A stretch of DNA of 64,000 nucleotides from a virus. The stretch lies in IMG/VR virus record IMGVR_UViG_3300050821_008607, positions 34,184 through 98,183 of that record. One strand, given 5' to 3'. This document shows, in pieces, positions 1 through 64,000 of the stretch. The notes under the pieces are model-generated. The model was not told where the DNA came from. It searched no databases and was given only the letters and a program-made list of their open reading frames with translations. How positions within the stretch are numbered: position 1 is the first letter of the stretch; each line of letters starts with the position of its first letter. Position numbers and translations under genes: made by a program.

Positions 1-637
1 TGACCAGGGTCGAGCGCCTGGTCACCGTTCGGATGGCGTCGGCCCCTTTGTTGTCCAGCAACTGCTGGTAGGTGACGACGCATCCGACGTACCCGGCTTT
101 GTCGTAGTCGGCCTTGTCGGACACGGGCTTGAGCTGCAGCCCGGACTTGCCAGCGGCCACGGCCCACTGGCTGCGCAGGGCGTCGGTCGGGACAACGACG
201 ACTACCCGGTCGACGAGGCCCTGGCCCAGGAGGCCCTGAGCAATGCTGATCGCGTAGTGCGTCTTGCCGGCGCCCGGGGTGGCGCTGACGAGGAAGTCCG
301 TCTTGGTGTTGGCGTAGAACGCCTCGGTGGCGCGCTGCTGCCAGACGCGGAGACCGTCCGCCATGGTGGAGCCCTTCGTAAGGTTGCAAGAAGGGCAGAG
401 CGCCTGCCCGTTGGTCATGTCGGTGGGGCCGCCGGCCACGTAGGGGATCCTGTGGTCGGCGTGCCAGCCGCCGGCGAGGGGCGTACCGCAGTTGCGGCAG
501 TGGCCGTCCGCGTCGAGGTAGAGGGCTATTCGCTCGGTCGCGTTGAACCGGCGGCGCTGGGGGGATCCGGGCTGACCGGATGGCGAGACGCGCCTGTTCG
601 GTTCGAACGGGAACAGGCTAGGGTCGGGCTTGTCCAA
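1..637 (-). CDS. HNH endonuclease-SF2 (DEAD/DEAH-like) helicase fusion, runs off left edge
   Basis: Not in the ORF track. Manual translation: CRNC...WHADHRIPYVAGGPTDMTNGQALCPSCNLTKG continues in frame into MADGLRVWQQRA...DFLVSATPGAGKT (Walker A), VVVVPTDALRSQW and VVTYQQL. Probable TTG start at 637 after GAAGGA; internal ATG at 364. Confidence 0.8.
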   Translation of the reverse strand, partial: MDKPDPSLFPFEPNRRVSPSGQPGSPQRRRFNATERIALYLDADGHCRNCGTPLAGGWHADHRIPYVAGGPTDMTNGQALCPSCNLTKGSTMADGLRVWQQRATEAFYANTKTDFLVSATPGAGKTHYAISIAQGLLGQGLVDRVVVVVPTDALRSQWAVAAGKSGLQLKPVSDKADYDKAGYVGCVVTYQQLLDNKGADAIRTVTRRSTLV

Positions 638-865
638 GGATGTGCATCCTTCGGGCCATGCCTCCGGCGGACGGGAATCCGCGCGGGGGCGTCGCATTGC
701 CGACCGTCAGACAGGCGGTCGATGTGAAAATCCTACGCCTACAGTCGGTCACTTTGTTACCAGCAGACGCAGCGTCAGCAACAAGGTCGCGCAGGCGAAT
801 CCGCACCGTAGGGGCACCACTGGCCAGGGTGACACCCAAATCCCTTGCTGACACTGCGTGAACGC

Positions 866-906
866 AAAACAGCGCCCCCGCCCGGCCGAAGCCAGACGGG
901 GGCGCT
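866..906 (-). terminator. intrinsic terminator ending the late/lysis operon
   Basis: AGCGCCCCCG...CGGGGGCGCT stem followed by GTTTT on the minus strand. Confidence 0.75.
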
Positions 907-1030
907 CAGTGGTCGGGGCAACAGGGTCCAGCTTCCGGGCTGCTGGCGCCCGCCGGTGCGCCGCCGTGGCGGTCGGACCGGTCCATCCCTCCCCTGGACG
1001 TCGCCCCTGATGGGAAGTCTCGGGAACAGG

Positions 1031-1879
1031 CTACTTCCCGGCGACCAGGGACTCGTACTGCGCCTTCGAGATCGTCACCGGACCCGTCACGCCAGCAGCC
1101 TTGAACGCCGCCAGGTCCGCCTCCGTCGCGATGTGCGACAGCCTGCCGTCCGCGAGCAGGAAGTCGCCCGGCCAGTTCGGGTCCGGCATCTCCTTGCGGT
1201 TCACACTGACGATGATCATGTCGATCTCCTTCGGGACAACCGGCACAGGAACCGGCGTAGGAACAGGCTTCGGGGTCGGGGCAGGCGGGGGCTTCGGCTG
1301 GAACGACAGCGCCCAGTCCCGCAGCGCCGCCGTGCTGGGCAGATGGCAGAAGTCGCGGTCCACCGACGCCGCCGAGTACTGGTGGAACAGCCACGGCGCG
1401 GTGATCCCCGGCTGCCCGGCCGGAAGACCGGCGGTGGCGATCCACAGGAAGTCGCCGAAGTAGCCAGTCTTGTCGACGTTCCGCCAGTAGTCGACGTTGC
1501 AGTACATCCCCACCGGGTTGTGCGGCAGCTTGCCCTTGACGTACTGCAGGAACGCGTCCTTGTAGGCGGCCTGCTGGGACTTCGACACGCCCGCGTTCGC
1601 CGAGTCGTAGCCCTCCCAGTCCAGGCACACCAGGTCGCCCGGCTTCCACGCCACCTGCGAGAGGAAGTGATCCGCCTCCGCCGAGACGGAGTTGCCCATG
1701 TGCGGGTAGTGGTAGCCGCCCCACACCAGGCCGTTGGCCTTCGCGTGGTCCCGCTGCGACTGCCACTCCGGGTTCGTGTAACCCGTCCCCTCAGTGACCT
1801 TCACGAACGCGAACGACAAGCCCGTAGTGTCCGGGGTCGCCGACTGGTACGACGCCCAGTCCTGGCCGAAGATGCCCAT
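1031..1879 (-). CDS. endolysin, GH25 muramidase with Pro-rich linker and C-terminal domain
   Basis: GQDWASYQ...FAFVKVTEGTGYTNP, GGYHY, LDWE, LWIA and WLFHQYS motifs; last gene of the lysis cassette. Confidence 0.9.
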   Translation of the reverse strand: MGIFGQDWASYQSATPDTTGLSFAFVKVTEGTGYTNPEWQSQRDHAKANGLVWGGYHYPHMGNSVSAEADHFLSQVAWKPGDLVCLDWEGYDSANAGVSKSQQAAYKDAFLQYVKGKLPHNPVGMYCNVDYWRNVDKTGYFGDFLWIATAGLPAGQPGITAPWLFHQYSAASVDRDFCHLPSTAALRDWALSFQPKPPPAPTPKPVPTPVPVPVVPKEIDMIIVSVNRKEMPDPNWPGDFLLADGRLSHIATEADLAAFKAAGVTGPVTISKAQYESLVAGK

Positions 1880-1888
1880 CCGAACCTC

Positions 1889-2335
1889 CTAGGTGATCAG
1901 GCCGGGGACGTACAACTGCGCCGTCCAGTCCGCGTGTGACGCCGTGTGCGCCCCGCCGTGCCCACGGTGATGAAACGGGCACAACCAGCGGAACTCCCCA
2001 GGAGACGACTCTAGCCAGGCCGCGATCTCCTCGGCGGTCGCGTGCTCGCTGATCTCCGGGAAGTCCTTGTGCAGGGCGTGCGGATCGGCGGCGTTGGCCG
2101 TCGCGAACTCCAGCACGGCATGGTGGAGTTCCAGCGGGCCGACAGCGCAGTGCTCGGCGCCGACGCGCTCACCGACGTAGCAGACCGCCCCGGCGAGGTG
2201 GTGCCGCCGGAAGGCGTTGAACGCCCCGTAGTGTGGATCATGGGCCCGGGGGGCGTGGTCCGGGAAATGCATGACGTACCGGTGCGTCTCCGACTGCGGA
2301 TGCGCAGCGACGACATCGGGCTCGGGTGTGCTCAT
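1889..2335 (-). CDS. His/Cys-rich HNH-like hypothetical protein
   Basis: C...C..LELHH...LCPFHHRGHGGAH pattern; RBS GGAGA. Confidence 0.55.
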   Translation of the reverse strand: MSTPEPDVVAAHPQSETHRYVMHFPDHAPRAHDPHYGAFNAFRRHHLAGAVCYVGERVGAEHCAVGPLELHHAVLEFATANAADPHALHKDFPEISEHATAEEIAAWLESSPGEFRWLCPFHHRGHGGAHTASHADWTAQLYVPGLIT

Positions 2336-2360
2336 GAGGGTCTCCGGGGGTGGGCGGCAG

Positions 2361-2386
2361 AAAGCCCCGGCCAGCAGGCACGGGGC
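2361..2386 (-). terminator. putative intrinsic terminator
   Basis: GCCCCG-loop-CGGGGC then TTTC on the minus strand. Confidence 0.5.
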
Positions 2387-2401
2387 GAGAGGTGGGGTGG
2401 G

Positions 2402-2749
2402 TCAGCGGCTCTGGTGTCGGTCTTCCGGCCACGCTCCATGCAGATGGAGAGCGTGGATCTCGCCGACCTGGGCGACGACCGCGGCCATCTCCTCGCGGTG
2501 CGCCGCCAACTCCGAGGCGTGCGCCTCCTGGCGGCCGACCAGCTCGCGGTGCGCGGCCATCCGCTCGTCGTGCTGCCGGTCCTGCCGGTGACGCGTCAGC
2601 AGATGGGAGGCGATCAGGCCCGGGGTGATGATGATGAACTGGGCCTCCACATTGCCCTGCACCTCGGCCAGGCGCGCCACCAGCAGGTACACGTCGTACG
2701 CCAGCAGCAGGGCCAGCACCGGCAGCCAGCGGAGCAGAGTGCGCCTCAC
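2402..2749 (-). CDS. membrane protein, holin candidate
   Basis: two hydrophobic segments plus charged tail; GTGA coupling to upstream gene. Confidence 0.6.
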   Translation of the reverse strand: MRRTLLRWLPVLALLLAYDVYLLVARLAEVQGNVEAQFIIITPGLIASHLLTRHRQDRQHDERMAAHRELVGRQEAHASELAAHREEMAAVVAQVGEIHALHLHGAWPEDRHQSR

Positions 2750-3015
2750 GACGCCTCCCGGTGCGCGGCATGCGCCCGCTCGACCGTCAACGGCCCATCG
2801 GGATGGTGACGCCGGCACAGCACAGCACCCGCCGCGGTCTGATGCCGACCCAAGCGCGGGCAGCGCACGATCTCGCAGTTGTGGCGCCGGTAGATACTCA
2901 CCAGGCCGCCGACGATCGCCAGCTCACCCAGATCCGCACCAGCGCCCGACCACCACAGGTAGGCCCGGCCCGACGCGTCATCCAGGCCCAGGACGTGCAG
3001 CAGGACATGCATCAC
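2746..3015 (-). CDS. small membrane protein with C/H-rich tail
   Basis: MHVLLHVLGLDD...YLWWSG...IVGGLV..HNC...C..LCRRHH; coupled on both sides. Confidence 0.6.
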   Translation of the reverse strand: MMHVLLHVLGLDDASGRAYLWWSGAGADLGELAIVGGLVSIYRRHNCEIVRCPRLGRHQTAAGAVLCRRHHPDGPLTVERAHAAHREAS

Positions 3016-3773
3016 GGCCTCCCCGGACCCGTCGACACTGCGGTACCCGAACGGTGCACCACGGAGGTCTTCGGCGTCGTCGCGGACTGCGACGGGCTGG
3101 GGCCGGGCGTCGGCGACGGGCCCGTACCTGACTGCGCCGTGCAGACGTAGTGCGTTGAACCCGCCGAGTCCGGGACGCAGTTGTAGACCGTGCCGTCGGA
3201 CGCCGTCCATGTCCAACCCGACGGCGCCGGGCCAGTGGCCCCCGCCGGCCCGGACGGACCGCCGCCGCCCTGGGGGCCTGCGGGCCCTGGACTTCCAGCA
3301 GGACCAGCCGCTCCCGTCGCACCGGCCGGCCCAGGGACCGTCGAGTCCGCCCCTGGCGCGCCTCGGGCACCCACCGGACCGGGCGGACCGGTCGGCCCTG
3401 GGCTGGGGTGCACCATCGTCGCGACCAACGCGGCAATCGCCTGAGGGTCGGGCGAGACGCCGTCCTTGCCCGCAGGCCCCTGCGGGCCGACGATGCTCTG
3501 ACCAGCCGCGCCCGTCGCACCCGGCACGCCTTGCACGATTGTCGTCGCAGGCGGGGCTTTCGGTGTCACGCCATGCTGCTGCAACTGGGTGCGTGTCGTA
3601 TCCAGGGCTGCGCCGAGCTTCGTCGTCGCCGTCTGCTGCGCGTTCAGGCTCGCCTGCAGGGCCAGCTGTCGATCCACGATGTACGCGCAGCCCAACAGGA
3701 ACAGCGCCACCACGACAGCCCACAGCAGAGACTCAGGCCGGCGCCGGCGTTGCGCGGGGACTGGAGCAGTCAC
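3012..3773 (-). CDS. membrane-anchored collagen-like protein (lysis cassette)
   Basis: N-terminal TM helix, coiled coil, long G-X-Y repeats, C-terminal Cys pair. Confidence 0.8.
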   Translation of the reverse strand: MTAPVPAQRRRRPESLLWAVVVALFLLGCAYIVDRQLALQASLNAQQTATTKLGAALDTTRTQLQQHGVTPKAPPATTIVQGVPGATGAAGQSIVGPQGPAGKDGVSPDPQAIAALVATMVHPSPGPTGPPGPVGARGAPGADSTVPGPAGATGAAGPAGSPGPAGPQGGGGPSGPAGATGPAPSGWTWTASDGTVYNCVPDSAGSTHYVCTAQSGTGPSPTPGPSPSQSATTPKTSVVHRSGTAVSTGPGRP

Positions 3774-4162
3774 TTCGCCCCCTTGGAGGTTGCCCACACC
3801 GTCACTAGCACGCCCAGGAACGTCGCCGCCAGCGTCAGCAGCGCGACCCACTTCGTGAACGTCATCGTGGGCCGGGTCGCGTTCACCGTCTCCAGCGCCA
3901 TGATCCGCCCCAGTGCAGGGTTGATCACGTCTTCGCGCATCTTCCGCTCGCCCTCGACGCGGTCTCGCTCCAGGCGCCGCGCCAGCTCCGAGGTCGCCCG
4001 CTGGTCCGCCTGGTACACGTCCATCTGCACCGATTCGGCAGCGACGCGGGTGATTCGCTCGTCCAGGGCCCGATGCTGCTCCGCGCTCTCGCGCCGGTGT
4101 TCCTGCAGGCCGCGCTGCACTTCTCCGAGAGTGAAATCATCCGGCAAAGTCGCCCCCTTCAT
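3770..4162 (-). CDS. coiled-coil protein with C-terminal TM helix (holin-like)
   Basis: charged coiled coil then WVALLTLAATFLGVLVTVW. Confidence 0.65.
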   Translation of the reverse strand: MKGATLPDDFTLGEVQRGLQEHRRESAEQHRALDERITRVAAESVQMDVYQADQRATSELARRLERDRVEGERKMREDVINPALGRIMALETVNATRPTMTFTKWVALLTLAATFLGVLVTVWATSKGAK

Positions 4163-4186
4163 GCGGACAGCAGTGGGGCAGAGCGG

Positions 4187-6508
4187 TCAGAGGAGCTGGG
4201 TGACGCCGAGCGGCGGCCACGGTGCACCCGTCGTCGGATAGTCCACGACCGCCGCCGAACTGAACGACCCGACGCACTCCGGCGACAGCACCAGCACCAC
4301 ATCCGAGCAGTACAGGAGGTTCGTAGCCCCCGGCGAACTGTTCTCCGTCGGCAGCACCTGCCCGAACGCCGCCGTGGCTGGCGCCTCGGCGTATGCCTGG
4401 ACGTGGGTCCACACGCCGGTCGACAGGTTCACGGTCGCGCCACCCGTCGTGGAGAGGTAGCCGCCGTTGCGGTCGAACCAGTTGACGTTCAGGGAGAAGT
4501 TCGCCCACCCGGTCGGCGAGTAGAACCAGCCGTCAGCCAGGTACCACTGCGAGGCGCCGTAGAACGGGCCGCCGCCCTGCCGGATCGGGATCTGCTCGCT
4601 AGCGGCGAAAGCCTGGGTGAAGCCGCCCGTCGGCGTCAGCAGGCCCGAGAACGCGAACCCGCCGTGGGTCTGCGCGCTGGACCGGGTGAGCGTGCCGTTC
4701 GTCGCCGTCCACGGCGAGGTCGTGGTCGCGAACGTCGGGTTGGCGTTCAGCGGATTGTTCGGCATCAGCGTCGTCTCGGTGTGCCCGAGCAGCAGGCCGG
4801 TGGTCGACGCGTACTCCATCGTCGTCCACCGCTGGTTGACGTTGTACGGGCCCACGTCGTCCACGAGGTGCCGCACGTTCGGGTTCACCGACACGTTGTT
4901 GTACACCGCCATCGGGACCGAGTAGCCGCCGATCGTCGACCACGTGCCGCTGTGCCGAACGCTGTTCTTCGCCGAGTTGGGGAGAGCAGAGTCCAACAGC
5001 CCCCACGCCAGGTAGTCCACGGCGCTCGCCTGCTGGTTCTGCTGCAGCACCACGTGGTACGTGTTGCCGTTCGTCAACCCGGTGGCGTTCAGCGGCACCG
5101 ACAGCAGCGGCACCGACAGTAACGTCGACGACTCCGTCTGCGGCGGCAGGGCGTTCAAGTCCACGGCAACGACGTCGTAGGAGCCCGCGCCGAGGCCGAA
5201 CGCGAACACGGGGAAGAACCTGGTGCCGTTCCAGTTCGACGACACCCAGTTGTCGCCCGGGCCGTCCGCGGTGACGCTCAGTACTGTGACGCTGCTCAGC
5301 GACGAGCCGCCGGTGGTCGCGCCGCCGATGATGACGAGCAGGTCATCCGCTACCGCCAGGTCGAAGCCCGGTCCGAACGCCTGATTGGGCGACGGCAGGG
5401 CAGGCCCGGTCTGCCACGGCCCCAGAGAGCCGTCCGTGTTGATGGCGGCGTAGTAGACGGTGCCGACCACCGCGAGGCTGTTGTTGAGGCCGCCGATCAC
5501 GAACAGGAAGCCGTTGATGGCGGTGACCATCGGATTGCTGAGCGCCACTGGCAGCGACGGTCCGCTGGTCCACGTGTTGATCTGGCCGTTGACGACAGGC
5601 GAGTAGTAGACCGTGGCGAGGTTGGTGGAGCCGTTGGTGCCGCCGAGGTAGTAGACGAAGCCGTTGTAGCCCGCGGCACCGCCGAACTGGCTCGTGCCGG
5701 GCAGGGCGGTCTGGGCGCTCCAGCTGCCGACGATGCCGTTGTTGGCATCCCAACTCGCCGTCCATACGGTCGCCACGGGCGTGCTGCCGGTGGCGCCGAT
5801 GCCGCCGCCCATGACCACGAGCGTGCCGCCCGCGACGGCGATGGCGGGCCCGTTGTTGCCGACCGGCAGTGACGGCTGCGGCACCGGTGGTGCCAGAGTG
5901 CCGCTGCCGACGTACTGGAAGGTATTGACGGACGGCGACGCGGTAGCGGACGGTGGCTGGCCGCCACCGACCGAGATGATGAAATTCCCCGACACTGTGA
6001 ACGACGACAGCACCGACACGCCGCCAGCGCCGGCCGTCGGCACCGGGTACGGGTTGGTGGTGACGCCGTGGGTGAGGTACCCCGAGTTGTACTTCGCGGT
6101 CGCCAGCGGGCCGCCGCCGGTCAGTCCGCTCGGGGCGGCAAGCTGGCCGCTCAGCGCGGCCGGCAGCATCGTGGCCGCGAGAGCCCCGGCGGCAAGGTTG
6201 GGTGAGCCGCCACTGTCGGAGTACAGGGACACCAGCAGATCGGCGCCGTTCCCGACGGGCTTGACGGGGATCGTCACACGGCTGACGGCGGTACCGGACA
6301 GGACGAACGACTGCGCCAAGTCGAAGCCGTCGCCGTAGGTCACCCACGTGAAGTTGCCGTTGCCACCAGGCGTGAGTACCTGCGTGCCGTCGTAGATCGG
6401 CGTGATGCCGTGCGTGCCCAGGTGCTGGTTGATCTGCGCCGACGCGTTCGTGGCGTCCAGGTTCCCGGGCAGCCCGTTCTGCGCCGCGGACCATGCGGGT
6501 GTCGTCAC
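4187..6508 (-). CDS. tail fibre/receptor-binding protein with Kelch-like propeller and carbohydrate-binding-like domain
   Basis: repeated YYLGG/FVIGG/VIIGG...W..gpsLP Kelch repeats; NPLNANPTF..W CBM4-like C-terminus. Confidence 0.75.
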   Translation of the reverse strand: MTTPAWSAAQNGLPGNLDATNASAQINQHLGTHGITPIYDGTQVLTPGGNGNFTWVTYGDGFDLAQSFVLSGTAVSRVTIPVKPVGNGADLLVSLYSDSGGSPNLAAGALAATMLPAALSGQLAAPSGLTGGGPLATAKYNSGYLTHGVTTNPYPVPTAGAGGVSVLSSFTVSGNFIISVGGGQPPSATASPSVNTFQYVGSGTLAPPVPQPSLPVGNNGPAIAVAGGTLVVMGGGIGATGSTPVATVWTASWDANNGIVGSWSAQTALPGTSQFGGAAGYNGFVYYLGGTNGSTNLATVYYSPVVNGQINTWTSGPSLPVALSNPMVTAINGFLFVIGGLNNSLAVVGTVYYAAINTDGSLGPWQTGPALPSPNQAFGPGFDLAVADDLLVIIGGATTGGSSLSSVTVLSVTADGPGDNWVSSNWNGTRFFPVFAFGLGAGSYDVVAVDLNALPPQTESSTLLSVPLLSVPLNATGLTNGNTYHVVLQQNQQASAVDYLAWGLLDSALPNSAKNSVRHSGTWSTIGGYSVPMAVYNNVSVNPNVRHLVDDVGPYNVNQRWTTMEYASTTGLLLGHTETTLMPNNPLNANPTFATTTSPWTATNGTLTRSSAQTHGGFAFSGLLTPTGGFTQAFAASEQIPIRQGGGPFYGASQWYLADGWFYSPTGWANFSLNVNWFDRNGGYLSTTGGATVNLSTGVWTHVQAYAEAPATAAFGQVLPTENSSPGATNLLYCSDVVLVLSPECVGSFSSAAVVDYPTTGAPWPPLGVTQLL

Positions 6509-6517
6509 CGGGCCTCC

Positions 6518-6991
6518 TCAGGCATGGACCCACTGCACCGACAGCGAGGTGAGAAGACTGCTCGTCGTGGCCAGCGCCCCGCCGGAGGCCTGGTTGGCGA
6601 CCAGCTCGATGTAGTCCGTCGAACCGTTGAACTGCACCAGCCCGGTGACCTGCACGACCGTGTTGGCCACGGCGCCGGCGTTGGTCGTCGACGTCTGCGC
6701 CTGGTTCGTGGAACCGTTCTTGCTGATCTGCGCCACCCGGTAGCCGGTGGCGTTCGCCGCAAAGCTGACCGACCCGTTGATCTCGTACCAGCCGGCCACT
6801 TTGGGTGTGACCCTGGTCGGGTTTCCGGCGCCCCAGGCCGTGTAGTTGTCGAGGACCGGGGTGGACCAGATGATCGCCGTCGAGGTGGTGGAGGCGAGGC
6901 TCTGCGACGCGGGGGTGTTGAGGACCGTCACCGGCGCATTGCGCAGGAACTGGCCGCCGGCGGCATTCAGGATCTCAAGGCTCGATGCCAT
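6518..6991 (-). CDS. minor tail protein (C1q-like beta sandwich)
   Basis: TRVTPKVAGWYEINGSVSF and DYIELVANQ motifs. Confidence 0.65.
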   Translation of the reverse strand: MASSLEILNAAGGQFLRNAPVTVLNTPASQSLASTTSTAIIWSTPVLDNYTAWGAGNPTRVTPKVAGWYEINGSVSFAANATGYRVAQISKNGSTNQAQTSTTNAGAVANTVVQVTGLVQFNGSTDYIELVANQASGGALATTSSLLTSLSVQWVHA

Positions 6992-7759
6992 CTACGCCAC
7001 CTTCGTCAGCAGGCCGGAGGAGTAGGTGAAGGCCCGGTACGACTGGACGTAGGCGTTGGCGCCCTGAGCGGCCGTGTACTCGGCATAGGAGGCGTACTGG
7101 TTGATCGCCGCCGCGGTGGTGTACGTGGAGGCGGTCCACCGCGCCCCCGAGTCCTCCCACGTGGCCGTCAGCAGGCCGGAGGCGGCCTGGTCGAAGACCT
7201 GATACCGGAACCCGTAGGTCTGCGCCGTCCAGGTGGTGCCGTCTGGCGAGGTTGACGCGCCACTCGCCGACGCGGACCGGAACCAGGTGTAGGCCCCGGT
7301 GCTCGCGGTCGATGCCAGGACGAGCCAGTACGTCGTTGCCGCCGTCAGGCCCGTCACAGGCAGCGGGTACACGGTGAAGGTGTTGGTGTTGCCGTTCGCC
7401 GTGGACAGGTACGCGTATTCGGCGGTCAGCGTGACGCTGCTCAGTGATGCGCCGGATGGGGCGCTGCCGCTGTTGGCGTACAGGCTCAGCGTCGTCGGCG
7501 TCAGCGACGTACCCGATGTCATCGTGGTGCTGATCGGGGCCAGCACGTAGCCGACCGCCGTTTGGCCGGCCCCCGTGGTGAACGACTGGGCCAGGTACAG
7601 GCCGTTGCTGCTCGTCGTCGCAGCCCCTGAGGTGACGACAGAAGCCTGACTCGTCGCCGCATACAGGTAGGTGGTCGGGTGCGTGGTCAGGAACTGGTTG
7701 ACCTGCTGGGCCAGCGGGGACTGCCCCGGGGCGGCCCCGAGCCAGTTACTGGAGGCCAT
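6992..7759 (-). CDS. minor tail protein (paralogue of 10502-11254)
   Basis: true start MASSNW at 7759 overlaps the upstream TGA; QVNQFL..H..T..Y and AQSFTTG motifs. Confidence 0.7.
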   Translation of the reverse strand: MASSNWLGAAPGQSPLAQQVNQFLTTHPTTYLYAATSQASVVTSGAATTSSNGLYLAQSFTTGAGQTAVGYVLAPISTTMTSGTSLTPTTLSLYANSGSAPSGASLSSVTLTAEYAYLSTANGNTNTFTVYPLPVTGLTAATTYWLVLASTASTGAYTWFRSASASGASTSPDGTTWTAQTYGFRYQVFDQAASGLLTATWEDSGARWTASTYTTAAAINQYASYAEYTAAQGANAYVQSYRAFTYSSGLLTKVA

Positions 7760-10500
7760 CAGGTGAGCCCGACCCAGAACGGCACGTTCAGGGACACGTT
7801 GCTGGCCGGGGTGATCGACCCCGCCAGTGCCGTGGTCGCGGTGCCGTTGGTGGCGAACCGGTTGCGGGCCGCCGTGGTAGTGCCGTTGTAGAGGGTGGCG
7901 TCGAGCGAGTTGTTGTTCTTCGCGAAGGCCGGTGGCGTGGTGCCGACGGAGAAGAACGCCACCCAGTAGTAGCCGGGCGGCAGCGTGAACGGGCCGCCGG
8001 TCAGGGCCATGGACTTGCGGCCGGTGGAGTTCCAACTGCTGGACTGGCTCGCGGTGGTGGCTACCAGGGTGCCCGCCGAGTTGTAGATCCCGGCGAAACT
8101 CTGGCCTGCGGTGAGGGTGGATCCAGCCGTCACGACGTACAGGACCACGTTGGTCACCGAGATGGGCTGCGGCACCAGCACCTTCACCAGGTTGACGACC
8201 CCCGACCCCGGGGCAATGCCGGTACCCGAGACCAGCACCGAGTCGAACGACCACGCCAGGTACCCGCTGTCGTTGGGCAGCGCGGTGAAGTTGGCCGACT
8301 GGATGGGGCCGCCGGTGATGGTGCCGTCGGTGGCGAAGTTCCACACACCAGTGCCGGTGTTGTTGCTCAGCGTCTGGGCCCGGTTGTTGGTGAGGATGAC
8401 GCCGCTGGCACCGTTCAGGTTGATGAACGGGTGGCCGGTGAAGGTGCCCGGGATGTCGCGGACGTCGTACTGCGAGACCTCGGTCTGCAGGCAGGTGGCT
8501 TCCAGGTAGACGTCCCATGTCGCGGCGCCGTCGGGTCCCTGCAGGTCCCTGCCGCAGGACCGGATGACGGTGTTGGTGGAGGGCCACGTCGAGTTGGTGG
8601 CCTGCCCGATGTAGAACAGGCTGTTGCCGACGGTGGCCCCGGTGAAGATGTCGTAGGACCGGCAGTTCTCGAAGACCACCCCCTGTCCGGATAGGGACTT
8701 AACGGCGCCACCGAACGGGTGCTCGAAATAGCAGTCCCGGAACGCGTTCTGCTCGTGGTAGGTACGTGCCGAGCTGCCGGAGTCGGCCTGGATCAGCACC
8801 AGGTACTGGCTGGTGTCCAGGCCCACGTTCTGGAACAGGCAGTGGTCCCAGGTCAGGTTGGCCACGTCCGCGGTGGAGATGCCCGTGACCGACCAGCCCG
8901 GAACGGACCGCGTGGCCCCGTACACGCTGGAGATGATGTTCTCGAACTTGACCCACAGCAGGGTCCCGGACGAGTTCCACACGCTCTTGTTCGCGGAGCG
9001 GGCGTAGCACACCAGGTCGTGGAAGCTGCCCTGGTTGATGTTGGCGCCGGTGAAGCAGTGGCCGCCCGTGGCGTCCAGGACCAGGTGGTCGACCTCGACG
9101 AACCCTGGCTGGCTGCTGTAGCCGGGGTGCATGTAGTTGCTGCCGAAGTCGAAGATGTCCGTCGCGGTGGTCTTCAACGTGCTGCCGTAGTCGCCGGTGA
9201 AGCGCAGGCCCACCGTGGGCTTCAGCGAGGTGCCGAGCAGGTAGGTGCCGGCCGGGAAATAGATGACGCCACGGCCGCCGGTGACCACAGTGGTGGCCGC
9301 GTTGATCGCGGCTTGAATCGCGGCACTGTCGTTGGCGACCCCGTCACCCACGGCCCCGTAGGTCTTGACGTTGAGCCAAGCGGTGCCGGAGACAGCGCCG
9401 GGGACCTGCCACGCCCCGTTGCCCGAGGCGTCGGAGGTGAAGACACTTCCGGTAGCGGCACCCGTGGGGAGCTTGAGCGTGCCCGTCACGGTGGCGTTGC
9501 CGGTGACCGTGCTGAGGACGGTGCCGCCGCCGTTGTACAGGTATCCGCCACGGGCGGACCCGGTGACGGTGATGTTGCCGAGCTCGTGCAGGGTGCCCGA
9601 GTAGATCTCGATGTTGTGCGACGGCATGTTCGTCAGCGAGTCGTTGCCGAACGTTGTCGCGTGGACCGTCAGTTCGCCGCTGGCCGACATCTGGATGTTC
9701 GGGTACGTGTTGTCCGTGGCCTGGCTGTTGGAGTGGACCATGCAGCCGACGACGGTGACCCCGGTGACCGTGTCGCCCACGTAGATGCCGTGCTTCTGGT
9801 TGCGGTCGACGCCGCAGTTGACCACGGACACCATCTGCACGCCGCTGTTGATGTTGATGCCGGTACCGGTCGAGGACCAGATGTCACAGTTCGCCAGGTG
9901 GGCGACCCAGCCGACGCCGCCGATGTTGACGCCGTCGTTCCCGGACAGGCCGATCAGGCATGCGTCCAGGCCGGTGTCGGAGCCGTTCAGGCTGACGCCG
10001 TTGTGCGTCGACTGCACGATCCACGTGCGCTGCACCTTCACGGCCTGGCGGCCGGAGCCGATCTGGATCCCGTCAAAGGCTGCGCCGGTGAGGTAGCAGT
10101 CCACGATGTGCCAGGCAGTGTCCTGGCTGGTGGCAGTGTCGAGGTGGATCAGGTCGCCACTGGAGTTGTTGGCCTTGTTGCCGTCCAGGCCCAGGTTGCG
10201 GATCTGGACGTTGGCGATACCCGCGGCACCGTGGATCAGGTGGTCGTTGAGGCCATTCTTGGCCTTGAGAACGCTGGCCTGCCCCGGCGGAGTCGGGTAC
10301 GTGTAGTTGGACTGCTCGGAGCCCATCAGTACCGTGCCGATGCGCGGCTCCAGGCGTCCCGTCAGGTACGTGCCCGGCGGGAAGTACACCGGCGGCCCGG
10401 CCGCGTTGATGGCGGCCTGAATAGCCGCAGTGTCATCCGTGACCCCGTCCCCGGCAGCCCCGTAGTCCTGCGGCGTGATGAAACCGGCAAGAAACGACAC
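7759..10500 (-). CDS. tail spike/depolymerase with two pectate-lyase-like beta-helix modules
   Basis: two copies of YGAxGDGVxxDxAAIQAAINAA...YFPxGTYL, each followed by beta-helix repeats. Confidence 0.85.
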   Translation of the reverse strand: MSFLAGFITPQDYGAAGDGVTDDTAAIQAAINAAGPPVYFPPGTYLTGRLEPRIGTVLMGSEQSNYTYPTPPGQASVLKAKNGLNDHLIHGAAGIANVQIRNLGLDGNKANNSSGDLIHLDTATSQDTAWHIVDCYLTGAAFDGIQIGSGRQAVKVQRTWIVQSTHNGVSLNGSDTGLDACLIGLSGNDGVNIGGVGWVAHLANCDIWSSTGTGININSGVQMVSVVNCGVDRNQKHGIYVGDTVTGVTVVGCMVHSNSQATDNTYPNIQMSASGELTVHATTFGNDSLTNMPSHNIEIYSGTLHELGNITVTGSARGGYLYNGGGTVLSTVTGNATVTGTLKLPTGAATGSVFTSDASGNGAWQVPGAVSGTAWLNVKTYGAVGDGVANDSAAIQAAINAATTVVTGGRGVIYFPAGTYLLGTSLKPTVGLRFTGDYGSTLKTTATDIFDFGSNYMHPGYSSQPGFVEVDHLVLDATGGHCFTGANINQGSFHDLVCYARSANKSVWNSSGTLLWVKFENIISSVYGATRSVPGWSVTGISTADVANLTWDHCLFQNVGLDTSQYLVLIQADSGSSARTYHEQNAFRDCYFEHPFGGAVKSLSGQGVVFENCRSYDIFTGATVGNSLFYIGQATNSTWPSTNTVIRSCGRDLQGPDGAATWDVYLEATCLQTEVSQYDVRDIPGTFTGHPFINLNGASGVILTNNRAQTLSNNTGTGVWNFATDGTITGGPIQSANFTALPNDSGYLAWSFDSVLVSGTGIAPGSGVVNLVKVLVPQPISVTNVVLYVVTAGSTLTAGQSFAGIYNSAGTLVATTASQSSSWNSTGRKSMALTGGPFTLPPGYYWVAFFSVGTTPPAFAKNNNSLDATLYNGTTTAARNRFATNGTATTALAGSITPASNVSLNVPFWVGLT

Positions 10501-10501
10501 G

Positions 10502-11254
10502 TCAGCTCACCCCCGTCAGCAGGCCGTTGGAATAGGACAATGTCCGCGACGAAGAGACGTAACTGCCGTCCTGCGCGACCGTGTATTCAGTGACCTGCGA
10601 AATACGGTTCGACGTGTCGTAGGCGAAAGTAGTGATGCGGGCCCCGCTGTCATCGGAGATCGATTGCAGGAGTGTGCCGCCCGACTGGTCGAACACCTGG
10701 TACATCAGCCCGTACGGCACACCCGTCCACGTCGCCCCGTCCGGTGACGTGGCCGCGCCCGTCCCGGCGTTGGAGTGCTGCCACACGTAGTAGTGGCTGG
10801 CGGAGCCGACGAGCGCCGTCACCACGTGGTACGGGGTGCTCGGCGTGAGCCCAGAGGCGGCCAGCGGCACCACCGCCCAGAACGGCGCCGCATAGACGTA
10901 GTTGCCGCCCAGGGCCGTGGACGCCAGTGCGGGCCCCGCGGGGAGTCCGGCCGCGTCCGCGTACAGGCTCACCTGCAGCGGCGGGATCAGGTTCAGGGTC
11001 GGCGAGCCGCCCACCGCTGCGACCTGGAGCTGCAGGCTGCCGATCGTGGTCTGCGACGCCCCGGTGGTGATCCTCTGCGTGAGCCACTGGGCGCGGGTGT
11101 CCGAGTACACCCCGGTGCCGGTGGTCTGCGACGACACCGCCGCGCCGCCCGAGTACACGAACGTCGAGGTGTGCGCGGCCAGGAACTGGTTCACCTGCCC
11201 GGCCCGCGAGGACTGCCCCGCGGTGGCCGCAACATAGCTGGGGACAGCGGACAC
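10502..11254 (-). CDS. minor tail protein
   Basis: Ser/Thr/Gly-rich; in tail module; paralogous to neighbouring genes. Confidence 0.7.
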   Translation of the reverse strand: MSAVPSYVAATAGQSSRAGQVNQFLAAHTSTFVYSGGAAVSSQTTGTGVYSDTRAQWLTQRITTGASQTTIGSLQLQVAAVGGSPTLNLIPPLQVSLYADAAGLPAGPALASTALGGNYVYAAPFWAVVPLAASGLTPSTPYHVVTALVGSASHYYVWQHSNAGTGAATSPDGATWTGVPYGLMYQVFDQSGGTLLQSISDDSGARITTFAYDTSNRISQVTEYTVAQDGSYVSSSRTLSYSNGLLTGVS

Positions 11255-11257
11255 GGA

Positions 11258-11806
11258 TCACATCCCCGCGAGCGAGAAGGACGCCTGCAGCAGGCAGGTG
11301 TCGGTCGTCGGCACGGTCACCGCGGGCGACACCGCCCAGTGGTCCAGCAGCACCCCGGCAACGGCCGGACTGCCCGCGGTTGCGGAGCCGTTCGCGAACA
11401 CCCCGGCCTCGCTGATGACCCAGGTGGTGGCGGGCTGCGGGAAGTAGAACAGCCAGGTGGCCTGCGCGGTCAGCGATGGGGTGGCCGGACTCGACGCGCC
11501 CGCCCCGACCGTTTGGCGCCCCAGCTCCGAGGTGAGCGCTGTATCGGCTGCGGTCGGCGTCGTCGTGCCGTTGCCAACCGCTCCCCATAGTGGCGTGAGG
11601 TACGTCGGCGAGGTCACCCCGAGGGCTGTGGCCTGGTCCTGGATGCCGGACCACACCAGCGCCGCCATGATCACCGACAGGCCCGCAGTGCACATCGTGT
11701 TGTCGCCCTCGCGCCGGTCCCGGACCGTCCCGTCCGGCCGGAACACCGTCAGCGACAGGCGTCCGTTGATGCCCAGCGACACCGGTGCGGGCCTGATCAG
11801 CTCCAT
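11258..11806 (-). CDS. tail fibre attachment/baseplate-like protein
   Basis: AVGNGTTTPTAADTALTSELGR...ISEAGVF motif typical of tail collar/fibre N-domains. Confidence 0.7.
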   Translation of the reverse strand: MELIRPAPVSLGINGRLSLTVFRPDGTVRDRREGDNTMCTAGLSVIMAALVWSGIQDQATALGVTSPTYLTPLWGAVGNGTTTPTAADTALTSELGRQTVGAGASSPATPSLTAQATWLFYFPQPATTWVISEAGVFANGSATAGSPAVAGVLLDHWAVSPAVTVPTTDTCLLQASFSLAGM

Positions 11807-12006
11807 ACCGAGCACCCCCACGTCGACTGGTCCCAGCCCGGCGGGGCGGAGTGCGTCACCACCGCCGAGTCGGCGAGGGTGCCCTGTTCGGCGGTCTCCA
11901 CGAAGTCCCCGAAGCCGTTGACCAGGTCCCCGGTCTGCTGCGACGACTGCTGGTTGAGGGTCCCCAGGACGTCGACGAGGGTCATCGCACGGTTCACGCC
12001 GGGCAC
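11797..12006 (-). CDS. small tail-region protein
   Basis: fills gap between tail genes; WDQSTWG..W motif. Confidence 0.55.
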   Translation of the reverse strand: MPGVNRAMTLVDVLGTLNQQSSQQTGDLVNGFGDFVETAEQGTLADSAVVTHSAPPGWDQSTWGCSVWS

Positions 12007-12022
12007 GGGCCACCGCCTCCCG

Positions 12023-13423
12023 TCACAGTCGAATGGCGGTGATCTGCGCCTGGCGGTAGCCGCCCTGGCCGAACGTCACGGAGTTGGCGACGATGATGAA
12101 CGTGCCGTTGATCCCCGGGATGCGGGAGTTCCTGGAGTCCGGCACGAACCGGTTGACGACCGTGCACGTCTGGCCGGCCCGCGCCCACCCCAGCCACTCC
12201 GGGGTGGTGGTGAACGTGGCGCGCTCGGCCGCGAACGCGTACTCGGTTCGCTGGCGCATCGCCCGGGCCAGGGCCATCGGCGGCGTCGTCAGGCTGGTGT
12301 CGTTGATGTACTCGCTGAACGCGCCACCGTTCGGGCCCGCGTAGGCGACCTGGGAGGGATGGTCGTTGGCGACCGCGACGATCGGAACCTGGTAGTCGTA
12401 CCAGATCCGCAGGATGACCCCCGGGGACGGCTCGTCGGCCGCACCCAGGAACCAGCCGCCGAAGGCATTCTGGGTGATGTACCAGGCCGTTCCGGCCGGG
12501 ATGGCACTGCCCGCGTTGACGATCGTAACCGACGTCTGCACGCCGTTGACCTTCAGGATCGGGCTGCCCGTCACCGTGTACCGCAGTGCCCACGAGGTCT
12601 GCGACCCGTTGCCCACGAACACATCCGTTGCGGCCGTCGTCAGCACCGAGCCGTGCGTGATGGTCTGGTTCGCGCCCTGGATCAGGATCCGGTTGCGGAT
12701 CGACGCGCCGTCCCACTCGTACGTCGACTGCGCGGTGCCGTCGAAGTGCGCCTCGGTCAGCGACCCGGCCCCGGCCGCGGTCGGACTGGTGGTGAACGTG
12801 ACCCCGGAGGCCAGGGCGGTGGTCGAGTCGTAGAAGTGCAGCTTGCGGTTCTCGTCCACGTACCAGCCGTAGGGGGTGACCTGCGACGCGAGTTGTGCCA
12901 GCCTCCGCCACGCCTCGCTGAGGGTGACGTAGTTGAGGACGAACGACGCCAGCTGGGGTCCTGGGGCGACGAAGCCGCCGTTGCGGACCGTCGCCGCCGA
13001 GATGCCGCAGTTCGCCTGCGCGGTCAGCTCGACCACGATCTGGTCGACGGTCTGGCCGATGAACACTCCGTGGACCACGGCGTTGTCCGCGTAGAACGTG
13101 TAGTCGACGCAGGACAGGTCCCACTCGTTGAGGTTCGTGCCCTGCACGCTCAGCGCCGGATTGGTGACCACCCCGGCGAACAGAGTCTGTCCTGCGGTGT
13201 TGTCGACCAGCTTCACCTGCGACATTTCCAGCACGTAGAACGTGCTGGCCGTACCCAGATACTCGTCGACCAGGGGGATCACGGCCGTGTCGCCCTGGCG
13301 GCCGAAGTTCTGGTTGATCGTCATCGACTGTGCGGCGCCGGCCCGGGCCAGTTTGCTCGTGTAGTTGGTGGGGCTTCCGCCGGGCGGGGTGAGGGTGAGG
13401 GTGAGGTTGGGGGGAGCGACCAT
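12023..13423 (-). CDS. tail tip/hub protein
   Basis: first co-oriented gene after tape measure; LFAGVV, WYVDENRKLHF and IRNRILIQG hub-like motifs. Confidence 0.75.
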   Translation of the reverse strand: MVAPPNLTLTLTPPGGSPTNYTSKLARAGAAQSMTINQNFGRQGDTAVIPLVDEYLGTASTFYVLEMSQVKLVDNTAGQTLFAGVVTNPALSVQGTNLNEWDLSCVDYTFYADNAVVHGVFIGQTVDQIVVELTAQANCGISAATVRNGGFVAPGPQLASFVLNYVTLSEAWRRLAQLASQVTPYGWYVDENRKLHFYDSTTALASGVTFTTSPTAAGAGSLTEAHFDGTAQSTYEWDGASIRNRILIQGANQTITHGSVLTTAATDVFVGNGSQTSWALRYTVTGSPILKVNGVQTSVTIVNAGSAIPAGTAWYITQNAFGGWFLGAADEPSPGVILRIWYDYQVPIVAVANDHPSQVAYAGPNGGAFSEYINDTSLTTPPMALARAMRQRTEYAFAAERATFTTTPEWLGWARAGQTCTVVNRFVPDSRNSRIPGINGTFIIVANSVTFGQGGYRQAQITAIRL

Positions 13424-13508
13424 CCGTCACCCCCCGTCTGGTCACAGATGGAGCACGACGGGCCGCTATGCGAGACGCCGGGCGGGTGCCCGGCGCGATA
13501 CTGCGCGG

Positions 13509-13793
13509 ATGACGACACCACCTGCAGTCGCACCGCCCCGCATCCCCATTGGCACGGGCATCAAGTACAAGGATGGCAACCTGGTCATGGGCCAGCTCTG
13601 GCAGAAGTGGCGCACGCCCATGGCGCACGCCACGCTGCAGAGCGTCGGGACCCCCGGCAAGCGCCTCACTATCGTGATCTCCACGCCCTCGGGGGAGACG
13701 CGCCGCCACCCCGTCCGCAAGGAGCACGCAGATCGCGCCACTGCCTGGGTGGTGGCGTTCAACGCCTGGCGGGAGGCCATCGGGCAGGCGTGA
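13509..13793 (+). CDS. hypothetical protein, antisense insertion (moron) in tail operon
   Basis: MTTPPAVAPP...AFNAWREAIGQA, 94 aa, fills the gap between TMP and hub. Confidence 0.6.
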   Translation: MTTPPAVAPPRIPIGTGIKYKDGNLVMGQLWQKWRTPMAHATLQSVGTPGKRLTIVISTPSGETRRHPVRKEHADRATAWVVAFNAWREAIGQA

Positions 13794-13805
13794 CCGGCGG
13801 CCGGT

Positions 13806-16800
13806 TCAGCCCCGACTCCGGTAGCCGCCCTGGGGCAGCATCTTGGTGGCCAGGGAGCGGCCGATGTCGTTGATGAGCCTGTCCATGTCGGCCTTCGAGC
13901 TGAAGTGCGCGCCCTCGAAGTGGTTGTGGACCACCAGGGTCCCGCCCCCGCCGCCCGCGCCACCGCCGTAGGAGAGGCCGGCGCCTGCGCCCGCGAGGGA
14001 CAGGCTGCCCGTCAGGGCCGTCTGCGCGGAACCGGGCAGTGCCCCGGACAGGTTCCGCACCGCGGCGTGGGCAAGGTGGGCATGGTCGTTGACGCCCTTG
14101 GCGATGCCCTCGGGGATGGCCATGCCCACGCCGTCCGCGAAGACCTTGCTGGGGCTGTTGATGCCCAGGGCGCTCATGGCGGACTTGAGGGCGTTCTTGG
14201 CCAGGTCGCCGACGGAGTTGAAGAGCCAGCTCGCCGCACCCTCGATTCCGCTGACGATGCCGTTGACGATGTCGGAGCCGATGGACAGGAACTTGGAGCC
14301 GATGTTGCTGACGGCGTTCCAGGCGGACTGCAGTCCCGAGCCGATCGCGGAGCCGATGTTCCCGACGACGCTGACCACGGCGTGCCAGGCCCCGGTGATC
14401 GGGTTGATGATCGCGGCCTTGATGCCGTTCCAGACCGCTGAGGCGGTGGCCTGGATGCCGCGCCAGATGGCGGCCAGGAACGATTCGATGGCGTGGATGA
14501 TCGGCTGGATTGCCGACCAGGTTGCCTGGATCGGCTGAATGATCGTGACCTTGATGGCGTTCCAGGCGAGGCGCGCTCCGGCCTCGATGACATGCCAGGT
14601 GGCGACGAAGAATCCGGCGACGGCGCCCCAGACTGCCTTCGCCGTGCCGATGATCTGCGTGTGGAAGTGGTTCCAGATCCCGATGACCGCCGCGACAGCC
14701 GGAAGGAAGATCATCAGGAGGAGTGGCCACCACTTGGCGAAGAACCCGGAGATCGCGTTCCACACCGTCGTCGTCACCGAAGCGACCGCGTTCCAGGCCG
14801 CCTCCAGGGCGTGCCAGACTGCCTCCGCCGCACCCACGACCGCACCCCACGCAGCCGCCAGTGCGTGCCCGACCGCCACGGCGGCGGCAGCGATCGCCCG
14901 CCACGCCGCCTCCAGGGCATGCCACATGGCGAAGAACGCGATCCGGACGGCGTCCGCGACGGCGTTGACTACGTCCCGGAAGACCTTGAAGTGGAAGTAG
15001 GCGTAGACCACGCCGGCCACGACGGCGGCGATCGCGATCACGATGAGCTCCGCCGGAGAGAGGATCGCAGCCTCGGCCCCGGCAAAGATCAGCGCAAGGG
15101 CGTTCATGACCCCCTGGACGATCTCCCAGGCCTTCATGGCCAGGACCACGGCGCCGATCGCACCAGCCACGGCAAGCAGTAGGCCGACGATCTTCTGGTT
15201 GTGTGCGATCCACGTCGCCATCGGCACCACGACCTTGGCGATCGCACCGGCTATCGCGGACACCGGCGGCAGCAGGACCGTGCCGAGCGAGATCCCGGCC
15301 GCCTCGATGCTGGCCTTGGCGACGTCGAGTTTCTGGTTGAACGTGCCCTGGATCGCAGCCCAGTTGTCGACGCCCTTGCCGCCCTTGGTGGCGGACTCCT
15401 CGATGGCCTTGGCACCGTTCTTGAAGGTGTCCATCCGGCCACCGGTGATCATCAGCGCGGTGTTGAGGCCCGTCGACCCGCCCATGAGCTTGGACAGGGC
15501 CGCAGTCATGGCCTGCGCCTGCGGGGAGCCCGACTTCAGGAGGTCGTTGAACGAGCTCGACTTCTTGACCAGCGCCTCGAACTGCTGCGCCAGCGCCTTC
15601 TGCGGCAGGCTCAGCCCGGAGAGGTCCTTGTTGTACTGCTTGGCTGTGATCGTTCCGGCCTGCAGGGCCTTGGCCGTGCCCTGAATGCTCGGCGACAGCT
15701 GGCCCATCATGACGTTCAGGTCCGCGGCGGCGACCTTCGAGTCCTTCAGGCTGCTGATGAAGACCTGGCCGCCCTTGGTGTGCGCGGCCAGCGCATTGGT
15801 GACCGTCTCCAGAGTGGCGACCAGGCCCTTGCTGCCCAGCTCCTGGGTCACGCCGTTGACGCTCAGCCCGAGCGCCTGCATCTCGGACCTGGCCGGCCCC
15901 AGCGGATTGGTGAGGTCGCGGATCGTGAACGCGAGATCCTGGGTGGCCTGCTGCGCGGACATGTTCTGCGCGGTCATGGTCGCGAGTGCGCCGCCGACCT
16001 CGGAGAACTTGATGTGAACGGCAGCCGCGAGCGGGGCGACGTTGCCGAGTGACGCAGCGAGGTCCTGCATCTTCATGTCACCCTGGCCGACCGTGGTGAT
16101 CATTTCGTTCATCATCACGTTGGCCTTGTCACCGGACATGCCGTAGGCGTTCATCGTTCCCGTGAGCGCCTTCGACACCGTGTCCAGGTCAGCGCCGCCG
16201 ACCTTCGCACCCTCGGCCGCGACCCGCATCACATCCAGGCCGCCGTTCGCGGCATGGAACCCCGCCGACTCGACGTGGTACATCCCGGCGGCCATCTGGC
16301 TGGTGGTCGTGCCCGTGTCGGCGGCGATCTGCAGCATCCCGGCCCGAATCTTCGCCAGCCCCGACTGCGACTCACCCGCGTCGGTGACCAGGTGCTCGGT
16401 CATCGACTCGAAGTTCCCCGCCGCCTTGATCGCGAGGACGCCGACGGCGGCCACCGCGAGGCCGGCCATGCCCATGCCCTTGGACATGAGGCTGCCGCCC
16501 GCCGCGGCACGTTCTGCCGATGCGCCGGCGCGGGTGGTCGAGGCCGCAGCTGCATCCGTGGCGGCGGCGGACTCGCCCGACGCCGCAGCGGTCGCGCGCT
16601 GCACACTCGCCTGGTGCTCCTGGGCGGCACCGGCTTCCTTCGCCGCGAGCGCGGACTGCTTCTGCGCATCCGTCAGTGCCCTCGACGCGGCAACGAGACG
16701 CTCGGTCGCAGCCGTGTCGCCGTCCTCCGCAGCCGCCGCCTGCGACTGGGCCTCCAGAAGGGCCCGCTCGGCGGTGGCCTGCTGCTCGGCGGTCGACGCC

Positions 16801-17036
16801 ACCCGGGACTGGGCGGCGCTCAGCTTCGCGTCGGCCAGCTCCATCGCGTTGGCGCCCGACGCGGTCTGCAGTAGCGACGCGTCGATCTTCTCCCCGGCCA
16901 CCCCGGCGACCTCAGCCGCCCGGGCCGCAGTGCTCGCGAACTTGTCGAACGACGCGTCGATGCGCTCGGCGGTCCGCGTGGCCCTGTCGACGATCTCGAT
17001 GACGGCCAGGACGGAGAAACCCTCAACGCTGCCCAC
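13806..17036 (-). CDS. tape measure protein (TP901-like)
   Basis: 1076 aa, Ala-rich, W/F-periodic repeats, C-terminal LGINSPSKVF. Confidence 0.95.
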   Translation of the reverse strand: MGSVEGFSVLAVIEIVDRATRTAERIDASFDKFASTAARAAEVAGVAGEKIDASLLQTASGANAMELADAKLSAAQSRVASTAEQQATAERALLEAQSQAAAAEDGDTAATERLVAASRALTDAQKQSALAAKEAGAAQEHQASVQRATAAASGESAAATDAAAASTTRAGASAERAAAGGSLMSKGMGMAGLAVAAVGVLAIKAAGNFESMTEHLVTDAGESQSGLAKIRAGMLQIAADTGTTTSQMAAGMYHVESAGFHAANGGLDVMRVAAEGAKVGGADLDTVSKALTGTMNAYGMSGDKANVMMNEMITTVGQGDMKMQDLAASLGNVAPLAAAVHIKFSEVGGALATMTAQNMSAQQATQDLAFTIRDLTNPLGPARSEMQALGLSVNGVTQELGSKGLVATLETVTNALAAHTKGGQVFISSLKDSKVAAADLNVMMGQLSPSIQGTAKALQAGTITAKQYNKDLSGLSLPQKALAQQFEALVKKSSSFNDLLKSGSPQAQAMTAALSKLMGGSTGLNTALMITGGRMDTFKNGAKAIEESATKGGKGVDNWAAIQGTFNQKLDVAKASIEAAGISLGTVLLPPVSAIAGAIAKVVVPMATWIAHNQKIVGLLLAVAGAIGAVVLAMKAWEIVQGVMNALALIFAGAEAAILSPAELIVIAIAAVVAGVVYAYFHFKVFRDVVNAVADAVRIAFFAMWHALEAAWRAIAAAAVAVGHALAAAWGAVVGAAEAVWHALEAAWNAVASVTTTVWNAISGFFAKWWPLLLMIFLPAVAAVIGIWNHFHTQIIGTAKAVWGAVAGFFVATWHVIEAGARLAWNAIKVTIIQPIQATWSAIQPIIHAIESFLAAIWRGIQATASAVWNGIKAAIINPITGAWHAVVSVVGNIGSAIGSGLQSAWNAVSNIGSKFLSIGSDIVNGIVSGIEGAASWLFNSVGDLAKNALKSAMSALGINSPSKVFADGVGMAIPEGIAKGVNDHAHLAHAAVRNLSGALPGSAQTALTGSLSLAGAGAGLSYGGGAGGGGGTLVVHNHFEGAHFSSKADMDRLINDIGRSLATKMLPQGGYRSRG

Positions 17037-17608
17037 TGTTCGCCCGCCTCTGCTGTTCTTGTTCCTGGCTGGTGATCAGCTGCAGGTAGACGAGGTAGTC
17101 CTCAAGCTCACGGGCAGGCAGCGCTTCGATGTCAGCCTTCGTCATCCCCAGGCGCTGCCAGAACTGCTGCCTCGTCCAGAACGTCGACAGACTCGGCGGC
17201 CCCGGTGCCCCCATCCGGATCGCCGCCGACGCCTCCAGCAGGAAACTGACGCGACTCCGCCTTGGTCCTCGCACCGTTCGACTCGTCGATGAGCTCCCAC
17301 AGCTGGTCGAAGACCACGCCGGGCAGGCGCTTGACGGACTGCAGGTTCAGCGGCCAGATCGGGCCGTCGTCCTCGTCGGCGAGGTTCCAGTCGGCGATGC
17401 TGGCCAGGAGCAGCGTCTGCCGGTACTTGACTGTGTCGGGCTTGACCTCGCGGCCTTTCTCGTTGATGACGACGTTCGCCAGCGCGCGCTCGCCGGCTTC
17501 CTGCTGTCCGTGGGAGAGGTGCTGGCGGATGTCGATCCAGTACTTGCCTTCGGGGTCGCCGACCTCGACGCGGGTGATGCCGGAGTAGGCGGAGAGGAAT
17601 CCGGGCAT
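17023..17608 (-). CDS. tail assembly chaperone (short form 17132-17608; long form by frameshift ends at 17023)
   Basis: between tail tube and TMP; SIADWNL motif; overlapping +1 frame encodes LGMT..DIEALP...Y. Confidence 0.8.
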
Positions 17609-17640
17609 GGGGTCCTGCTTTCGTGCTGAGGGTGGGCATG

Positions 17641-17670
17641 AAAAAGCCCCGGGCCGTCTGGCTCCAGGGC
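17641..17670 (-). terminator. intrinsic terminator after tail tube gene
   Basis: GCCCTGG...CCGGGGC then TTTTT. Confidence 0.65.
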
Positions 17671-17687
17671 GTGCGGTCGGCGGTGTG

Positions 17688-18911
17688 TCAGTACGGGAGG
17701 TACGCCGAGTTGGAGACCGTGGCCTGCACGGTGTACTGGCTGGCGCCGGTCAGCGGGCGCGAGGCCTCGTAGGTCAGGGCAGACATGACCACGTCCTCGG
17801 CCTTCACCGTCGACCCGTACTTGGCGACGGCGATCTGCGGCATTGTGATCACGATCGTGCCCGCGCTGGCCGGGTGCGCCAGGGTGAACGTCATTGCGCC
17901 CAGGGTCTGGTTGTGGGCGCGGTTGAAGTCGCCGTACGTGGCGTCGTCGAGCGAGGACCAGACGACGTCGACGGCGCCGGAGACGTGCAGGTTCACCGGG
18001 GTCAGGAAGCTCGGCCCGTGGTTCCCGCTGTAGGTGTAGGTCTCCTTGACGCCGTTCTCGATCACGATCCCGACGTTGCTCACGTCGGCCCGGGCGCCGC
18101 TGTAGAAGTTGATCGTGGCCTCGGAGAACACGAACGGCATCTCGTTGGCGACCGACACCGCGCTGGGGTTGTCGAGGATCGCGACGGACTGGCCCATCAG
18201 GTCCGCGGTCATCTCCACTGCGGTGTTCCCGACCGGGGCCTTGAGGTCGAACTTGTTGACGCGGCATCCGGCGAACTGCAGCGACTGGTAACCGCCCATG
18301 TTCTTCTCTACCGTCAGCGACGGCAGGAGGTTCTGCTGCTGGATGGTGTGCAGGAACGGCGCGGTCACGATCTTCACGGCGGCGCCGGTGAGGTGGTTGT
18401 ACGTCAGCGCGACGTCCACGGTGAGGGTGTTCGTCGCCACGTTGGTGACCTTGCGGACCTCCGCGGTGGTCGTGGGCCCGGTGCCGTTGACGTCGATCTG
18501 CACGATCGAGCCGATGGCGTAGCCGGCCGCGGACGTCACTACGACGGTCGTGGTGCCCGCAGTCAGGCCGCCGTTGAGGGTGGTCGGCGACGTCGACCCG
18601 GTGCCGGTGATCCCGGCCCCGGCGATGTTGTCCGCGCCGATGCTCGCCACCAGCAGCGCCATGGCATTGGACGGGAAGATCGGACCCGTGAGCGATCCGG
18701 CGTACTTGGCCTCGCCCTGCAGGTTGTAGACCTGCTTGTCGCGCAGGTTCTGCATCAGAACCGGCGAGAACCAGCCCGGGTCTTCCTCGGCGGTGTTGTC
18801 CGTCATCGGGAGGTAGGTGGTGGGCGTCAGGGGCACACCGAAGGTGGCCTCCTTTGCCAGTCCGGTCGCGGACAGGGAACCGGGGCGCTCGATGATGTTC
18901 GGGTACGGCAT
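17688..18911 (-). CDS. major tail tube protein with inserted beta domain
   Basis: GLAKEATFG, PSLTVEK and FAGCRVNKF motifs; position before chaperone. Confidence 0.85.
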   Translation of the reverse strand: MPYPNIIERPGSLSATGLAKEATFGVPLTPTTYLPMTDNTAEEDPGWFSPVLMQNLRDKQVYNLQGEAKYAGSLTGPIFPSNAMALLVASIGADNIAGAGITGTGSTSPTTLNGGLTAGTTTVVVTSAAGYAIGSIVQIDVNGTGPTTTAEVRKVTNVATNTLTVDVALTYNHLTGAAVKIVTAPFLHTIQQQNLLPSLTVEKNMGGYQSLQFAGCRVNKFDLKAPVGNTAVEMTADLMGQSVAILDNPSAVSVANEMPFVFSEATINFYSGARADVSNVGIVIENGVKETYTYSGNHGPSFLTPVNLHVSGAVDVVWSSLDDATYGDFNRAHNQTLGAMTFTLAHPASAGTIVITMPQIAVAKYGSTVKAEDVVMSALTYEASRPLTGASQYTVQATVSNSAYLPY

Positions 18912-18923
18912 GGCCGGGACCTC

Positions 18924-19187
18924 CTACTGGGCTGCGGTCGGGTCCGGCACCGGGCCGGCAGGAGTGGCGCTGTCGCCAGCGGGGTCAGGCGCCGCGGCCT
19001 GTACGGCATCGGTCCTGGCGGCGCGCTTGGCTTTCGCCGGGCGCTCGGGTGCGGCGGCCTCGATGTCGGCGCGGCGCGTGAACGCCTCGGCGCCCTCGTC
19101 GGGGACCTCGAACTCGTCGCCGGGGGCGACCTCAAGGCCGATGGACGTGAAAAGGACCGGCCCGGGGCCGGTGTAGCGGAGCAGCAC
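18924..19187 (-). CDS. small virion-module protein
   Basis: LRYTGP...GDEFEVPD; lies between neck and tube genes. Confidence 0.6.
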   Translation of the reverse strand: MLLRYTGPGPVLFTSIGLEVAPGDEFEVPDEGAEAFTRRADIEAAAPERPAKAKRAARTDAVQAAAPDPAGDSATPAGPVPDPTAAQ

Positions 19188-19190
19188 GGA

Positions 19191-19640
19191 TTAGCCCCTC
19201 AGGCTGGCGGAGACGATCTGGGAGAACCGCTGCTGGATCAGCGGCAGCAGCGGCTTGATGGCCCTGGTCGGGAACGGGTTCGCGCGCGTACCGGGGTGTT
19301 GGACCAGGCGGGCGAAACGCGTCTGGCCGCCGTGCTGGAACCGCAGCGCGCGGGCCGTGCGCGGCCGGATGATGTGCGCCGCGGTGCCCTCAAGGACGTA
19401 CCGCGTGTACGGGGTGTCGGCGGTGAACACCAGCTGCGCACTGCCCGTGCCGATGTGGCGCTCGAAGCGGACCGAGTCCCGCAACCGTCCGCCCTTGACC
19501 GGTGCCACCGGGGCTTCGCGCCTCAGCGCGTCGTGGACGGCGGGACCCACTACGGCCGCCCAGCGGGACGCCTCGGCGGGGAAGTTGAAGCGCCGCAGCG
19601 GCGAGCGGTCCGCGCCGGAGACGGTCACACGGATGCTCAC
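19191..19640 (-). CDS. HK97 gp10-like neck/tail completion protein
   Basis: AP...GRLRDS, YTRYVLEGT and HPGTRANPF motifs; GTG start at 19640. Confidence 0.8.
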   Translation of the reverse strand: MSIRVTVSGADRSPLRRFNFPAEASRWAAVVGPAVHDALRREAPVAPVKGGRLRDSVRFERHIGTGSAQLVFTADTPYTRYVLEGTAAHIIRPRTARALRFQHGGQTRFARLVQHPGTRANPFPTRAIKPLLPLIQQRFSQIVSASLRG

Positions 19641-20140
19641 CCTTGGACCTTTTCCTGTACGTCCAGGCCCAGGCGGCAGGTGTAATACAGCAGCCGCAGA
19701 TCCGACGGGCTGCGCTCCGGCGGGTACTCCAATTCGAAGTTCTCGCCCAGCGACAGAATCTGTGTCGCACCCGGCGGCGCGTTGGCCGCGTCGACCGGCT
19801 GGCCCTGACCGTCGATCATCAGCGGGATCGTTGTCGCCCACGTCGCCGCCATCACCGCATCGACCAGCGCCGGGAACTGCTCGTCGATGCCGGCACTGTC
19901 GGGCGTCGTCAGATACGACAGGTACACGTCGATGGTCCAGTTGAGGTTCTTGAACCCCTGCCGGCGCGGCGCCGTCTGCCGGTCCCCTCGCAGCCGGCCA
20001 CCCCACACGTAGGCGCGGGGCCCGTTCAGGTCCTCGATCATCGGTGGGGTGATGAACGCCGTGAGCGGCGCGGTCGAACCCGGGATCGCGAGGCCCTGGA
20101 TGATGCCCAGGGTGAGCTTCTGGACACTGTTGAGCGGCAT
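19637..20140 (-). CDS. tail terminator-like protein
   Basis: size, position and alpha/beta pattern. Confidence 0.6.
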   Translation of the reverse strand: MPLNSVQKLTLGIIQGLAIPGSTAPLTAFITPPMIEDLNGPRAYVWGGRLRGDRQTAPRRQGFKNLNWTIDVYLSYLTTPDSAGIDEQFPALVDAVMAATWATTIPLMIDGQGQPVDAANAPPGATQILSLGENFELEYPPERSPSDLRLLYYTCRLGLDVQEKVQG

Positions 20141-20187
20141 GGGCCCCTCCTCTCTGCAAGATCGAGGAAGGGCGCGGACGGTCGGGG

Positions 20188-20331
20188 CTACCAGGCCTTG
20201 GGGGCGTTGACGGTGCGGACCTTCGTGCCGCCGCGACGTCCGACGCGATGGTTCGCGACTGCTGCCCGCTTCTTTGCCGCGGCAACGCGCTTTGCTGTCC
20301 CGGCGGTGGTGGTTCTGCGTTTCGTGGTCAT
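20188..20331 (-). CDS. 47-aa very basic peptide
   Basis: MTTKRRTTTAGTAKRVAAAKKRAAVANHRVGRRGGTKVRTVNAPKAW; RBS GAGGAGG; coupled to upstream stop. Confidence 0.6.
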   Translation of the reverse strand: MTTKRRTTTAGTAKRVAAAKKRAAVANHRVGRRGGTKVRTVNAPKAW

Positions 20332-21278
20332 CACTGCCTCCTCATGAACGGCTCCAGCAGCCACTCGTAGGACGTCTGCACATCGGCGACACCGTGGCCG
20401 CCCTCAGTGAGCGACCCGGCGATGTTCTGCACCGAGATGCTCGTGAACCCCGCCTCCAGCGCCTGCGACGCTGCGGCCAGCGCGGAGGCCCAAATGACGT
20501 TCGCGGGCAGCGCCGATACGCACACCCCGACTGCATGGGGGTTCGCCAGCGCCGACGACAGGGTGATCGTTCCGGGTCCGGCCTGCGCCGTGCCGACGCC
20601 GTTCGGGAGATTCATCGGGGTTGTCGCCGACACTGACAGCACGCTGACGGTCTCCGTCTGAGCGCCGTCGTAGGCGAACCCGGAGGCGCCCGCCCAGCCC
20701 GTCACGTCGTCGACGTGCAGGACCGTGTCACCGGAGTTCGCCGCAGCCGTCAGGGACGTGTGGGGCCAGCCGTTGGTGTAGGAGACGAGGATTCGGGTGG
20801 AGTTCCGGCCGCAGGACAGCGGCGGAATGTAGCCCGGCGCCACAATGATCGACGCCCCGCCGTCCGGGCCCGTCGCCGACGCCGCGTCCGTGTACAGGTT
20901 GATCAGGGGATGCTCAGGCTCGTACATGCCGGACGGGACGGGCGTCCATGTCCGGGGGAACGAGCGGTTCGGGCTGGTTTGGATCGCCAGGACCTGAGTC
21001 ACCGGCCAGCGGGACATCACCAGGAGCCCGTTGAAGGTTCCCGGCTGAACGCCCACGCGCCGGGAGCCGGGCCCGGTCAGCTCCTGATTGTCGACGGTCG
21101 CCCGCAACACCTGGTTGCAGTACGTGTCGACGATGCTCGTGGCCCGCCAGCAGATGTTCGTCAGCTCCGCCAACTGGGCAGCGCCGTCCGCACCCGGTTT
21201 CGGAATGATCTGCCAGGACACGCCCGTAGGCGAATTGGAGACCATGCCGGGAGTGATGTACGGAGTGCCTACAGCCAC
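20331..21278 (-). CDS. head-tail adaptor with inserted beta domain
   Basis: PYITP, RATSIVDTYCN, VSYTNGW and LLEPF motifs. Confidence 0.75.
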   Translation of the reverse strand: MAVGTPYITPGMVSNSPTGVSWQIIPKPGADGAAQLAELTNICWRATSIVDTYCNQVLRATVDNQELTGPGSRRVGVQPGTFNGLLVMSRWPVTQVLAIQTSPNRSFPRTWTPVPSGMYEPEHPLINLYTDAASATGPDGGASIIVAPGYIPPLSCGRNSTRILVSYTNGWPHTSLTAAANSGDTVLHVDDVTGWAGASGFAYDGAQTETVSVLSVSATTPMNLPNGVGTAQAGPGTITLSSALANPHAVGVCVSALPANVIWASALAAASQALEAGFTSISVQNIAGSLTEGGHGVADVQTSYEWLLEPFMRRQ

Positions 21279-21335
21279 AGCCGCTCACCCCCAACCGTGT
21301 TCGAGACAACTGGTGACAGGCCGGAGCGGCATGGA

Positions 21336-22016
21336 TCAGGCGACGCGCTCGGTCCAGCCGCCGAGCAGCTGGATCGAGTTCCCGGATGCGCCTGGGGTGA
21401 TGTCCAGCACCCATGCCTTTGTCGAGGTCAGCGACACCGTCACCGCCGATGTTGCCGCCGCCATGTACAGCGACGCCGCACCAGCCGCGGCCGAGTTGAT
21501 CGAGATCTCCGTCAGGCACTCGACGGTCGTCGGCGTCAGAAAGTTGATCAAGGTCTCGTGCTTCCACTGGGCCGCCGTCAGCGAGGTGCCCAGCACGATG
21601 CTGGCCGTCGCCAGCAGTGACGTGCCCGCAACGCCGCCCAGCCGCGACGTGAACACGGTGTTGCCCGGCGAGCCGGTCGAGGAGAACACACCCCAGCCGA
21701 CCATCTTGTACACCGCGCCCGCGATCGCGTCGTTCGCCGGAAGCGACATCGACTGCAGCACTGTCTCAGCGGTGGTGCCGGTGATCGCCGCGCCCGCGGC
21801 GGTCTGCCCGCCCTGCGAGCCGACGATCGTGTTCACGAGGCCCTGCGGGTTGATGTAGGTCATTACGCCGCCGGTCGCGTACAGCTCGGCGCCACCGACG
21901 GGAGTCGCGGGCTGGGCGGCCTGGTTGGACAGGGTCAGCGGGCCCTGCATGGTGAAGCCGCCGGATTCGGCTGCGGCGGGGCCATTGGAACCGCCGGTGA
22001 CGATCGCACTGGGCAT
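21336..22016 (-). CDS. virion structural/decoration protein
   Basis: Gly/Thr/Ala-rich beta protein in head module. Confidence 0.55.
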   Translation of the reverse strand: MPSAIVTGGSNGPAAAESGGFTMQGPLTLSNQAAQPATPVGGAELYATGGVMTYINPQGLVNTIVGSQGGQTAAGAAITGTTAETVLQSMSLPANDAIAGAVYKMVGWGVFSSTGSPGNTVFTSRLGGVAGTSLLATASIVLGTSLTAAQWKHETLINFLTPTTVECLTEISINSAAAGAASLYMAAATSAVTVSLTSTKAWVLDITPGASGNSIQLLGGWTERVA

Positions 22017-22079
22017 GGGATACCTCCAAGAGACTGGTGCGGCGTACCGCGCGGGTCAGAACGGTGAGACAGCCGACTG

Positions 22080-22502
22080 CTACTCGGCCTTGGCGGTGCG
22101 CCGGCTCGCCGCGGTCTTACGCGGAGTACGAGCCGTCTTCTCGGCGGGCGGCTCGTCTGCGGCAGCCTCCGCGCCGTCGTCGGCGGGGGTGGTCGCGTCC
22201 TCGGCGGGAGCTTCCTGCTTGGCGACGCTCGCAACCCCGGCCGACTGGGCGGCGCGCATGAGCTGCTCGACCACGCCCAGCAGCGTCGCCGGATCCTTGC
22301 GGCGCTCCATCTCCTCGCCGATGAGGCGGTGCTGGCGCTCGATGTCGGTCTCCCAGCCCGGTCGGCCGCCGGGGTGGAAGTGGTGCATCTGGTCGGACAG
22401 GTCGTCCGGGAAGTCGAAGCCGCCCTGTTCGTCGGCCTCGTAGACGATGCCGGTGGCTGGGTCGGTGAGCGCGATCGCGCCCGTGCGCGTGTACAGGCGC
22501 AT
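22080..22502 (-). CDS. hypothetical head-module protein
   Basis: MRLYTRTG start after AAGGAG. Confidence 0.65.
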   Translation of the reverse strand: MRLYTRTGAIALTDPATGIVYEADEQGGFDFPDDLSDQMHHFHPGGRPGWETDIERQHRLIGEEMERRKDPATLLGVVEQLMRAAQSAGVASVAKQEAPAEDATTPADDGAEAAADEPPAEKTARTPRKTAASRRTAKAE

Positions 22503-22631
22503 GCGTGGCTCCTTGGAAAGGGTGAGGGTGGGTGGTGCCGAGTGCGGCCCCCGCAGGGGGCGGGCTCCTCGCGGGGGCTGCAACGGGGGCGCGATTGATC
22601 ACGGGCCCCAGGGGTGAATCCGCAGGTCAGA

Positions 22632-24131
22632 TCAGGCGCAGTTCGCCAAAACTGCCATGGCAACGGGGGCCCTGTTGACCAGTGCGGAGACGGTCCGGAT
22701 CTCGAATTCTTTCCTCGGGCCACCACCAGCGGTGTTCGCGACGCGGCTGATGCCGTAGTCGAACTGGGCGGTGTCGCGCAGGGTGCGGCACTCCAGCACG
22801 CTGGAGATGTTGGCCTGCGGGAACGGAACCCTGTCGGTCCTCGCGACGATCGTGCCCGGGGGCAGGGAGACATGGACCTCGATCGGAACGGTCACGCCCC
22901 CCGCCGGGGCGTTGACGATCTCGCCGACCCGGCCACCGGCCGTGGTCGAGATACGGCCCGAGGCGTCGGTGGTGAGGTACGTGGTCGCGGAGTTCGACCC
23001 GAGGACGAGGTTCGCGATCTCCTGCGCCTGCTGGGCGTTCATCATCAGCGCGGTGGGGCTGCACTTGACGGCGTTCCACAGGGGCAGGAACACGTCGTTC
23101 TCGATCTCGTTGACGGTGCCGCCGGTCAGGGTCAGCGCGGCTCCGTCGAGGGAGTTGAAGATCGACGGGTTGGCTGTGCCGGTGCCGGGGGTGCCCCACT
23201 GGCCGGAGCCGTTGTAGTCGCCCGCCAGGGAGGCGAGGAACCCGTCGTAGTCGTTGGCGTTGGCCGACCCGTTGTCCGCCGCGGTGTTGATGGTCGGGAC
23301 CGTGCTGGCGGTGCCCTTCCACGACGTGGACAGGTCCGGAACGCCGTTGCCCGTCGGCAGCGCCTGGTTCGAGGAAATGGTCTTGGTGACCGTCACCGTG
23401 TTGGTGGTGGTGGTCGTGTAGTAGTACCAGGTCGACCCGTTCGCCGAGTAGAACCAGTCGTACGCCACGGCCCCGCGCACGGCGGCGACGGTCGCGGTGA
23501 CGGAGTTCGTGGACCCGGAGCCGAACGTGGACACCAGGCTGCTGGTGCCCTGGGAGTTCCCCGAGCCGTAGTAGTAGCCGGAGCCGGTGCGGGCGGCGAC
23601 GCCGACGTACAGGCTGACCGCACCGATGGTTCCGCCGGTGGCGTGCTGGGTGACGACCGGGGCGGCCGGGGCGGCGAGCGCGAAGCTCTGGGCGCCCATC
23701 AGCTTGCGGTCCTCGCCGATCAGCAGCTGGTTGAGGGTCTGGAACGTGGAGATGGCGTACGGGTCGCCGTAGCCCTTGGCGAGGTCGTAGGCGTCCTGGG
23801 TGACCAGGCCGGCGTAGCCGATGGGCTTGTAGCGGGCCTGGAAGTCCTGCTCCAGGAACTGGACCTCGTTGGCGGCGTAGTCGAAGCCCATGGAGGGATC
23901 CGGCTGCGAGTTGGTGAGGTTCATGATCGCGCGCCACACGGCGTACGGGTTGCCGTCCGGGCTCATCTTGCGGGCGACGATGTCGCGGAACGGGGTGACG
24001 ACGGGGATCAGCGAGACGAGCTCGGAGAGGTCGTAGCTGTAGATCCCGGTGGATTCCAGGATCCCGCTGGTCTGGGCCTTCATGATGGCGCCGAGGGTCT
24101 CCTCGGTCATGTCTGCGAGCGGTGCGCTCAA
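22632..24131 (-). CDS. major capsid protein with inserted beta-sandwich
   Basis: follows scaffold; TTG start after AGGAGG; LIPVVTPFR, YDGFL and VHVSLPPGT motifs. Confidence 0.8.
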   Translation of the reverse strand: MSAPLADMTEETLGAIMKAQTSGILESTGIYSYDLSELVSLIPVVTPFRDIVARKMSPDGNPYAVWRAIMNLTNSQPDPSMGFDYAANEVQFLEQDFQARYKPIGYAGLVTQDAYDLAKGYGDPYAISTFQTLNQLLIGEDRKLMGAQSFALAAPAAPVVTQHATGGTIGAVSLYVGVAARTGSGYYYGSGNSQGTSSLVSTFGSGSTNSVTATVAAVRGAVAYDWFYSANGSTWYYYTTTTTNTVTVTKTISSNQALPTGNGVPDLSTSWKGTASTVPTINTAADNGSANANDYDGFLASLAGDYNGSGQWGTPGTGTANPSIFNSLDGAALTLTGGTVNEIENDVFLPLWNAVKCSPTALMMNAQQAQEIANLVLGSNSATTYLTTDASGRISTTAGGRVGEIVNAPAGGVTVPIEVHVSLPPGTIVARTDRVPFPQANISSVLECRTLRDTAQFDYGISRVANTAGGGPRKEFEIRTVSALVNRAPVAMAVLANCA

Positions 24132-24152
24132 GGGATGCCTCCTGGGCATGCG

Positions 24153-24185
24153 AAAGCCCCCGGGCGCGGTGCGCTCTCGGGGGCT
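24153..24185 (-). terminator. hairpin/terminator between scaffold and capsid genes
   Basis: AGCCCCCG...CGGGGGCT then TTCG. Confidence 0.5.
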
Positions 24186-24209
24186 GGGGTGGGGATGCTG
24201 GTGGGGCGC

Positions 24210-26063
24210 CTACTGGCGGGCGCCGCCCTGGTGGATCGCCTGGAGCGCGGCGATGGCGTCGGCCTGCATGTCCTGGGCGATGCGGTTCTGCTCGGTCGCA
24301 TTGGCGGCCTTGTACAGGCGGCCCTTCTGCTCCCGGGCCTTGACCACGTCGACCTGGGCGCCTGCGCCTCGGTCCATGCCGCGCAGGTCGCGCGGCGGGA
24401 CGGCTCCGTTGGTGAAGACACGCGGTTCGGCGGGCTGCTCCTCCAGCGCCCCGATGCGGCCCTTCAGCTCCTTCACGAGGTCCGCCAGCTCCAGGACCGC
24501 GTCCGCCTGCTTGGCGAGGACGGTGTTCTGGCTGGCGCTGTGCTCGGTGAAGGCGCTCTCGACCGCAGCCAGGAGGCTGCTCTTGAACACGTCCGTGAGA
24601 GTGGTGTCGGGGATGGACTTGGTGACTGCCTCGTCGTCCGTGGGGACGGCGTCGGCGGGGGTGCCGGCCTCGGCCGCAGGGGCGGGGGTGAGGTCGGTGG
24701 TCTCGGGGGTAGCCGGGGCGTCGGTGTCGGCGCCGTCCGTGTCGCTGCCGGTGTCGGAGCTGTCGTCGTCGGCGGATGCCCCGGAGACCATGGTGATCTT
24801 CTCGGGGTCGACGATGCCGACGAGCTTGCCGCTGGCGTTGAACACGGCGACCATCTCCGGCTTGTCGCCGTCGGCCTTCGCCACATCGGTGACGACCTGC
24901 CCGGCGACGGGCTTCGGGTCGGCCTGCTGGGCGCCCATGGCGGGCTCCTGGCCGGAGGCCGCAGTGGCGTCGGCGCTGGGGGTGGGCTCGGCCATGTCGG
25001 CCTCCTCGTTCGCGGTCTTGGCGACCGGGGCCCCGGCCTCCTCGGTGGTGGGGGCCTGCGGGAGGGACGCGAGAACCTTCTGCAGGGAGTCGACGGCGCC
25101 GCGGATCGCGGCCTCGTTGCCCGCGGACAGGACGCGCCCGGCCTTGCGGACGTGGCCGAGGGCCTCGATGGTGTCCAGCGAACTCGGATCCCAGTCGGCG
25201 AGGGCCTTGCCGACCATCTGCATGTCGTCGCAGCAGTCGGCCTCGGCCTGCTCGGAGACCGCGAACGGCGCGAGGACGCTGATGGCGTAGTCGAGGGCGC
25301 AGCACGCGTCCTGGAGGTCCCAGGCGTTCTCGGCGTCGCCCTCGTCCCCGGCCGCGGCCTCCATCAGTTCACGGTCGGCGAGCATGTCGACGGCGGCCTT
25401 GGCCCGCGCCAGGATCGACGTCCACTTGCGGGCGGTCGCGGCGTCGACGGCCTCCCAGGCCGGGGAGCCAGGGTCGGTGTCCATGCCGGGGGCGTCGCCG
25501 TCGGGCTCGGCAAGGGCGGTCATCGGGTCCAGGGCGTCGTCGTCCATGCTCGTCTCCTTCGTGACGTCGCCCTTCAGCGAGCCGTCGGCGTTCCAGGTGT
25601 CCGGGATCTCGGACTGGGCGCCGAGGGCCTTGGCTCGTGCGATGACGTGGCGTCGGATCGCGTCATGCTCGGCGCCGCCGCGGCCGACCGCGCGCACTGC
25701 GCGGTTGAGGTCTTCACGGTCGGCGATCGGGTAGCTCTCGTTGGCCATCGCGGCGCCCGACGCGGCCATGCGCTTGAGGTCGTCGGCGTCGTACTTCGCC
25801 TTGAGGACAGCAACCTCGTGGATCATCTTCGCGATCGCGCCCGGGCTGCCGGTCATCGTCACCGTCTCCTCCGGGATTGGCTCAGGATCAGCCTTGGCGA
25901 GCAGCTCGCGGACGAAGCCGGGGTCGAGGAGTCCGGCGCTGTCGTCGTGCTTCATGAGGAGGAAGCCGGGGACGCCGTTCGCGGCTTTTCCGACGAGGTC
26001 GACGCGGGGGATGTTGGCCTCTGTTGCCTCGGTCCAGTCGTCCTCGTCGAGGAGGTCGGTCAT
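24210..26063 (-). CDS. capsid scaffolding protein
   Basis: acidic, low-complexity, C-terminal coiled coil; N-terminal RVDLVGKAAN; YPI..REDL..AVR..GRG domain. Confidence 0.7.
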   Translation of the reverse strand: MTDLLDEDDWTEATEANIPRVDLVGKAANGVPGFLLMKHDDSAGLLDPGFVRELLAKADPEPIPEETVTMTGSPGAIAKMIHEVAVLKAKYDADDLKRMAASGAAMANESYPIADREDLNRAVRAVGRGGAEHDAIRRHVIARAKALGAQSEIPDTWNADGSLKGDVTKETSMDDDALDPMTALAEPDGDAPGMDTDPGSPAWEAVDAATARKWTSILARAKAAVDMLADRELMEAAAGDEGDAENAWDLQDACCALDYAISVLAPFAVSEQAEADCCDDMQMVGKALADWDPSSLDTIEALGHVRKAGRVLSAGNEAAIRGAVDSLQKVLASLPQAPTTEEAGAPVAKTANEEADMAEPTPSADATAASGQEPAMGAQQADPKPVAGQVVTDVAKADGDKPEMVAVFNASGKLVGIVDPEKITMVSGASADDDSSDTGSDTDGADTDAPATPETTDLTPAPAAEAGTPADAVPTDDEAVTKSIPDTTLTDVFKSSLLAAVESAFTEHSASQNTVLAKQADAVLELADLVKELKGRIGALEEQPAEPRVFTNGAVPPRDLRGMDRGAGAQVDVVKAREQKGRLYKAANATEQNRIAQDMQADAIAALQAIHQGGARQ

Positions 26064-26443
26064 GGGTCACTCCTTCGGTGAGGTCGGCGCCGGGCGACGC
26101 CCTGGGGTGAGAAGCCGGTGACCTTGCCGGACTTGACGAGCCGCCAGGCCGTGTCGTCGCAGATCCCGCCGATGAGCCAGTCCCCGGCTTTGATGACCAC
26201 ACCGTTGCCCTGGTCCCAGTCCGGGCCGCGATAGATGTACGACTCGGTGACCTGCATGTGGCCGAGGGTGCCCTCGGCGTGAAACAGCCCGACCTGGGCG
26301 CCCCCGGGCAGATAGCTCCAGCAGGCCTTCTCCAGCTCCTCCGCGGTGAAGAAGTCCCGCGCCCCGTCAGCGCCCTTCGCGATGCGCGGATCCTGGCCGG
26401 CCTGGTATGCCAAACCGAGGACGAACCTGGCCTCTTCGGCCAT
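26060..26443 (-). CDS. XkdF-like prohead serine protease
   Basis: ELEKACW, GLFH, ESYI, GDWLIG and VKSGKVTGFS motifs. Confidence 0.8.
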   Translation of the reverse strand: MAEEARFVLGLAYQAGQDPRIAKGADGARDFFTAEELEKACWSYLPGGAQVGLFHAEGTLGHMQVTESYIYRGPDWDQGNGVVIKAGDWLIGGICDDTAWRLVKSGKVTGFSPQGVARRRPHRRSDP

Positions 26444-26452
26444 GGGCACCCC

Positions 26453-29400
26453 CTATGCGCTCAGGACGGCACACCGACACCGTGGGTGCGCCGGTACGGA
26501 TCGGTCCCCCGAGGGGAATGAGGCGCCGAGCTGGATCGGCCCGGCCCCGGCGTTGGCGATACACCGCGGGCACGTTCGGCTGGACGGGTCCAGGGCCCAG
26601 CGGACTTGGGTGACGCCGAGCTGCTGGTAGCCGAACAGTGCGGCGAGGCCCGACGAGCGGGTGATCTCCGTGATGGCGACGGCCAGTGCCCGGTCGACGC
26701 TGCCCAGGGCACTGCGCAGGGTCCGGCCCAGGGCCAGGGCGGTTGCCCCGGCGATGAGACCCTTGGCCAACTCGCGGGCCAGGTCCCGGCGGCGCGTGTC
26801 GGCAATGCCCTGCGCAGTCTCGGGAACCTGGTCGAGGATCGGCGTCAGGCCCTCGTCGGCGCCCTGGTCGGTGATGGTCCGCTGGGCTCGGGCGGTGTCG
26901 CCGGGTGTCCAGCCGTTGCGCTCTGCCCGGTCGCCGGTGGCTGCGGCGTGGGCGGAGGTGAGGCCGACGAGATAGCCGTCGGTGTACAGCCCCGGCAAGG
27001 TGTCGACGAGCGGGGTGGTGAGGTCCAGGGTCTGGCTTCCGAGCCACGCCTCAGCGGCTGCGGTCAGTTCGCCCTGTTCGGGGCTGCTGGTCTCGTCGAG
27101 CTGGTGCTCGGCGAGGAACCGGCCGGCGACGTCCTGGGCTGCCGCGGCGGTGAGGACGCCACCGAGTGCCGCGGCGATCACTGCGGCCCAGTGGTTGGCG
27201 GCGTCCTCGTCGGTATCCCAGCCAGGCCACTGGTCGGCAGCCCCCTGGCCAGGGGCTTCACCTTTTCCCGCGCCGACCTTCTCCAGCACCTCGACGCCGA
27301 GGGCGGTGAGGACCTGGTCGAGGTCGGCAAGCAGCTCGGGGCGCACGGCCGGGTTCCCGGCCAGTTGCCCGGGGTGCATCCAGGCGATCGCTTCGATGCA
27401 GTCGCCGTCCGGGTCGTCCGGGTTGGTGACATCCCGGTCGCCGCGAACCGGCACCATGGCCTCGGAGTCGACCGTCCAGACGATGCCCTGGTAGACGCCG
27501 TCCGGACTGACCCATGTGCCGCTCTGGACGCCCGGGGGCGGGATGGACCCGGTCTCCTCCGACCATTCACGCCACGCGCCCATGAGCGGCGACTCGGCCC
27601 CTTCGAGGTGACCGCCGGGGAACTCGAAGGTTCCACCTGCGGGGTCCTCGGGGTCGAGGCAGCGCTGCAGCATCAGGACGCGGCCAGTGTCAGCAGCGCG
27701 CACTGCGAGGCCAGCGACACTGACCTCACCTGCTGCCTTGCGGACGGCGAGCCGGGCGCTCTGGTTGAGGCGCCGTCCGCGGATCGGGTCGATGGCGCGG
27801 AACTCGAAGGGCTCCCACTGGCCGGTGCGGCGCCGCTTCTTGGTGAACGACCGGAACGCGGCCAGCTCGCTCTTGGCCAGCTGCTCCCGGTCCTCCTGGT
27901 CGTCGTTCTCGTCGTCGTGCTGCCCCACGAGGTCGTAGGAGGTGATGCCCGTGGCGGTCGTGATCCCCGCCGTGGGGGCGCCGTCCTTCGCAACCTCGGT
28001 CGCGGGGGCTTCGGCGACGGGCTGCGGGGGTGGGGCGGTGGGCATCGCGTCGAGGCCGTAGATCTGCTCCGCGAGCGGGACGCCCTTCGCCGGCGGTTCC
28101 GGGGTGATGCCTTCCGCGCCGGTGAACACCGAATGTGGCAGCGGCGCGCCGGGTTCGGGGGCGCCGGTCTGGGTGTCGATCTCTCCCGCCACCGAGTACA
28201 GCGACGACAGTGGCACTGGGCCGGCGTGGGAGGTGAAGATGAATCGGGGCACCGGCTGGCCGTTCGGCTCCTGGAGGCCGTAGCGGCTCTCCCGGATCTC
28301 GGACGCGCCGACGACACCGAGTTCGATGTAGATCTTGTCTGCCTGGGCCTGCTGCAGCCGGTCGGCCTGCTCCTCGCCGAGGTCGAAGGCGAAGTCGAGC
28401 GGCAGGCCGAGATCGTCCTGGAGGAACGCGGACAGGATCGTCTGGACGTGGCGCAGCAGCGGCAGGTCGCCGACGCGGTGCTGGACGTCGGCCTGCGACT
28501 CACCGCTGCTCTTGTTGACGGACTCGGTGAATCCGAGGTCGGCCGGTACGACGTGGAATGCCGCCGCGGTCTTCCGCATCAGGAACAGGCTGAAATGATC
28601 CTGGAAGTCTTTCTCGTTGGACCATTCGATCTTGCCGCCGCCGGGCATCCACTTGATCTGGGCCTTGGCGGCCTGGTCGCCCAGCATCCAGGCGTCCCAG
28701 TAGGTCTGGAATGCCTCGATCTGGTCGGGGGTCCAGGTCTCGGGTGCGGACGCGAACGCGGAGGGGATGTTGCCCTCGGTGAAGCGCTGCAGGAAGTACG
28801 CCTGGAACCTGAGGTCGGTGTTGGCGTTGAGGAGGATCGTCTCCAGCGGCGCCAGCCCGTAGGGGCTGTTGGCGCGCTTGCGGAACGGCTGGTAGATCAG
28901 GTCGTCGCGGGTCAGCTGGTCCCACGGCAGGCCGTTGACGTACTGCACGAACGCCGGGGCCGGCGTCTCGGGGCTGTTGCCCCAGTAGTCGAGCAGTGGC
29001 GCGATCATGGTGCCGTCTACGACGCGCAGGCCGATGGCGTCACCGCGGCGGTTCCGGAGCCGGTACAGGGTTCCGGCGTCGTAGGCGAGGGTGTCGTACA
29101 GGAACGAGCCGAGCCAGGCGCTGAAGGACTGCTGGCCGTCGGGCTTGGCGAGGGCTTTCATGCCGATCTGGATGGCGTCGGCGAGGTCGCCGCCGTTCCC
29201 GTCCTTGGCGACCAGGGACCAGTCGAGGGAGCGGATCGAGTCGATGCGGTGCCAGATGCACATCTGGGCGACGTCGTAGGACTCGATCAGGCCGCGCAGG
29301 GTGTCGAAGCTGACGCGCTCGTAGGTCCGCGGCCTGGTGGCCACGTTGTAGTTGGTGACGTAGTTCTCGGTGCGCGGGGTGCGCGAGTACCCGTCGTAGG

Positions 29401-29524
29401 GCCCGAGTGGTGTGCCGGGGCTGAACGGCGACGCCGGGGTCATCTGGGATGCTGCCTGGCCTGCCGCGATGGCTGCGGGCACGTTCGTTCCGTAGGTCTT
29501 GACCAGGCGGCGGGGGTCGGGCAC
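26453..29524 (-). CDS. portal protein fused to NUDIX hydrolase and MuF-like minor head domain
   Basis: portal motifs (YGLAPLE, FHVVPADLG); Nudix box GGHLEGAESPLMGAWREWSEETG; C-terminal TEITR...CPRC...PAHPRCRC. Confidence 0.9.
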   Translation of the reverse strand: MPDPRRLVKTYGTNVPAAIAAGQAASQMTPASPFSPGTPLGPYDGYSRTPRTENYVTNYNVATRPRTYERVSFDTLRGLIESYDVAQMCIWHRIDSIRSLDWSLVAKDGNGGDLADAIQIGMKALAKPDGQQSFSAWLGSFLYDTLAYDAGTLYRLRNRRGDAIGLRVVDGTMIAPLLDYWGNSPETPAPAFVQYVNGLPWDQLTRDDLIYQPFRKRANSPYGLAPLETILLNANTDLRFQAYFLQRFTEGNIPSAFASAPETWTPDQIEAFQTYWDAWMLGDQAAKAQIKWMPGGGKIEWSNEKDFQDHFSLFLMRKTAAAFHVVPADLGFTESVNKSSGESQADVQHRVGDLPLLRHVQTILSAFLQDDLGLPLDFAFDLGEEQADRLQQAQADKIYIELGVVGASEIRESRYGLQEPNGQPVPRFIFTSHAGPVPLSSLYSVAGEIDTQTGAPEPGAPLPHSVFTGAEGITPEPPAKGVPLAEQIYGLDAMPTAPPPQPVAEAPATEVAKDGAPTAGITTATGITSYDLVGQHDDENDDQEDREQLAKSELAAFRSFTKKRRRTGQWEPFEFRAIDPIRGRRLNQSARLAVRKAAGEVSVAGLAVRAADTGRVLMLQRCLDPEDPAGGTFEFPGGHLEGAESPLMGAWREWSEETGSIPPPGVQSGTWVSPDGVYQGIVWTVDSEAMVPVRGDRDVTNPDDPDGDCIEAIAWMHPGQLAGNPAVRPELLADLDQVLTALGVEVLEKVGAGKGEAPGQGAADQWPGWDTDEDAANHWAAVIAAALGGVLTAAAAQDVAGRFLAEHQLDETSSPEQGELTAAAEAWLGSQTLDLTTPLVDTLPGLYTDGYLVGLTSAHAAATGDRAERNGWTPGDTARAQRTITDQGADEGLTPILDQVPETAQGIADTRRRDLARELAKGLIAGATALALGRTLRSALGSVDRALAVAITEITRSSGLAALFGYQQLGVTQVRWALDPSSRTCPRCIANAGAGPIQLGASFPSGDRSVPAHPRCRCAVLSA

Positions 29525-29538
29525 CGGGACCCCCTTGT

Positions 29539-30966
29539 TCAGCGTTGGGCGCGGTAGGCGGCGTTGCGGGCCCGCTGGCGGGCGGCGGCCGGATCCTCTT
29601 GCTGCTCGGGGGCAGGCGGCGGCGCGGCAGTCGGTGCCAGGTCGGGAAGTTCCGCGTCAGCTCCGCCTTGCGTCGCGGCCTCGGCCTGACGGCGCATGTA
29701 GCTGATCCAGCTCTGGGCGCTGAAGTCGTCGGTCAGCTCGGTCACCGCCCACACGAGAGCGTCGAGCCGGTCGGGGCTGGTGCCGTCCTGTGGCGTCCAC
29801 GTCGTCATCTGGTCTTCGAGCTTCGGCATCGCACCGACGTGATGGACCCGGTGCTGCTCGTAGAGAGCGGCGACGGGCTCGGCGCGCTGGACCTTGCCCC
29901 GGGATGCGCTGATGACCTTGACGGGAACGTTCTTGTCGACCTGGCGGATCGTGGACTCGACCATGGCGCCGCCGTAGTTCACCTCGGCAACGATCCGGTC
30001 CGCGGAGAACTCCCGGTAGGCGCCGACGGCCCGGGATGCCCAGCCGTGTGGCGACAGGGAGCAGGAGCGGTCCGCGAGGATGTACAGCTCGCCGTCCACG
30101 CCGAGGCCGGCGACGACGATGCCCTGCTCGTCATTGTTGGGCCCGGACCCGCCGGAGGGGTCGACGGCGACGACGATGCGCTGCATCTCCGGCGGGTTGG
30201 TGATGCGGTCTTGGTCGAGGCCGGCGATGTTCCACAGGGCGCCTTCGACGTCGTCGAGGAGTTCGCCAAGGAGTTCCTGGCGGCCGATGCGGGTGCCCTC
30301 GTAGGTGGCGAGGACCTGCGCCCGGAAGCTGGGGGCGAGGTTGCCGAGGTTGTCGTAGGTCGAGCCGCGGGTGACTGCTGTCGACGGCCGGGCGAGGATG
30401 ACCCGGGTCAGGGCGTTGGGCTTCGGCGTGGTGGTGACCACGCACCGGGGCGTCTCGCCAAGCCGTAGGCCCAGCATGAGGTTGTTCCAGGCCGTGTCGA
30501 GGATGTCGCCCTTGGGGGCGTCGGTCCACGCTGCGGCCTCGTCGGCCCAGGCCCAGTGGTGCTGGGGCCCGCGGAGCTGGGAGGGGACCTCGGCGGAGAA
30601 CGCTGTGGCGATGGACCCGTTCGGCCAGGTCAGGCGTCGCTTCGTGGGCTCGTAGATGGGCGTGAAGTCTTTGGCCGAGCAGGCGATGATGCCGGACTCG
30701 CCTTCGATCATGACGTCGCGGACATCGGCCGGGGTGCGGCCGATCAGCGCCCCGCGGGATCCGGGCATGTCGCGGGCCTGCTCGATGGAGAATTCGGCTG
30801 CTGACCGTGTCTTGCCTGCGCCGCGTCCGGCGATGAAGGCCCAGACGAGCCAGTCGTCGCCCGCGGGCGGCAGTTGCTCGGGGCGGGCGATCTTCCGCCA
30901 TGTCGGGGGCCGGGCGATCTCGAAGTCCCGGGCCGCATATTCGAGCCAGTCGGCGGTGGCGGTCAC
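29539..30966 (-). CDS. terminase large subunit
   Basis: AGRGAGKT, LRGPQH, WADEAAAW, VAVDP and DRLDALVWA motifs. Confidence 0.95.
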   Translation of the reverse strand: MTATADWLEYAARDFEIARPPTWRKIARPEQLPPAGDDWLVWAFIAGRGAGKTRSAAEFSIEQARDMPGSRGALIGRTPADVRDVMIEGESGIIACSAKDFTPIYEPTKRRLTWPNGSIATAFSAEVPSQLRGPQHHWAWADEAAAWTDAPKGDILDTAWNNLMLGLRLGETPRCVVTTTPKPNALTRVILARPSTAVTRGSTYDNLGNLAPSFRAQVLATYEGTRIGRQELLGELLDDVEGALWNIAGLDQDRITNPPEMQRIVVAVDPSGGSGPNNDEQGIVVAGLGVDGELYILADRSCSLSPHGWASRAVGAYREFSADRIVAEVNYGGAMVESTIRQVDKNVPVKVISASRGKVQRAEPVAALYEQHRVHHVGAMPKLEDQMTTWTPQDGTSPDRLDALVWAVTELTDDFSAQSWISYMRRQAEAATQGGADAELPDLAPTAAPPPAPEQQEDPAAARQRARNAAYRAQR

Positions 30967-30981
30967 GAGCCACCTCCCCGG

Positions 30982-31755
30982 CTAGGCCGAGAGCGCTCGC
31001 AGATGCCGCGGGACGACGTCGGAGATCTTGGCTGCCTGCTCGGCGCTCAGGTCGAGATCGTTGAGGATTGCGTTGATCGCCTTGACCACTAGGGCACCCT
31101 GGGCTTCCGCCAGCTTCACGCGGCGCTCCTCGATGCCGGCGCGGATGGCTTCGCCGCAGACCTTGATGAGGTGCTTGCGCTCCTCCTGGTAGAGCTTGAT
31201 CCAGACGTTCGGGCCGGCTTCCTCGGTAGTGCCGCGGTCGTCGCCGCCCTCCTTGCGCCTGGTGATGCCCCAGACGAGGGGGTTCTCGCTGTCGGAGTTG
31301 CTGCTGTACTTCTCGATCTCCTGGACGCGTTCACGCAGCCACGCGACATGCCCGGCGGTCCACTGGACTTCTTCGAGGAGGGCATCAGTGGCGGTGGTCT
31401 CGATCTTGCGGCCGTAGGTGTTCACGAGGGTCCGCGCCTTCTCCTCCGTGGCTCGGCGCAGCGCGCCGGCCTTGGCCTGCCTGGTGGTCCCGCCGTGGAT
31501 GCCGCAGACCCGCTGGTTCTTCCTGGCCCAGCACACGCAGCGTTTGCCGACCTTCTCGGGGTCCGGGTTTGTCGGCGAGTAGTGGGCGGTGCAGCGGCGC
31601 TCGTCGGGCACGTAGTGCTGGTTGCAGAACTCCCGGTCGGGTGGGATCTGCACTTGGCACTGCTGGCCGATGAGTGAGGGGTCCTTCTTGTACTTGGACC
31701 CGTACTTCCCTGCGCACTGGTGGTAGTTCGACCGGTCCACGCGCTTGTGTGCCAC
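30982..31755 (-). CDS. terminase small subunit-like protein with Zn-finger (C..HGG) N-terminus
   Basis: directly upstream of TerL; VCGIHGG; AGIEERRVKLAE; GTG start after GGAGG. Confidence 0.7.
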   Translation of the reverse strand: MAHKRVDRSNYHQCAGKYGSKYKKDPSLIGQQCQVQIPPDREFCNQHYVPDERRCTAHYSPTNPDPEKVGKRCVCWARKNQRVCGIHGGTTRQAKAGALRRATEEKARTLVNTYGRKIETTATDALLEEVQWTAGHVAWLRERVQEIEKYSSNSDSENPLVWGITRRKEGGDDRGTTEEAGPNVWIKLYQEERKHLIKVCGEAIRAGIEERRVKLAEAQGALVVKAINAILNDLDLSAEQAAKISDVVPRHLRALSA

Positions 31756-31778
31756 GGCTGCGTTGACCTCCGACCGTG

Positions 31779-32144
31779 TCAGGGTGCGGCTGCGGGCCGG
31801 ATGGTGAACAGTCCGACGACGAGGGCGGTGGCGTCGGTGAGGCCGGGATCCATCCACAGGGTTGCGGCGTAGGTGGTGTCTGCCTGCAGTGCGCTGGTGG
31901 CGGTGGGGCTGAGGACGGCGGTGACGGTGACGGCGCTGGTGTTGATGGTGATGGAGCCCTGGCCGGTGGGGGCGGTGCTGTTGATGACGGCGGAGGGCGT
32001 GCCGGTTGAGCGGGCGTCTGGGCGGAGGACGAGTTCGAAGGTCTTGCCGGTGATGTTGGCGGGGAGGCCGTTGGTGGTGGTGAACGTGTAGGCCCACTGG
32101 GAGCCGACTGTGCCGTTGGTGGTCCAGGGGAGTGGCAGGGTCAC
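31779..32144 (-). CDS. Ig-like (BppU N-domain-like) protein
   Basis: all-beta pattern NITGKTF...LSPTATSAL..Y...GLFTI. Confidence 0.6.
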   Translation of the reverse strand: MTLPLPWTTNGTVGSQWAYTFTTTNGLPANITGKTFELVLRPDARSTGTPSAVINSTAPTGQGSITINTSAVTVTAVLSPTATSALQADTTYAATLWMDPGLTDATALVVGLFTIRPAAAP

Positions 32145-32162
32145 CGGTCGCCTCCCTTTGGG

Positions 32163-32339
32163 TCAGCCTGTCTGCGTAGCCAGCTGGCGCTTCTCTGTGG
32201 CCCGCTGGGCACGACGGCGCAGCACCTTGGCCCGGGAGCCGTGCTGGCCCCGATACAGGTAGCAGGTGCAGCCTTGGCGGCGGTCGACACAGGTCTGGCC
32301 GTGGCCGGGGTTGGCCCGACCCATGAGCGGAGCGATCAC
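32163..32339 (-). CDS. hypothetical basic protein
   Basis: manual ORF, 58 aa, RBS GAGAGG. Confidence 0.45.
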   Translation of the reverse strand: MIAPLMGRANPGHGQTCVDRRQGCTCYLYRGQHGSRAKVLRRRAQRATEKRQLATQTG

Positions 32340-32348
32340 GGGAACCTC

Positions 32349-32663
32349 TCAGACGGCGGGCGCTGCGGGCCCGGCGGGCGCAATGTCGGGCGCGGTCTGG
32401 GGGACGGGTGCGGGGGTGACGAGCTGGCGGACCGCGGCGATCTCGGCCTTGAGGTCGGCGAGGGCCTCACCGTACAGGGCTTCGGCGTCGGTCCGGGCTT
32501 CTCCGGCGAGCTTGGCGGCGTCGGCGGCGATGTCGGCGCGGAGCTGGCTGAGGACGGGTGCGGCGTCGGCGAGGACGGCCTCGACGAGGGAGTGGGCCTT
32601 GCCCTCCTCGACGCCGAACAGGTGGACGAGCGCGGCCTTGATGGAGGCGAACGAAAACGACAT
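32349..32663 (-). CDS. hypothetical helical protein
   Basis: MSFSFASIK start after GGAG. Confidence 0.6.
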   Translation of the reverse strand: MSFSFASIKAALVHLFGVEEGKAHSLVEAVLADAAPVLSQLRADIAADAAKLAGEARTDAEALYGEALADLKAEIAAVRQLVTPAPVPQTAPDIAPAGPAAPAV

Positions 32664-32689
32664 GCGGGGCTCCAGGGGGTGAGGGTGGG

Positions 32690-32893
32690 TCAGTGGTTGC
32701 GCTTGCGGGCTTTGCGCCAGCCGAGGAGTGCCCCGGTGCTGGTCGCGGCGAGGAAGAGGGCGACGGGTAGCCACCAGGGCCAGTTGTCGTCGTGGACCTG
32801 GTAGTACGAGAGCATCCCGATGGCGAGGAGCAGGAACGGCCTGCCGTCGAGGAAGCGGCCGATCTCGGCGGCGATGCGACGGATCCGGTTCAC
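32690..32893 (-). CDS. small 2-TM membrane protein
   Basis: two hydrophobic helices, basic tail, GTGA coupling. Confidence 0.6.
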   Translation of the reverse strand: MNRIRRIAAEIGRFLDGRPFLLLAIGMLSYYQVHDDNWPWWLPVALFLAATSTGALLGWRKARKRNH

Positions 32894-33054
32894 GTCGTGC
32901 TCGCTGCCGCGTTGTGTTGGCAGTCTTCGCAGCACAGGCCGTCGTGGTTGCCGTTGGCGTCAGTGGTCCATTCGGCGTCGGGCTCGCTGATGGGGCAGTC
33001 CCGGTACGGGAGGCCGCACGAGGTGCACCTGCCGAGGGTGGCGGGCTCGCTCAC
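32890..33054 (-). CDS. small Cys-rich protein
   Basis: manual ORF with CTSC...C...CCEDC, coupled on both sides. Confidence 0.55.
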   Translation of the reverse strand: MSEPATLGRCTSCGLPYRDCPISEPDAEWTTDANGNHDGLCCEDCQHNAAASTT

Positions 33055-33305
33055 TCGAAGATCACCTTGTCGGGGATGAACCGAAGCGTGACCTCGGTGA
33101 ACTCATCGGTCTTGGCGTGCAGTTCGATGCCTGTTCCGCTGAGTAGCAGGCGGCCGTCCTGGTCGAGAACCTTCACCCGATTCAGCACGTTCGGCTGGCC
33201 GATGGCCCCGTTCGGCGTGGCGGGGGCGGGCAGTACGACGCACAGTCGCAGCGGCTCCCTGGAGTGGGCGCGGACGAGCTGCTCCCAGTCGACTTCGGCG
33301 TTCAC
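33051..33305 (-). CDS. hypothetical protein
   Basis: GTGA-coupled. Confidence 0.55.
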   Translation of the reverse strand: MNAEVDWEQLVRAHSREPLRLCVVLPAPATPNGAIGQPNVLNRVKVLDQDGRLLLSGTGIELHAKTDEFTEVTLRFIPDKVIFE

Positions 33306-33499
33306 GACGTCACGCCAGCGCACCGCTTGCACGGCAGTTGCCGGTGGTGGACGTGGCAGGACTGGTCGCGGGCGGGTTCGTAGCGTGGGGTGAGGCCGAC
33401 GAAGTTGAAGTAGGCGGCGGCCTGCTTGCGGGCGAAGTGCCGGGACGTCGCGCGGCGAACGGACCTGGGCGCGGACCGGTCGTAGGTGGTGGCGGGCAT
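33302..33499 (-). CDS. hypothetical protein
   Basis: ATG after AAGGAG. Confidence 0.55.
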   Translation of the reverse strand: MPATTYDRSAPRSVRRATSRHFARKQAAAYFNFVGLTPRYEPARDQSCHVHHRQLPCKRCAGVTS

Positions 33500-33622
33500 G
33501 GGTTGTCTCCTTCGGGGAACTGCGGGGAACTGGTGCGCGCGGTCGCCGCAGTTCCCCAACCGGGGACCGCGCGCACGCGAAACACCCGGCAGCGCAGGGC
33601 GCACCGGGTAGCTGGGGGTTGG

Positions 33623-33814
33623 CTACTCGTCGTCGGGCACGAACTCGGCGGCGACCCCGTACCGGGGCGTGCAGCTGATGGCGTCGTGTGACCAACGCCC
33701 GTTGATCTCGATGGCGTCAGCACCGCAGCGCGAACACGAACCGAAGCGCGGGTGCACGTCCTCGGGGAGCGTGAACGGGGCGTGCAGGGCGCGGGCGGGA
33801 TGATCGTCGGTCAC
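33623..33814 (-). CDS. small Zn-ribbon-like protein
   Basis: CSRC...H..C; coupled. Confidence 0.5.
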   Translation of the reverse strand: MTDDHPARALHAPFTLPEDVHPRFGSCSRCGADAIEINGRWSHDAISCTPRYGVAAEFVPDDE

Positions 33815-34215
33815 TCGCCGCCCTCGGAGAGGATGCTGCGGAGCAGGGAGTCCGGCACAGAATCGGTCTCCTCGCGCGTCCAGCCGAACCGCGTCCAGGC
33901 TGCGTTGTAGAGCGCGGCCTTCGGGGTGTCGGCCGTCGTGCAAGTGATGTACGGCGCCGTCGGATAGACCGGCATGGTCGGGTACATCGGCGTGTACGGC
34001 ATTGTCGGAGGCGTGATCGGGGCGGGCGGGGTCCCACCGGGGCCGAGGTCGGCACAGGGCACGATGTCCCACAGGCCGCTGCTCAGCGCAGGCCACGTCT
34101 CCAGCACCTTGAGCGTGGCCTTGGCCTGCTCTTCGGTGTCGTAGGGGCCGAAAGCCTGCCGGACGCCGGACCGGTCGGACTCGGACAGGACTACAACGAA
34201 GCGGGTGATCATCAC
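33811..34215 (-). CDS. hypothetical protein
   Basis: FGPYDTEEQA motif, Pro-rich linker, coupled. Confidence 0.6.
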   Translation of the reverse strand: MMITRFVVVLSESDRSGVRQAFGPYDTEEQAKATLKVLETWPALSSGLWDIVPCADLGPGGTPPAPITPPTMPYTPMYPTMPVYPTAPYITCTTADTPKAALYNAAWTRFGWTREETDSVPDSLLRSILSEGGE

Positions 34216-34358
34216 GCCTCGCCCTCGTCGTCGACGTCCACGCTGGTGCAGTCGCACGGCCACTCCGCCGCCGACTGCCCCCGGCACTTGCCCGTCGGGC
34301 CGTGCTCGGCGGGGAGGTGGCCGCAGGTGCACGGGATGTAGGCGCGGGAGTCGGGCAT
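34212..34358 (-). CDS. small Cys/His protein
   Basis: CTCGH...H...C...CDC; coupled. Confidence 0.5.
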   Translation of the reverse strand: MPDSRAYIPCTCGHLPAEHGPTGKCRGQSAAEWPCDCTSVDVDDEGEA

Positions 34359-34579
34359 CAGCGCACCTCCCGGAACCTCGGCGTGAACGCGTCCGCGATG
34401 GAGGTGAACGGGCCGGAAGGGCAGCAGGCCGGGCACGGGTCGCCTGCGCCGCAGCCACACGCGCCGTGCTCGCAAGTGTCGTTGAACGCGGCCTCGTGGC
34501 AGCACTCGGGGCCCCAGAGCTTGTCCGGGTGGTTCTCGCAGACGAAGCCGGTATCGCGGCAGGCGGGGCAGGCGGGCAT
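34358..34579 (-). CDS. Cys-rich protein
   Basis: CPACRDTGFVCENHP...GAGDPCPAC; RBS GGAGG. Confidence 0.6.
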   Translation of the reverse strand: MPACPACRDTGFVCENHPDKLWGPECCHEAAFNDTCEHGACGCGAGDPCPACCPSGPFTSIADAFTPRFREVR

Positions 34580-34731
34580 GGTCACCGCCTCCGTGGTAGG
34601 CGTCGCGCGTCCCGGCAGGGCGGCCGGGACGCGCGACCAACCCGCGACCAGCCACCCTCGAAGCACGGGCGCGGGCGCGGGACCCCGCCGTGGGGGGAAG
34701 TCGGCGGGGAGATCAGGCAGGCGGACATGGC

Positions 34732-34766
34732 GAGACCCCGGAGCGATATCCATCTTCCGGGGCCTC
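34732..34766 (-). terminator. hairpin closing the ncRNA unit
   Basis: GAGGCCCCGGA-13nt-TCCGGGGTCTC. Confidence 0.6.
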
Positions 34767-34769
34767 TAT

Positions 34770-35110
34770 GTAATGCCACCTACTGCGCACGCCAGCACGT
34801 TTAAGGGTGCAGGTCAGTCTCAGACCGCCCCGTTCTGCCATTGAACGTACCCAGGCACGGAGAGCCCGGGGCCGGATTCGAACCGGCAACTAACGATTGG
34901 AGCCTGCACTCGGTCGATCTGGCGATCGGTAGCGATGCTGAACCTGGAGCGAGAACCTGAACTTGGGAACGGCTGCCTCTACCGTTTGGGCTACCGGGGC
35001 ACGAGAGCCCCGGGGAGGATTCGAACCTCCACTGTGCCGCGTCGTCAGTCTCGGATTCAGTTTCAGCTTTGGCCCTCACGGGCCACCCCGCCGCTCAGAC
35101 GGGGAGTCTT
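34770..35110 (-). ncRNA. structured RNA with two tandem circularly permuted tRNA-like domains (YrlA-like topology)
   Basis: twice: T-arm (GGTTCGAATCC), then 7-bp acceptor stem closed by a loop, then TA and D-arm; domains at ~34969-35040 and ~34824-34897, each on a long irregular stem. Ends are approximate. Confidence 0.8.
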
Positions 35111-35113
35111 GGG

Positions 35114-35848
35114 TTACGCAGCGAACAGGTAGCCGAACACCGTCTCGCCGACGCGCTGGTCGACGACCTCGCTGCCGTTAGCTTCCTCGCGGGCGAACTT
35201 CACGGCATGCTGCAGCTTCTCCACCCGCTCCAGCAGGTCGTTGACCCGCTTGGCCGGCAGGGCCCCGGAGAACTTGACCTGCGTCCAGAAGCCGACGGTC
35301 ACGTCCTCGGTGTACACCTGCACCTGCGCCGGGTGCTGCTGCGTCGCCGGGGTCAGCTCGTGGTTGCGGTACACCTTCTTCGTGCGGTGCGTCTTGACCG
35401 CGTCGGTGCGCCACGCGTCGGACGAGTCGTCCAGGGTCCACGACTCCGACGGGTCGAGCACCGGCAGCTTCTTGATGAAGGTGTGGATGTCGACCAGCTG
35501 CTTCTCCAGGAACAGGAGGTAGCTGACCGGTGCGCCCTTCACCAGCAGGTGGCCGTCGACCTTGACGTCGGCCTTCGCGGTGCAGTTTGCCCAGTCCTTC
35601 GTCGCGGTGACGTCGAACAGTCGGGTGAGCGTGGCCGCGGTGGACGCGATGACGTCCTCGGCGCGGACCTGAACCTTGGTGGACTCGGGCGGCAGCTGCT
35701 CGCCCTCTTCGTCCTTGGGCTGATAGGTGCGGGCAATCCCGGACAGTAGCGGGGACTTCTGCACGTTGTGGTGGGCTGCGGTGAGGTCGGCGAAGGCTTT
35801 CGCCTTCACGCCCTTCTCGACAGCAATGATCTGGTTGAGCTTGGCCAC
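35114..35848 (-). CDS. conserved uncharacterised protein (recalled as DUF7873-like)
   Basis: MAKLNQIIAVEKGVK...RTYQPKDEEGEQLPPE...DVTATKDWAN...LLFLEKQL...FSGAL...AREEAN; RBS GAGGAG. Confidence 0.85.
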   Translation of the reverse strand: MAKLNQIIAVEKGVKAKAFADLTAAHHNVQKSPLLSGIARTYQPKDEEGEQLPPESTKVQVRAEDVIASTAATLTRLFDVTATKDWANCTAKADVKVDGHLLVKGAPVSYLLFLEKQLVDIHTFIKKLPVLDPSESWTLDDSSDAWRTDAVKTHRTKKVYRNHELTPATQQHPAQVQVYTEDVTVGFWTQVKFSGALPAKRVNDLLERVEKLQHAVKFAREEANGSEVVDQRVGETVFGYLFAA

Positions 35849-35864
35849 GCTCTGCTCCTCACAT

Positions 35865-35903
35865 CAAGCTGTAAGGCACATTAGCACCTTGGGTTACAGC
35901 TTG
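35865..35903. promoter_or_regulatory. perfect 10-bp inverted repeat around putative extended -10 promoter
   Basis: CAAGCTGTAA-N19-TTACAGCTTG; TGCTAATGT on the minus strand within the spacer. Confidence 0.6.
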
Positions 35904-35908
35904 CTGGG

Positions 35909-35952
35909 CCTCGCGGGCCGGGAGCGTGGCCAGACGAAACCGGCCCGCGAGG
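35909..35952 (-). terminator. hairpin after HTH gene
   Basis: CCTCGCGGGCCG...CGGCCCGCGAGG, 12-bp stem. Confidence 0.6.
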
Positions 35953-35955
35953 AGC

Positions 35956-36183
35956 TCAGGCGGCCACCGGGTAGACGCGGCGCGCCTTCTCGCGGGTCGC
36001 ACGCTCGGCCTTGACGACGTCGATCGCACGGAAGAGCGGCCGACCCTGGTGATCCCGGGCGGCGATCTGCAGCCGGCCCCGGTAGCGCCAGTTGTGGACT
36101 ACGTTCGGTTTCACCTCGGCGGCCTCGGCGGCCTCGGCCACGCTCCACAGGGTGGTCTCCAGATCCACAGCAAGGTCGACCAC
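35956..36183 (-). CDS. MerR-like HTH DNA-binding protein
   Basis: SVAEAAEAAEVKPNVVHNWRYRGRL...GRPLFR. Confidence 0.8.
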   Translation of the reverse strand: MVDLAVDLETTLWSVAEAAEAAEVKPNVVHNWRYRGRLQIAARDHQGRPLFRAIDVVKAERATREKARRVYPVAA

Positions 36184-36212
36184 TGTGCACCTCCGTACCG
36201 TGCTTGGATATG

Positions 36213-36250
36213 CGAAAAGGCCCCGCCATCGCCTGATGGGGGGCCTTTCG
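36213..36250. terminator. bidirectional terminator
   Basis: AAAAGGCCCC.CCATC..GATGG.GGGGCCTTTC. Confidence 0.7.
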
Positions 36251-36305
36251 AAGTCTCACGGGCATGCCTCGCGTGGCCTCATCATCATGCATGAGAGCCG
36301 GAAGA

Positions 36306-37007
36306 TCAAGCAGCGATGCCCGCGAACTTCGCCGCGTCGTGGAGGCGCTGGACGTGGACGGCGTACTCGTCGTTGGACATGACGTTCTGGCAGTCCTGGT
36401 TGGTGCACTCGACAACGCCGTTCCGTGACCGCATCCACGGATCCCGGCAGCGCGGGCAAGGGGCAACGCGCTGCACGGGCCGCTGCTCGTCCTGCTTGCA
36501 GAACACTTCGGCGGAGTGGTGCCAGGAGTAGATCTGCCAGGCCGGGTTGCCGGAGCGTCCGCCGTGGGAGTCGGTGGCGCAGGGGTGTTCGGCGAGGAGC
36601 CAGCGCAGATGCCGGATGAGGGTGCCCAGCGCGCGGTTGATGGCGGCGCTGCCGGTGTCGGGGTTCTCGACGGGTTCGTCGAGGTGTTCGCGGACGTCGT
36701 TGGCAAGGATGAGGATCCCTTCGCCGAGGCCGTCGGCGAACAGGCGGGCGTGCTGCCCGGGCCAGGGCGGGGCCTGGAGTCCGACGCGGCCGATGGTGCC
36801 GACCAGCTTGGCGAGGGTGCCTTCTTCGCCTTCGAGGTAGACCGCGTCGAACAGGGCCGGGAGCTGGTGGAGTTGGGTGTGGGCGCTGGCGTAGCAGGAC
36901 CAGCAGTGGACGGGCTCGCCGGGGACGGGTTCGAGGTTGTGTTGCCGGCCGAGTTCTTCGGCGCGGCGCCAAGCGGAGTTGCATCGACCTGGGCAGGGGC
37001 TGGGCAT
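36306..37007 (-). CDS. Zn-finger protein, possible late transcription regulator
   Basis: CWSC, helical core, CPRC...VECTNQDC; followed by an HTH gene upstream of the packaging genes. Confidence 0.6.
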   Translation of the reverse strand: MPSPCPGRCNSAWRRAEELGRQHNLEPVPGEPVHCWSCYASAHTQLHQLPALFDAVYLEGEEGTLAKLVGTIGRVGLQAPPWPGQHARLFADGLGEGILILANDVREHLDEPVENPDTGSAAINRALGTLIRHLRWLLAEHPCATDSHGGRSGNPAWQIYSWHHSAEVFCKQDEQRPVQRVAPCPRCRDPWMRSRNGVVECTNQDCQNVMSNDEYAVHVQRLHDAAKFAGIAA

Positions 37008-37145
37008 GGCGAGGGCTCCCGAGAGTCAGGAGTGGCAGGTGATGTCGCCAGTATGCGCCTGCGGCACTGTTGACGTGGCGCGTTGCGTGTGGCGAATCCG
37101 CCCGTTTCGGGTGCGCCCGCCGTGACGCGGCGTCACCATGGACGC

Positions 37146-37349
37146 ATGGGGACTCGGTTGACCATTTGGTCTGAGACGCGCGCCGAGGCGGATGCGTGGG
37201 CTGCCGTGTTCCGCGCGCTGGGCTTGGATGTCGGGACCCCGGCTCATCTGACCCACCGTGGCGAGTGGATGGTGCGGGCACTCCCGGCCGGTCAGCGCCT
37301 GCAGCGGCAGGACGGCCGCGAGTGCACCCAGCCGAAGGAAGCCTCATAG
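37146..37349 (+). CDS. hypothetical protein
   Basis: MGTRLTIWSETRAEADAW...WMVRA. Confidence 0.45.
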   Translation: MGTRLTIWSETRAEADAWAAVFRALGLDVGTPAHLTHRGEWMVRALPAGQRLQRQDGRECTQPKEAS

Positions 37350-37819
37350 CAGCCGGGCGACGACTGGCGTGCGGGTGCGCGGTCGCGGAACGGGCTCGAC
37401 GCACCGATCATGGCCAACTCGATGTCCAGCATCCGTCGACCGGCCCAGTACAGGGCATCGATGACCTCAGCGGGCACCTTGGGCTCGTCGGCAGGGGTCG
37501 GCTCGGGCGCCCAGGTCTGGTCGTAGCCCTCCCGGTCGGCGTAGGGCAGTGCCAGCGCGGCCCAGATCGCGTCGGTGTCCAGGTTGGTGCCGATCGCCAG
37601 GTAGATGTCGCCGTCCTTGTCGAGTGCGTTCACTGCCGCGATGAGCTGCCGTTTGGCGGTGACCTCGGCCAGTATCCGGGCGGAGCCGAAGCGGTCGTGG
37701 AACATCCGGCCCCGGTCATCGCAGTAGTCGGTGTGCAGGCACGCGGTCTTGAAGTCGACGGCTGCGGCCTGGTCGGCGTCGAGTTGGGCCAGGAGGAAGG
37801 TCACGAGGGGGCTGCTCAT
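37292..37819 (-). CDS. DUF6221-like protein
   Basis: FLLAQLDAD...ARILAEVTAKRQLI...LALPYADREGY..W. Confidence 0.75.
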   Translation of the reverse strand: MSSPLVTFLLAQLDADQAAAVDFKTACLHTDYCDDRGRMFHDRFGSARILAEVTAKRQLIAAVNALDKDGDIYLAIGTNLDTDAIWAALALPYADREGYDQTWAPEPTPADEPKVPAEVIDALYWAGRRMLDIELAMIGASSPFRDRAPARQSSPGCYEASFGWVHSRPSCRCRR

Positions 37820-38115
37820 GGGGTCCATGGTGCATCCTTGGCGTGGTCCTGGCTCCTTGCCATCGCGCATCCGTCGCCGTAGCAGTGGATGCCGTCGTAC
37901 TCATCGCACGCCTCCGAGGTACAGCGGCGTCGGGGGACCGCGACGACGGTGACGGGCCCGTAGTTGCCCGCGATCTCCTTCCAGGATTTCTGGCCGTCTC
38001 GGTCCATCGCTACCCAGTAGTCGCCGACGTTGCCCCACTTTTCGCCGAGGCACAGCACGATCGTGCCCACCGGCGGCTCGGGGTCGGCGGTCGTGAGGAC
38101 GTCGCCTACCTTCAC
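37816..38115 (-). CDS. hypothetical protein
   Basis: coupled on both sides. Confidence 0.55.
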   Translation of the reverse strand: MKVGDVLTTADPEPPVGTIVLCLGEKWGNVGDYWVAMDRDGQKSWKEIAGNYGPVTVVAVPRRRCTSEACDEYDGIHCYGDGCAMARSQDHAKDAPWTP

Positions 38116-38534
38116 TCCGTCCACCCCCAGCCCCTGGCGATCAGCTGCACGGTGGCACAGGGCCACGGCTGAGGGTCGCCGTCGTAGTAGTGGCCCGGGG
38201 CGCAGGTCCCGCACGTTGCGACCTCCTCGTAGCAGTCGCAGTTGAGGTCGGCGCACGATTCGTGGATGGGCAAGCTGGCGTAGCGCTGGGGCTGGTGCTC
38301 GACGAGAAGGTCCCGCTCGGCAGCCACCCGCAGCAGGGCCGCGTCGGGCATGTTGGCCTCAATGAACCGCTCCCCGGCACGGATTGCCCTCGTGGACAGG
38401 TCCACGCTCGACAGGATGAACTCGACGGGATTCTCGGGGTGCATCTGGGCGTCGGGCCGGTTCGCCGCCTGCGCGAGGGCCTCAGCCTTCGTGTGGGCGG
38501 CGAGGAGGAACGTCACCGCAGGATGCTCCGTCAT
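38112..38534 (-). CDS. DUF6221-like protein
   Basis: TFLLAA...LLRVAAERDLLVEH...WPCATVQLIA. Confidence 0.65.
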   Translation of the reverse strand: MTEHPAVTFLLAAHTKAEALAQAANRPDAQMHPENPVEFILSSVDLSTRAIRAGERFIEANMPDAALLRVAAERDLLVEHQPQRYASLPIHESCADLNCDCYEEVATCGTCAPGHYYDGDPQPWPCATVQLIARGWGWTE

Positions 38535-38824
38535 GATCCCTCCGGTGCGAGCAGGAGCGTCGGCGTCATCTGCATGTAGACCGCCATGCCTTGGTCGAGT
38601 TGGTACATCTCCGCCGGGCAGTCCGGGCAGGTCATCACGAACACGGCGTGGGACGGCCGCCGTTCCAGCCGCCAGCGTCGGCCCGTCCGCTTCCGGACCC
38701 AGCGGGCCGGATAGGCGCGGCGCTCCGTTGCAGCGTTCGGGTGGAAGCAGAGATCCGGGCCGCGCGTGGGGGCGAGCAGGGCGTGCAGCAGGGCGCCGGT
38801 GCTGGGCGGGTCGATGTCGGTCAT
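38531..38824 (-). CDS. hypothetical protein
   Basis: ATGA-coupled. Confidence 0.5.
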   Translation of the reverse strand: MTDIDPPSTGALLHALLAPTRGPDLCFHPNAATERRAYPARWVRKRTGRRWRLERRPSHAVFVMTCPDCPAEMYQLDQGMAVYMQMTPTLLLAPEGS

Positions 38825-39135
38825 GTCGGGCCTTCCAGGTAGCTGAACACGCCGCTGAACTCCGGCCCGCGCGCGATCGTGTGCGTCCCCGGAAATCGGA
38901 ACGGGACCGTGAGCCACTCCACCCCGCTGGGCTGCTCGGGCTCTGGCTCGGGCTGCCCAGCGGGGTGCCGCTGCGCCACGTGCTCGTCGGCCATGCGCAC
39001 CATCTCGCCCAGGTCCAGCGTCGGATCCTCGGTGAGCCACGGCAGCCGGTCGTCCTCGTCGCAGTCCAGGCAGCACAGTTGGTGGCCGGTCAGGGTGCTG
39101 CCGCAGAGGTAGAAGCGGGAGTAGTCGGTGCTCAT
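38821..39135 (-). CDS. hypothetical Zn-binding protein
   Basis: CLDC...H...H; coupled. Confidence 0.55.
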   Translation of the reverse strand: MSTDYSRFYLCGSTLTGHQLCCLDCDEDDRLPWLTEDPTLDLGEMVRMADEHVAQRHPAGQPEPEPEQPSGVEWLTVPFRFPGTHTIARGPEFSGVFSYLEGPT

Positions 39136-39236
39136 GGTCGGCCTGCCGGTCCGGTCAAGGCCGCGCAGATCGCAACAACCCCCACGCATGTCGCCCCGGC
39201 GCAGAAGCCGTCGAGCAGCCAAGCCCACCACGCCAT
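39132..39236 (-). CDS. small membrane peptide
   Basis: 34 aa hydrophobic; coupled. Confidence 0.4.
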   Translation of the reverse strand: MAWWAWLLDGFCAGATCVGVVAICAALTGPAGRP

Positions 39237-39541
39237 CACAGATCCTCTCCGTCCTCGACCGCAAGCAGCCAGTGCCGGTCGCACAGGCTGTCCGCCGTGG
39301 CCTTGCGCCAACACCAGCCATGATCCGGCAGGCAGCGCGTCTCCAGCCACCACTCGCGCGGCCGACGGACCTGATGGCGCAGCCACGCTTGGCAGCGGTC
39401 CCAGCGGGTCACCGGGCGGACGGTGAGCAGGTACGGGCCGACGCCGGTGCAGCCGGTCACCAGGAGCACGTCCTCGCCGTCGAGGCGCAGCCAACTGCCT
39501 CGCTGCACCGGATCCGCCGTCGTGATCGTGGAGGCGGTCAC
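39236..39541 (-). CDS. hypothetical protein
   Basis: coupled. Confidence 0.5.
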   Translation of the reverse strand: MTASTITTADPVQRGSWLRLDGEDVLLVTGCTGVGPYLLTVRPVTRWDRCQAWLRHQVRRPREWWLETRCLPDHGWCWRKATADSLCDRHWLLAVEDGEDL

Positions 39542-40146
39542 GGCTGCCTCGCGGTGTGCTGGTGGTCCGCGCCGTACAGATAGGACACGCAGGGCGCGCC
39601 AGGGCACGGCACCAGCACCACGGGGTCGATCAGCTTCGGCACGAGCACGGGCACCGGCTCAACCCGCGCCGTCGGGACCGCTTCGCCGAACGTCTTCCCG
39701 CAGCACTGGCACTGATCCTGCGCCACCGCCCCGTCCTTGATGCTGCTCGTCACGCACTCGTGCCCGCACACCGGCAGGGTCTCGCCAGCCTCGAACCGGC
39801 GTCGTGCCTCCCGCAGTCCGACCAGCAGCGCGATGTGTTCGTCCAGCTCGCACAGATGCAGGTAGTCCGGCTCGCCCTCGCCTGGAATGCCAGCCAGCCT
39901 AGGGCCGGAGTAGTTGAAGAGGTGCGTGCAGCTCGATCCCGACGCGGACCATTCGCCTGTCATGGTCGCCACGTCGAGGTACGTCCTGGTCGGGTCGGTG
40001 ACATACCAGGCGTTGGACCGCCCTGCGATGGCGTCGATGATCCGGCGCGCTGTCGCGGCATGGTCATCACACGGGGCGGCGTCCAGTGCTTCGGCGATCA
40101 CGGTTTCGAGGAACACGTCCTCGGTGGGGATGCTCACGGTGACCAT
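39538..40146 (-). CDS. hypothetical protein
   Basis: 202-aa ORF, DYLHLCELD motif. Confidence 0.6.
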   Translation of the reverse strand: MVTVSIPTEDVFLETVIAEALDAAPCDDHAATARRIIDAIAGRSNAWYVTDPTRTYLDVATMTGEWSASGSSCTHLFNYSGPRLAGIPGEGEPDYLHLCELDEHIALLVGLREARRRFEAGETLPVCGHECVTSSIKDGAVAQDQCQCCGKTFGEAVPTARVEPVPVLVPKLIDPVVLVPCPGAPCVSYLYGADHQHTARQP

Positions 40147-40265
40147 GATGCGCCTGCCGCGATCCGCCGCGCCCCGGATATGCAGCGGCGCGCTATCCTC
40201 ACCGCCAGGGCAAGACGCGCACGCCCATCCGCTCGACGGTCAAGGTCCTCCGGGCCCGCGTAGAC

Positions 40266-40295
40266 GGCCCCGCCCGGTAGGACCGGAGCGGGGCC
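40266..40295. terminator. GC hairpin
   Basis: GGCCCCGC.CCGG....CCGG.GCGGGGCC in intergenic gap. Confidence 0.45.
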
Positions 40296-40396
40296 CTCGC
40301 CTTACCCGGACATGCAGCGACCCCGCCACTCGGGGGACGATGGCGGGGTCGAGTGCGCGGCGTCTTCCACGCCGGTATTCCGAGTGTGCCCCGGAC

Positions 40397-41738
40397 TCAG
40401 CCGCTCTGCACCGGGTTCATCGGATCCTCACGCTGCGGCGTGGTCGTGGCGGCGAGCGCGAGCGTCCGCAGTGTCAGGCGGGCCTCGGCGTAGGTCGGGC
40501 TCGTGGTAAGTACCTGCTGCGCCGTCTCGCGGCTGATCCCGAGCTCGTCCGCGAACGCGATGTAGTCCCGCACCGGGCGCTCGGTGCGTTCACGCTCGGG
40601 GCGCAGGAAGGCGGCGAGACCGGAGCCAGACGGCGTCGCGGCCATGGCGAGGATCGCGGCCTTGAGTCGGTCGAGCTCCTCGCGGGACGTGCCATCGGAG
40701 ATGCTCACTCGCGGCCCCAGTCCAGGGTGAGTGTCGGACCCGTCGGTACGGCCGTCGACAGGCCGCCGCCGGAGTTCATGAGCGTGTCGCCCTCCCAGAG
40801 GTGCAGGAGACTGTACCGGGCGGCGACGTCGGCGAACGGCTCGGCTGCTTCCTCTTCGGTGAGCAGGCGCGGGGGCTGGCCCGGGAGGAACAGGTAGTAG
40901 CCGGCGGCGGGCGCGGTGAAGCGGGTCTCGGTCATCGTCGTCCCTGCCGGTTGCGGTAGCGGCGGTGATAGCGGGCATCCAGCGCGGACTGGCGGGTCGG
41001 CAGGATCAGCCTGACGGGCAGGCCGTAGATGCGGGCAATCTGCCTCTGGAACTTGTCGGGCCCGGACCACGCCAGCCGGTTCACCGTCACCCACCGGTCT
41101 TCCCAGTAGCCGCTCACGACGCCTCCCGCTCTCCGGCGATCCGCCAGCCGCCCGCGACCTCGGCGAGCAGCTTCATTCCGGCCTCGACGCCCCGCAGGGC
41201 TTGCGCAACGGTGACACCCAGGCCGGCGGGATCCCACACGGGCGGCACGTCGTTGGGTGTGCCGCTGCCATGCCGCTCCAGCTGATGGCACGCGCGGGCC
41301 AGGTCCGGGCGGCGGGTCATCGCGCATCCGGGTCGATGAGGGCGGCGTAGGCGAGCGCGTATTGGTCTCCGGGCTCGCCCATGACAGTGGTGTCCGTGCG
41401 GATCTTCTCCGCTGCCGCGCGAAGCACGTCGTCCTGCTCGGCCAGCAGGTGCGGGTAGGCGGCGTTGAGGGCGAGCCGGGTGCGGTGCTCGGCTTCCTGC
41501 TGGCTCATGCCGCCTGGTAGGCCGGGCCATGCCGCCTCCATCGCGGCGGTGAGCGGCGCGGCAGGAATCTCGGGGATGCTCATGGCCTCAGTCTCTCGCG
41601 TGCGGGCCGGCATGTCCGGCGGACGGGCGGTCAGTGGCCGATGATGCCGTGGACGATGGCCCCCGCGATGCACATCCACCACACCGCCCTGCACAGCCAG
41701 TTGCCCAGCCGGTGTCCGATCCCGCGGCGGCGCCTCAC
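40397..41738 (-). other. run of small hypothetical genes (40397-40708, 40705-40935, 40932-41117, 41114-41320, 41317-41583, 41631-41738)
   Basis: mostly stop/start overlaps (ATGA/GTGA) with RBSs. Confidence 0.55.
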
Positions 41739-42163
41739 CCGATCCTGCCGACCTTGTTGCGCCCGCCGTTGAACGTGACCGTCGTCCCGCCCGACTGCTG
41801 CGCCGCGCCGTGGCCCTTCGCGAACGCGATCACCGCAGCCAGGGCGCCCATGAAAGCCGCAGCCGCCCACAGGTACGGGCCCGCCGTCCGGATGCCCTGC
41901 CCGACGAGGTCCACACCGAGGCCGCACAGCGCAGCGCAGGCACCCCCGGCGATCGGGCGCACCACCCACGGGTCCTGCCACGGATTCGGTCGACCCGCCT
42001 CGAACGGCACCGGCTGGTACACCTGCGGCTCCGGCTGAACCATGGCGGCCGGCCGCGGGACGGCGAGCGCGGCGTGCCGCTCCGGGACCGCGGGCGGGAA
42101 GCGCAACGGCTCGACCTCGGCGACCGGGTTCCAGTCGCGTACCGCATCGGCGTAGTCGGACAT
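41735..42163 (-). CDS. 2-TM membrane protein (spread-protein-like)
   Basis: two TM helices; directly after traB-like gene. Confidence 0.6.
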   Translation of the reverse strand: MSDYADAVRDWNPVAEVEPLRFPPAVPERHAALAVPRPAAMVQPEPQVYQPVPFEAGRPNPWQDPWVVRPIAGGACAALCGLGVDLVGQGIRTAGPYLWAAAAFMGALAAVIAFAKGHGAAQQSGGTTVTFNGGRNKVGRIG

Positions 42164-42172
42164 GACGGCTCC

Positions 42173-44140
42173 TCAGGCTGCTTCTGCGTGGACGGCGAGG
42201 AGGAACACCTTCGAGGCGTCGCGGCGCCCGTTGTCGACGACCCAGCCGCGCGCCTTCCACGCCTGGATCGGGTCGGAGATGGAGGTGCGCTGATTCAGGC
42301 CGGAGCCAGCGACCATGCCAAGGAGTTCGAGGATCGTCGCGCCCTGCGCACCCCGCTGATCCAGGGCCCGCCACAGCTGCTGGTGGTTCGCGGGGACCTC
42401 GGAGCCGTCGGGAAAGCACGGCACGGACTTGAGCAGCCGCGGCTTACCGCCACCGGGCGGGGTGGCCTGTGGACCGCCACTGCCCTCGCGGGCATTGAGA
42501 CGGGCGGTCGTCACGATCTGCCCGTCGTCGATCCAGAACGCGCGCGACTCGGCCGGCTGCGTGTAGCGGCGCGAGGAGATCATGAGCTTGCCGGGGGCGT
42601 CGAGCTGGTCCAGCCGCCATCCGGCCCCGAGCGCGCCGGCACCGAGGATCAGGTTGATTGTCACGGTCTCGTTGACGCCCAGGCCGATGCGGTTCTCGTA
42701 CTGCTGGCGCGCATCGGTGCCCTTGCCACCGAACGCCCGCTCCGACGGCGACTGCGTGGCGGCGATGATGCGGATGCCCATGGCGCGCGCGACCTGGTTG
42801 AGGGTGATCAGCCGGTCGGCGACCTTCGGGGCCTGCCGGACCAGTTCGGCCAGCTCGTCTATGACCAGGAGCATCGCTGGGCCGTGGCCCCACTCGGGCG
42901 AGTCGGGGTCGGCATCGGGGTTGCCGGGGATCCACTTGCGGACCGGCTCGCCGTCCGGGCCGCGGAGGGTGGCCAGGTGCTCGCCGCGGATCTCCATCTC
43001 CCGCACGACGAACTCGACGATCGCCTCGGCGCCCTTGGCGGAGTCGGCGATGCCCTCCATGACGTCCTGCCACGGCCCGAGTTCCAGGGCGCCGGGCTTC
43101 ATGTCGATGCCGAGGATCCTGGCGTCGGGGCAGCCGGCGAGGTTGGCGATGATGACGTTCTCGACGCCGGACTTGCCGCGGTCGGTGGAGCCGGCGATCA
43201 GGACGTGGCCGTCCATGAGGTCGAGGAGGAGCGGGGAGCCGTCGGCGAGGCGGCCGATGGTCATGGGCTGCTTGACGGAGGTGATGGACGGGCCGGGCCA
43301 CGGGATGGTGTCGGCGAGGGGGTCGTTGGTCTGCATCCGCATGATCAGCTGGTTGCCCTGCGGGCCCTGCGCGAGGGTGAGCCGGCCGGGGAGCCCGAGG
43401 TTCGCGCGCAGCTGCTGCAGCTTGGCTGTGACCGCGGCCGGGCTCGTGGTCTTGCCGGGCGGCAGCGTCACCAGCGCCACCCAGCCGTTCGCGTTCGACT
43501 GGAACGCGTCGATCGCCAGCGGTGTCGCGCCGAGCGCTGCCAGCCCGCGGTAGATCGCGGTCTCCTCGACGCTGCCACCGGTGATGCCAGGGGCCTGCGC
43601 TGCCAGCCCCATGCCAGCCGGGAGGGTGCCAGCCTTGGCAGCCTGGACGTGGAGTGCCAGCCGCTCGTGCCGGTGCCGGGTCAGCCAGGGGATGTAGATG
43701 CCATAGCTGGCGGCGGTGGCAATGGCACTGACGACCAGGCTGGCAGCCGACGGCCCGGCCATGGCGTTGATGCCGACGTCGGCGAGGACCGCGGTGAGGC
43801 CGGCTCCGGCGGAGGCGAGGTGGGTGTGCTTGTGCTTGAGAGCGAGACCGGCGACGGCGCCGCTGACGGCGGTCGCGGCGCCGTAGGCGAGGCCGGTTCC
43901 GATGCCGACGCCGGACATGTTCTCGGCCCAGGCGAGGCTGGTCAGGGCGGCGTTCCCGGCGAGGGGTGCGACCTCGTAGCGGCGCCGGGAGCACCAGGTG
44001 CCGAGGGTGTTGATGCGGCTCACGACTGCTCCGGGCGGGTTGGAGATGACGTGACGTGACGTGACGTGAGGGTTCATTTGGGCTGGTCGGAGCAGTTCGG
44101 GGAGCAGGGGTGCTGACGTCACGTCACTCGATCCCTTCAT
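42173..44140 (-). CDS. traB: FtsK/SpoIIIE-family TraB-like DNA translocase
   Basis: N-terminal TMs, HVLIAGSTDRGKSG (Walker A), IDMKPG..EL, LLVIDELAEL (Walker B), ARAMGI..IAATQSP, C-terminal wHTH-like domain. Confidence 0.85.
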   Translation of the reverse strand: MKGSSDVTSAPLLPELLRPAQMNPHVTSRHVISNPPGAVVSRINTLGTWCSRRRYEVAPLAGNAALTSLAWAENMSGVGIGTGLAYGAATAVSGAVAGLALKHKHTHLASAGAGLTAVLADVGINAMAGPSAASLVVSAIATAASYGIYIPWLTRHRHERLALHVQAAKAGTLPAGMGLAAQAPGITGGSVEETAIYRGLAALGATPLAIDAFQSNANGWVALVTLPPGKTTSPAAVTAKLQQLRANLGLPGRLTLAQGPQGNQLIMRMQTNDPLADTIPWPGPSITSVKQPMTIGRLADGSPLLLDLMDGHVLIAGSTDRGKSGVENVIIANLAGCPDARILGIDMKPGALELGPWQDVMEGIADSAKGAEAIVEFVVREMEIRGEHLATLRGPDGEPVRKWIPGNPDADPDSPEWGHGPAMLLVIDELAELVRQAPKVADRLITLNQVARAMGIRIIAATQSPSERAFGGKGTDARQQYENRIGLGVNETVTINLILGAGALGAGWRLDQLDAPGKLMISSRRYTQPAESRAFWIDDGQIVTTARLNAREGSGGPQATPPGGGKPRLLKSVPCFPDGSEVPANHQQLWRALDQRGAQGATILELLGMVAGSGLNQRTSISDPIQAWKARGWVVDNGRRDASKVFLLAVHAEAA

Positions 44141-45144
44141 GACGCCGCTCTGAGCGGCTTGGCAAGATCGGCGTGCCCGGCCTTGATCGCGGCGGTACGG
44201 AGCTGCTGGGCGCGGGAGCGGGAGACGCCGAGGTGGTCGGCGAGGGCCTGGTCCGACGGGGACTTGCCGAGGGTCTTCTCCAGGGCGCGGAAGGCCGCGG
44301 CGACCTCGTCGAGATCACGGGCTTCGCCACCCGGCGCGGGAGTCTCGGCGTGGTCTGCCACGGTGGCGCCCGGACTGCCAGGCTCCGGACTGGCGGCGCC
44401 CTGCGAGGGCCTGGCAGCCGGGGGACTGGCAGGGGCTGGCACTGGCACGCCAGGGCTGGCAGGAGGGGCTGCCAGGGGCGGGGTGGCAGTCGGGCTGCCA
44501 GGGGCGGCAGGACTGGCGCTGGCAGCCGCGCCCCGCGCGCTGCCAGTCGGCCGACTGGCAGCGCGGCGCTGGCTGGCAGCGAGGCGCTCTGGCAGTGGCA
44601 TCTCCATGACGTGGCGTCGGACGATGTCCCAGCTGCCAGTCCAGTCGAAGACGAACCGCAGCGGGTGCAGGCGCGGGCGCACGGCGATCCCGGCGCGCCG
44701 CTCCGCAGCCTTGCGGGCCTCGGAGATCAACGCCTCGAAGACCACGACGGCCGCCAGCGGCATGAGGGCGGCGACGATCCGGCCCCAGTGGTCGCTCAGA
44801 TGGACGTAGTTGATCAGGCAGGACAGCATCGTGAAGACGACGATCAGGAGCCGCCACACCAGAGCCGACCGGCCGTGGCTGGCGGCGCGCATGACGACGA
44901 GGGTGAGGCCGGCGGGGGCGCCGTCGTAGGTGACCGGGACGAGCCAGGCCGTGGCCCAGCTGAGCTGCATGTGCTGCATCGCGAAGGTGTGGAGGCCGAT
45001 GAAGCTGACGGTCCAGCCGGCAAAGGCGACGGTGGCGACGATGACGAAGCCCAGGGTGCCGAGGCTGCTGTCGCGGATCCACAGCGCGACCTCGCGCAGC
45101 CGCTCGATCTTGCCTCGGCTGGTCGGCGCGTCATTCTCGGTCAC
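44137..45144 (-). CDS. DUF2637-like (Spd-type) membrane protein with C-terminal HTH
   Basis: 4 TMs (SFIGL, AWLVPVTYDG, INYVH), Pro/Ala linker, PSDQALADHLGVSRSRAQQLR. Confidence 0.8.
   Translation of the reverse strand: MTENDAPTSRGKIERLREVALWIRDSSLGTLGFVIVATVAFAGWTVSFIGLHTFAMQHMQLSWATAWLVPVTYDGAPAGLTLVVMRAASHGRSALVWRLLIVVFTMLSCLINYVHLSDHWGRIVAALMPLAAVVVFEALISEARKAAERRAGIAVRPRLHPLRFVFDWTGSWDIVRRHVMEMPLPERLAASQRRAASRPTGSARGAAASASPAAPGSPTATPPLAAPPASPGVPVPAPASPPAARPSQGAASPEPGSPGATVADHAETPAPGGEARDLDEVAAAFRALEKTLGKSPSDQALADHLGVSRSRAQQLRTAAIKAGHADLAKPLRAAS
44355..44640. repeat. dense cluster of TGGCA/TGCCA motifs inside CDS
   Basis: more than ten CTGGCA/TGCCAG-type copies in both orientations; second cluster at ~43535-43750. 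Confidence 0.65.
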
Positions 45145-45455
45145 GGCGCGGTGGCTCCCGTTCGGGCGAGGGGGATGGTGTCCCAGCGGCTGAGGGCGTT
45201 GAGTCCGTTGATGCAGGCCCGGAGGACGGCCTGCAGGGTGAGGGCGGCGGCGAGGAGTACGCAGCGGCTGGTGCCGAGGAGTGCCTTGTCCCGGTCGAGC
45301 CGCAGCACCTTGGCGAGCAGCAGGACGGTCCCTACGTAGGCGAGCACCCCGAACACCAGCGCGGGCAGCACCGGGGCCGGGCTGTACCAGCCGACGAGGA
45401 GCCCGCCTGCGCTGGCGATCACGGCGATGAGTGCAGTGGTCGGTGTGGTGCGCAT
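45141..45455 (-). CDS. membrane protein
   Basis: three hydrophobic segments; RBS GAAGGAG. Confidence 0.65.
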   Translation of the reverse strand: MRTTPTTALIAVIASAGGLLVGWYSPAPVLPALVFGVLAYVGTVLLLAKVLRLDRDKALLGTSRCVLLAAALTLQAVLRACINGLNALSRWDTIPLARTGATAP

Positions 45456-45480
45456 GGTCGGGCTCCTTCCGGTGGGTGGG

Positions 45481-47433
45481 TCAGCGGTTGCGGTTGCGGT
45501 ACGACGGGGAGTCGGAGAGTTCGGCCGCCTGCTGGAGCCAGTTGCTGCGGACTTCGGGGTCGGTGGTGTTGTTGGCGCGGTCGAGGGCGTCGTCGATGAT
45601 GACTTCGCGGGCGGTTCGGCCGTCGTTCTTGGCTTCGCTGCGTGTGGTGTGCGGGCCCATGCCCATGTCCTGCTCCTTCGGTCGGTGTCTGGCCTTTGCG
45701 TGCGCGTCTCCGCCGTGATGCGGGTGCCGGGCTGGTCCCGGGGGCGCGCTGGGTGGTCAGTTGCTCTTGGCCTTCTCGTCGCACTTGGCGGCTTTGGCTT
45801 CGCACGCCTCGGCTTTGGTTTCGTTGCCTGCCGCCCGCCACTTGTCGGCGTCGGCCTGCCACTTCTCGGCGTCTTCGGTCCAGCCCATCGGGTGCTCCTT
45901 CGGTCGGTGGTGCAGGGGTTGGCGCGGGCCTGCTACTTCCGGTCGTCGATTTCCGTCAGCACCTGGTCGATCTCGCTGTGCATCTGGTCTTGGCCGGTCT
46001 GCCAGTGGTCGTTGCTGTACTGCCGCGCGATTTCGCTCATCGCGGTGACGCCGGTTTTGAGGTCTTCGGTGCTGATTCCGTCGTAGCGGGACATGGCTTG
46101 CCTTTCGGTCGGTGGTGCTCGGGGTGGTGCTCGTCGCTGGGCGGCTGGTCAGTCGTAGTCGTAGCCGAGGGTCTTCGCCGCGAGGGCTGCGCGCTCGTGC
46201 CCCATTTCGTTGAGCCGTTCGGTGAGGCCGGTGTCGCCTCGGAGCGCGTAGGCGTCCTGGAGGAGCTGGCCGTCCCTTTCGGCGCGACCGCGCTCGATGT
46301 CGGCGCGAATTGCATCGTGATCGGGCTTGGGCGTGAGCATGGTCGTTCTCCGATCGGGTTGATGGCGGCCCTGGCGGGTGGCGCCCGTCCCGCCGGGGGT
46401 GCGGGCCGGGCGCCGACTGAAGGTCGGCGGCAGCGTGGGGGTGCTACCGCCGACCCGATCGGGGGCCGTCTCAGTGGCTGAGGCAGCGGTCGTGGTTGGA
46501 CATGGTGCATTTGGCGCGGAGGGCTGCTCGGCGGGGCATGATCTCGGCGTAGTAGGCGTCGGAGTCCTGCTGCTGGGCGACAGCGTCGGCGGCGACGCGC
46601 CGCTGGCGCGCGCCTTCCCGCTGGCGGGCCTTGTCGGCGTCGTGGTAGCTGGTATCGGCGGCGGGTGCCTTGGGGGCGAGGAAGTTCCATCCCATGGGTC
46701 ATGCCCCCGCGTTGTTGTTGGGGTGGGGTCGGTGGCTGGAGCGGGCGGTGAGTTGGGGTCCGTGGCGGAGGCTGGCGGGGAGCGCGGGGTTCTGTTGGGC
46801 GGTGGTGAGGCGCTGGTTGGCGTCAGCCCAGATGGCGGATTCTTCGGGGTGGCCGCTGGTTTCGACGGCGGCGAGGTGGGTTTCGGCGGCGGCGAGGTCG
46901 CTCTTGGCGGCGCGGGTGGATCGGCTCATGTCGGCTGGTCCTCCGGGGTGTCGGTGGTGGGCGGGTCGAGGCGCTCGCGGGGCTCGTCGGTGGGCTGGGC
47001 GAGTGCGCGCCGGATGTCGTCGGCGGTCCAGCCGTGGGCGTCGGGGTCGGTGGTCACCACGGGTCCCGCCCGAAGTTCGACTTGTGCCAGGCCTGGATGA
47101 TGCTGGCGTCGTCGCGGGGCGTGTCGGGGCCGAGGATCCGGTCGGCTTCCTCGGGGGTGGCTTCGCGCTGCTCTTTGGGGAGCCAGATGCCGGTGCCGGG
47201 AGTGGTGCCGTCGTCGCGGCTCATGCGGCACCTCGCGGCAGGTCGTCGCCGAACGCGCGGTCGGCCGCGAAGAGGAAGCGGTCGTAGCTGGCGTCGTAGG
47301 CGCCGCGGTCGAAGCGGGCCACGAGGGGGCGGCGGGCGGTCGGGCCCGGGAATGCCGGGCGGGGACGCAGCTCCGTCACCTGCGGGGCGCCGTGATCTGT
47401 GGGGCGTGTGGGGGTGCCGGAAACGGCACTCAT
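45481..47433 (-). other. array of micro-genes (45481-45666, 45757-45888, 45933-46094, 46149-46340, 46471-46695, 46699-46929, 46926-47060, 47054-47224, 47221-~47433)
   Basis: 43-76 aa ORFs with RBSs; several share a repeated upstream sequence. Confidence 0.6.
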
Positions 47434-47487
47434 CCCGTTAACCTGGGTCAACGTCTTGCCTTCCTGTTCTGAGCAGGTGGGCGGGCG

Positions 47488-47592
47488 CCCGGTTGGTGTC
47501 TCACCACCTCCGGGGTTAGGTCCGGGCGGGTGTCTCACCACCTGCCCGGACCGTTACGCGGCCCCGGTATGGCGTCTCACCGCCTCCGGGGC
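47488..47592 (-). promoter_or_regulatory. three tandem leader hairpins with GTGAGA loops
   Basis: outer stem, A bulge, GG(T/C)G-GTGAGA-C(A/G)CC at 47561-47592, 47519-47552 and 47488-47514. Confidence 0.7.
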
Positions 47593-47606
47593 TTTGTGCT
47601 GTACCG

Positions 47607-47635
47607 ACGATAGCCATCCTATAGACTTGGGTCAA
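47607..47635 (-). promoter_or_regulatory. sigma70/HrdB-type promoter of the transfer operon
   Basis: TTGACC-17nt-TATCGT; overlapped by repeat GGCAAGAYGTTGACCCA (47628-47644, second copy 47444-47460). Confidence 0.7.
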
Positions 47636-47657
47636 CATCTTGCCCGATACTCCAGAC

Positions 47658-47930
47658 GTGCCGACCGAGCCCACTCCTGAGGGGAGACCGCCAGAGATGG
47701 TCACCCTTGCCGAGATCGCCAGACGGGCCGGGCTCAGCAAGCAGCGCATCTCGAAGCTGGCACGCACCGACCCGGACTGGCCCGTCCCGGTAAGCGAGTG
47801 GCAGCCTGTCGGCCGGTACTTCCTGCTGCCCTGGGAGCCGGTCAGGCTCTACCTGGAAGCCAGAGATCCGCAGATCGGCGTCCACCACGCCACACGCATC
47901 GCCCGTCGTACCGACCCGCCCCCGGAGTGA
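47658..47930 (+). CDS. HTH regulator divergent from the transfer operon
   Basis: MVTLAEIARRAGLSKQRISKLARTDPDWP; start uncertain (47640/47658/47697). Confidence 0.75.
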   Translation: MPTEPTPEGRPPEMVTLAEIARRAGLSKQRISKLARTDPDWPVPVSEWQPVGRYFLLPWEPVRLYLEARDPQIGVHHATRIARRTDPPPE

Positions 47931-47934
47931 GCCC

Positions 47935-48780
47935 ATGTCCCGCGTCTACTTCCATTCCCCGTCCGGCGACGCCGAGCTGCTGGGTTCGGAGCGCTACCAC
48001 CTGAGCGGCCTCGCGAAGGCCACTGCCATGGGCCAGGTGATCCAAGACCCTGACCGGTTCCGCGCCCTCCTGCCCCCTGGGCACTACCTGAGCCAGCTCC
48101 GTTCGAACCATCCGGGCGCCTGGGCTGGCTGGTACGAGACAGCTCTGAAGACGGGTGACGCGGTGATCGAGTACGAGGGTCAGCCGATCGAGTCGTTCGC
48201 GCTGCTCCTGAACACGGCGCTGGAGACCGGCGACGAGGCCCTACGGTTGGCGGCGCGGATCGACGGGCAGTGCGAGATCCACGGATGGGTCGACGGCCCC
48301 AACCGGAAGTGGCTGGCCGGGATGATGCGGGCGGCCGTCGATGCCGGGATGTTCCGGCGGGGCTTCTTGGCCGGCCCAGGGCCGGGCGGCGAGCGGGTGT
48401 GGTCGGAGCAGGGCTGGGGCGAGGTCATCGCACTGCTGCTGGCCCGGGACGACGAGCCGGTCGTGATGTCGTACTCGGTGTGCAAGGGCTTCCCGAATCC
48501 CACGGCCGCTGGTGTGGTGTCCATCGAGGATGATCCCGACGAGGAGTTCGAGGGCGCGCGTGAGGCGTTCGACCTGCTGCCGAGGTCGGAACAGTGGGCG
48601 ACGTGCATGGCCGAGCTGCGCACGGGCGTGAACGGGCTGGAGTTCAAGCCGGACAACTGGGAGGAGTTCCGGTTCGTTCACCGGCTGTCGATGCTGGACC
48701 TGATGGCCGACGACTGGGAGGAGCGGCTGCGGGAGACAGCGGCCTGGCTGCGGGAGGCTGCTGCTGCCGACGCCCCGTAA
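47935..48780 (+). CDS. hypothetical protein
   Basis: 281 aa, RBS GGAG, LAARIDGQCEIHGWV motif. Confidence 0.75.
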   Translation: MSRVYFHSPSGDAELLGSERYHLSGLAKATAMGQVIQDPDRFRALLPPGHYLSQLRSNHPGAWAGWYETALKTGDAVIEYEGQPIESFALLLNTALETGDEALRLAARIDGQCEIHGWVDGPNRKWLAGMMRAAVDAGMFRRGFLAGPGPGGERVWSEQGWGEVIALLLARDDEPVVMSYSVCKGFPNPTAAGVVSIEDDPDEEFEGAREAFDLLPRSEQWATCMAELRTGVNGLEFKPDNWEEFRFVHRLSMLDLMADDWEERLRETAAWLREAAAADAP

Positions 48781-48848
48781 AGAATCTTGCTCCGCCGCGA
48801 GGGTAACCGCCCCTCCCGCCCCTACAACCAGGTAGCCGCCTCAGCGCG

Positions 48849-48886
48849 GAAGGCCCCGCGCCGGCAACCACCGGCGCGGGGCCTTC
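48849..48886. terminator. bidirectional terminator
   Basis: GAAGGCCCCGCGCCGG-loop-CCGGCGCGGGGCCTTC between convergent genes. Confidence 0.75.
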
Positions 48887-49157
48887 GTCTGCTCCTGGCA
48901 CCCGTCGTCAGCTCTCCATCGAGAGCGCAGCGGCGGCCAGGCGATGGCTCTGCGCATTGTCTCGATGCGCGCCATCGCGCCCTTCTTCCTTGCCAAGCCG
49001 TGGGCCCACGGCTACGAGGAATGGGGCAAGCGGGGAGGATGGTCGAGGGATCTCCACGGCCGGTGCGGCGTGAAGCTGCTGCATCCAGCATGCCGGTCCC
49101 AGCGCCTCGGATCGGCGGTCGGGCAGCCAAACCACCCGCTCGGGTGCCGTCGGAGCA

Positions 49158-49589
49158 TTAGCCCCGCTGCAGGACCTGCGCCCGGAGTGCGCGGAGTACG
49201 ACTGCGATGTCGTCGACGTCGATGAACGTGCCGATGGCGCGCAGCACGGCCGTCCCGATGATCTTCGCAGTTTCGAGGTCGGCACCGCGATGGTCGGCGG
49301 TCTGCCGGAGCACGGAGGTGAGGGTGTACACGAGTTGGGCCTGCTGGGTGGAGTTCATCTCCGCGAGCAGGCGCGGCATCTCGTGGGGGCCGGTCGACGC
49401 GTCGATTCCGACCATGGTCAGCAGGATGCGGTGCAGGTTGTCTTCGCCGTACCGGGCGAGGAGGTCCGGGAGGGGCCGTTCGCCGGGGCCGGTGAGGGCG
49501 GCGAGGTTGGCGTCGTTGCCGGTGGTGATCGCTTCGAGTGCTGCTACGGCGCGGAGATGTTCGTCGTCGGTGAGGTGGTCGTCTTCCAT
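49158..49589 (-). CDS. hypothetical helical protein
   Basis: 143-aa ORF with typical codon bias. Confidence 0.6.
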   Translation of the reverse strand: MEDDHLTDDEHLRAVAALEAITTGNDANLAALTGPGERPLPDLLARYGEDNLHRILLTMVGIDASTGPHEMPRLLAEMNSTQQAQLVYTLTSVLRQTADHRGADLETAKIIGTAVLRAIGTFIDVDDIAVVLRALRAQVLQRG

Positions 49590-49697
49590 GTCTGGACGCT
49601 ACGGGGCTGATACCTGCCAGGGTGCGGGGATGGGTGAAACCACCCGGGCGGTGCATGCGGAGCTGTGATGCATTGACTACTTCAACTAGTCACGGCG

Positions 49698-50057
49698 TCA
49701 GTCCACCCACCGTTCCCGCACGTGCGCCGCGAAGTCCATCACCTGATCGGGGTGGTGCTCGACGTACAGCAGGTCTCCGGCGTGCCCGACGACGTGCGGG
49801 TCCCACTGGCCCTCGTACTGGTGGCCGTGGACGGCGTCGGCGACCCGCGTCATGATCGCGTCGAGGTCGGCCTCGGACGCTTCGGGCGGGAGGTACACGC
49901 CGATGGTGTAGCCGCTCGGGTAGGCCGGGGCGGGCTGCTCGGTGCCGAGCCGCACGGCCTGTTCCATCTCGGCGCGCGCTTCCGATACCCGCTGCTCGCT
50001 GGTGACGACCCGGGGCCGCAGCTCGGACCATGTGGTGTAGCCGGGCTGCTCGCTCAC
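49698..50057 (-). CDS. hypothetical protein
   Basis: coupled; RBS AAGGAG. Confidence 0.55.
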   Translation of the reverse strand: MSEQPGYTTWSELRPRVVTSEQRVSEARAEMEQAVRLGTEQPAPAYPSGYTIGVYLPPEASEADLDAIMTRVADAVHGHQYEGQWDPHVVGHAGDLLYVEHHPDQVMDFAAHVRERWVD

Positions 50058-50359
50058 GCGGCATCTCCTTCGACGATCTTCCGCCGTGGTTCCCCGGCCA
50101 CCACCAGCCGGATCTCGGCCTCGTATCCCATGGCGTGTAGGTACCGGGCGAGGGTGGCGACCGGGATGTTCCCGTCGCCGCTGAAGACCCGGCGCACAGC
50201 CCGGCGGCGCACACCGAGCTCGATGGCCAGCTGCTCGACGCTCAGCCCGGAGGCGACCTTGGCGTCCCAGAGGAGGTGCAGGGCCTCATGCCGGAGCCGG
50301 GCCGCCGCGAGACGGCGCGCTCCATCAGGGGTGGCGGCGACACGGTCGTACAGGGTCAC
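50054..50359 (-). CDS. XRE-family HTH protein
   Basis: SGLSVEQLAIELGVRRRAVRRVFSGDGNIPVATLARYLHAMG. Confidence 0.8.
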   Translation of the reverse strand: MTLYDRVAATPDGARRLAAARLRHEALHLLWDAKVASGLSVEQLAIELGVRRRAVRRVFSGDGNIPVATLARYLHAMGYEAEIRLVVAGEPRRKIVEGDAA

Positions 50360-50667
50360 GGCTGCCTCCCGAGCCCGCCCAGGCTGAACGTCCCGTCAGC
50401 CGCGAACAGGGCCTTCTGTTCGGCGAGCGGCATACCTTCGAGGCTGGTCCAGCACCGCGGGCAGGATGTTCCGTCGGTCGGGTACGGGTCGCCGCACCAC
50501 CGGCACGGTTCGCCGGGCTGCTCGCTGGGGCCGTGGCACGGGTGTTCGTCGTGGGGATGGGCGGGGGCGATGCATGGCCCGCAGGACAGGCACCGGTCCG
50601 TGCCTGGCTGGCGCCAATGCGGCTGGTAGATCTCGGTGCAGGCCGGGCAGCGGAACGTGTCGCTCAT
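50356..50667 (-). CDS. Cys-rich Zn-finger protein
   Basis: four CxxC pairs. Confidence 0.6.
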   Translation of the reverse strand: MSDTFRCPACTEIYQPHWRQPGTDRCLSCGPCIAPAHPHDEHPCHGPSEQPGEPCRWCGDPYPTDGTSCPRCWTSLEGMPLAEQKALFAADGTFSLGGLGRQP

Positions 50668-50899
50668 CGCCCCAGGATGGCAGCAGTGTGGCGCGCGGCG
50701 CTGCTCACCGGAGCAGGTTGGGCCAGAAGCGGGGCTTGTGCGGGCAGCGCTGCCACCACCACAGGATCAGGTCCTCGCGGTGGCAGTAGTGCCTGATGCC
50801 CTGCTCGTACATCCAGTGCGTGACGCGCGTCTTCATGGCACAAGTGTGGCGCGCTCCGGTCCCTTCGCTGGCAGAAGCGCGCCACGTGCAGGTTAGCGG

Positions 50900-51436
50900 T
50901 CAGCCGAGTTGCCGGGTCGCAGCCTCGTACTCCTTGGCCTGGGACGGCTTGAGAAGGTGGGAGACACGGACGAGGACATCGCCCTGGACGTAGTCGTACT
51001 CCGCTGCTGCGGGCAGGGATGCGGTGACGGCCTGGATGTACTTGGCGCGGGCGGTGGCGTCTTCGGGGGTGGCGAAGACTTCGATGCTGCCGCCGAACTG
51101 GATGTCGCCCTTGTCGAGGCCGGTGGTGTCGGCCGGGTTGACGCGGGTGTCTTTGAACTGGACTTTGCTGGTGTATTCGTGGGGCCGGCCGATGAGGTTG
51201 TTGCCGTCGTTGTTTTCGGTGACGACGTTGGTGAGTTTCGCGGTGGTGATTTTTGCGGCGAGTTGGGTCATGGCGGTGGTGGCTGTGAGCGGTGTGGTGG
51301 CTTTGGCCGGGGCGGTGGTTGCGGTGGCCGCGGCGGGCGCGGCCGGGGTGGCGACGGCGGCGGGTTTCGCGGTGCTGGCGCATCCGGTGAGCGCGAGCAG
51401 GGTGGCACAGGACGCGAGGGTGAGGGTTCGGCGCAT
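50900..51436 (-). CDS. lipoprotein, superinfection-exclusion candidate
   Basis: signal peptide with lipobox LTGC, Ala/Thr linker, DGNNLIGRPHEYTSK..SIEVF; downstream of repressor. Confidence 0.8.
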   Translation of the reverse strand: MRRTLTLASCATLLALTGCASTAKPAAVATPAAPAAATATTAPAKATTPLTATTAMTQLAAKITTAKLTNVVTENNDGNNLIGRPHEYTSKVQFKDTRVNPADTTGLDKGDIQFGGSIEVFATPEDATARAKYIQAVTASLPAAAEYDYVQGDVLVRVSHLLKPSQAKEYEAATRQLG

Positions 51437-51540
51437 CCCGGCAGCCTCGCAGGGTTGTGCGCGTCGTGTGCGCAGTGTTGCCGAACGGTTACGTGAGGTG
51501 CGGGCGTGCGCTGCTGTGCGGGGACGCGCGCTGGCGTGCG

Positions 51541-51927
51541 CTACTCGGCGTCGGAAGTACGGCGCCGCTGGAGCGCCTCGACCAGAGCCAACAGGATCGG
51601 GGCGTCAGCCGGGTCGATACCCCATGCTTCGGCGGCCTCGTACACGTCCGGGGCCCGGGTCGGCGTGGGGGCGTCGGGGAAGTCGTTGGGCTCGGCATCG
51701 CCGGAGCGGATCAGCATTTCGGACACCTCGATCCCGAGCACTCGCGCGAGGCGCAGCTGCGATCCGACGTCGGGCATGGTCTGGCCGTTGAAGGTGCGGC
51801 CGATCTGCGTCGAGGAGATCCCGGTGGCCTTGGCGAGGGCGGCTTGTGCGCCGCGCGCGCCGTCGAGGTCGTAGCCGGCGGCCAGGGCTCGGTGGCGTAG
51901 CCACTCAGCGAAGGTCAGCTCGGGCAC
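51541..51927 (-). CDS. CI-like XRE repressor
   Basis: FAEWL...GAQAALAKATGISSTQIGRTFNGQTMPD...LARVLG; RBS GAGGAG; divergent from cro-like gene. Confidence 0.85.
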   Translation of the reverse strand: MPELTFAEWLRHRALAAGYDLDGARGAQAALAKATGISSTQIGRTFNGQTMPDVGSQLRLARVLGIEVSEMLIRSGDAEPNDFPDAPTPTRAPDVYEAAEAWGIDPADAPILLALVEALQRRRTSDAE

Positions 51928-51947
51928 GGTTCTCCTCGGACGTTGGA

Positions 51948-52101
51948 GCGATATCGCGGCGATATCGCCTGGTGAGCGTAGCGTGCGCGCTCCCCCCTTC
52001 GTCAGGCACACGCCGCTTATGAGCCACTCCTGACATTGTTGCGCGCGCGCCCCGTTGGGCATAGGATTACTGCATGCGCGCCACTACTGGGCACGCATGC
52101 A
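51948..52101. promoter_or_regulatory. genetic switch: operators and rightward promoter
   Basis: tandem palindrome GCGATATCGC (51948, 51959); TTGCGC-17-TAGGAT (52039-52067); inverted repeat TGCATGCG...CGCATGCA (52071-52101). Confidence 0.6.
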
Positions 52102-52135
52102 ACTTCCATGTGTTTCCCCTGCCCAGGAGGCGATC

Positions 52136-52369
52136 ATCGCGACCTTCCGACTCCGCGCCGACGTGCTGCGCGAAGCCGCCGCCGAACGCGGAGACCCCAG
52201 CATCCGCCGCATCGTCCGCACCACCGGCATCGACCGGTCCGTCATCTACCGCAACCTCAAGGGCCGTTCCGAACCCTCGCTCGGAACCCTCATGCGCTTT
52301 CACGCCTGCTACGGCATCCACGTCGAAGACCTCGTCGCCGAAGCCGAGTCCACTGTCGACGCCAACTGA
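52136..52369 (+). CDS. Cro-like HTH protein (ATC at the expected start position)
   Basis: ATFRLRADVLREAAAERGDPSIRRIVRTTGIDRSVIYRNLKGRSEPSL; AGGAGG 5 nt upstream of ATC; alternative ATG at 52097. Confidence 0.75.
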   Translation: MATFRLRADVLREAAAERGDPSIRRIVRTTGIDRSVIYRNLKGRSEPSLGTLMRFHACYGIHVEDLVAEAESTVDAN

Positions 52370-52408
52370 CCGACCCCACCGCTGCGCTGATCGACGGAGA
52401 ACGAGCAC

Positions 52409-53317
52409 GTGAGCATCGACGCCATGAAGTGGGTGATGGAGATCGCCCCGGCGTTTCCACCGCACCTCTTCAGCACCCTCACGGGGCTGGCGTGGCACGC
52501 CGACACGAAGGGACGGGGAAGCTACCCGTCCGTTGCCCGACTGGCCGCATACGGCTGCAAGGCACCCCGATCCGTCCAGCGCGACCTGAGGGAACTGGAG
52601 GAGCTGAAGATGATCCGCCTCGGTAACCAGAGCCTGGCCGAGCACATCCCGGCAGACCGCCGCCCTCCGGTGTACGACCTCGCGGTTGAGCGGGTGGTGG
52701 ACGGCGGCACTCGTGTTCCGCCGTGGTCCGCATCCGGTCGGCCGAAGCGAACAGCAGAACGGGGTGCCGTGGATGACACCCCGAACGGGGCGACACCAGC
52801 GTCACCCCGAAAGAAGAACGGGGTGACATCCACGACGGAACGGGGTGACGCCCATGGTTCGAACGGGGCGACGTACACGTCACCCAATCCTTCCTTTGAA
52901 CCGTCAGGTGAACCTCTCTCTCCCGACGCGCCCGAACCGACCGCCCCGGAGCCTCCCGCCGCCAGCGAGAGAGAGACGGAGGCTGCGCCCGAAAAGCCAA
53001 CCGCAGCACAGCGGGCCGTCCGCTCCAGTGGCGTCGTTTCCGCCGCCGAGGAGCAGGCGTTCATCGACTGGTGCACGGCCAAGTTCGACATCAAGGGGCC
53101 GGGCTGGTGGCGGACCTGCGCCGCCGACATCCCCGAGCACGCCGAGACGTGGCGGGCCAGCCACGCCAGCAGGAGCAGCCCCGCCTCCGGCCTGCCGGAC
53201 TGGTGCACCCGCTGCAACGACGGCGCGGAGGCTGCGCGCTACAACCCGAAGTTCCGCAAGACCTCGGACGGGGCGCTCTGCCGCGACTGTCATCCCGACG
53301 CCGCATCAGCGGCCTGA
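52409..53317 (+). CDS. phage replication initiator (HTH N-terminus)
   Basis: MSIDAMKWV...LAWHAD..G..SYPSVARLA...RSVQRDLRELE; internal iterons. Confidence 0.85.
   Translation: MSIDAMKWVMEIAPAFPPHLFSTLTGLAWHADTKGRGSYPSVARLAAYGCKAPRSVQRDLRELEELKMIRLGNQSLAEHIPADRRPPVYDLAVERVVDGGTRVPPWSASGRPKRTAERGAVDDTPNGATPASPRKKNGVTSTTERGDAHGSNGATYTSPNPSFEPSGEPLSPDAPEPTAPEPPAASERETEAAPEKPTAAQRAVRSSGVVSAAEEQAFIDWCTAKFDIKGPGWWRTCAADIPEHAETWRASHASRSSPASGLPDWCTRCNDGAEAARYNPKFRKTSDGALCRDCHPDAASAA
52757..52885 (+). repeat. iterons, putative replication origin
   Basis: GAACGGGGYGMC at 52757, 52783, 52816, 52838 and 52861, plus inverted GTCACCC. Confidence 0.8.
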
Positions 53318-53329
53318 GCAAGGATCACC

Positions 53330-54478
53330 ATGACCACCACGACCGGCTTGACCCTGGACGACCTGTTCCCACCGGAGGCGCTGGCCGCCGCGCTGGAGGC
53401 GCAGCACGTCACCCGTAAGCAGCACCCCGACCTGCCGCTGCACATCCTCACCTACACCCGGGAGTGCCAGTACGGGCACATCTGGACGCCCGTCACCATG
53501 CAGTGCCGCGGCCTGATAGCGGACGCCGGGGGCCGGATCGTCGCGTTCCCGTTCCCGAAGATCTTCGTGACGGCGATGCACGGCGTCCACGACTTCGCCC
53601 CGCCGCTGCCGGTCGACGAGCCGTTCGAGATCTTCGAGAAGGCCGACGGCAGCCTGATCATCGTGTTCCACTACGACGGCCACTGGCACGCCGCCTCCAA
53701 GGGCAGCTTCATCAGCGAGCAGGCCGACTGGGCGCAGCAGTGGATCGACGCCGCCGACCTCAGCCGGCTGGACCCTCGGCTCACCTACCTCGCCGAGGCG
53801 ATCTACCCGGCGAACCGGATCGTGTGCGACTACGGGCCCCGCGAGGACCTCGTGCTCCTGGCCGCGTACCGGCCCGCTGACGGGTCGGAGGAGCTGCTGT
53901 CGACGGTTGCCCCGCACTGGGCTCCGATCGGGTCGGTGATTCGCTCCTGGGGCCTGGACGACGACGTCAGCAAGCTGGAGGCCCTGGCCGCGGCGAGCGT
54001 CACGCTCGGCGGTGACGAGGTCGGCGGGACGGAGGAGGAGGGCTACGTCATCCGCTTCGCGTCCGGCCAGCGCGCCAAGGTCAAGCTGTCCGCCTACCTG
54101 ACGCTGCACAAGCTGTTCACCGGCACGAACGAGCGCACGATCTGGGAGGTGCTCGCCTCCGGCCAGGACCCGGCCGTGCTCTTCGACACCGTCCCGGACG
54201 AGTTCGCCGACTGGGCCCGCGGCATTGCCGACCGACTGCGCGCCGAGCACGGCCGACTGGTCCGCGAGGCTGCCAGCGCCTACGCCGACATCGTCGACAT
54301 CCAGCTGGGCACTCTCGACTTCACGCGCAAGGACTTCGCGATCGCCGCCGCCAAGTCCGACTGCCGCTCCGCACTGTTCCTGCTCCTCGACAAGCGCGAC
54401 GACGCCGTCAGGGCCTGGGCGTGGAAGCAGATCAAGCCCCGCGGCGACAAGCCCTTCAAGAACGACGAGGACAACTGA
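53330..54478 (+). CDS. T4 Rnl1-like RNA ligase
   Basis: CRGLI, PFPKIF, motif I EKADGSL, ASKGSF.SEQA, EAIYP.NRIV, EGYV, KVK. Confidence 0.9.
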   Translation: MTTTTGLTLDDLFPPEALAAALEAQHVTRKQHPDLPLHILTYTRECQYGHIWTPVTMQCRGLIADAGGRIVAFPFPKIFVTAMHGVHDFAPPLPVDEPFEIFEKADGSLIIVFHYDGHWHAASKGSFISEQADWAQQWIDAADLSRLDPRLTYLAEAIYPANRIVCDYGPREDLVLLAAYRPADGSEELLSTVAPHWAPIGSVIRSWGLDDDVSKLEALAAASVTLGGDEVGGTEEEGYVIRFASGQRAKVKLSAYLTLHKLFTGTNERTIWEVLASGQDPAVLFDTVPDEFADWARGIADRLRAEHGRLVREAASAYADIVDIQLGTLDFTRKDFAIAAAKSDCRSALFLLLDKRDDAVRAWAWKQIKPRGDKPFKNDEDN

Positions 54479-54480
54479 CC

Positions 54481-55398
54481 ATGCCCACGATCCACTTCAC
54501 GACCGGCCTGCCCGCCAGCGGCAAGACCAGCTGCGCCACCCGGCTCGTCCGCGACGCCAAGGGCAGCCTGCGCCGCATCAACCTCGACGACATCCGCGCC
54601 ATGCTCGACTCCGCCTACGGGCAGTCCGTCTGGACCCACCGCCACGAGGCGACCGCCCAGAAGATCCAGAAGGAGGCACTCCGGGCCGCGCTGTCCGACG
54701 GCTTCGATGTGATCGTCGACAACACGCACCTGACGCCACGAATGCCGGGCCGGCTGAAGTCGGTGCTCTCCGAGTTCGACGACCTCGCCTTCGAGGTCCA
54801 CGACTTCACCGGCGAGGACGTCGAGGACTGCATCTTCCGCGACGGCGGTCGTGCGAAGCCCGTCGGCGAGGACGTCATCCGCAAGCTCTGGCAGCGGCAC
54901 CAGTCCGCGACCAAGGGCGGTTGGCGGCTGACCGCGGAGTGGCTGGCGGACCGGTTCGTGCCGACGCTCTACGTGGCGGACGCCTCGCTCCCGGCCGCTG
55001 TCCTGGTGGACATTGATGGGACGCTCGCGCTCAAGGGCGACCGTGGCGTGTACGACTTCGAGCACTGCGGCCGGGACCACCTCAACAAGCCCGTCGCCCA
55101 TGCGGTCGGGCTGCTCCGCAAGGCCGGGGATCAGATCATCCTGCTGTCCGGCCGCGGCAGCGAGTACCGGATGCAGACCCTCGCGTGGCTTGTCGAACAC
55201 GAGGTGTGGTTCGACGAACTGCACATGCGCCCCGAGAAGGACACCCGCCGCGACGACGTCGTGAAGGCCGAGCTGTTCGACGCCCATGTCCGCAACCGGT
55301 TCAACGTCCGTATGAGCCTCGACGACCGGGACCGCGTGGTCTCGCTCTGGCGCCGGATGGGCCTGCCGTGCTGGCAGGTCGCACCCGGCAACTTCTGA
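54481..55398 (+). CDS. polynucleotide 5'-kinase/3'-phosphatase (T4 PseT-like)
   Basis: GLPASGKT, RINLDDIR, VDNT; HAD DIDGT, LSGR, DDR..VV..WR. Confidence 0.92.
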   Translation: MPTIHFTTGLPASGKTSCATRLVRDAKGSLRRINLDDIRAMLDSAYGQSVWTHRHEATAQKIQKEALRAALSDGFDVIVDNTHLTPRMPGRLKSVLSEFDDLAFEVHDFTGEDVEDCIFRDGGRAKPVGEDVIRKLWQRHQSATKGGWRLTAEWLADRFVPTLYVADASLPAAVLVDIDGTLALKGDRGVYDFEHCGRDHLNKPVAHAVGLLRKAGDQIILLSGRGSEYRMQTLAWLVEHEVWFDELHMRPEKDTRRDDVVKAELFDAHVRNRFNVRMSLDDRDRVVSLWRRMGLPCWQVAPGNF

Positions 55399-55437
55399 CC
55401 AGCTCCACCCAACTCACCCACAGATCAAGGAACCCTC

Positions 55438-55602
55438 GTGCATTCGTATGGATCTCTCGCCGGTACTGGCGCAGCCCTCAGCCTCTGGGGCATCGCCTAC
55501 GGGCAAATCTGGCTGGTCGCCAGCACCGTCACGCTCGTCGGCATAGGCGCCCTGGTCATCCGGGCCCGCTTCCGCCGCGGTCGCACTCCGCAGGACCACT
55601 GA
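55438..55602 (+). CDS. 54-aa peptide resembling a bare LAXTG sortase sorting signal
   Basis: MHSYGSLAGTG, hydrophobic helix, RARFRRGR; RBS AAGGA; TGATG overlap with GT2. Confidence 0.7.
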   Translation: MHSYGSLAGTGAALSLWGIAYGQIWLVASTVTLVGIGALVIRARFRRGRTPQDH

Positions 55603-57008
55603 TGCGTCCCCCGGTGGCGACCTACGCCTCCCGCCGGCGCACCGTCCTGCTCGCCACGCTCCCGATTGCCGGGTTCACCGGCTGGGCGGTGTGGCACGCC
55701 GTCACCGTCACCGCGGCGTTCGCCGGCCACGGCAACCGCCTGGCGCTCGCCTGGGCGTTCAGCTTCCTGCTGCTGTGGTGGGTGCCGCTCAGCTGGTTCG
55801 AGAAGCCCCGCAAGGTCACCTCGCGCCAGCAGCGCCAGCTGGACGACCTCACCGTGGTCGTGCAGATCCCGATCTACAACGAGGACGAGGCCGCGCTCCG
55901 GGCCTGCCTGGAGTCCGTCCTCGGCCAGACCCGCAAGGTCGACCGGGTGCGGGCGGTCGACGACGGCTCTACGGATCCGCTGGTCCACATCCGGGACTGG
56001 TTCCTGGCCGCAGCCGCCGCGGCGGGCATCGACGCGACGTGGCAGCGCACCGAGAACCAGGGCAAGCGGCACGCCCAGATGGAAGCCCTCGCCGACGACG
56101 ACTCGGACATCATCGTCACCCTGGACTCCGACAGCATCCTGGACGCCGCCGCGGTCGCCGAAGGCCTGAAGCCGTTCGCCGACCCGAAGGTCACTTCCGT
56201 GGCCGGGCTGGTCGCGGTGCTGAACACCAAGTCGAACTGGCTGACGTTCCTCACCGCGATGCTGTACACGCCGTTCACCCGCGGCTTCCGCTCCGCGCAG
56301 TCGGTGCTGAAGCGCGTCACCGTCAACTCGGGGACCCTGGCGCTGTACCGGGGGGAGGTCATCCGGCAGTACGCCGGGGTGTACGCCCATGAGACGTTCT
56401 GGGGCCGGCCGATGCAGATGAACGACGACTCAATGCTGACCCTGTACGGGCTTCTGCACGGGGACGCGGTTCACCAGCCGACGTGCGTGGCGTACACCCT
56501 CGTCCCGGAGTCCTGGTCGAACTACCGCCGCCAGCAGCTCAGATGGATGCGTGGGACGTTCGTGCGCACGTTCTGGTGGTGGCGCTACGCGCAGGTGACG
56601 TCGCCGGTGTTCTGGATGCCGCTGCTGGAGATGATCCAGCTGCTGCTGTCGGTGGCGATCCCGGTGGCGCTGCTGATGCAGCCGTCGGCGCGTGCTCATG
56701 CCGGTTCGCTGGCGGTGTCGACGCTGCTGGTGGGTGTGGGCGTGAACTGGATGATCTCCCTGCGCTTCTTCATGATCAAGCGGTCGGACGAGTCGATCTG
56801 GTTCCACATCGTCCTCGTGGCCTGCGCCCCGATCGCCGGAGTGTGGCGCATGTTCGTGGTCAAGCCCATGTACTTCTTCGCCCTGTTCACGTTCGCCAAG
56901 GTCGGCAACTGGGGCACCCGCGGCGGCGGTGTCGAGGTGGGCCTATCCGGGCCGGCCGCCCCGGGCGCACCGGTGACAGTCCGTCTGGATGATCTGCTCG
57001 ACGCCTGA
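55602..57008 (+). CDS. processive GT2 polysaccharide synthase (HasA/NodC/chitin synthase-like)
   Basis: IPIYNE, VDDGS, GKRHAQ, LDSDS, SGTLALYR, NDDSMLT, QQLRW; flanking TMs. Confidence 0.88.
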   Translation: MRPPVATYASRRRTVLLATLPIAGFTGWAVWHAVTVTAAFAGHGNRLALAWAFSFLLLWWVPLSWFEKPRKVTSRQQRQLDDLTVVVQIPIYNEDEAALRACLESVLGQTRKVDRVRAVDDGSTDPLVHIRDWFLAAAAAAGIDATWQRTENQGKRHAQMEALADDDSDIIVTLDSDSILDAAAVAEGLKPFADPKVTSVAGLVAVLNTKSNWLTFLTAMLYTPFTRGFRSAQSVLKRVTVNSGTLALYRGEVIRQYAGVYAHETFWGRPMQMNDDSMLTLYGLLHGDAVHQPTCVAYTLVPESWSNYRRQQLRWMRGTFVRTFWWWRYAQVTSPVFWMPLLEMIQLLLSVAIPVALLMQPSARAHAGSLAVSTLLVGVGVNWMISLRFFMIKRSDESIWFHIVLVACAPIAGVWRMFVVKPMYFFALFTFAKVGNWGTRGGGVEVGLSGPAAPGAPVTVRLDDLLDA

Positions 57009-57167
57009 CCGCCCCCGCCCCTGGCTGGCTGTCGGGGGCGGGGCGTGGTCCTGGTTTCCCGCTCCCACCTGCGGGTTGGGTCACCCGAAAGCCGCACGAT
57101 CAAGCCGGTTCGCGCGAGACACTGGAACCACCACAAACCTGTATCAACTACCGCGAAAGGTAAGCCC

Positions 57168-57533
57168 ATGCCCGATCTGTCCAAGGCTGCCGTCAAAGCC
57201 GTCTACGGCGAGTTGATGTGGCCCGAGTTCAGCCAGACCGCCGAGCGCCACGGCACGACCCAGGAAGAGGCGTTCCGCCTGCTGGACGAACTGATCGCGG
57301 AGGTCCGGGCCGACGCCTTCCGTGAGGCAGCCGACCTGATCGAAACCAAAGCCGCAGCGGTCCTCGACGCGATCCCCGAGGACGAGCAGAACCCCAGCGA
57401 CCAGGACCGGTACCAGGAATGGCTGAGCGCCGGGGACGTGCTGCGCGGCGCGGGCAAGGTCGTCGGCCTGTGCAAGCCGCCGCAGCACTCGACGTCGACG
57501 GAGAGCCCGTGCGAATGCGAGGACCAGCGATGA
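57168..57533 (+). CDS. hypothetical protein
   Basis: RBS AAAGG; EAADLI motif. Confidence 0.6.
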   Translation: MPDLSKAAVKAVYGELMWPEFSQTAERHGTTQEEAFRLLDELIAEVRADAFREAADLIETKAAAVLDAIPEDEQNPSDQDRYQEWLSAGDVLRGAGKVVGLCKPPQHSTSTESPCECEDQR

Positions 57534-57847
57534 ACGGGCCGGACCACTACCGCAAGGCCGAACGTCTGCTCGCGATGGCAGAGCAGGGCAGCACGGGCAC
57601 CGTCGATCTCACCGATGGCGAGATCGGCCGGATGACTGCGGGGGCGCAGGTCCATGCGACGCTCGCGCTCGCTGCCGCCGCAGCCACACAGTTCGTCATC
57701 GACGCCCCCGACACCCGCATCGGCGAGGACTGGGAGGACGCCATGTCCGAACCCCGCGACGAGGACGACGACACCAGCTACGCCGGGACCGGGGCGCCGA
57801 TGGCCCAACCCGGACCCGAGCCCGCGTTCGCCGAACCCCCCGCCTGA
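57530..57847 (+). CDS. hypothetical protein
   Basis: MNGPDHYRKAERLL...AQVHATLALAAA. Confidence 0.7.
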   Translation: MNGPDHYRKAERLLAMAEQGSTGTVDLTDGEIGRMTAGAQVHATLALAAAAATQFVIDAPDTRIGEDWEDAMSEPRDEDDDTSYAGTGAPMAQPGPEPAFAEPPA

Positions 57848-57916
57848 CCCCGCCGGCCTGTCCGGTCCGCTCACCGCGCCACCCGAACTGTGCCACTGAC
57901 CCGAACGGAGACCCGC

Positions 57917-58369
57917 GTGACCCTGGCCATCGACTTTGACGGTGTGATCCACCAGTACTCGAAGGGCTGGTACGACGGCACGATCTACGACCCGCCCATG
58001 CCCGGCGCCATCGAGGGCCTGCGCCAGCTCATGGAGCAGCACGCCGTGTTCGTGTTCACGACCCGTGAGCCCGAGGCGGTCATGCCGTGGCTGGAGTCCT
58101 ACGGCTTCGACGTCACCATCGACGAGCGCTGCGGGCAATGCCTCGGCGACGGCGGCGTCCAAAACCTTGACGCCGACTCGCGGCCGGCGCGCACCGAGAA
58201 CCCGTGCCGGGACTGCAAGGGCAGCGGCCTGCTGACGTTCTGGAACGGGCGTGGCCAGCTGCTCGTCACCAACCGGAAGCTTGCTGCGACCGCGTATCTC
58301 GACGACCGGGCGGTGCGGTTCACGGACTGGCCGCAGGCGTTGGACGCCTTGGCCACGCCCACCCACTGA
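57917..58369 (+). CDS. HAD-family phosphatase with inserted Zn finger
   Basis: IDFDGVIH, FTTR, K.A..YLDDRA; CGQCLGDG...CRDCKGSG insert. Confidence 0.8.
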   Translation: MTLAIDFDGVIHQYSKGWYDGTIYDPPMPGAIEGLRQLMEQHAVFVFTTREPEAVMPWLESYGFDVTIDERCGQCLGDGGVQNLDADSRPARTENPCRDCKGSGLLTFWNGRGQLLVTNRKLAATAYLDDRAVRFTDWPQALDALATPTH

Positions 58370-58427
58370 CCCCCGCCCCCCGTGCCGTCTGGCGTGTGCC
58401 GGGCGGCCAAACCGAAGGAGACCCGCT

Positions 58428-58904
58428 GTGCATGATCCGCTTGTCGTCGCCTTCGAGATCCGGCGCCCATGGCCCAAGCGCGACAGCTGGAAGACCGAGC
58501 TGGCCAAGCGCAACGGCACCCGCTGGCAGCTTCGCGGCCCGTACTTCGTCGTCGCCGGGCATGGCCTCTACTGGCCCTGCATGGTCACGGTGTGGCATCG
58601 CGAGCCCGGCGGCCACGACAGCCTCACCGTCTGCGGACGCCGAACCCAGCGCCCGGACGGCACCTGGCATCAGCCCCGCACGTGGCGGTTTCACGTCCAC
58701 CACTGGCGGGTCCAGGTCATCCCGTTCCAGAAGGCCCGGCGCAGGCTGCTCACTCGCTGCGCTGAGTGCGGCGGCAGGTCGACGAAGGCGCGCCCGATCA
58801 GCATTGGCACCTGGGGCCGGGAGCGCGGGCCCTGGTGGCGCGGCGAGACCGGCATGAGGCACATGAACTGCACCACCACCAGCAAGGAGCAGAACCGTGG
58901 GTAG
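58428..58904 (+). CDS. hypothetical protein
   Basis: VHDPLVVAFEIRRPWP...TVWHREP.G.D...WRFHVHHW; RBS GAAGGAG. Confidence 0.7.
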   Translation: MHDPLVVAFEIRRPWPKRDSWKTELAKRNGTRWQLRGPYFVVAGHGLYWPCMVTVWHREPGGHDSLTVCGRRTQRPDGTWHQPRTWRFHVHHWRVQVIPFQKARRRLLTRCAECGGRSTKARPISIGTWGRERGPWWRGETGMRHMNCTTTSKEQNRG

Positions 58905-59478
58905 GCCCCGCAAGCATCACCCGAAGTCCCCGAAGCCCAAGCCATCCGGCGTCGTCACGGTCCTGTCCGACCTGGCTCCTGACGGCCGGACCTACATCGC
59001 TACCGTGCAGCTCGACGGCGACACGGCCCGCACCCTGAACCGCGACGGCGGCTTCGCGTGGGCCAGCACCGTCCTGGACGTGGCCGCGCGGGCCGAGCAT
59101 GACGCCCTGGTCCTACGCCAACTCCATCACGCCGTCGGCATCCCGCTGCACCTCGCCGCGAGCTGCAGCGGCGACCTGCGCGCCGACCGGCCGCCAGTGG
59201 ACGACGCGGCGACGGTGCCGCTGCGCCTGGAGCCGGGCGTGAACGCCAAGGGCGAGCCGTTTATCGGCGTGCACATCAACGGCGCCCAGGTCGGCCAGTG
59301 GACCTGTCAGGACGCCCGCGATCACGCGCAGGGGATCCTGGAGGTGCTGTCGGCCGTGGACTTGGACGCCGCCTACTTCCGGTACCTGATCGGCACGCTC
59401 GACATCGACCCGGCGCAGGCGCGCGGCATCGTCGGCTCGCTCATGGACCTGCGCCCCGGGGCGGCCCCTGATGCCTGA
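58897..59478 (+). CDS. hypothetical protein
   Basis: 193 aa; RBS AAGGAG. Confidence 0.7.
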   Translation: MGRPRKHHPKSPKPKPSGVVTVLSDLAPDGRTYIATVQLDGDTARTLNRDGGFAWASTVLDVAARAEHDALVLRQLHHAVGIPLHLAASCSGDLRADRPPVDDAATVPLRLEPGVNAKGEPFIGVHINGAQVGQWTCQDARDHAQGILEVLSAVDLDAAYFRYLIGTLDIDPAQARGIVGSLMDLRPGAAPDA

Positions 59479-59617
59479 ACTCCTCGCCGCCCTGCTCCTG
59501 GCCGCTGGCCTCCTCGCGCCGGCCTGTCACCGTCCCGCCGACCCGGACCGGCTGCTCGCCATCTCCGAGCAGATGGGGCAGGGGCAGCGGGCGCTCAACT
59601 ACCCCAGCCAGTCCTGA
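59471..59617 (+). CDS. small lipoprotein-like peptide
   Basis: MPELLAALLLAAGLLAPAC. Confidence 0.4.
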   Translation: MPELLAALLLAAGLLAPACHRPADPDRLLAISEQMGQGQRALNYPSQS

Positions 59618-59628
59618 AGGAGAACCCG

Positions 59629-59892
59629 ATGGACCTGACCACCCTGCGCGCTGAGATCGCCAAGCTCGACCACCTGCCTGGAGAGACGCTGATCGTCATG
59701 TCGAAGGACGGCGAGGGCAACGGGTACTCGCCCCTCGCCGACCTCGACGAGGCCATGTATGCGGCGGAGACGACGTGGTACGGCGAGCGGTACCTGTCCG
59801 ATGAGCAGCGGGCTGCCGAGCGAGACCCGGACGACTACTCGCAGGCCCCGGACGACGCGGTTCCGGCCGTGTTCCTGTGGCCGACGAACTGA
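59629..59892 (+). CDS. hypothetical protein
   Basis: MSKDGEGNGYSPL...VFLWP; strong RBS. Confidence 0.7.
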   Translation: MDLTTLRAEIAKLDHLPGETLIVMSKDGEGNGYSPLADLDEAMYAAETTWYGERYLSDEQRAAERDPDDYSQAPDDAVPAVFLWPTN

Positions 59893-59990
59893 CGCTGACC
59901 TGCGCGAACGGGTCTGGCGAAAGCCCGGTGACACGACGTCAGACCTGAGACAATGAACTGCCACATAACGGGAGATAAGGGATCACCCTC

Positions 59991-60401
59991 ATGACCGAGA
60001 CTCCAACCCGCCGCAGCCAGCCGTCCCGGGGCGTTGGCCCGATCGGCGTCGGCATGCCCGCCAGCCTGCACCTGGACGCATTCGGCCGCGAGATCCACGA
60101 CGCCTACGACTCGTTCCCGATGCTCGTCGGCTCCTCCGCCACCAGCAAGACGTGGCGGGACGTGGACCTGCGGCTGATCCTGCCCGACCCGCAGTTCGAC
60201 GAACTGTTCCCCAGGATGGTCGCGCCGGCCAGGACGAACCCGATGTGGTCCCTCCTGTGCGCTGCCCTGTCGGAGCTCGGCCGGGTCCGCACGGGCCTGC
60301 CGATCGACTTCCAGATCCAGCGCATGACCGACGCCAACAAGCGCTACGACCAGACACACGTCCGGTACGCCGTTGGCCTGTACGTGGACGGTGGACGATG
60401 A
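59991..60401 (+). CDS. minimal nucleotidyltransferase-like protein
   Basis: LVGSS.....RDVDLRLIL...PIDFQIQ (pol-beta GS/DxD/D signature). Confidence 0.7.
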   Translation: MTETPTRRSQPSRGVGPIGVGMPASLHLDAFGREIHDAYDSFPMLVGSSATSKTWRDVDLRLILPDPQFDELFPRMVAPARTNPMWSLLCAALSELGRVRTGLPIDFQIQRMTDANKRYDQTHVRYAVGLYVDGGR

Positions 60402-60634
60402 CCTTCGCCGAGTTCGTTCAGCCCGGGAACTACAACCGCTCCGACGGCAACACGGTCTGCGGCCACAACATCGTGGTCGGGCCGGGGGCGTGCGTGGAGT
60501 GCCATGCGCTGACCGGTGAGCACCAGCAGAGCGGCTGCACGTGCGACCTCGATGCCTACGACGCCCAGCAGGCGGAGAACTGGGCTGAGGCGTCCATGGA
60601 GCGCGCCAGGGCAGCACGAGAGGCTGCCCGGTGA
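60398..60634 (+). CDS. hypothetical Cys-containing protein
   Basis: coupled on both sides. Confidence 0.5.
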   Translation: MTFAEFVQPGNYNRSDGNTVCGHNIVVGPGACVECHALTGEHQQSGCTCDLDAYDAQQAENWAEASMERARAAREAAR

Positions 60635-61080
60635 GCGCCATCGACGACCTGGCGGCCACCGTCCGGGCCGGACTGGACGCTGACCTCCGGATCGCGGTCA
60701 CCGCCCGCCAGTTGGTCGGACGAGAGTGGGACCTGCACCTCAACGAACGCGGCGACGGCGCAATCATGCACGAAGGCAACATCATCGCCTGGGTCGACAC
60801 CCACCCATCCGTTGACGACCTCATGCGGGGCATCCTGCACCGCGAGGTGGCAGAGCACGTCGTCCGGCACGACCCGGAAAGGGTGTTCGCCGAGATCAGG
60901 GCCAAGCGGGCCCTGGTCGAGCAGCTCCTCCTCGAGAAGCACCGACTGTGGGAGTCGTGCGCCGCCAAGGACCACTCGGACAACCCGCTCTACAGCGAGA
61001 TGCCCTGCACCTGCGGCCGGGACGCCCGGGTCACCGCCTACCTCACGCTCCTCGCCCAGCCCTACCAGGAGACGACGTGA
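60631..61080 (+). CDS. DUF6221-like protein
   Basis: HVVRHDPERVFAEIRAKRALV...LLAQPY. Confidence 0.75.
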   Translation: MSAIDDLAATVRAGLDADLRIAVTARQLVGREWDLHLNERGDGAIMHEGNIIAWVDTHPSVDDLMRGILHREVAEHVVRHDPERVFAEIRAKRALVEQLLLEKHRLWESCAAKDHSDNPLYSEMPCTCGRDARVTAYLTLLAQPYQETT

Positions 61081-63671
61081 AGCCGCCGCTGGACACCGAC
61101 CTGCACCTGCCCGCCGTGCTCTCCCGCGAGCAGGCCGCCGAACGCCTGCTGGAGCTGCTGGCCGACCCCGACGATGCTGACCGGATCTGGGACGAGATCA
61201 TCGGCTCGCTGTACGACTCCCGGCAGTGGAGCTCCCAGTGGCGGAACGGCCACTGCCGACACTGCCGCGTAGAGCACCCGGCGTGGTGGGCGCAGCGTCA
61301 CCCGGCCGACCGGCAGTGGCCCGGCCACCGCACGTACTGTCCTCGCTACGTCGGCCCACTGGAGCACCACGAGACCGGCGGCCACCACGCCTTCATGGGC
61401 TGGCGGCAGGGCTGCTCGTGCGGGCAGTCCTGGCTGCAGTACGACGACGAGGGCAACAAGCAGACCTGCCCCGATGCCGCGCTGGACTGGCGCGGGCCGC
61501 GACCCGAGGCGGGGCAGTGACCGAAGCGACTGAAGACCCGACCTGCCTGTGCTGCACCCTGGGCAACCACACCGAGCCCTGCACCTGCGACGGCGGCGAC
61601 TGCTGCCACCCCGAACAGCACCGCGAGGAGACGACGTGACCGACGTGCCGCCCCAGTTGCTCACCACCCCCGGCCCGCACCCGATCTCAGCGGTCCGCCC
61701 CCAGACCCCGACCATCGTCATCCCGCGCGGCGCCCCTCAAGCCCTCGTCACCATTCACCCCGACGGCACCATCGAGTTCGGGCCCGGCTACACGCCGGAG
61801 GGCGCGGCGGCCCTGTTCTGGGATGCGCTGCGGCAGGTCGCGGCCGGGAATCCGATCGCCGAGTTCGGCGCCCCGCTGTCCCGGCGTATCGACGCCGAGA
61901 TGGCTGGGCTCCTGGCCCGCGCCGAGGAGGCCGAGGCCATGCTCGCCGCCGTCCGGGCGAAGGCCACCGCTGCCGGACTGCACGGCATCCTCGCGCTGCT
62001 CGACCCGCCGCCGCCCGCATGCCCGCGCTGCCACGGGCGCGGGAAGGTCCCCGACTGGTCGCAGGGCCTGGATCCGATCTACGGCGAGCCCAAGGGCAAG
62101 CCGTGCCCCGACTGCCAGGAGACGCCAGCGTGACCGATCCCCAGCTCCCCGCCGAGCATGCCGGGTACGCGATCCGCTGGGAGCCGTGGCAGACACGGGC
62201 CGCGTGCGGGCGCGACCTGGTGCCGCAGGACTGTAGCCTCTGCGGCCAGACGACGCCCCACGAGCGCACCCTCGGCCGCGTAGACGGCTCCACGGCCGTC
62301 CGGGCCAGCGCGCTGCGGTGCATGCTCTGTGGCGGCGTCCGGGCGCTCTGGCGCGAAGACCCGGTGCCGGGTGCGGCGAGGGGAAAGCTGGTGCCGCTGC
62401 GCACCGGCGCGCACGTAGAAGCATTCACCGCCGAGGAGACCCCAGTATGACCGAGCCGTTCAGCCTCACCACCCGCACCCCGGCCGGGAAGATCCGCTAC
62501 GCCGTCGAGCAGCTGTCCGGCGTGCACGCGCAGTCCTCTGCCGGGCAGACGAAGCTGATCGCCGTACGGATGATCCTCGACCGGCTCGCCGACGACCTGG
62601 ACGCCGGGACGATCCCCGCCACGCCGATCTGCGGGGACGTGTTCCAGTCCGGCATCACCGACCGGGCGCAGGGCCCGTGCCTCAAGCCGCCCGGCCATGA
62701 TCCGGCTGACCCGTGGCATCAGGACGACACCGGGTGCCGCTGGAGGCCGACCGGAGACGCCCCGTTGCGCACCCCCGCAACGCCCGAGGCCACGCCGTTG
62801 CCTACCCAGGCAACGCCCCCCGACTGCCGCTGGCCCGGATGCCTGCCGGAGGCGGAGCAGCAGCAGCTCGCCGACGACATCGGCGCGGACATGCGCGGCG
62901 AGGCGACGGAGCCGGGGGACGATCCGCAACCGGGGTGCGGGTGCGTCGACCGGGGCGTCGACGTTGAGCCGTTGCCTACCTCCGCAACGCAGGCCAGCGC
63001 CTGCGCCTGGGTGTTGCGCGCCGTCGTGGCCGCCCCGACGCCGGAGGACGCCGAGCGCTGGACAGGCGGCATCCGGGACCTGGTGCTCGCCGAGTTCGGG
63101 GACTCCATGGGGCTCGACATCAGCATCGGGCCGGTGGCGGCGGACCGTGGCACTGTCGGTGAGTCGTGATCTGCGGCGTCGCGAACGAGGACGGATACCG
63201 GGTCGTCTGCCAGGACGAGGACCCGCACCACCGCAGTCCACACCTCGCGGCAGGCGGCGGCCCCGGGATTGTCGGCGTCGCCTGGTGTACGCCACCGGAG
63301 CCGTGCCGGGGAGGCATGTGCGCCGGGCCGTGCCACGCGCTCGACGGGCGCAGTGCTGGCGGTGGGACGTGACCGCCGCCGTACGCGCACTCCTGGCGGC
63401 CGTGTACACGCCGCTGCTCGTCGCGGCCACCGTCCCGCCCGTGACCGTCGTGACGCTGCTCCTGGTGCCCGCCTACAGCTGGCAGGGCCCGCTGCTCGCC
63501 TTCGCCCTCGGCGGCGTGTGCGGGGCGGTCGGCGGACTGGCCGAGGAGCACGTGCTGGACTGGGCGGTGCCGCAGCTCACGCTGGCGTTCACCCCGCTGC
63601 TTCCGCCGTCCGGCGGAACCCCCGAGACCGGCGGGCAATCCCGCCCGCAAGATGGAAGGATCGCACCATGA
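61077..63671 (+). other. run of coupled hypothetical genes, mostly Cys-rich (61077-61520, 61517-61639, 61636-62133, 62130-62450, 62447-63169, 63166-63372, 63369-63671 membrane)
   Basis: GTGA/ATGA overlaps, most with a GGAG RBS. Confidence 0.6.
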
Positions 63672-63832
63672 ACGCTACGAAGAACCGCACCGAGGCCGCT
63701 CCCGGCCGCCGCCCGCTGGCCCGGCTCGCCGACGACAAGATGCGCGCCGGCACCACCCCGCTGCTCGGGCGGCTGCTGCGCGAGACCGGGCGCAAGTCGA
63801 TCGAGGTCGCGGCGTTCGCCAGCTCCGTGTGA
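63668..63832 (+). CDS. FxSxx-COOH-type RiPP precursor-like peptide
   Basis: 54 aa, PLARLA...LLGRLL...VAAFASSV-stop; RBS GGAAGGA. Confidence 0.72.
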   Translation: MNATKNRTEAAPGRRPLARLADDKMRAGTTPLLGRLLRETGRKSIEVAAFASSV

Positions 63833-64000
63833 CCGTGCCCGACCCACAGGCGCTCCCTGGTGCACCACTGCCCGGGGAGCGTCTGCCTGTGCCGTGCGAG
63901 GGGCCCGGCTGCGGCAGGCTGCTGACGGACCCGGAGTCGGTGCTGCACCGTCGTGGTCCGCGGTGCCGGGCCGAGTTCGCCGCGCGGGGCTTCGACGTGG
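63829..64000 (+). CDS. DUF6011-like Zn-finger protein, truncated by window edge
   Basis: C...CGRLLTDPESV..R.GPRC. Confidence 0.6.
   Translation, partial: MTVPDPQALPGAPLPGERLPVPCEGPGCGRLLTDPESVLHRRGPRCRAEFAARGFDV

Follow-up and report, generated by a model that had tools for sequence, protein, structure and literature searches.

A conserved putative -1 frameshift site in a phage portal-NUDIX-MuF fusion gene that would yield portal subunits with and without MuF

A single gene of a soil phage that joins a portal protein to a NUDIX domain and a MuF module raises the question: Does every portal subunit carry MuF, or does part of translation end before MuF is reached? The gene occupies 26453..29524 on the minus strand of the window, by which I mean the whole 64-kb stretch of DNA analysed, and the domains and signals within it are given below by their minus-strand coordinates. 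Its open reading frame translates in the 0 frame to a protein of 1023 aa (109.8 kDa). Pfam places a portal domain at residues 86-412 (28289..29269; PF04860, E = 5.4e-16, 59.1 bits against a curated cut-off of 39.1), and the protein matches the PHROG portal family phrog_2662 at 2.4e-66. A NUDIX domain follows at residues 607-728 (27341..27706; PF00293, E = 1e-12, 48.6 bits, also above cut-off). The C-terminal MuF module (residues 766-1023, 26456..27229), which a -1 slip would omit, has its Pfam core at residues 915-1020, where Phage_Mu_F (PF04233) reaches 27.9 bits against a cut-off of 29.6; the MuF region matches PHROG minor head protein/head morphogenesis families at 1e-11, related C-terminal modules score 32-44 bits against Phage_Mu_F, and PF04233 is a precomputed match in many close homologues. 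The large terminase gene (29539-30966) lies directly upstream and a small head maturation protease gene (26060-26449) on the downstream side.

An earlier note on this DNA suggested that a -1 frameshift signal inside the gene would remove MuF, and the elements it described are all present. The heptamer G_GGA_AAA (27263..27269) is in phase, GGA being codon 753 and AAA codon 754, and it does lie at the NUDIX/MuF boundary, in the linker between the two domains. AlphaFold predicts this linker to be disordered (pLDDT < 50, residues 745-763, with the slip site inside) and sandwiched by confident domains, with pLDDT of ~75-85 for residues 600-744 on the NUDIX side and ~90 for residues 767-1023 on the MuF side. 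Both codons are rare in the gene, as had been claimed: AAA accounts for 3 of its 21 Lys codons and GGA for 8 of its 97 Gly codons. After a slip the -1 reading is GGG AAA AGG TGA, which adds one residue (R) before the stop at 27258..27260; the predicted product ends ...GAGKR and comprises 755 aa (82.3 kDa), in agreement with the two protein sizes that the note had proposed. The spacer GGUGA separates the heptamer from a hairpin of 7 bp with a 5-nt loop (27239..27257, starting 5 nt 3' of the heptamer; -12.2 kcal/mol), which belongs to the minimum-free-energy fold of its region. Two other candidates were rejected from the sequence: transcriptional slippage, since the run of A is only four bases long and thus too short for it, and an internal start for MuF, since the GTG within GGTGAA is in the +1 frame. 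No tRNA genes that might tune slippage were found within the 64-kb window.

Is this arrangement simply a chance motif, with heptamer and hairpin inert and the 1023-aa fusion as the sole product? Taken alone, the heptamer and hairpin of the window gene are within chance. GGGAAAA occurs once in the window versus 1.54 times expected, and at least once in 78 of 100 shuffles; the hairpin region has a z of -1.15, with 26 of 200 shuffles folding equally well or better. Significance rests on comparison with relatives. The comparison set comprised 88 non-redundant related loci that reach the linker, 66 of them with MuF, and the heptamer was found at the matching linker position in 59 of these 66. It is kept there despite the rarity of its codons (across the family AAA makes up 8.7% of Lys, CCA 4.5% of Pro and GGA 7.7% of Gly codons), and the 48,557 codons of the set contain no further XXXAAAR heptamer in frame. 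One more heptamer of the X_XXY_YYZ form is in frame in the window gene, namely CCCGGGC at codon 664, from which the -1 frame runs on for 90 codons; its type is common background in these GC-rich genes. Given the conserved position, and the enrichment of a -1 stop and a hairpin in relatives described below, I regard a chance motif as extremely improbable.

The heptamer was found in prophages of Streptomyces, Kitasatospora, Streptacidiphilus and Jatrophihabitantaceae, in IMG/VR contigs and in the cultured Arthrobacter phages Sonali and Mufasa8, whose proteins share ~45% identity with that of the window. It is absent from loci without MuF, and two loci without NUDIX retain it at the portal/MuF junction. 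Seven MuF-bearing loci (L003, L006, L009, L010, L012, L027 and L076) lack it, so the heptamer is not obligatory. The arrangement of the window gene, here called type A and found in 53 of the 88 loci, has MuF in frame and one in-frame C_CCA_AAA or G_GGA_AAA at the linker, and its -1 frame stops 1-20 codons past the heptamer. One locus, L067, has the heptamer, a 6-codon -1 extension and a second frame break ~55 codons downstream, which is probably error or decay.

Six further loci of the 88 (L031, L042, L050, L104, L131 and L134), here called type B, encode MuF not in the 0 but in the -1 frame, immediately past C_CCA_AAA, and their 0 frame ends early, at a stop 4-23 codons past the heptamer. In their -1 frame 259-504 codons are open, and the motifs conserved at the MuF N-terminus come up after only a few of them. 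Pfam scored Phage_Mu_F above cut-off in four of the five type B -1 ORFs tested. MuF in the +1 frame was found in none of the 88 loci. Four type B loci show a -1-frame stop 2-6 codons 5' of the heptamer, and between it and +90 nt this frame was found to hold no ATG, GTG or TTG at which MuF could start, which leaves slipping as the sole route to MuF in these four. This placement of MuF in the six relatives supports the earlier reading of the signal as a -1 frameshift.

Sequencing or assembly errors, pseudogenes or a separate MuF gene with its own start could in principle produce such loci: they come from metagenomic contigs, in L031 and L104 the -1 frame contains GTG codons far upstream, and L067, as noted above, has a frame break elsewhere that resembles error or decay. 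However, no break lies more than a few codons past the heptamer, all six are -1 and none +1, and four of the loci offer no start codon for MuF. Furthermore, type B has at least five independent origins on separate branches, five type B rows needing five separate changes on a portal tree built with FastTree. This tree has only SH-like support values, and its branch leading to L131 is long. I therefore give this explanation of type B almost no credence.

Is there also evidence that the short product matters in type A, where the fusion is made without a slip? The distance from heptamer to -1 stop has a median of 4 codons in type A versus a background median of 71. A T-ending codon before GAN creates a -1 TGA, and the codon before GAN ends in T in 45.5% of cases within 12 codons after the heptamer versus 6.0% elsewhere, so that the nearby stop is built from otherwise rare codons. 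The median energy for the best hairpin 3-9 nt downstream is -12.4 kcal/mol versus -6.2 at control positions (Mann-Whitney p = 4e-9, a value that is overstated, like the other p-values, since these statistics count related sequences as independent). In a hairpin alignment of a 15-sequence subgroup 88.9% of cells are paired and three pairs have changed on both sides; none of 500 shuffles matched the covariation score. Thus the heptamer, the hairpin and the -1 stop, whose conservation in homologues the earlier note had named as a check, all recur in relatives. The early -1 stop reached through rare codons, together with the hairpin, points to selection on the short product in type A, and the heptamer is conserved at the nucleotide level beyond what the protein would need.

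These observations bear on two further explanations. The first is that the frameshift is real in type B and a relic in type A, where slipping would be rare and the truncated product without a role. Type A does make its fusion without slipping, and seven MuF loci manage without the heptamer; on the other hand, type A is the large majority and has kept the heptamer across ~45% protein identity, along with an early -1 stop through rare codons and the hairpin. A relic is accordingly very unlikely. The second is that the rare-codon Pro/Gly-Lys acts in the protein or in translation kinetics, as a site of prohead protease cleavage or as a folding pause, with the frame unchanged. The site is indeed within a disordered interdomain linker, Lys754 is at least 90% conserved among relatives, and the gene after the portal gene encodes the small head maturation protease. 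Yet a cleavage motif could do without CCA and AAA codons, without a C or G in front of them, without a -1 TGA close by that rare T-ending codons create and without a downstream hairpin, and it cannot explain why six loci carry MuF in the -1 frame, four of them without a start codon. Loci that lack the heptamer have lost the Pro-Lys dipeptide too, which suggests that the residues follow the heptamer rather than the reverse. This second explanation is very unlikely, although cleavage could occur on top of frameshifting.

A possible stimulator lies upstream. In the window the candidate Shine-Dalgarno (SD)-like element GGAGAAGG (27277..27284) places AAGG 7 nt 5' of the heptamer, and 45 of 57 loci have AAGG at a distance of 7, 10 or 13 nt; it is missing in the two Arthrobacter phages. 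Predicted anti-SD pairing in the interval -22..-3 has a median of -8.0 kcal/mol versus -4.4 at control positions. The same bases encode a conserved Lys-Ala, and the case for an SD-like stimulator is suggestive only.

Taken together, I consider it very probable that a conserved, dnaX-like programmed -1 frameshift yields both a 755-aa portal-NUDIX protein and the 1023-aa fusion. Ribosomes on the portal-NUDIX-MuF mRNA would meet G_GGA_AAA in the disordered linker past NUDIX, where the GC-rich hairpin 5 nt downstream, and perhaps the SD-like AAGG upstream, would slow them. A fraction would slip one base back, tRNA-Gly pairing with GGG instead of GGA and tRNA-Lys once more with AAA, read AGG and terminate at TGA to give portal-NUDIX, and ribosomes that do not slip would continue to the full fusion. 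Both forms would then co-assemble in the 12-subunit portal ring, with MuF inside the head on some subunits only. Slippage in the window phage, its efficiency, the reality of the two proteins and the mixed rings are all points that I infer. The mixed ring agrees with SPP1, in which free gp7 (a MuF family protein) is on the portal in few copies: the portal gp6 targets few copies of gp7 to the procapsid (PMC6316719). The portal-MuF link is non-covalent in SPP1, in contrast to the covalent fusion in the window gene.

The two arrangements constrain the dose of MuF. Since the fusion is the default product in type A, MuF as the minority form there would need an unusually high slip efficiency, and the type A and type B ratios would be opposite unless about half of the ribosomes slip or the constraint on the ratio is loose. 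A broader reading, which I hold only tentatively and at somewhat less than even chances, is that frameshift dosing of portal-attached cargo is a general assembly principle, in which the slip rate sets the number of MuF-bearing subunits among the 12 and MuF would bring along NUDIX, inteins or toxin domains. Lineages that flip between a slip that removes MuF and a slip that adds it would then imply that close to half of the ribosomes slip or that the ratio has considerable latitude.

How does this compare with known systems? In E. coli dnaX a -1 slip on A_AAA_AAG leads to a near-immediate stop and a short form without the C-terminal domains, with a hairpin and an upstream SD-like element. The site described here likewise has a heptamer ending in a Lys codon, a near-immediate -1 stop, a downstream hairpin and possibly an SD-like element at a similar distance. 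It differs in using G_GGA_AAA or C_CCA_AAA, in a portal fusion of a high-GC Actinomycetota phage, and its SD-like element is inseparable from conserved residues; moreover the last (Z) base of the window heptamer is A, whereas G is the version studied in E. coli. The dnaX tau/gamma frameshift is reviewed in PMC5009743, which also gives G_GGA_AAG as a tail assembly chaperone heptamer. The chaperone G/GT -1 frameshift occurs in lambda and most long-tailed phages (Xu, Hendrix and Duda 2004, as cited in PMC7302621). Like G/GT, which sets a short:long ratio, the portal site would be a conserved -1 slip on a GGGAAA-type heptamer in a phage structural gene, and type B has exactly the G/GT topology, short in the 0 frame and long in the -1 frame. 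Unlike G/GT, it concerns the portal vertex and head interior and not the tail, and the topology of the window gene is inverted because the slip would shorten the protein. The window's own candidate for the tail chaperone (17132-17608) lacks any X_XXY_YYZ heptamer in frame. Since, in addition, it is extended downstream in the +1 frame, this gene provides no same-genome calibration for -1 slipping, and the annotations of Sonali and Mufasa8 show no frameshift in a tail chaperone.

Also comparable are the capsid frameshifts of T7/T3 gene 10A/10B and the major head protein of Lactobacillus phage A2 (PMC5009743). There too one gene and a -1 slip give two head-protein forms, whose incorporation into particles is known for T7/T3 and A2 and proposed here. 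In those phages, however, a decoration domain is added to the major capsid protein, whereas here a portal subunit would gain or lose an internal cargo-targeting domain.

Although frameshifts are thus already known in phage tail chaperone and capsid genes, the portal case appears undescribed. A literature search found no published frameshift in a portal or MuF gene and no phage CCCAAAA slip site, and the available part of the 2016 recoding review (PMC5009743) does not mention the word portal. Portal and MuF-like fusion proteins are annotated in actinobacteriophages (PMC6316719, PMC7302621), with Microbacterium phages and Arthrobacter phage Sonali as known carriers of fusions, but the frameshift is absent from these published annotations, and gene 3 of Sonali and gene 3 of Mufasa8 are annotated as single plain genes. 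If the frameshift is real, present annotation, which shows either a single plain gene or a truncated portal plus an orphan MuF ORF, overlooks a product. The C_CCA_AAA and G_GGA_AAA sites would also be natural slip sites for high-GC Actinomycetota, and Sonali and Mufasa8, as cultured phages that carry the site, are open to direct testing. The site would furthermore be a genetic handle on portal-ring composition and on how cargo inside the head, for example NUDIX enzymes and MuF-linked toxins, is delivered. Finally, it would mean that phages with a covalent portal-MuF fusion could avoid packing twelve bulky MuF modules at one vertex.

The portal-NUDIX-MuF fusion gene is an open reading frame on the minus strand at window positions 26453-29524, and its translation gives 1023 aa. 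Pfam places a Phage_portal domain at residues 86-412, a NUDIX domain at residues 607-728 (window 27341-27706, minus) and a Phage_Mu_F domain at residues 915-1020, the last at 27.9 bits, slightly below the 29.6 cut-off; PHROGs also assign portal, NUDIX and minor head protein to this product. The fusion gene's immediate upstream neighbour is the large terminase gene, and downstream come genes for a small head maturation protease, capsid and tail, in an IMG/VR source record of 98,183 bases with direct terminal repeats that is rated complete. The portal-borne NUDIX hydrolase is probably active, because its NUDIX box reads complete in translation (G-x5-E-x7-R-E-W-x-E-E-x-G). Between the small protease and a capsid-like gene (22632-24149, phrog_13692) is a 617-aa gene (24210-26063, minus) that matched no PHROG family and that, judged by position, is possibly a scaffold.

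The earlier note had described a -1 frameshift signal just before MuF, and reading the gene confirmed its parts. The slippery heptamer G_GGA_AAA (27269-27263, minus) is in frame at codons 753-754 and consists of codons rare in this gene (AAA accounts for 3 of the 21 Lys codons, GGA for 8 of the 97 Gly codons). It is followed by the 5-nt spacer GGUGA and a hairpin of 7 bp with a 5-nt loop (27257-27239, minus; -12.2 kcal/mol), and the -1 frame reads GGG AAA AGG TGA, stopping at once. This predicts products of 755 aa (82.3 kDa) and 1023 aa (109.8 kDa). On its own, the window signal is not above chance (one GGGAAAA in the window versus 1.54 expected; z = -1.15 for the hairpin region). Elsewhere in the window, the tail chaperone candidate (17132-17608) contains no in-frame X_XXY_YYZ heptamer, and the short ORF bridging it and the tape measure gene (13806-17036) occupies the +1 (or -2) frame rather than -1 (17023-17277, minus).

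Hundreds of full-length homologues have all three of these domains. I collected the DNA of 192 loci, drawn from genomes, IMG/VR, metagenomes and a phage collection, of which 88 extend to the linker region after duplicate removal. In 53 of these (type A), MuF is in the 0 frame and exactly one in-frame C_CCA_AAA (44 loci) or G_GGA_AAA (9) stands just before the MuF module; they include the window gene, the cultured Arthrobacter phages Sonali and Mufasa8 (~45% identity to the window protein) and prophages of Streptomyces, Kitasatospora and Streptacidiphilus. In six (type B: L031, L050, L104, L131, L134 and L042, the last on the same contig as L008), MuF is in the -1 frame, the 0 frame stopping 4-23 codons past C_CCA_AAA and the -1 frame staying open for 259-504 codons. 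Seven loci have MuF but no heptamer (L003, L006, L009, L010, L012, L027 and L076), and 17, mostly fragments at contig ends, have neither heptamer nor detected MuF (L032, L043 and L185 are full-length). Four have the heptamer with an unclear C-terminus, owing to contig ends or interruption, and one, L067, is odd. MuF was found in the +1 frame at none of the 88.

The conserved residues might have been thought to impose the heptamer, but the Pro-Lys dipeptide is absent too from all seven MuF loci without the heptamer, so the dipeptide goes with the heptamer rather than dictating it. In 49 non-redundant genes (48,557 codons), no other in-frame XXXAAAR heptamer occurs, and the 75 background heptamers are nearly all of GC-only types such as CCCGGGC. 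Although AAA makes up only 8.7% of Lys, CCA 4.5% of Pro and GGA 7.7% of Gly codons in these genes, the slip site is invariably CCA-AAA or GGA-AAA with the matching base before it. The putative slip site also accompanies MuF: full-length MuF-less genes (L032, L043) lack it, and two IMG/VR contigs without NUDIX (L051/L060) keep C_CCA_AAA where portal and MuF join (codon 600), the -1 frame stopping 2 codons on. Comparison of these genes shows the candidate signal to be conserved at the nucleotide level.

All 53 type A loci have a -1 stop 1-20 codons past the heptamer (median 4). For in-frame positions picked at random in these genes, the median distance to the next -1 stop is 71 codons, and in 12% it falls within 11 codons. 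The stop is nearly always TGA, from a T-ending codon (GGT, GCT, CCT, GAT) preceding a GAN codon, and up to 12 codons past the heptamer, 45.5% of the codons before GAN are of this kind, versus 6.0% elsewhere (odds ratio 13). These comparisons show the predicted -1 outcome to be under selection. In type B, the conserved MuF N-terminal motifs (WPGW...HWAP or WRD...PQH.FDL) appear in the -1 frame 4-8 codons from the heptamer, and four of five tested -1 ORFs match Pfam Phage_Mu_F above cut-off. At L042, L050, L131 and L134, a stop in the -1 frame precedes the heptamer by 2-6 codons, and from there to +90 nt this frame contains no ATG, GTG or TTG, so translation can reach the conserved start of MuF at these loci only after a slip. 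If the type B breaks were random errors, they would fall anywhere in a 3-kb gene and in either frame, but every one is at the heptamer and to -1, and the five type B rows on a FastTree portal-domain tree need five separate changes. Conservation, selection on the -1 frame and relatives that need the slip for MuF all support the frameshift reading, and a programmed -1 frameshift very probably operates in the window gene. Separately, L067 (4211-4600, metagenome contig QGNH01000540.1) has the heptamer and a 6-codon -1 extension; 52 codons further on, its 0 frame ends and MuF resumes in the -1 frame, a second break away from the slip site that is probably error or decay.

Over 39 loci, the best single hairpin that begins 3-9 nt past the heptamer has a median energy of -12.4 kcal/mol; for 371 control positions of these genes the figure is -6.2. 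Hairpins of -10 or better occur at 67% of sites versus 18% of controls (Mann-Whitney p = 4e-9). Because related sequences were counted as independent, every p-value given here is too small, but each effect has a clear direction. In a gap-free subgroup of 15 sequences, 88.9% of cells are paired, falling to ~50% once the partner is slid, three pairs have changed on both sides (e.g. C-G to U-A), and the covariation score was matched by 0 of 500 shuffles; other subgroups have a different stem sequence and still a hairpin. AAGG lies 7, 10 or 13 nt upstream of the heptamer in 45 of 57 loci, with predicted pairing to the 16S 3' end of median -8.0 versus -4.4 at control positions. This resembles dnaX, but the same bases encode a conserved Lys-Ala here, and AAGG is thus only suggestive as a stimulator.

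In an AlphaFold model that drew on 40 homologues, pLDDT is below 50 at residues 745-763, around the slip codons, versus ~75-85 in NUDIX and ~90 in the MuF module (767-1023); the portal part is modelled poorly as a monomer. On this model, the short product would thus have a clean end at a domain boundary. It is also in the linker that the homologue alignment varies most in length. Many Streptomyces prophage homologues (L009-L013, L044, L046, L048) carry a zinc-ribbon-like Cys-rich insert of ~80-110 residues (CPCC...CxxC...CPCG) between NUDIX and the slip site, absent from the window gene. Other additions are intein splicing or LAGLIDADG domains inserted within or behind MuF (L101:4370-6340, L047:5206-7617; proteins P0075, P0101, P0092, P0106), an ADP-ribosyltransferase exotoxin domain in protein P0115 (PF03496), and ~230 residues beyond MuF with no Pfam match in L042 and L050.

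Gene 3 of Sonali and gene 3 of Mufasa8 are annotated as plain single genes. Portal-MuF fusions of actinobacteriophages have been described with no mention of frameshifting (PMC7302621), the PRFect paper mentions MuF only for fusion with VIP2 toxins, and the word 'portal' was not found in the available part of the 2016 recoding review (PMC5009743). The literature searched otherwise yielded nothing on a portal/MuF frameshift.

From what is established for such sites, on G_GGA_AAA or C_CCA_AAA the P-site tRNA would re-pair at two or three positions and tRNA-Lys would re-pair perfectly on AAA. AAA would be favoured as the slip codon in high-GC bacteria because these read AAG with a separate tRNA-Lys. 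One and the same slip efficiency yields opposite product ratios in the two types, which leaves two options: a slip rate close to one half, like that of dnaX, or a ratio under loose constraint only. In SPP1, the portal brings MuF into the procapsid as free gp7, in few copies only (PMC6316719), whereas here MuF is fused to the portal. The mechanism is canonical; what is new is the gene and the role proposed for it, in which short and long subunits would co-assemble so that only some of the 12 portal subunits would carry MuF.

Follow-up and report, generated by a model that had tools for sequence, protein, structure and literature searches.

The window, as we call the whole 64,000-nucleotide stretch analysed here, is the last 64 kb of an IMG/VR record obtained from a soil metagenome, and close to its right-hand end lies a short reading frame for a 54-residue peptide, hereafter fxsA (Table 1). 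We found that positions 63668–63832 are a real gene. The GC contents of its first, second and third codon positions are 0.69, 0.59 and 0.96, which matches the coding signature of the phage genome (overall GC roughly 70%), and an antisense ORF that shares third positions with it has the look of a shadow frame. An earlier, sequence-only reading of this DNA had pointed to a 54-residue ORF with a strong ribosome-binding site and a VAAFASSV end; the ORF and both of its features were confirmed by the GGAAGGA motif ahead of the start codon, the GC bias at third positions and 17 homologues that likewise end in F-x-S-x-x. The C terminus, VAAFASSV-COOH, fits F-x-S-x-x-COOH exactly, and an F.S.. ending occurs in 2 of 1,240 phage ORFs of at least 40 residues. 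A Pfam search with the window peptide gave no match.

Table 1 Features of the fxsA operon and its surroundings (window positions unless stated otherwise)
Feature	Position	Strand	Remarks
CI-like repressor	51544–51927	−	Divergent from the Cro-like gene
Cro-like HTH gene	52097–52369	+	Head of the rightward operon holding fxsA
Replication initiation protein	52409–53317	+	Same operon
RNA ligase	53330–54478	+	Same operon; tRNA-repair-type pair with the kinase
Polynucleotide kinase	54481–55398	+	Same operon
GT2 synthase; DUF6221 protein; many small genes of no assigned family			Same rightward operon
Gene	62447–63169	+	Start of the overlap chain leading to fxsA
68-aa Cys-rich ORF	63166–63372	+	GTGA overlaps on both sides; 85% identical to its counterpart in phage contig L017
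100-aa hydrophobic (membrane) protein	63369–63671	+	Stop overlaps the fxsA start (ATGA)
Shine–Dalgarno-like GGAAGGA	63654–63660	+	7 nt 5′ of the fxsA ATG, within the 3′ end of the upstream gene
Orphan fxsA, 54-aa FxSxx-COOH precursor	63668–63832	+	Evidence: ORF read, homologues, coding pattern
fxsA leader motifs			RRPLARLADDKMR and LLGRLL
fxsA core	63785–63829		TGRKSIEVAAFASSV
Phe50 of the core	63815–63817
Ser52 of the core	63821–63823
DUF6011 protein, 72 aa	63835–64000	+	Starts 2 nt past the fxsA stop; runs over the window end into the start of the circularly permuted record
128-aa helical protein	168–554 of the record		After the DUF6011 gene; end of operon

The placement of the peptide in a phage operon, also proposed earlier, stands: fxsA lies downstream of a Cro-like gene, itself divergent from a CI-like repressor gene. 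From 62447 to fxsA the genes are chained by 4-nt overlaps, and there is no visible promoter gap before fxsA. A scan for consensus promoters and terminators, whose consensus does not cover Streptomyces promoter types, found none. A hairpin at 63845–63890 (−41.9 kcal/mol, z −2.2) was considered as a terminator and rejected, as it sits inside the conserved DUF6011 reading frame. The protein encoded after fxsA matched DUF6011 at 27.2 bits against a cut-off of 26.6, and a DUF6011 protein also follows fxsA in two further phage contigs, L017 (84%) and L019 (61%). For the 100-residue membrane protein, as for the 128-residue protein at the end of the operon, Pfam, PHROGs and the ESM Atlas returned nothing.

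The source record is 98,183 bp long, carries a 98-bp direct terminal repeat and is rated 100% complete. It encodes a tailed phage, with a portal–NUDIX–MuF fusion, a large terminase, a tape measure and a tail spike. Because the window ends where the record ends and the terminal repeat is present, the DNA beyond 64 kb is the record's own start. No radical SAM gene had been seen in the window, which we confirmed, and the rest of the complete record holds none either: there was no match to TIGR04269 (FxsB), PF04055 (radical SAM) or NF040586 (FxsT) in all 98,183 bp. NF040588 (FxsC) likewise had no match in the record, a weaker result given that the NF040588 control matched nowhere either. The earlier reading had allowed for a cognate maturase just outside the window; none was found there by the profile search of the whole record or by tblastn with the FxsB of Streptacidiphilus carbonis, which gave no match in the phage record or in any phage locus. 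A related S. carbonis provirus, 96% complete, also lacked matches to TIGR04269, PF04055, NF040586 and NF040588. The phage fxsA is an orphan, without Fxs enzymes in its own genome.

The DNA record belongs to a lineage of about 98-kb temperate-type actinophages without Fxs enzymes. At the DNA level, the only similarity to GenBank phages is with 91 nt of Streptomyces phage ZL12, and tblastn with the peptide gave no match among GenBank phages or PLSDB plasmids.

A search of 5.8 billion proteins returned 17 homologues of 55–64 residues, which together with the window peptide form a family of 18 members; genomic contexts were read for four phage loci and two close cellular loci. All 18 members have the F-x-S-x-x C-terminal end, with Phe and Ser invariant and the start Met aligned, and every sequence stops exactly two residues past the Ser. 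The terminal FxSxx thus proved to be conserved in the homologues, as the sequence-only reading required of a genuine precursor. Invariant throughout the 18-member alignment are the start M, R14, L17, L20, D23, L33-G-R35, L37, the T40–F50 block and S52. Pairwise dN/dS was 0.04–0.42 at pS 0.3–0.6, calculated over two gap-free blocks in which synonymous change is near-saturated; pairs with L019 were left out because its leader block does not align. In the last 15 codons, the differences are almost only synonymous. In a small tree with modest support, the protein being so short, the three cellular copies formed one group (87/89) and the four phage copies with verified contexts fell in a separate group of 16 rows (82/80). 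Compared with the cellular trio, phage-type copies have K and not A in LADD[K/A]MR, and an NF motif ahead of GRR.

Searches of NCBIfam gave TIGR04268 (FxSxx-COOH) and NF040585 (SjiA family) as the best matches of the window peptide, both aligning at the C-terminal end. The expectation of a hit to the FxSxx-COOH precursor models was therefore borne out in rank but not in score: the window peptide stays below the curated cut-offs, with 14.4 versus 28 bits for TIGR04268 and 13.2 versus 75 bits for NF040585. Across the family, NF040585 was matched by 18 of 18 members and TIGR04268 by 16 of 18, always at the C-terminal end and below cut-off, the best E-values with the two models being 1.6e-4 and 4.4e-5. 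An authenticated cellular FxsA from S. carbonis also scores below cut-off (21 versus 75 bits). Because this protein, encoded beside FxsB, fails as well, the curated cut-offs under-score this subfamily and do not discriminate it.

Identity as FxsA is settled by genomic context, that of a homologue in an fxs locus of S. carbonis NBRC 100919 (contig 27; locus L005). The gene order there is FxsT, FxsA, FxsB with HExxH, an AAC(3)-like gene, FxsC and FxsT. The first FxsT joins a KGGVGR ATPase to FxSxx_TPR (859 bits). The FxsA, of 63 residues, is encoded 32 nt upstream of an 812-residue FxsB to which an aKG-HExxH hydroxylase domain is fused (571 bits when the genome was searched). The AAC(3)-like acetyltransferase gene lies between FxsB and FxsC, and FxsC, which has TIR-like N-terminal and C-terminal domains, is followed by the second FxsT. 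We found that the window peptide is 75% identical (33/44, over residues 13–54) to this FxsA between FxsT and FxsB, which supports the earlier assignment to the FxSxx-COOH (FxsA) precursors. Phage and cell have in common the core TGRKSIEVAAF[G/A]SSV, in which G and A are both found in cellular copies. The phage gene is thus a homologue of an FxsA encoded within a TIR–ParA locus, a candidate component of abortive infection.

More distant FxsA relatives occur in five other Streptacidiphilus genomes, either directly before FxsB or in FxsA–TIR–FxsC–FxsT–hydrolase–FxsB loci. Three FxsAs that directly precede FxsB, in three other genomes, align over their full length with the phage peptide, with L20, A21, L33, R35, L37, VAAF and S52 invariant. 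The cellular loci have no membrane gene before fxsA; 560–830 bp of low-GC3, apparently non-coding DNA takes its place. S. carbonis was the only one of about 185,000 species genomes in which the close FxsA subfamily turned up. With leader and core intact in these alignments, the window peptide is a true FxsA homologue and not a loose mimic.

Three further phage contexts carry the gene: the S. carbonis provirus (loci L003/L004; contig 16, 98.7 kb, 96% complete, no FxsB), the 15.7-kb phage contig L017, which shares genes with the window phage at 95–100% identity, and the 67-kb soil phage contig L019. In all four phage contexts fxsA lies where the same rightward block ends, and convergent leftward genes come next. 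The cassette of membrane protein, FxsA and DUF6011 protein is kept in three contigs (the window phage, L017 and L019), whereas in the provirus fxsA has other neighbours and the membrane gene is missing. The S. carbonis genome offers a direct comparison of provirus and host fxsA, which are 89% identical in protein (40/45) and about 50% diverged at synonymous sites. Because synonymous divergence is near-saturated and dN/dS is low, the phage copy is old and separately maintained, and no recent pick-up.

L019 has a second 54-aa ORF, coupled to its first fxsA by an ATGA overlap, with a GC3 of 0.93. It ends in FDSAL-COOH, which is also the ending of FxsA2 beside the second FxsB of S. carbonis, and L019 may carry two different FxsA types; this second peptide had no database homologue and no NCBIfam match, and aligns with S. 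carbonis FxsA2 in its last 7 residues only. An exact-pattern scan of IMG/VR, using one codon variant of VAAF-x-S-S-[V/I]-stop, uncovered two further, unrelated viruses of about 65% GC with an orphan FxsA, one of them a complete 113-kb record. Their peptides scored 28.5 bits (cut-off 28) and 19.4 bits with TIGR04268, and neither record contains a radical SAM gene. A TerL search in other phages matched nowhere and is uninformative. A second pattern variant had no match in IMG/VR, and a scan with a wider alignment, in which confirmation used the first sequence only, confirmed the S. carbonis provirus alone. We found no report of a phage-borne FxsA in the open-access literature.

How could a phage without FxsB use such a precursor? 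FxsB scored above cut-off in all 23 species genomes of Streptacidiphilus, the likely host genus, with one to three copies each. At a base rate of 23/23, co-occurrence of FxsB with the phage is uninformative. Since every host-genus genome has the enzyme, however, the use of the host maturase in trans, which had been suggested earlier as one option, is the natural reading, and there is a strong case for maturation of the phage peptide by the FxsB of its host. According to a review, MscB, which belongs to the FxsB family, cross-links C4 of Phe with the C-beta of Ser within its precursor (PMC11002830). As the core is the same as in cellular FxsA, one would expect the product to be the peptide that the host itself makes and not a dominant-negative variant, and the phage would therefore gain by adding more of the normal product.

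On this basis, we propose that the phage fxsA encodes a functional orphan precursor that is matured by the host and acts on the host TIR–ParA system, most likely by supplying an antidote; we give this reading a probability of about 0.45. In a recent preprint, FxsC is described as an active TIR protein and FxsT as a ParA with an inactive TIR and sensor repeats, and the two are predicted to form an apoptosis-type antiviral system of Actinomycetota linked to FxsAB (bioRxiv 10.64898/2026.10.19.760177). The only published model of what the FxsAB peptide does, put forward in the same preprint, makes it an antiviral molecule or an alarm signal, which differs from the role of an inhibitory ligand; the preprint calls the FxsC/FxsT system functionally uncharacterised, and phage copies go unmentioned in it.

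In the mechanism we envisage, fxsA would be transcribed as part of the operon that the Cro-like gene heads; following the lambda paradigm, this would happen upon infection or once repression is lifted, a timing inferred from gene order only. Translation would be coupled to the membrane-protein gene through the 4-nt overlap of stop and start. The leader would be recognised by the host FxsB, a radical SAM/SPASM maturase, which would cross-link C4 of Phe50 with the C-beta of Ser52; the phage peptide may also be hydroxylated by the fused HExxH domain. Given a core identical to that of cellular FxsA, the result would be the same peptide that the host makes. This peptide may serve as a ligand that holds the FxsT (ParA, inactive TIR, TPR)/FxsC (active TIR) suicide system at rest, a step to which we would give somewhat less than an even chance. 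By supplying the ligand from its own promoter, the phage would keep the suicide system from being triggered by infection or by host shut-off. A counter-defence role of this kind, in which the peptide is an inhibitory FxsT/FxsC ligand, is hypothetical in the direction of its effect; it fits the position of fxsA deep in a Cro-headed operon together with tRNA-repair enzymes, the absence of a promoter gap and the possible presence of two FxsA types in L019. The coupling to the membrane protein might, on the other hand, hint at export.

TPR proteins often clamp C-terminal peptides. A more specific form of the antidote reading, which we regard as doubtful, would make the cyclophane-stapled FxsA a labile ligand that signals 'all clear' to the TPR arm of FxsT; actinophages would carry an fxsA matched to the subfamily of the host, sometimes two in tandem, and host FxsB would make the antidote. 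If true, FxsA would be the first RiPP used as an immune checkpoint, and this would be the first example of a phage countering defence by supplying a host maturase with a precursor.

The same host-matured peptide could instead be a product of lysogenic conversion or a signal, acting as an antiviral or a diffusible alarm that protects the lysogen or kin hyphae against other phages or lets the phage sense or steer neighbours, with the membrane protein aiding its release. This would follow the published FxsAB model of an antiviral or alarm peptide (bioRxiv 10.64898/2026.10.19.760177), and it is consistent with a phage of temperate type (it has a CI-like repressor, and S. carbonis holds a related provirus) and with the fact that three of the four phage loci have fxsA coupled to the gene of a small membrane protein; the GT2 synthase of the operon could be a further conversion gene. 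However, fxsA is not a stand-alone moron but part of an overlap chain far down a Cro-headed operon, which by the lambda paradigm would be silent in a lysogen. We also saw neither a signal sequence nor an exporter or a protease in the phage, and the membrane gene that might aid release is absent from the provirus. On balance we consider this explanation unlikely.

It is less probable still that the peptide works as a sponge or decoy, binding host FxsB (or FxsT) unproductively and so blocking the maturation or sensing of host FxsA. Retention of the leader motifs makes FxsB binding plausible, and the small leader differences from the cellular trio that phage-type copies share would fit such a role. 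Yet the core is identical to that of cellular copies, including the Phe and Ser that are cross-linked, so that it bears no mark of being non-modifiable, and a substrate that is processed normally adds product and does not remove it. The sequence-only reading had envisaged a mimic or decoy that jams the host system; for a full-length homologue with an intact leader and an unaltered core, jamming through an altered core is unlikely. We give the lowest standing to the idea that fxsA is a passenger with no role in the phage, or that its resemblance to FxsA has no bearing on what it does. The HMM scores under the curated cut-offs and the lack of assigned functions among its neighbours might suggest as much, but the gene persists across four or more phage contexts, its start, leader and core intact and its dN/dS well under 1; the window peptide and the provirus copy are 75–89% identical to an FxsA beside FxsB; and orphan FxsA genes recur in unrelated phages. 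A passenger is therefore very improbable.

Like the FxsA precursors that accompany FxsB-family (MscB) synthases, the phage peptide falls in the same length class, has the leader motifs R-R-x-L-x-x-L-A and L-x-R-V/L-L, and ends in VAAF-x-S-S-V/I-COOH. Unlike FxsA/FxsB systems, the phage is without FxsB, the HExxH hydroxylase, FxsC and FxsT, its peptide scores below both cut-offs, and its gene belongs to a Cro-headed operon where genes for a membrane protein and a DUF6011 protein are its coupled neighbours. As for the predicted TIR–ParA systems of FxsC and FxsT, the cellular twin of the phage peptide sits inside such a locus, whereas the phage has the peptide gene alone. The phage FxsA is a RiPP precursor that has been split from its pathway and is carried by a virus. 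Phages keep this selectively maintained precursor gene alone, in an operon with tRNA-repair enzymes, which is evidence from genomes for a part of the peptide itself in the conflict between phage and host. Fxs loci were present in every genome searched from the likely host genus, and the chemistry of the FxsB family is known. A single 165-nt gene offers a simple experimental handle.

Two kinds of phage-encoded factor also invite comparison. The arbitrium peptide AimP is a small phage-encoded communication peptide that needs host processing, and in both respects, small size with phage origin and a probable dependence on host processing, the phage FxsA resembles it. The latter, however, has no signal sequence and no recognised phage receptor gene, and is a homologue of a host RiPP precursor: the peptide lacks a hydrophobic N-terminal segment, its neighbours have no recognisable receptor domains, and the adjoining membrane protein is of unassigned family. 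Phages are also known to carry substitutes for host antitoxins, such as Dmd of phage T4, which stands in for RnlB and LsoB, and the pseudo-ToxI RNA of phage PhiTE. The logic is shared, in that the phage carries a copy or mimic of a small host component that could quiet a suicide module. It differs in that the phage FxsA would be a RiPP that needs a host enzyme to become active, and in that inhibition by FxsA is hypothetical. If the antidote reading is true, the phage fxsA would represent a new viral route to disarming immunity, by borrowing the peptide-modifying enzyme of the host.

FxSxx-COOH precursor genes also occur in other phages. Two IMG/VR phages have FxsA-like genes, one phage complete at 113 kb and the other a record of 108 kb (both ~65% GC), and there is no radical SAM gene in either record. 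In the soil phage contig L019, a second peptide frame is coupled to the phage FxsA; its C terminus resembles that of the FxsA adjoining the second Streptacidiphilus carbonis FxsB, and no database homologue of it was found.

FxsB scored above the cut-off in all 23 species genomes of Streptacidiphilus, taken as the host genus, with one to three copies per genome. Prolyl-aminopeptidase-like alpha/beta-hydrolase genes repeatedly adjoin cellular fxs loci (L005, L018 and L028) and are candidates for the leader peptidase. The surroundings of the canonical S. carbonis locus (L005) also hold a small open frame that is possibly another precursor.

Features of the phage and cellular loci.
Feature	Location	Strand	Remarks
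Small open frame	L005 3661-3888	+	Ends FTSCI-COOH; no call by gene scorer
Alpha/beta-hydrolases	L005 454-3240; L018 3-284; L028 2851-3804
FxsA-like gene	L031 7099-7260	-	Ends VAAFNSSI
FxsA-like gene	L032 3403-3543	+	Ends VAAFNSSI
54-aa ORF	L019 10111-10275		ATGA-coupled to FxsA; GC3 0.93; ends FDSAL-COOH
FxsA beside second FxsB	L007 2803-3006	-	S. carbonis
Cys-rich ORF, 68 aa	window 63166-63372		Fills apparent 200-bp gap; GTGA overlap with each neighbour
Family-2 glycosyltransferase, 468 aa	window 55602-57008		Processive-synthase-like; fxsA operon
FtsK/SpoIIIE (TraB-like) translocase	window 42173-44074	-	In a tailed phage
RNA ligase, then polynucleotide kinase	window 53330-55398		fxsA operon; phrog_562, 172 bits; phrog_505, 276 bits

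Elsewhere in the window, the DNA of the Cys-rich frame is 90% identical to that of the related phage contig L017. The translocase, together with a weak DNA match to the plasmid-phage ZL12, hints at a plasmid-phage lifestyle, and the glycosyltransferase may be a surface-modification gene. Immediately downstream of the replication initiator, the RNA ligase and polynucleotide kinase make up a tRNA-repair pair of the T4 type, suggesting that the phage counteracts anticodon nucleases.
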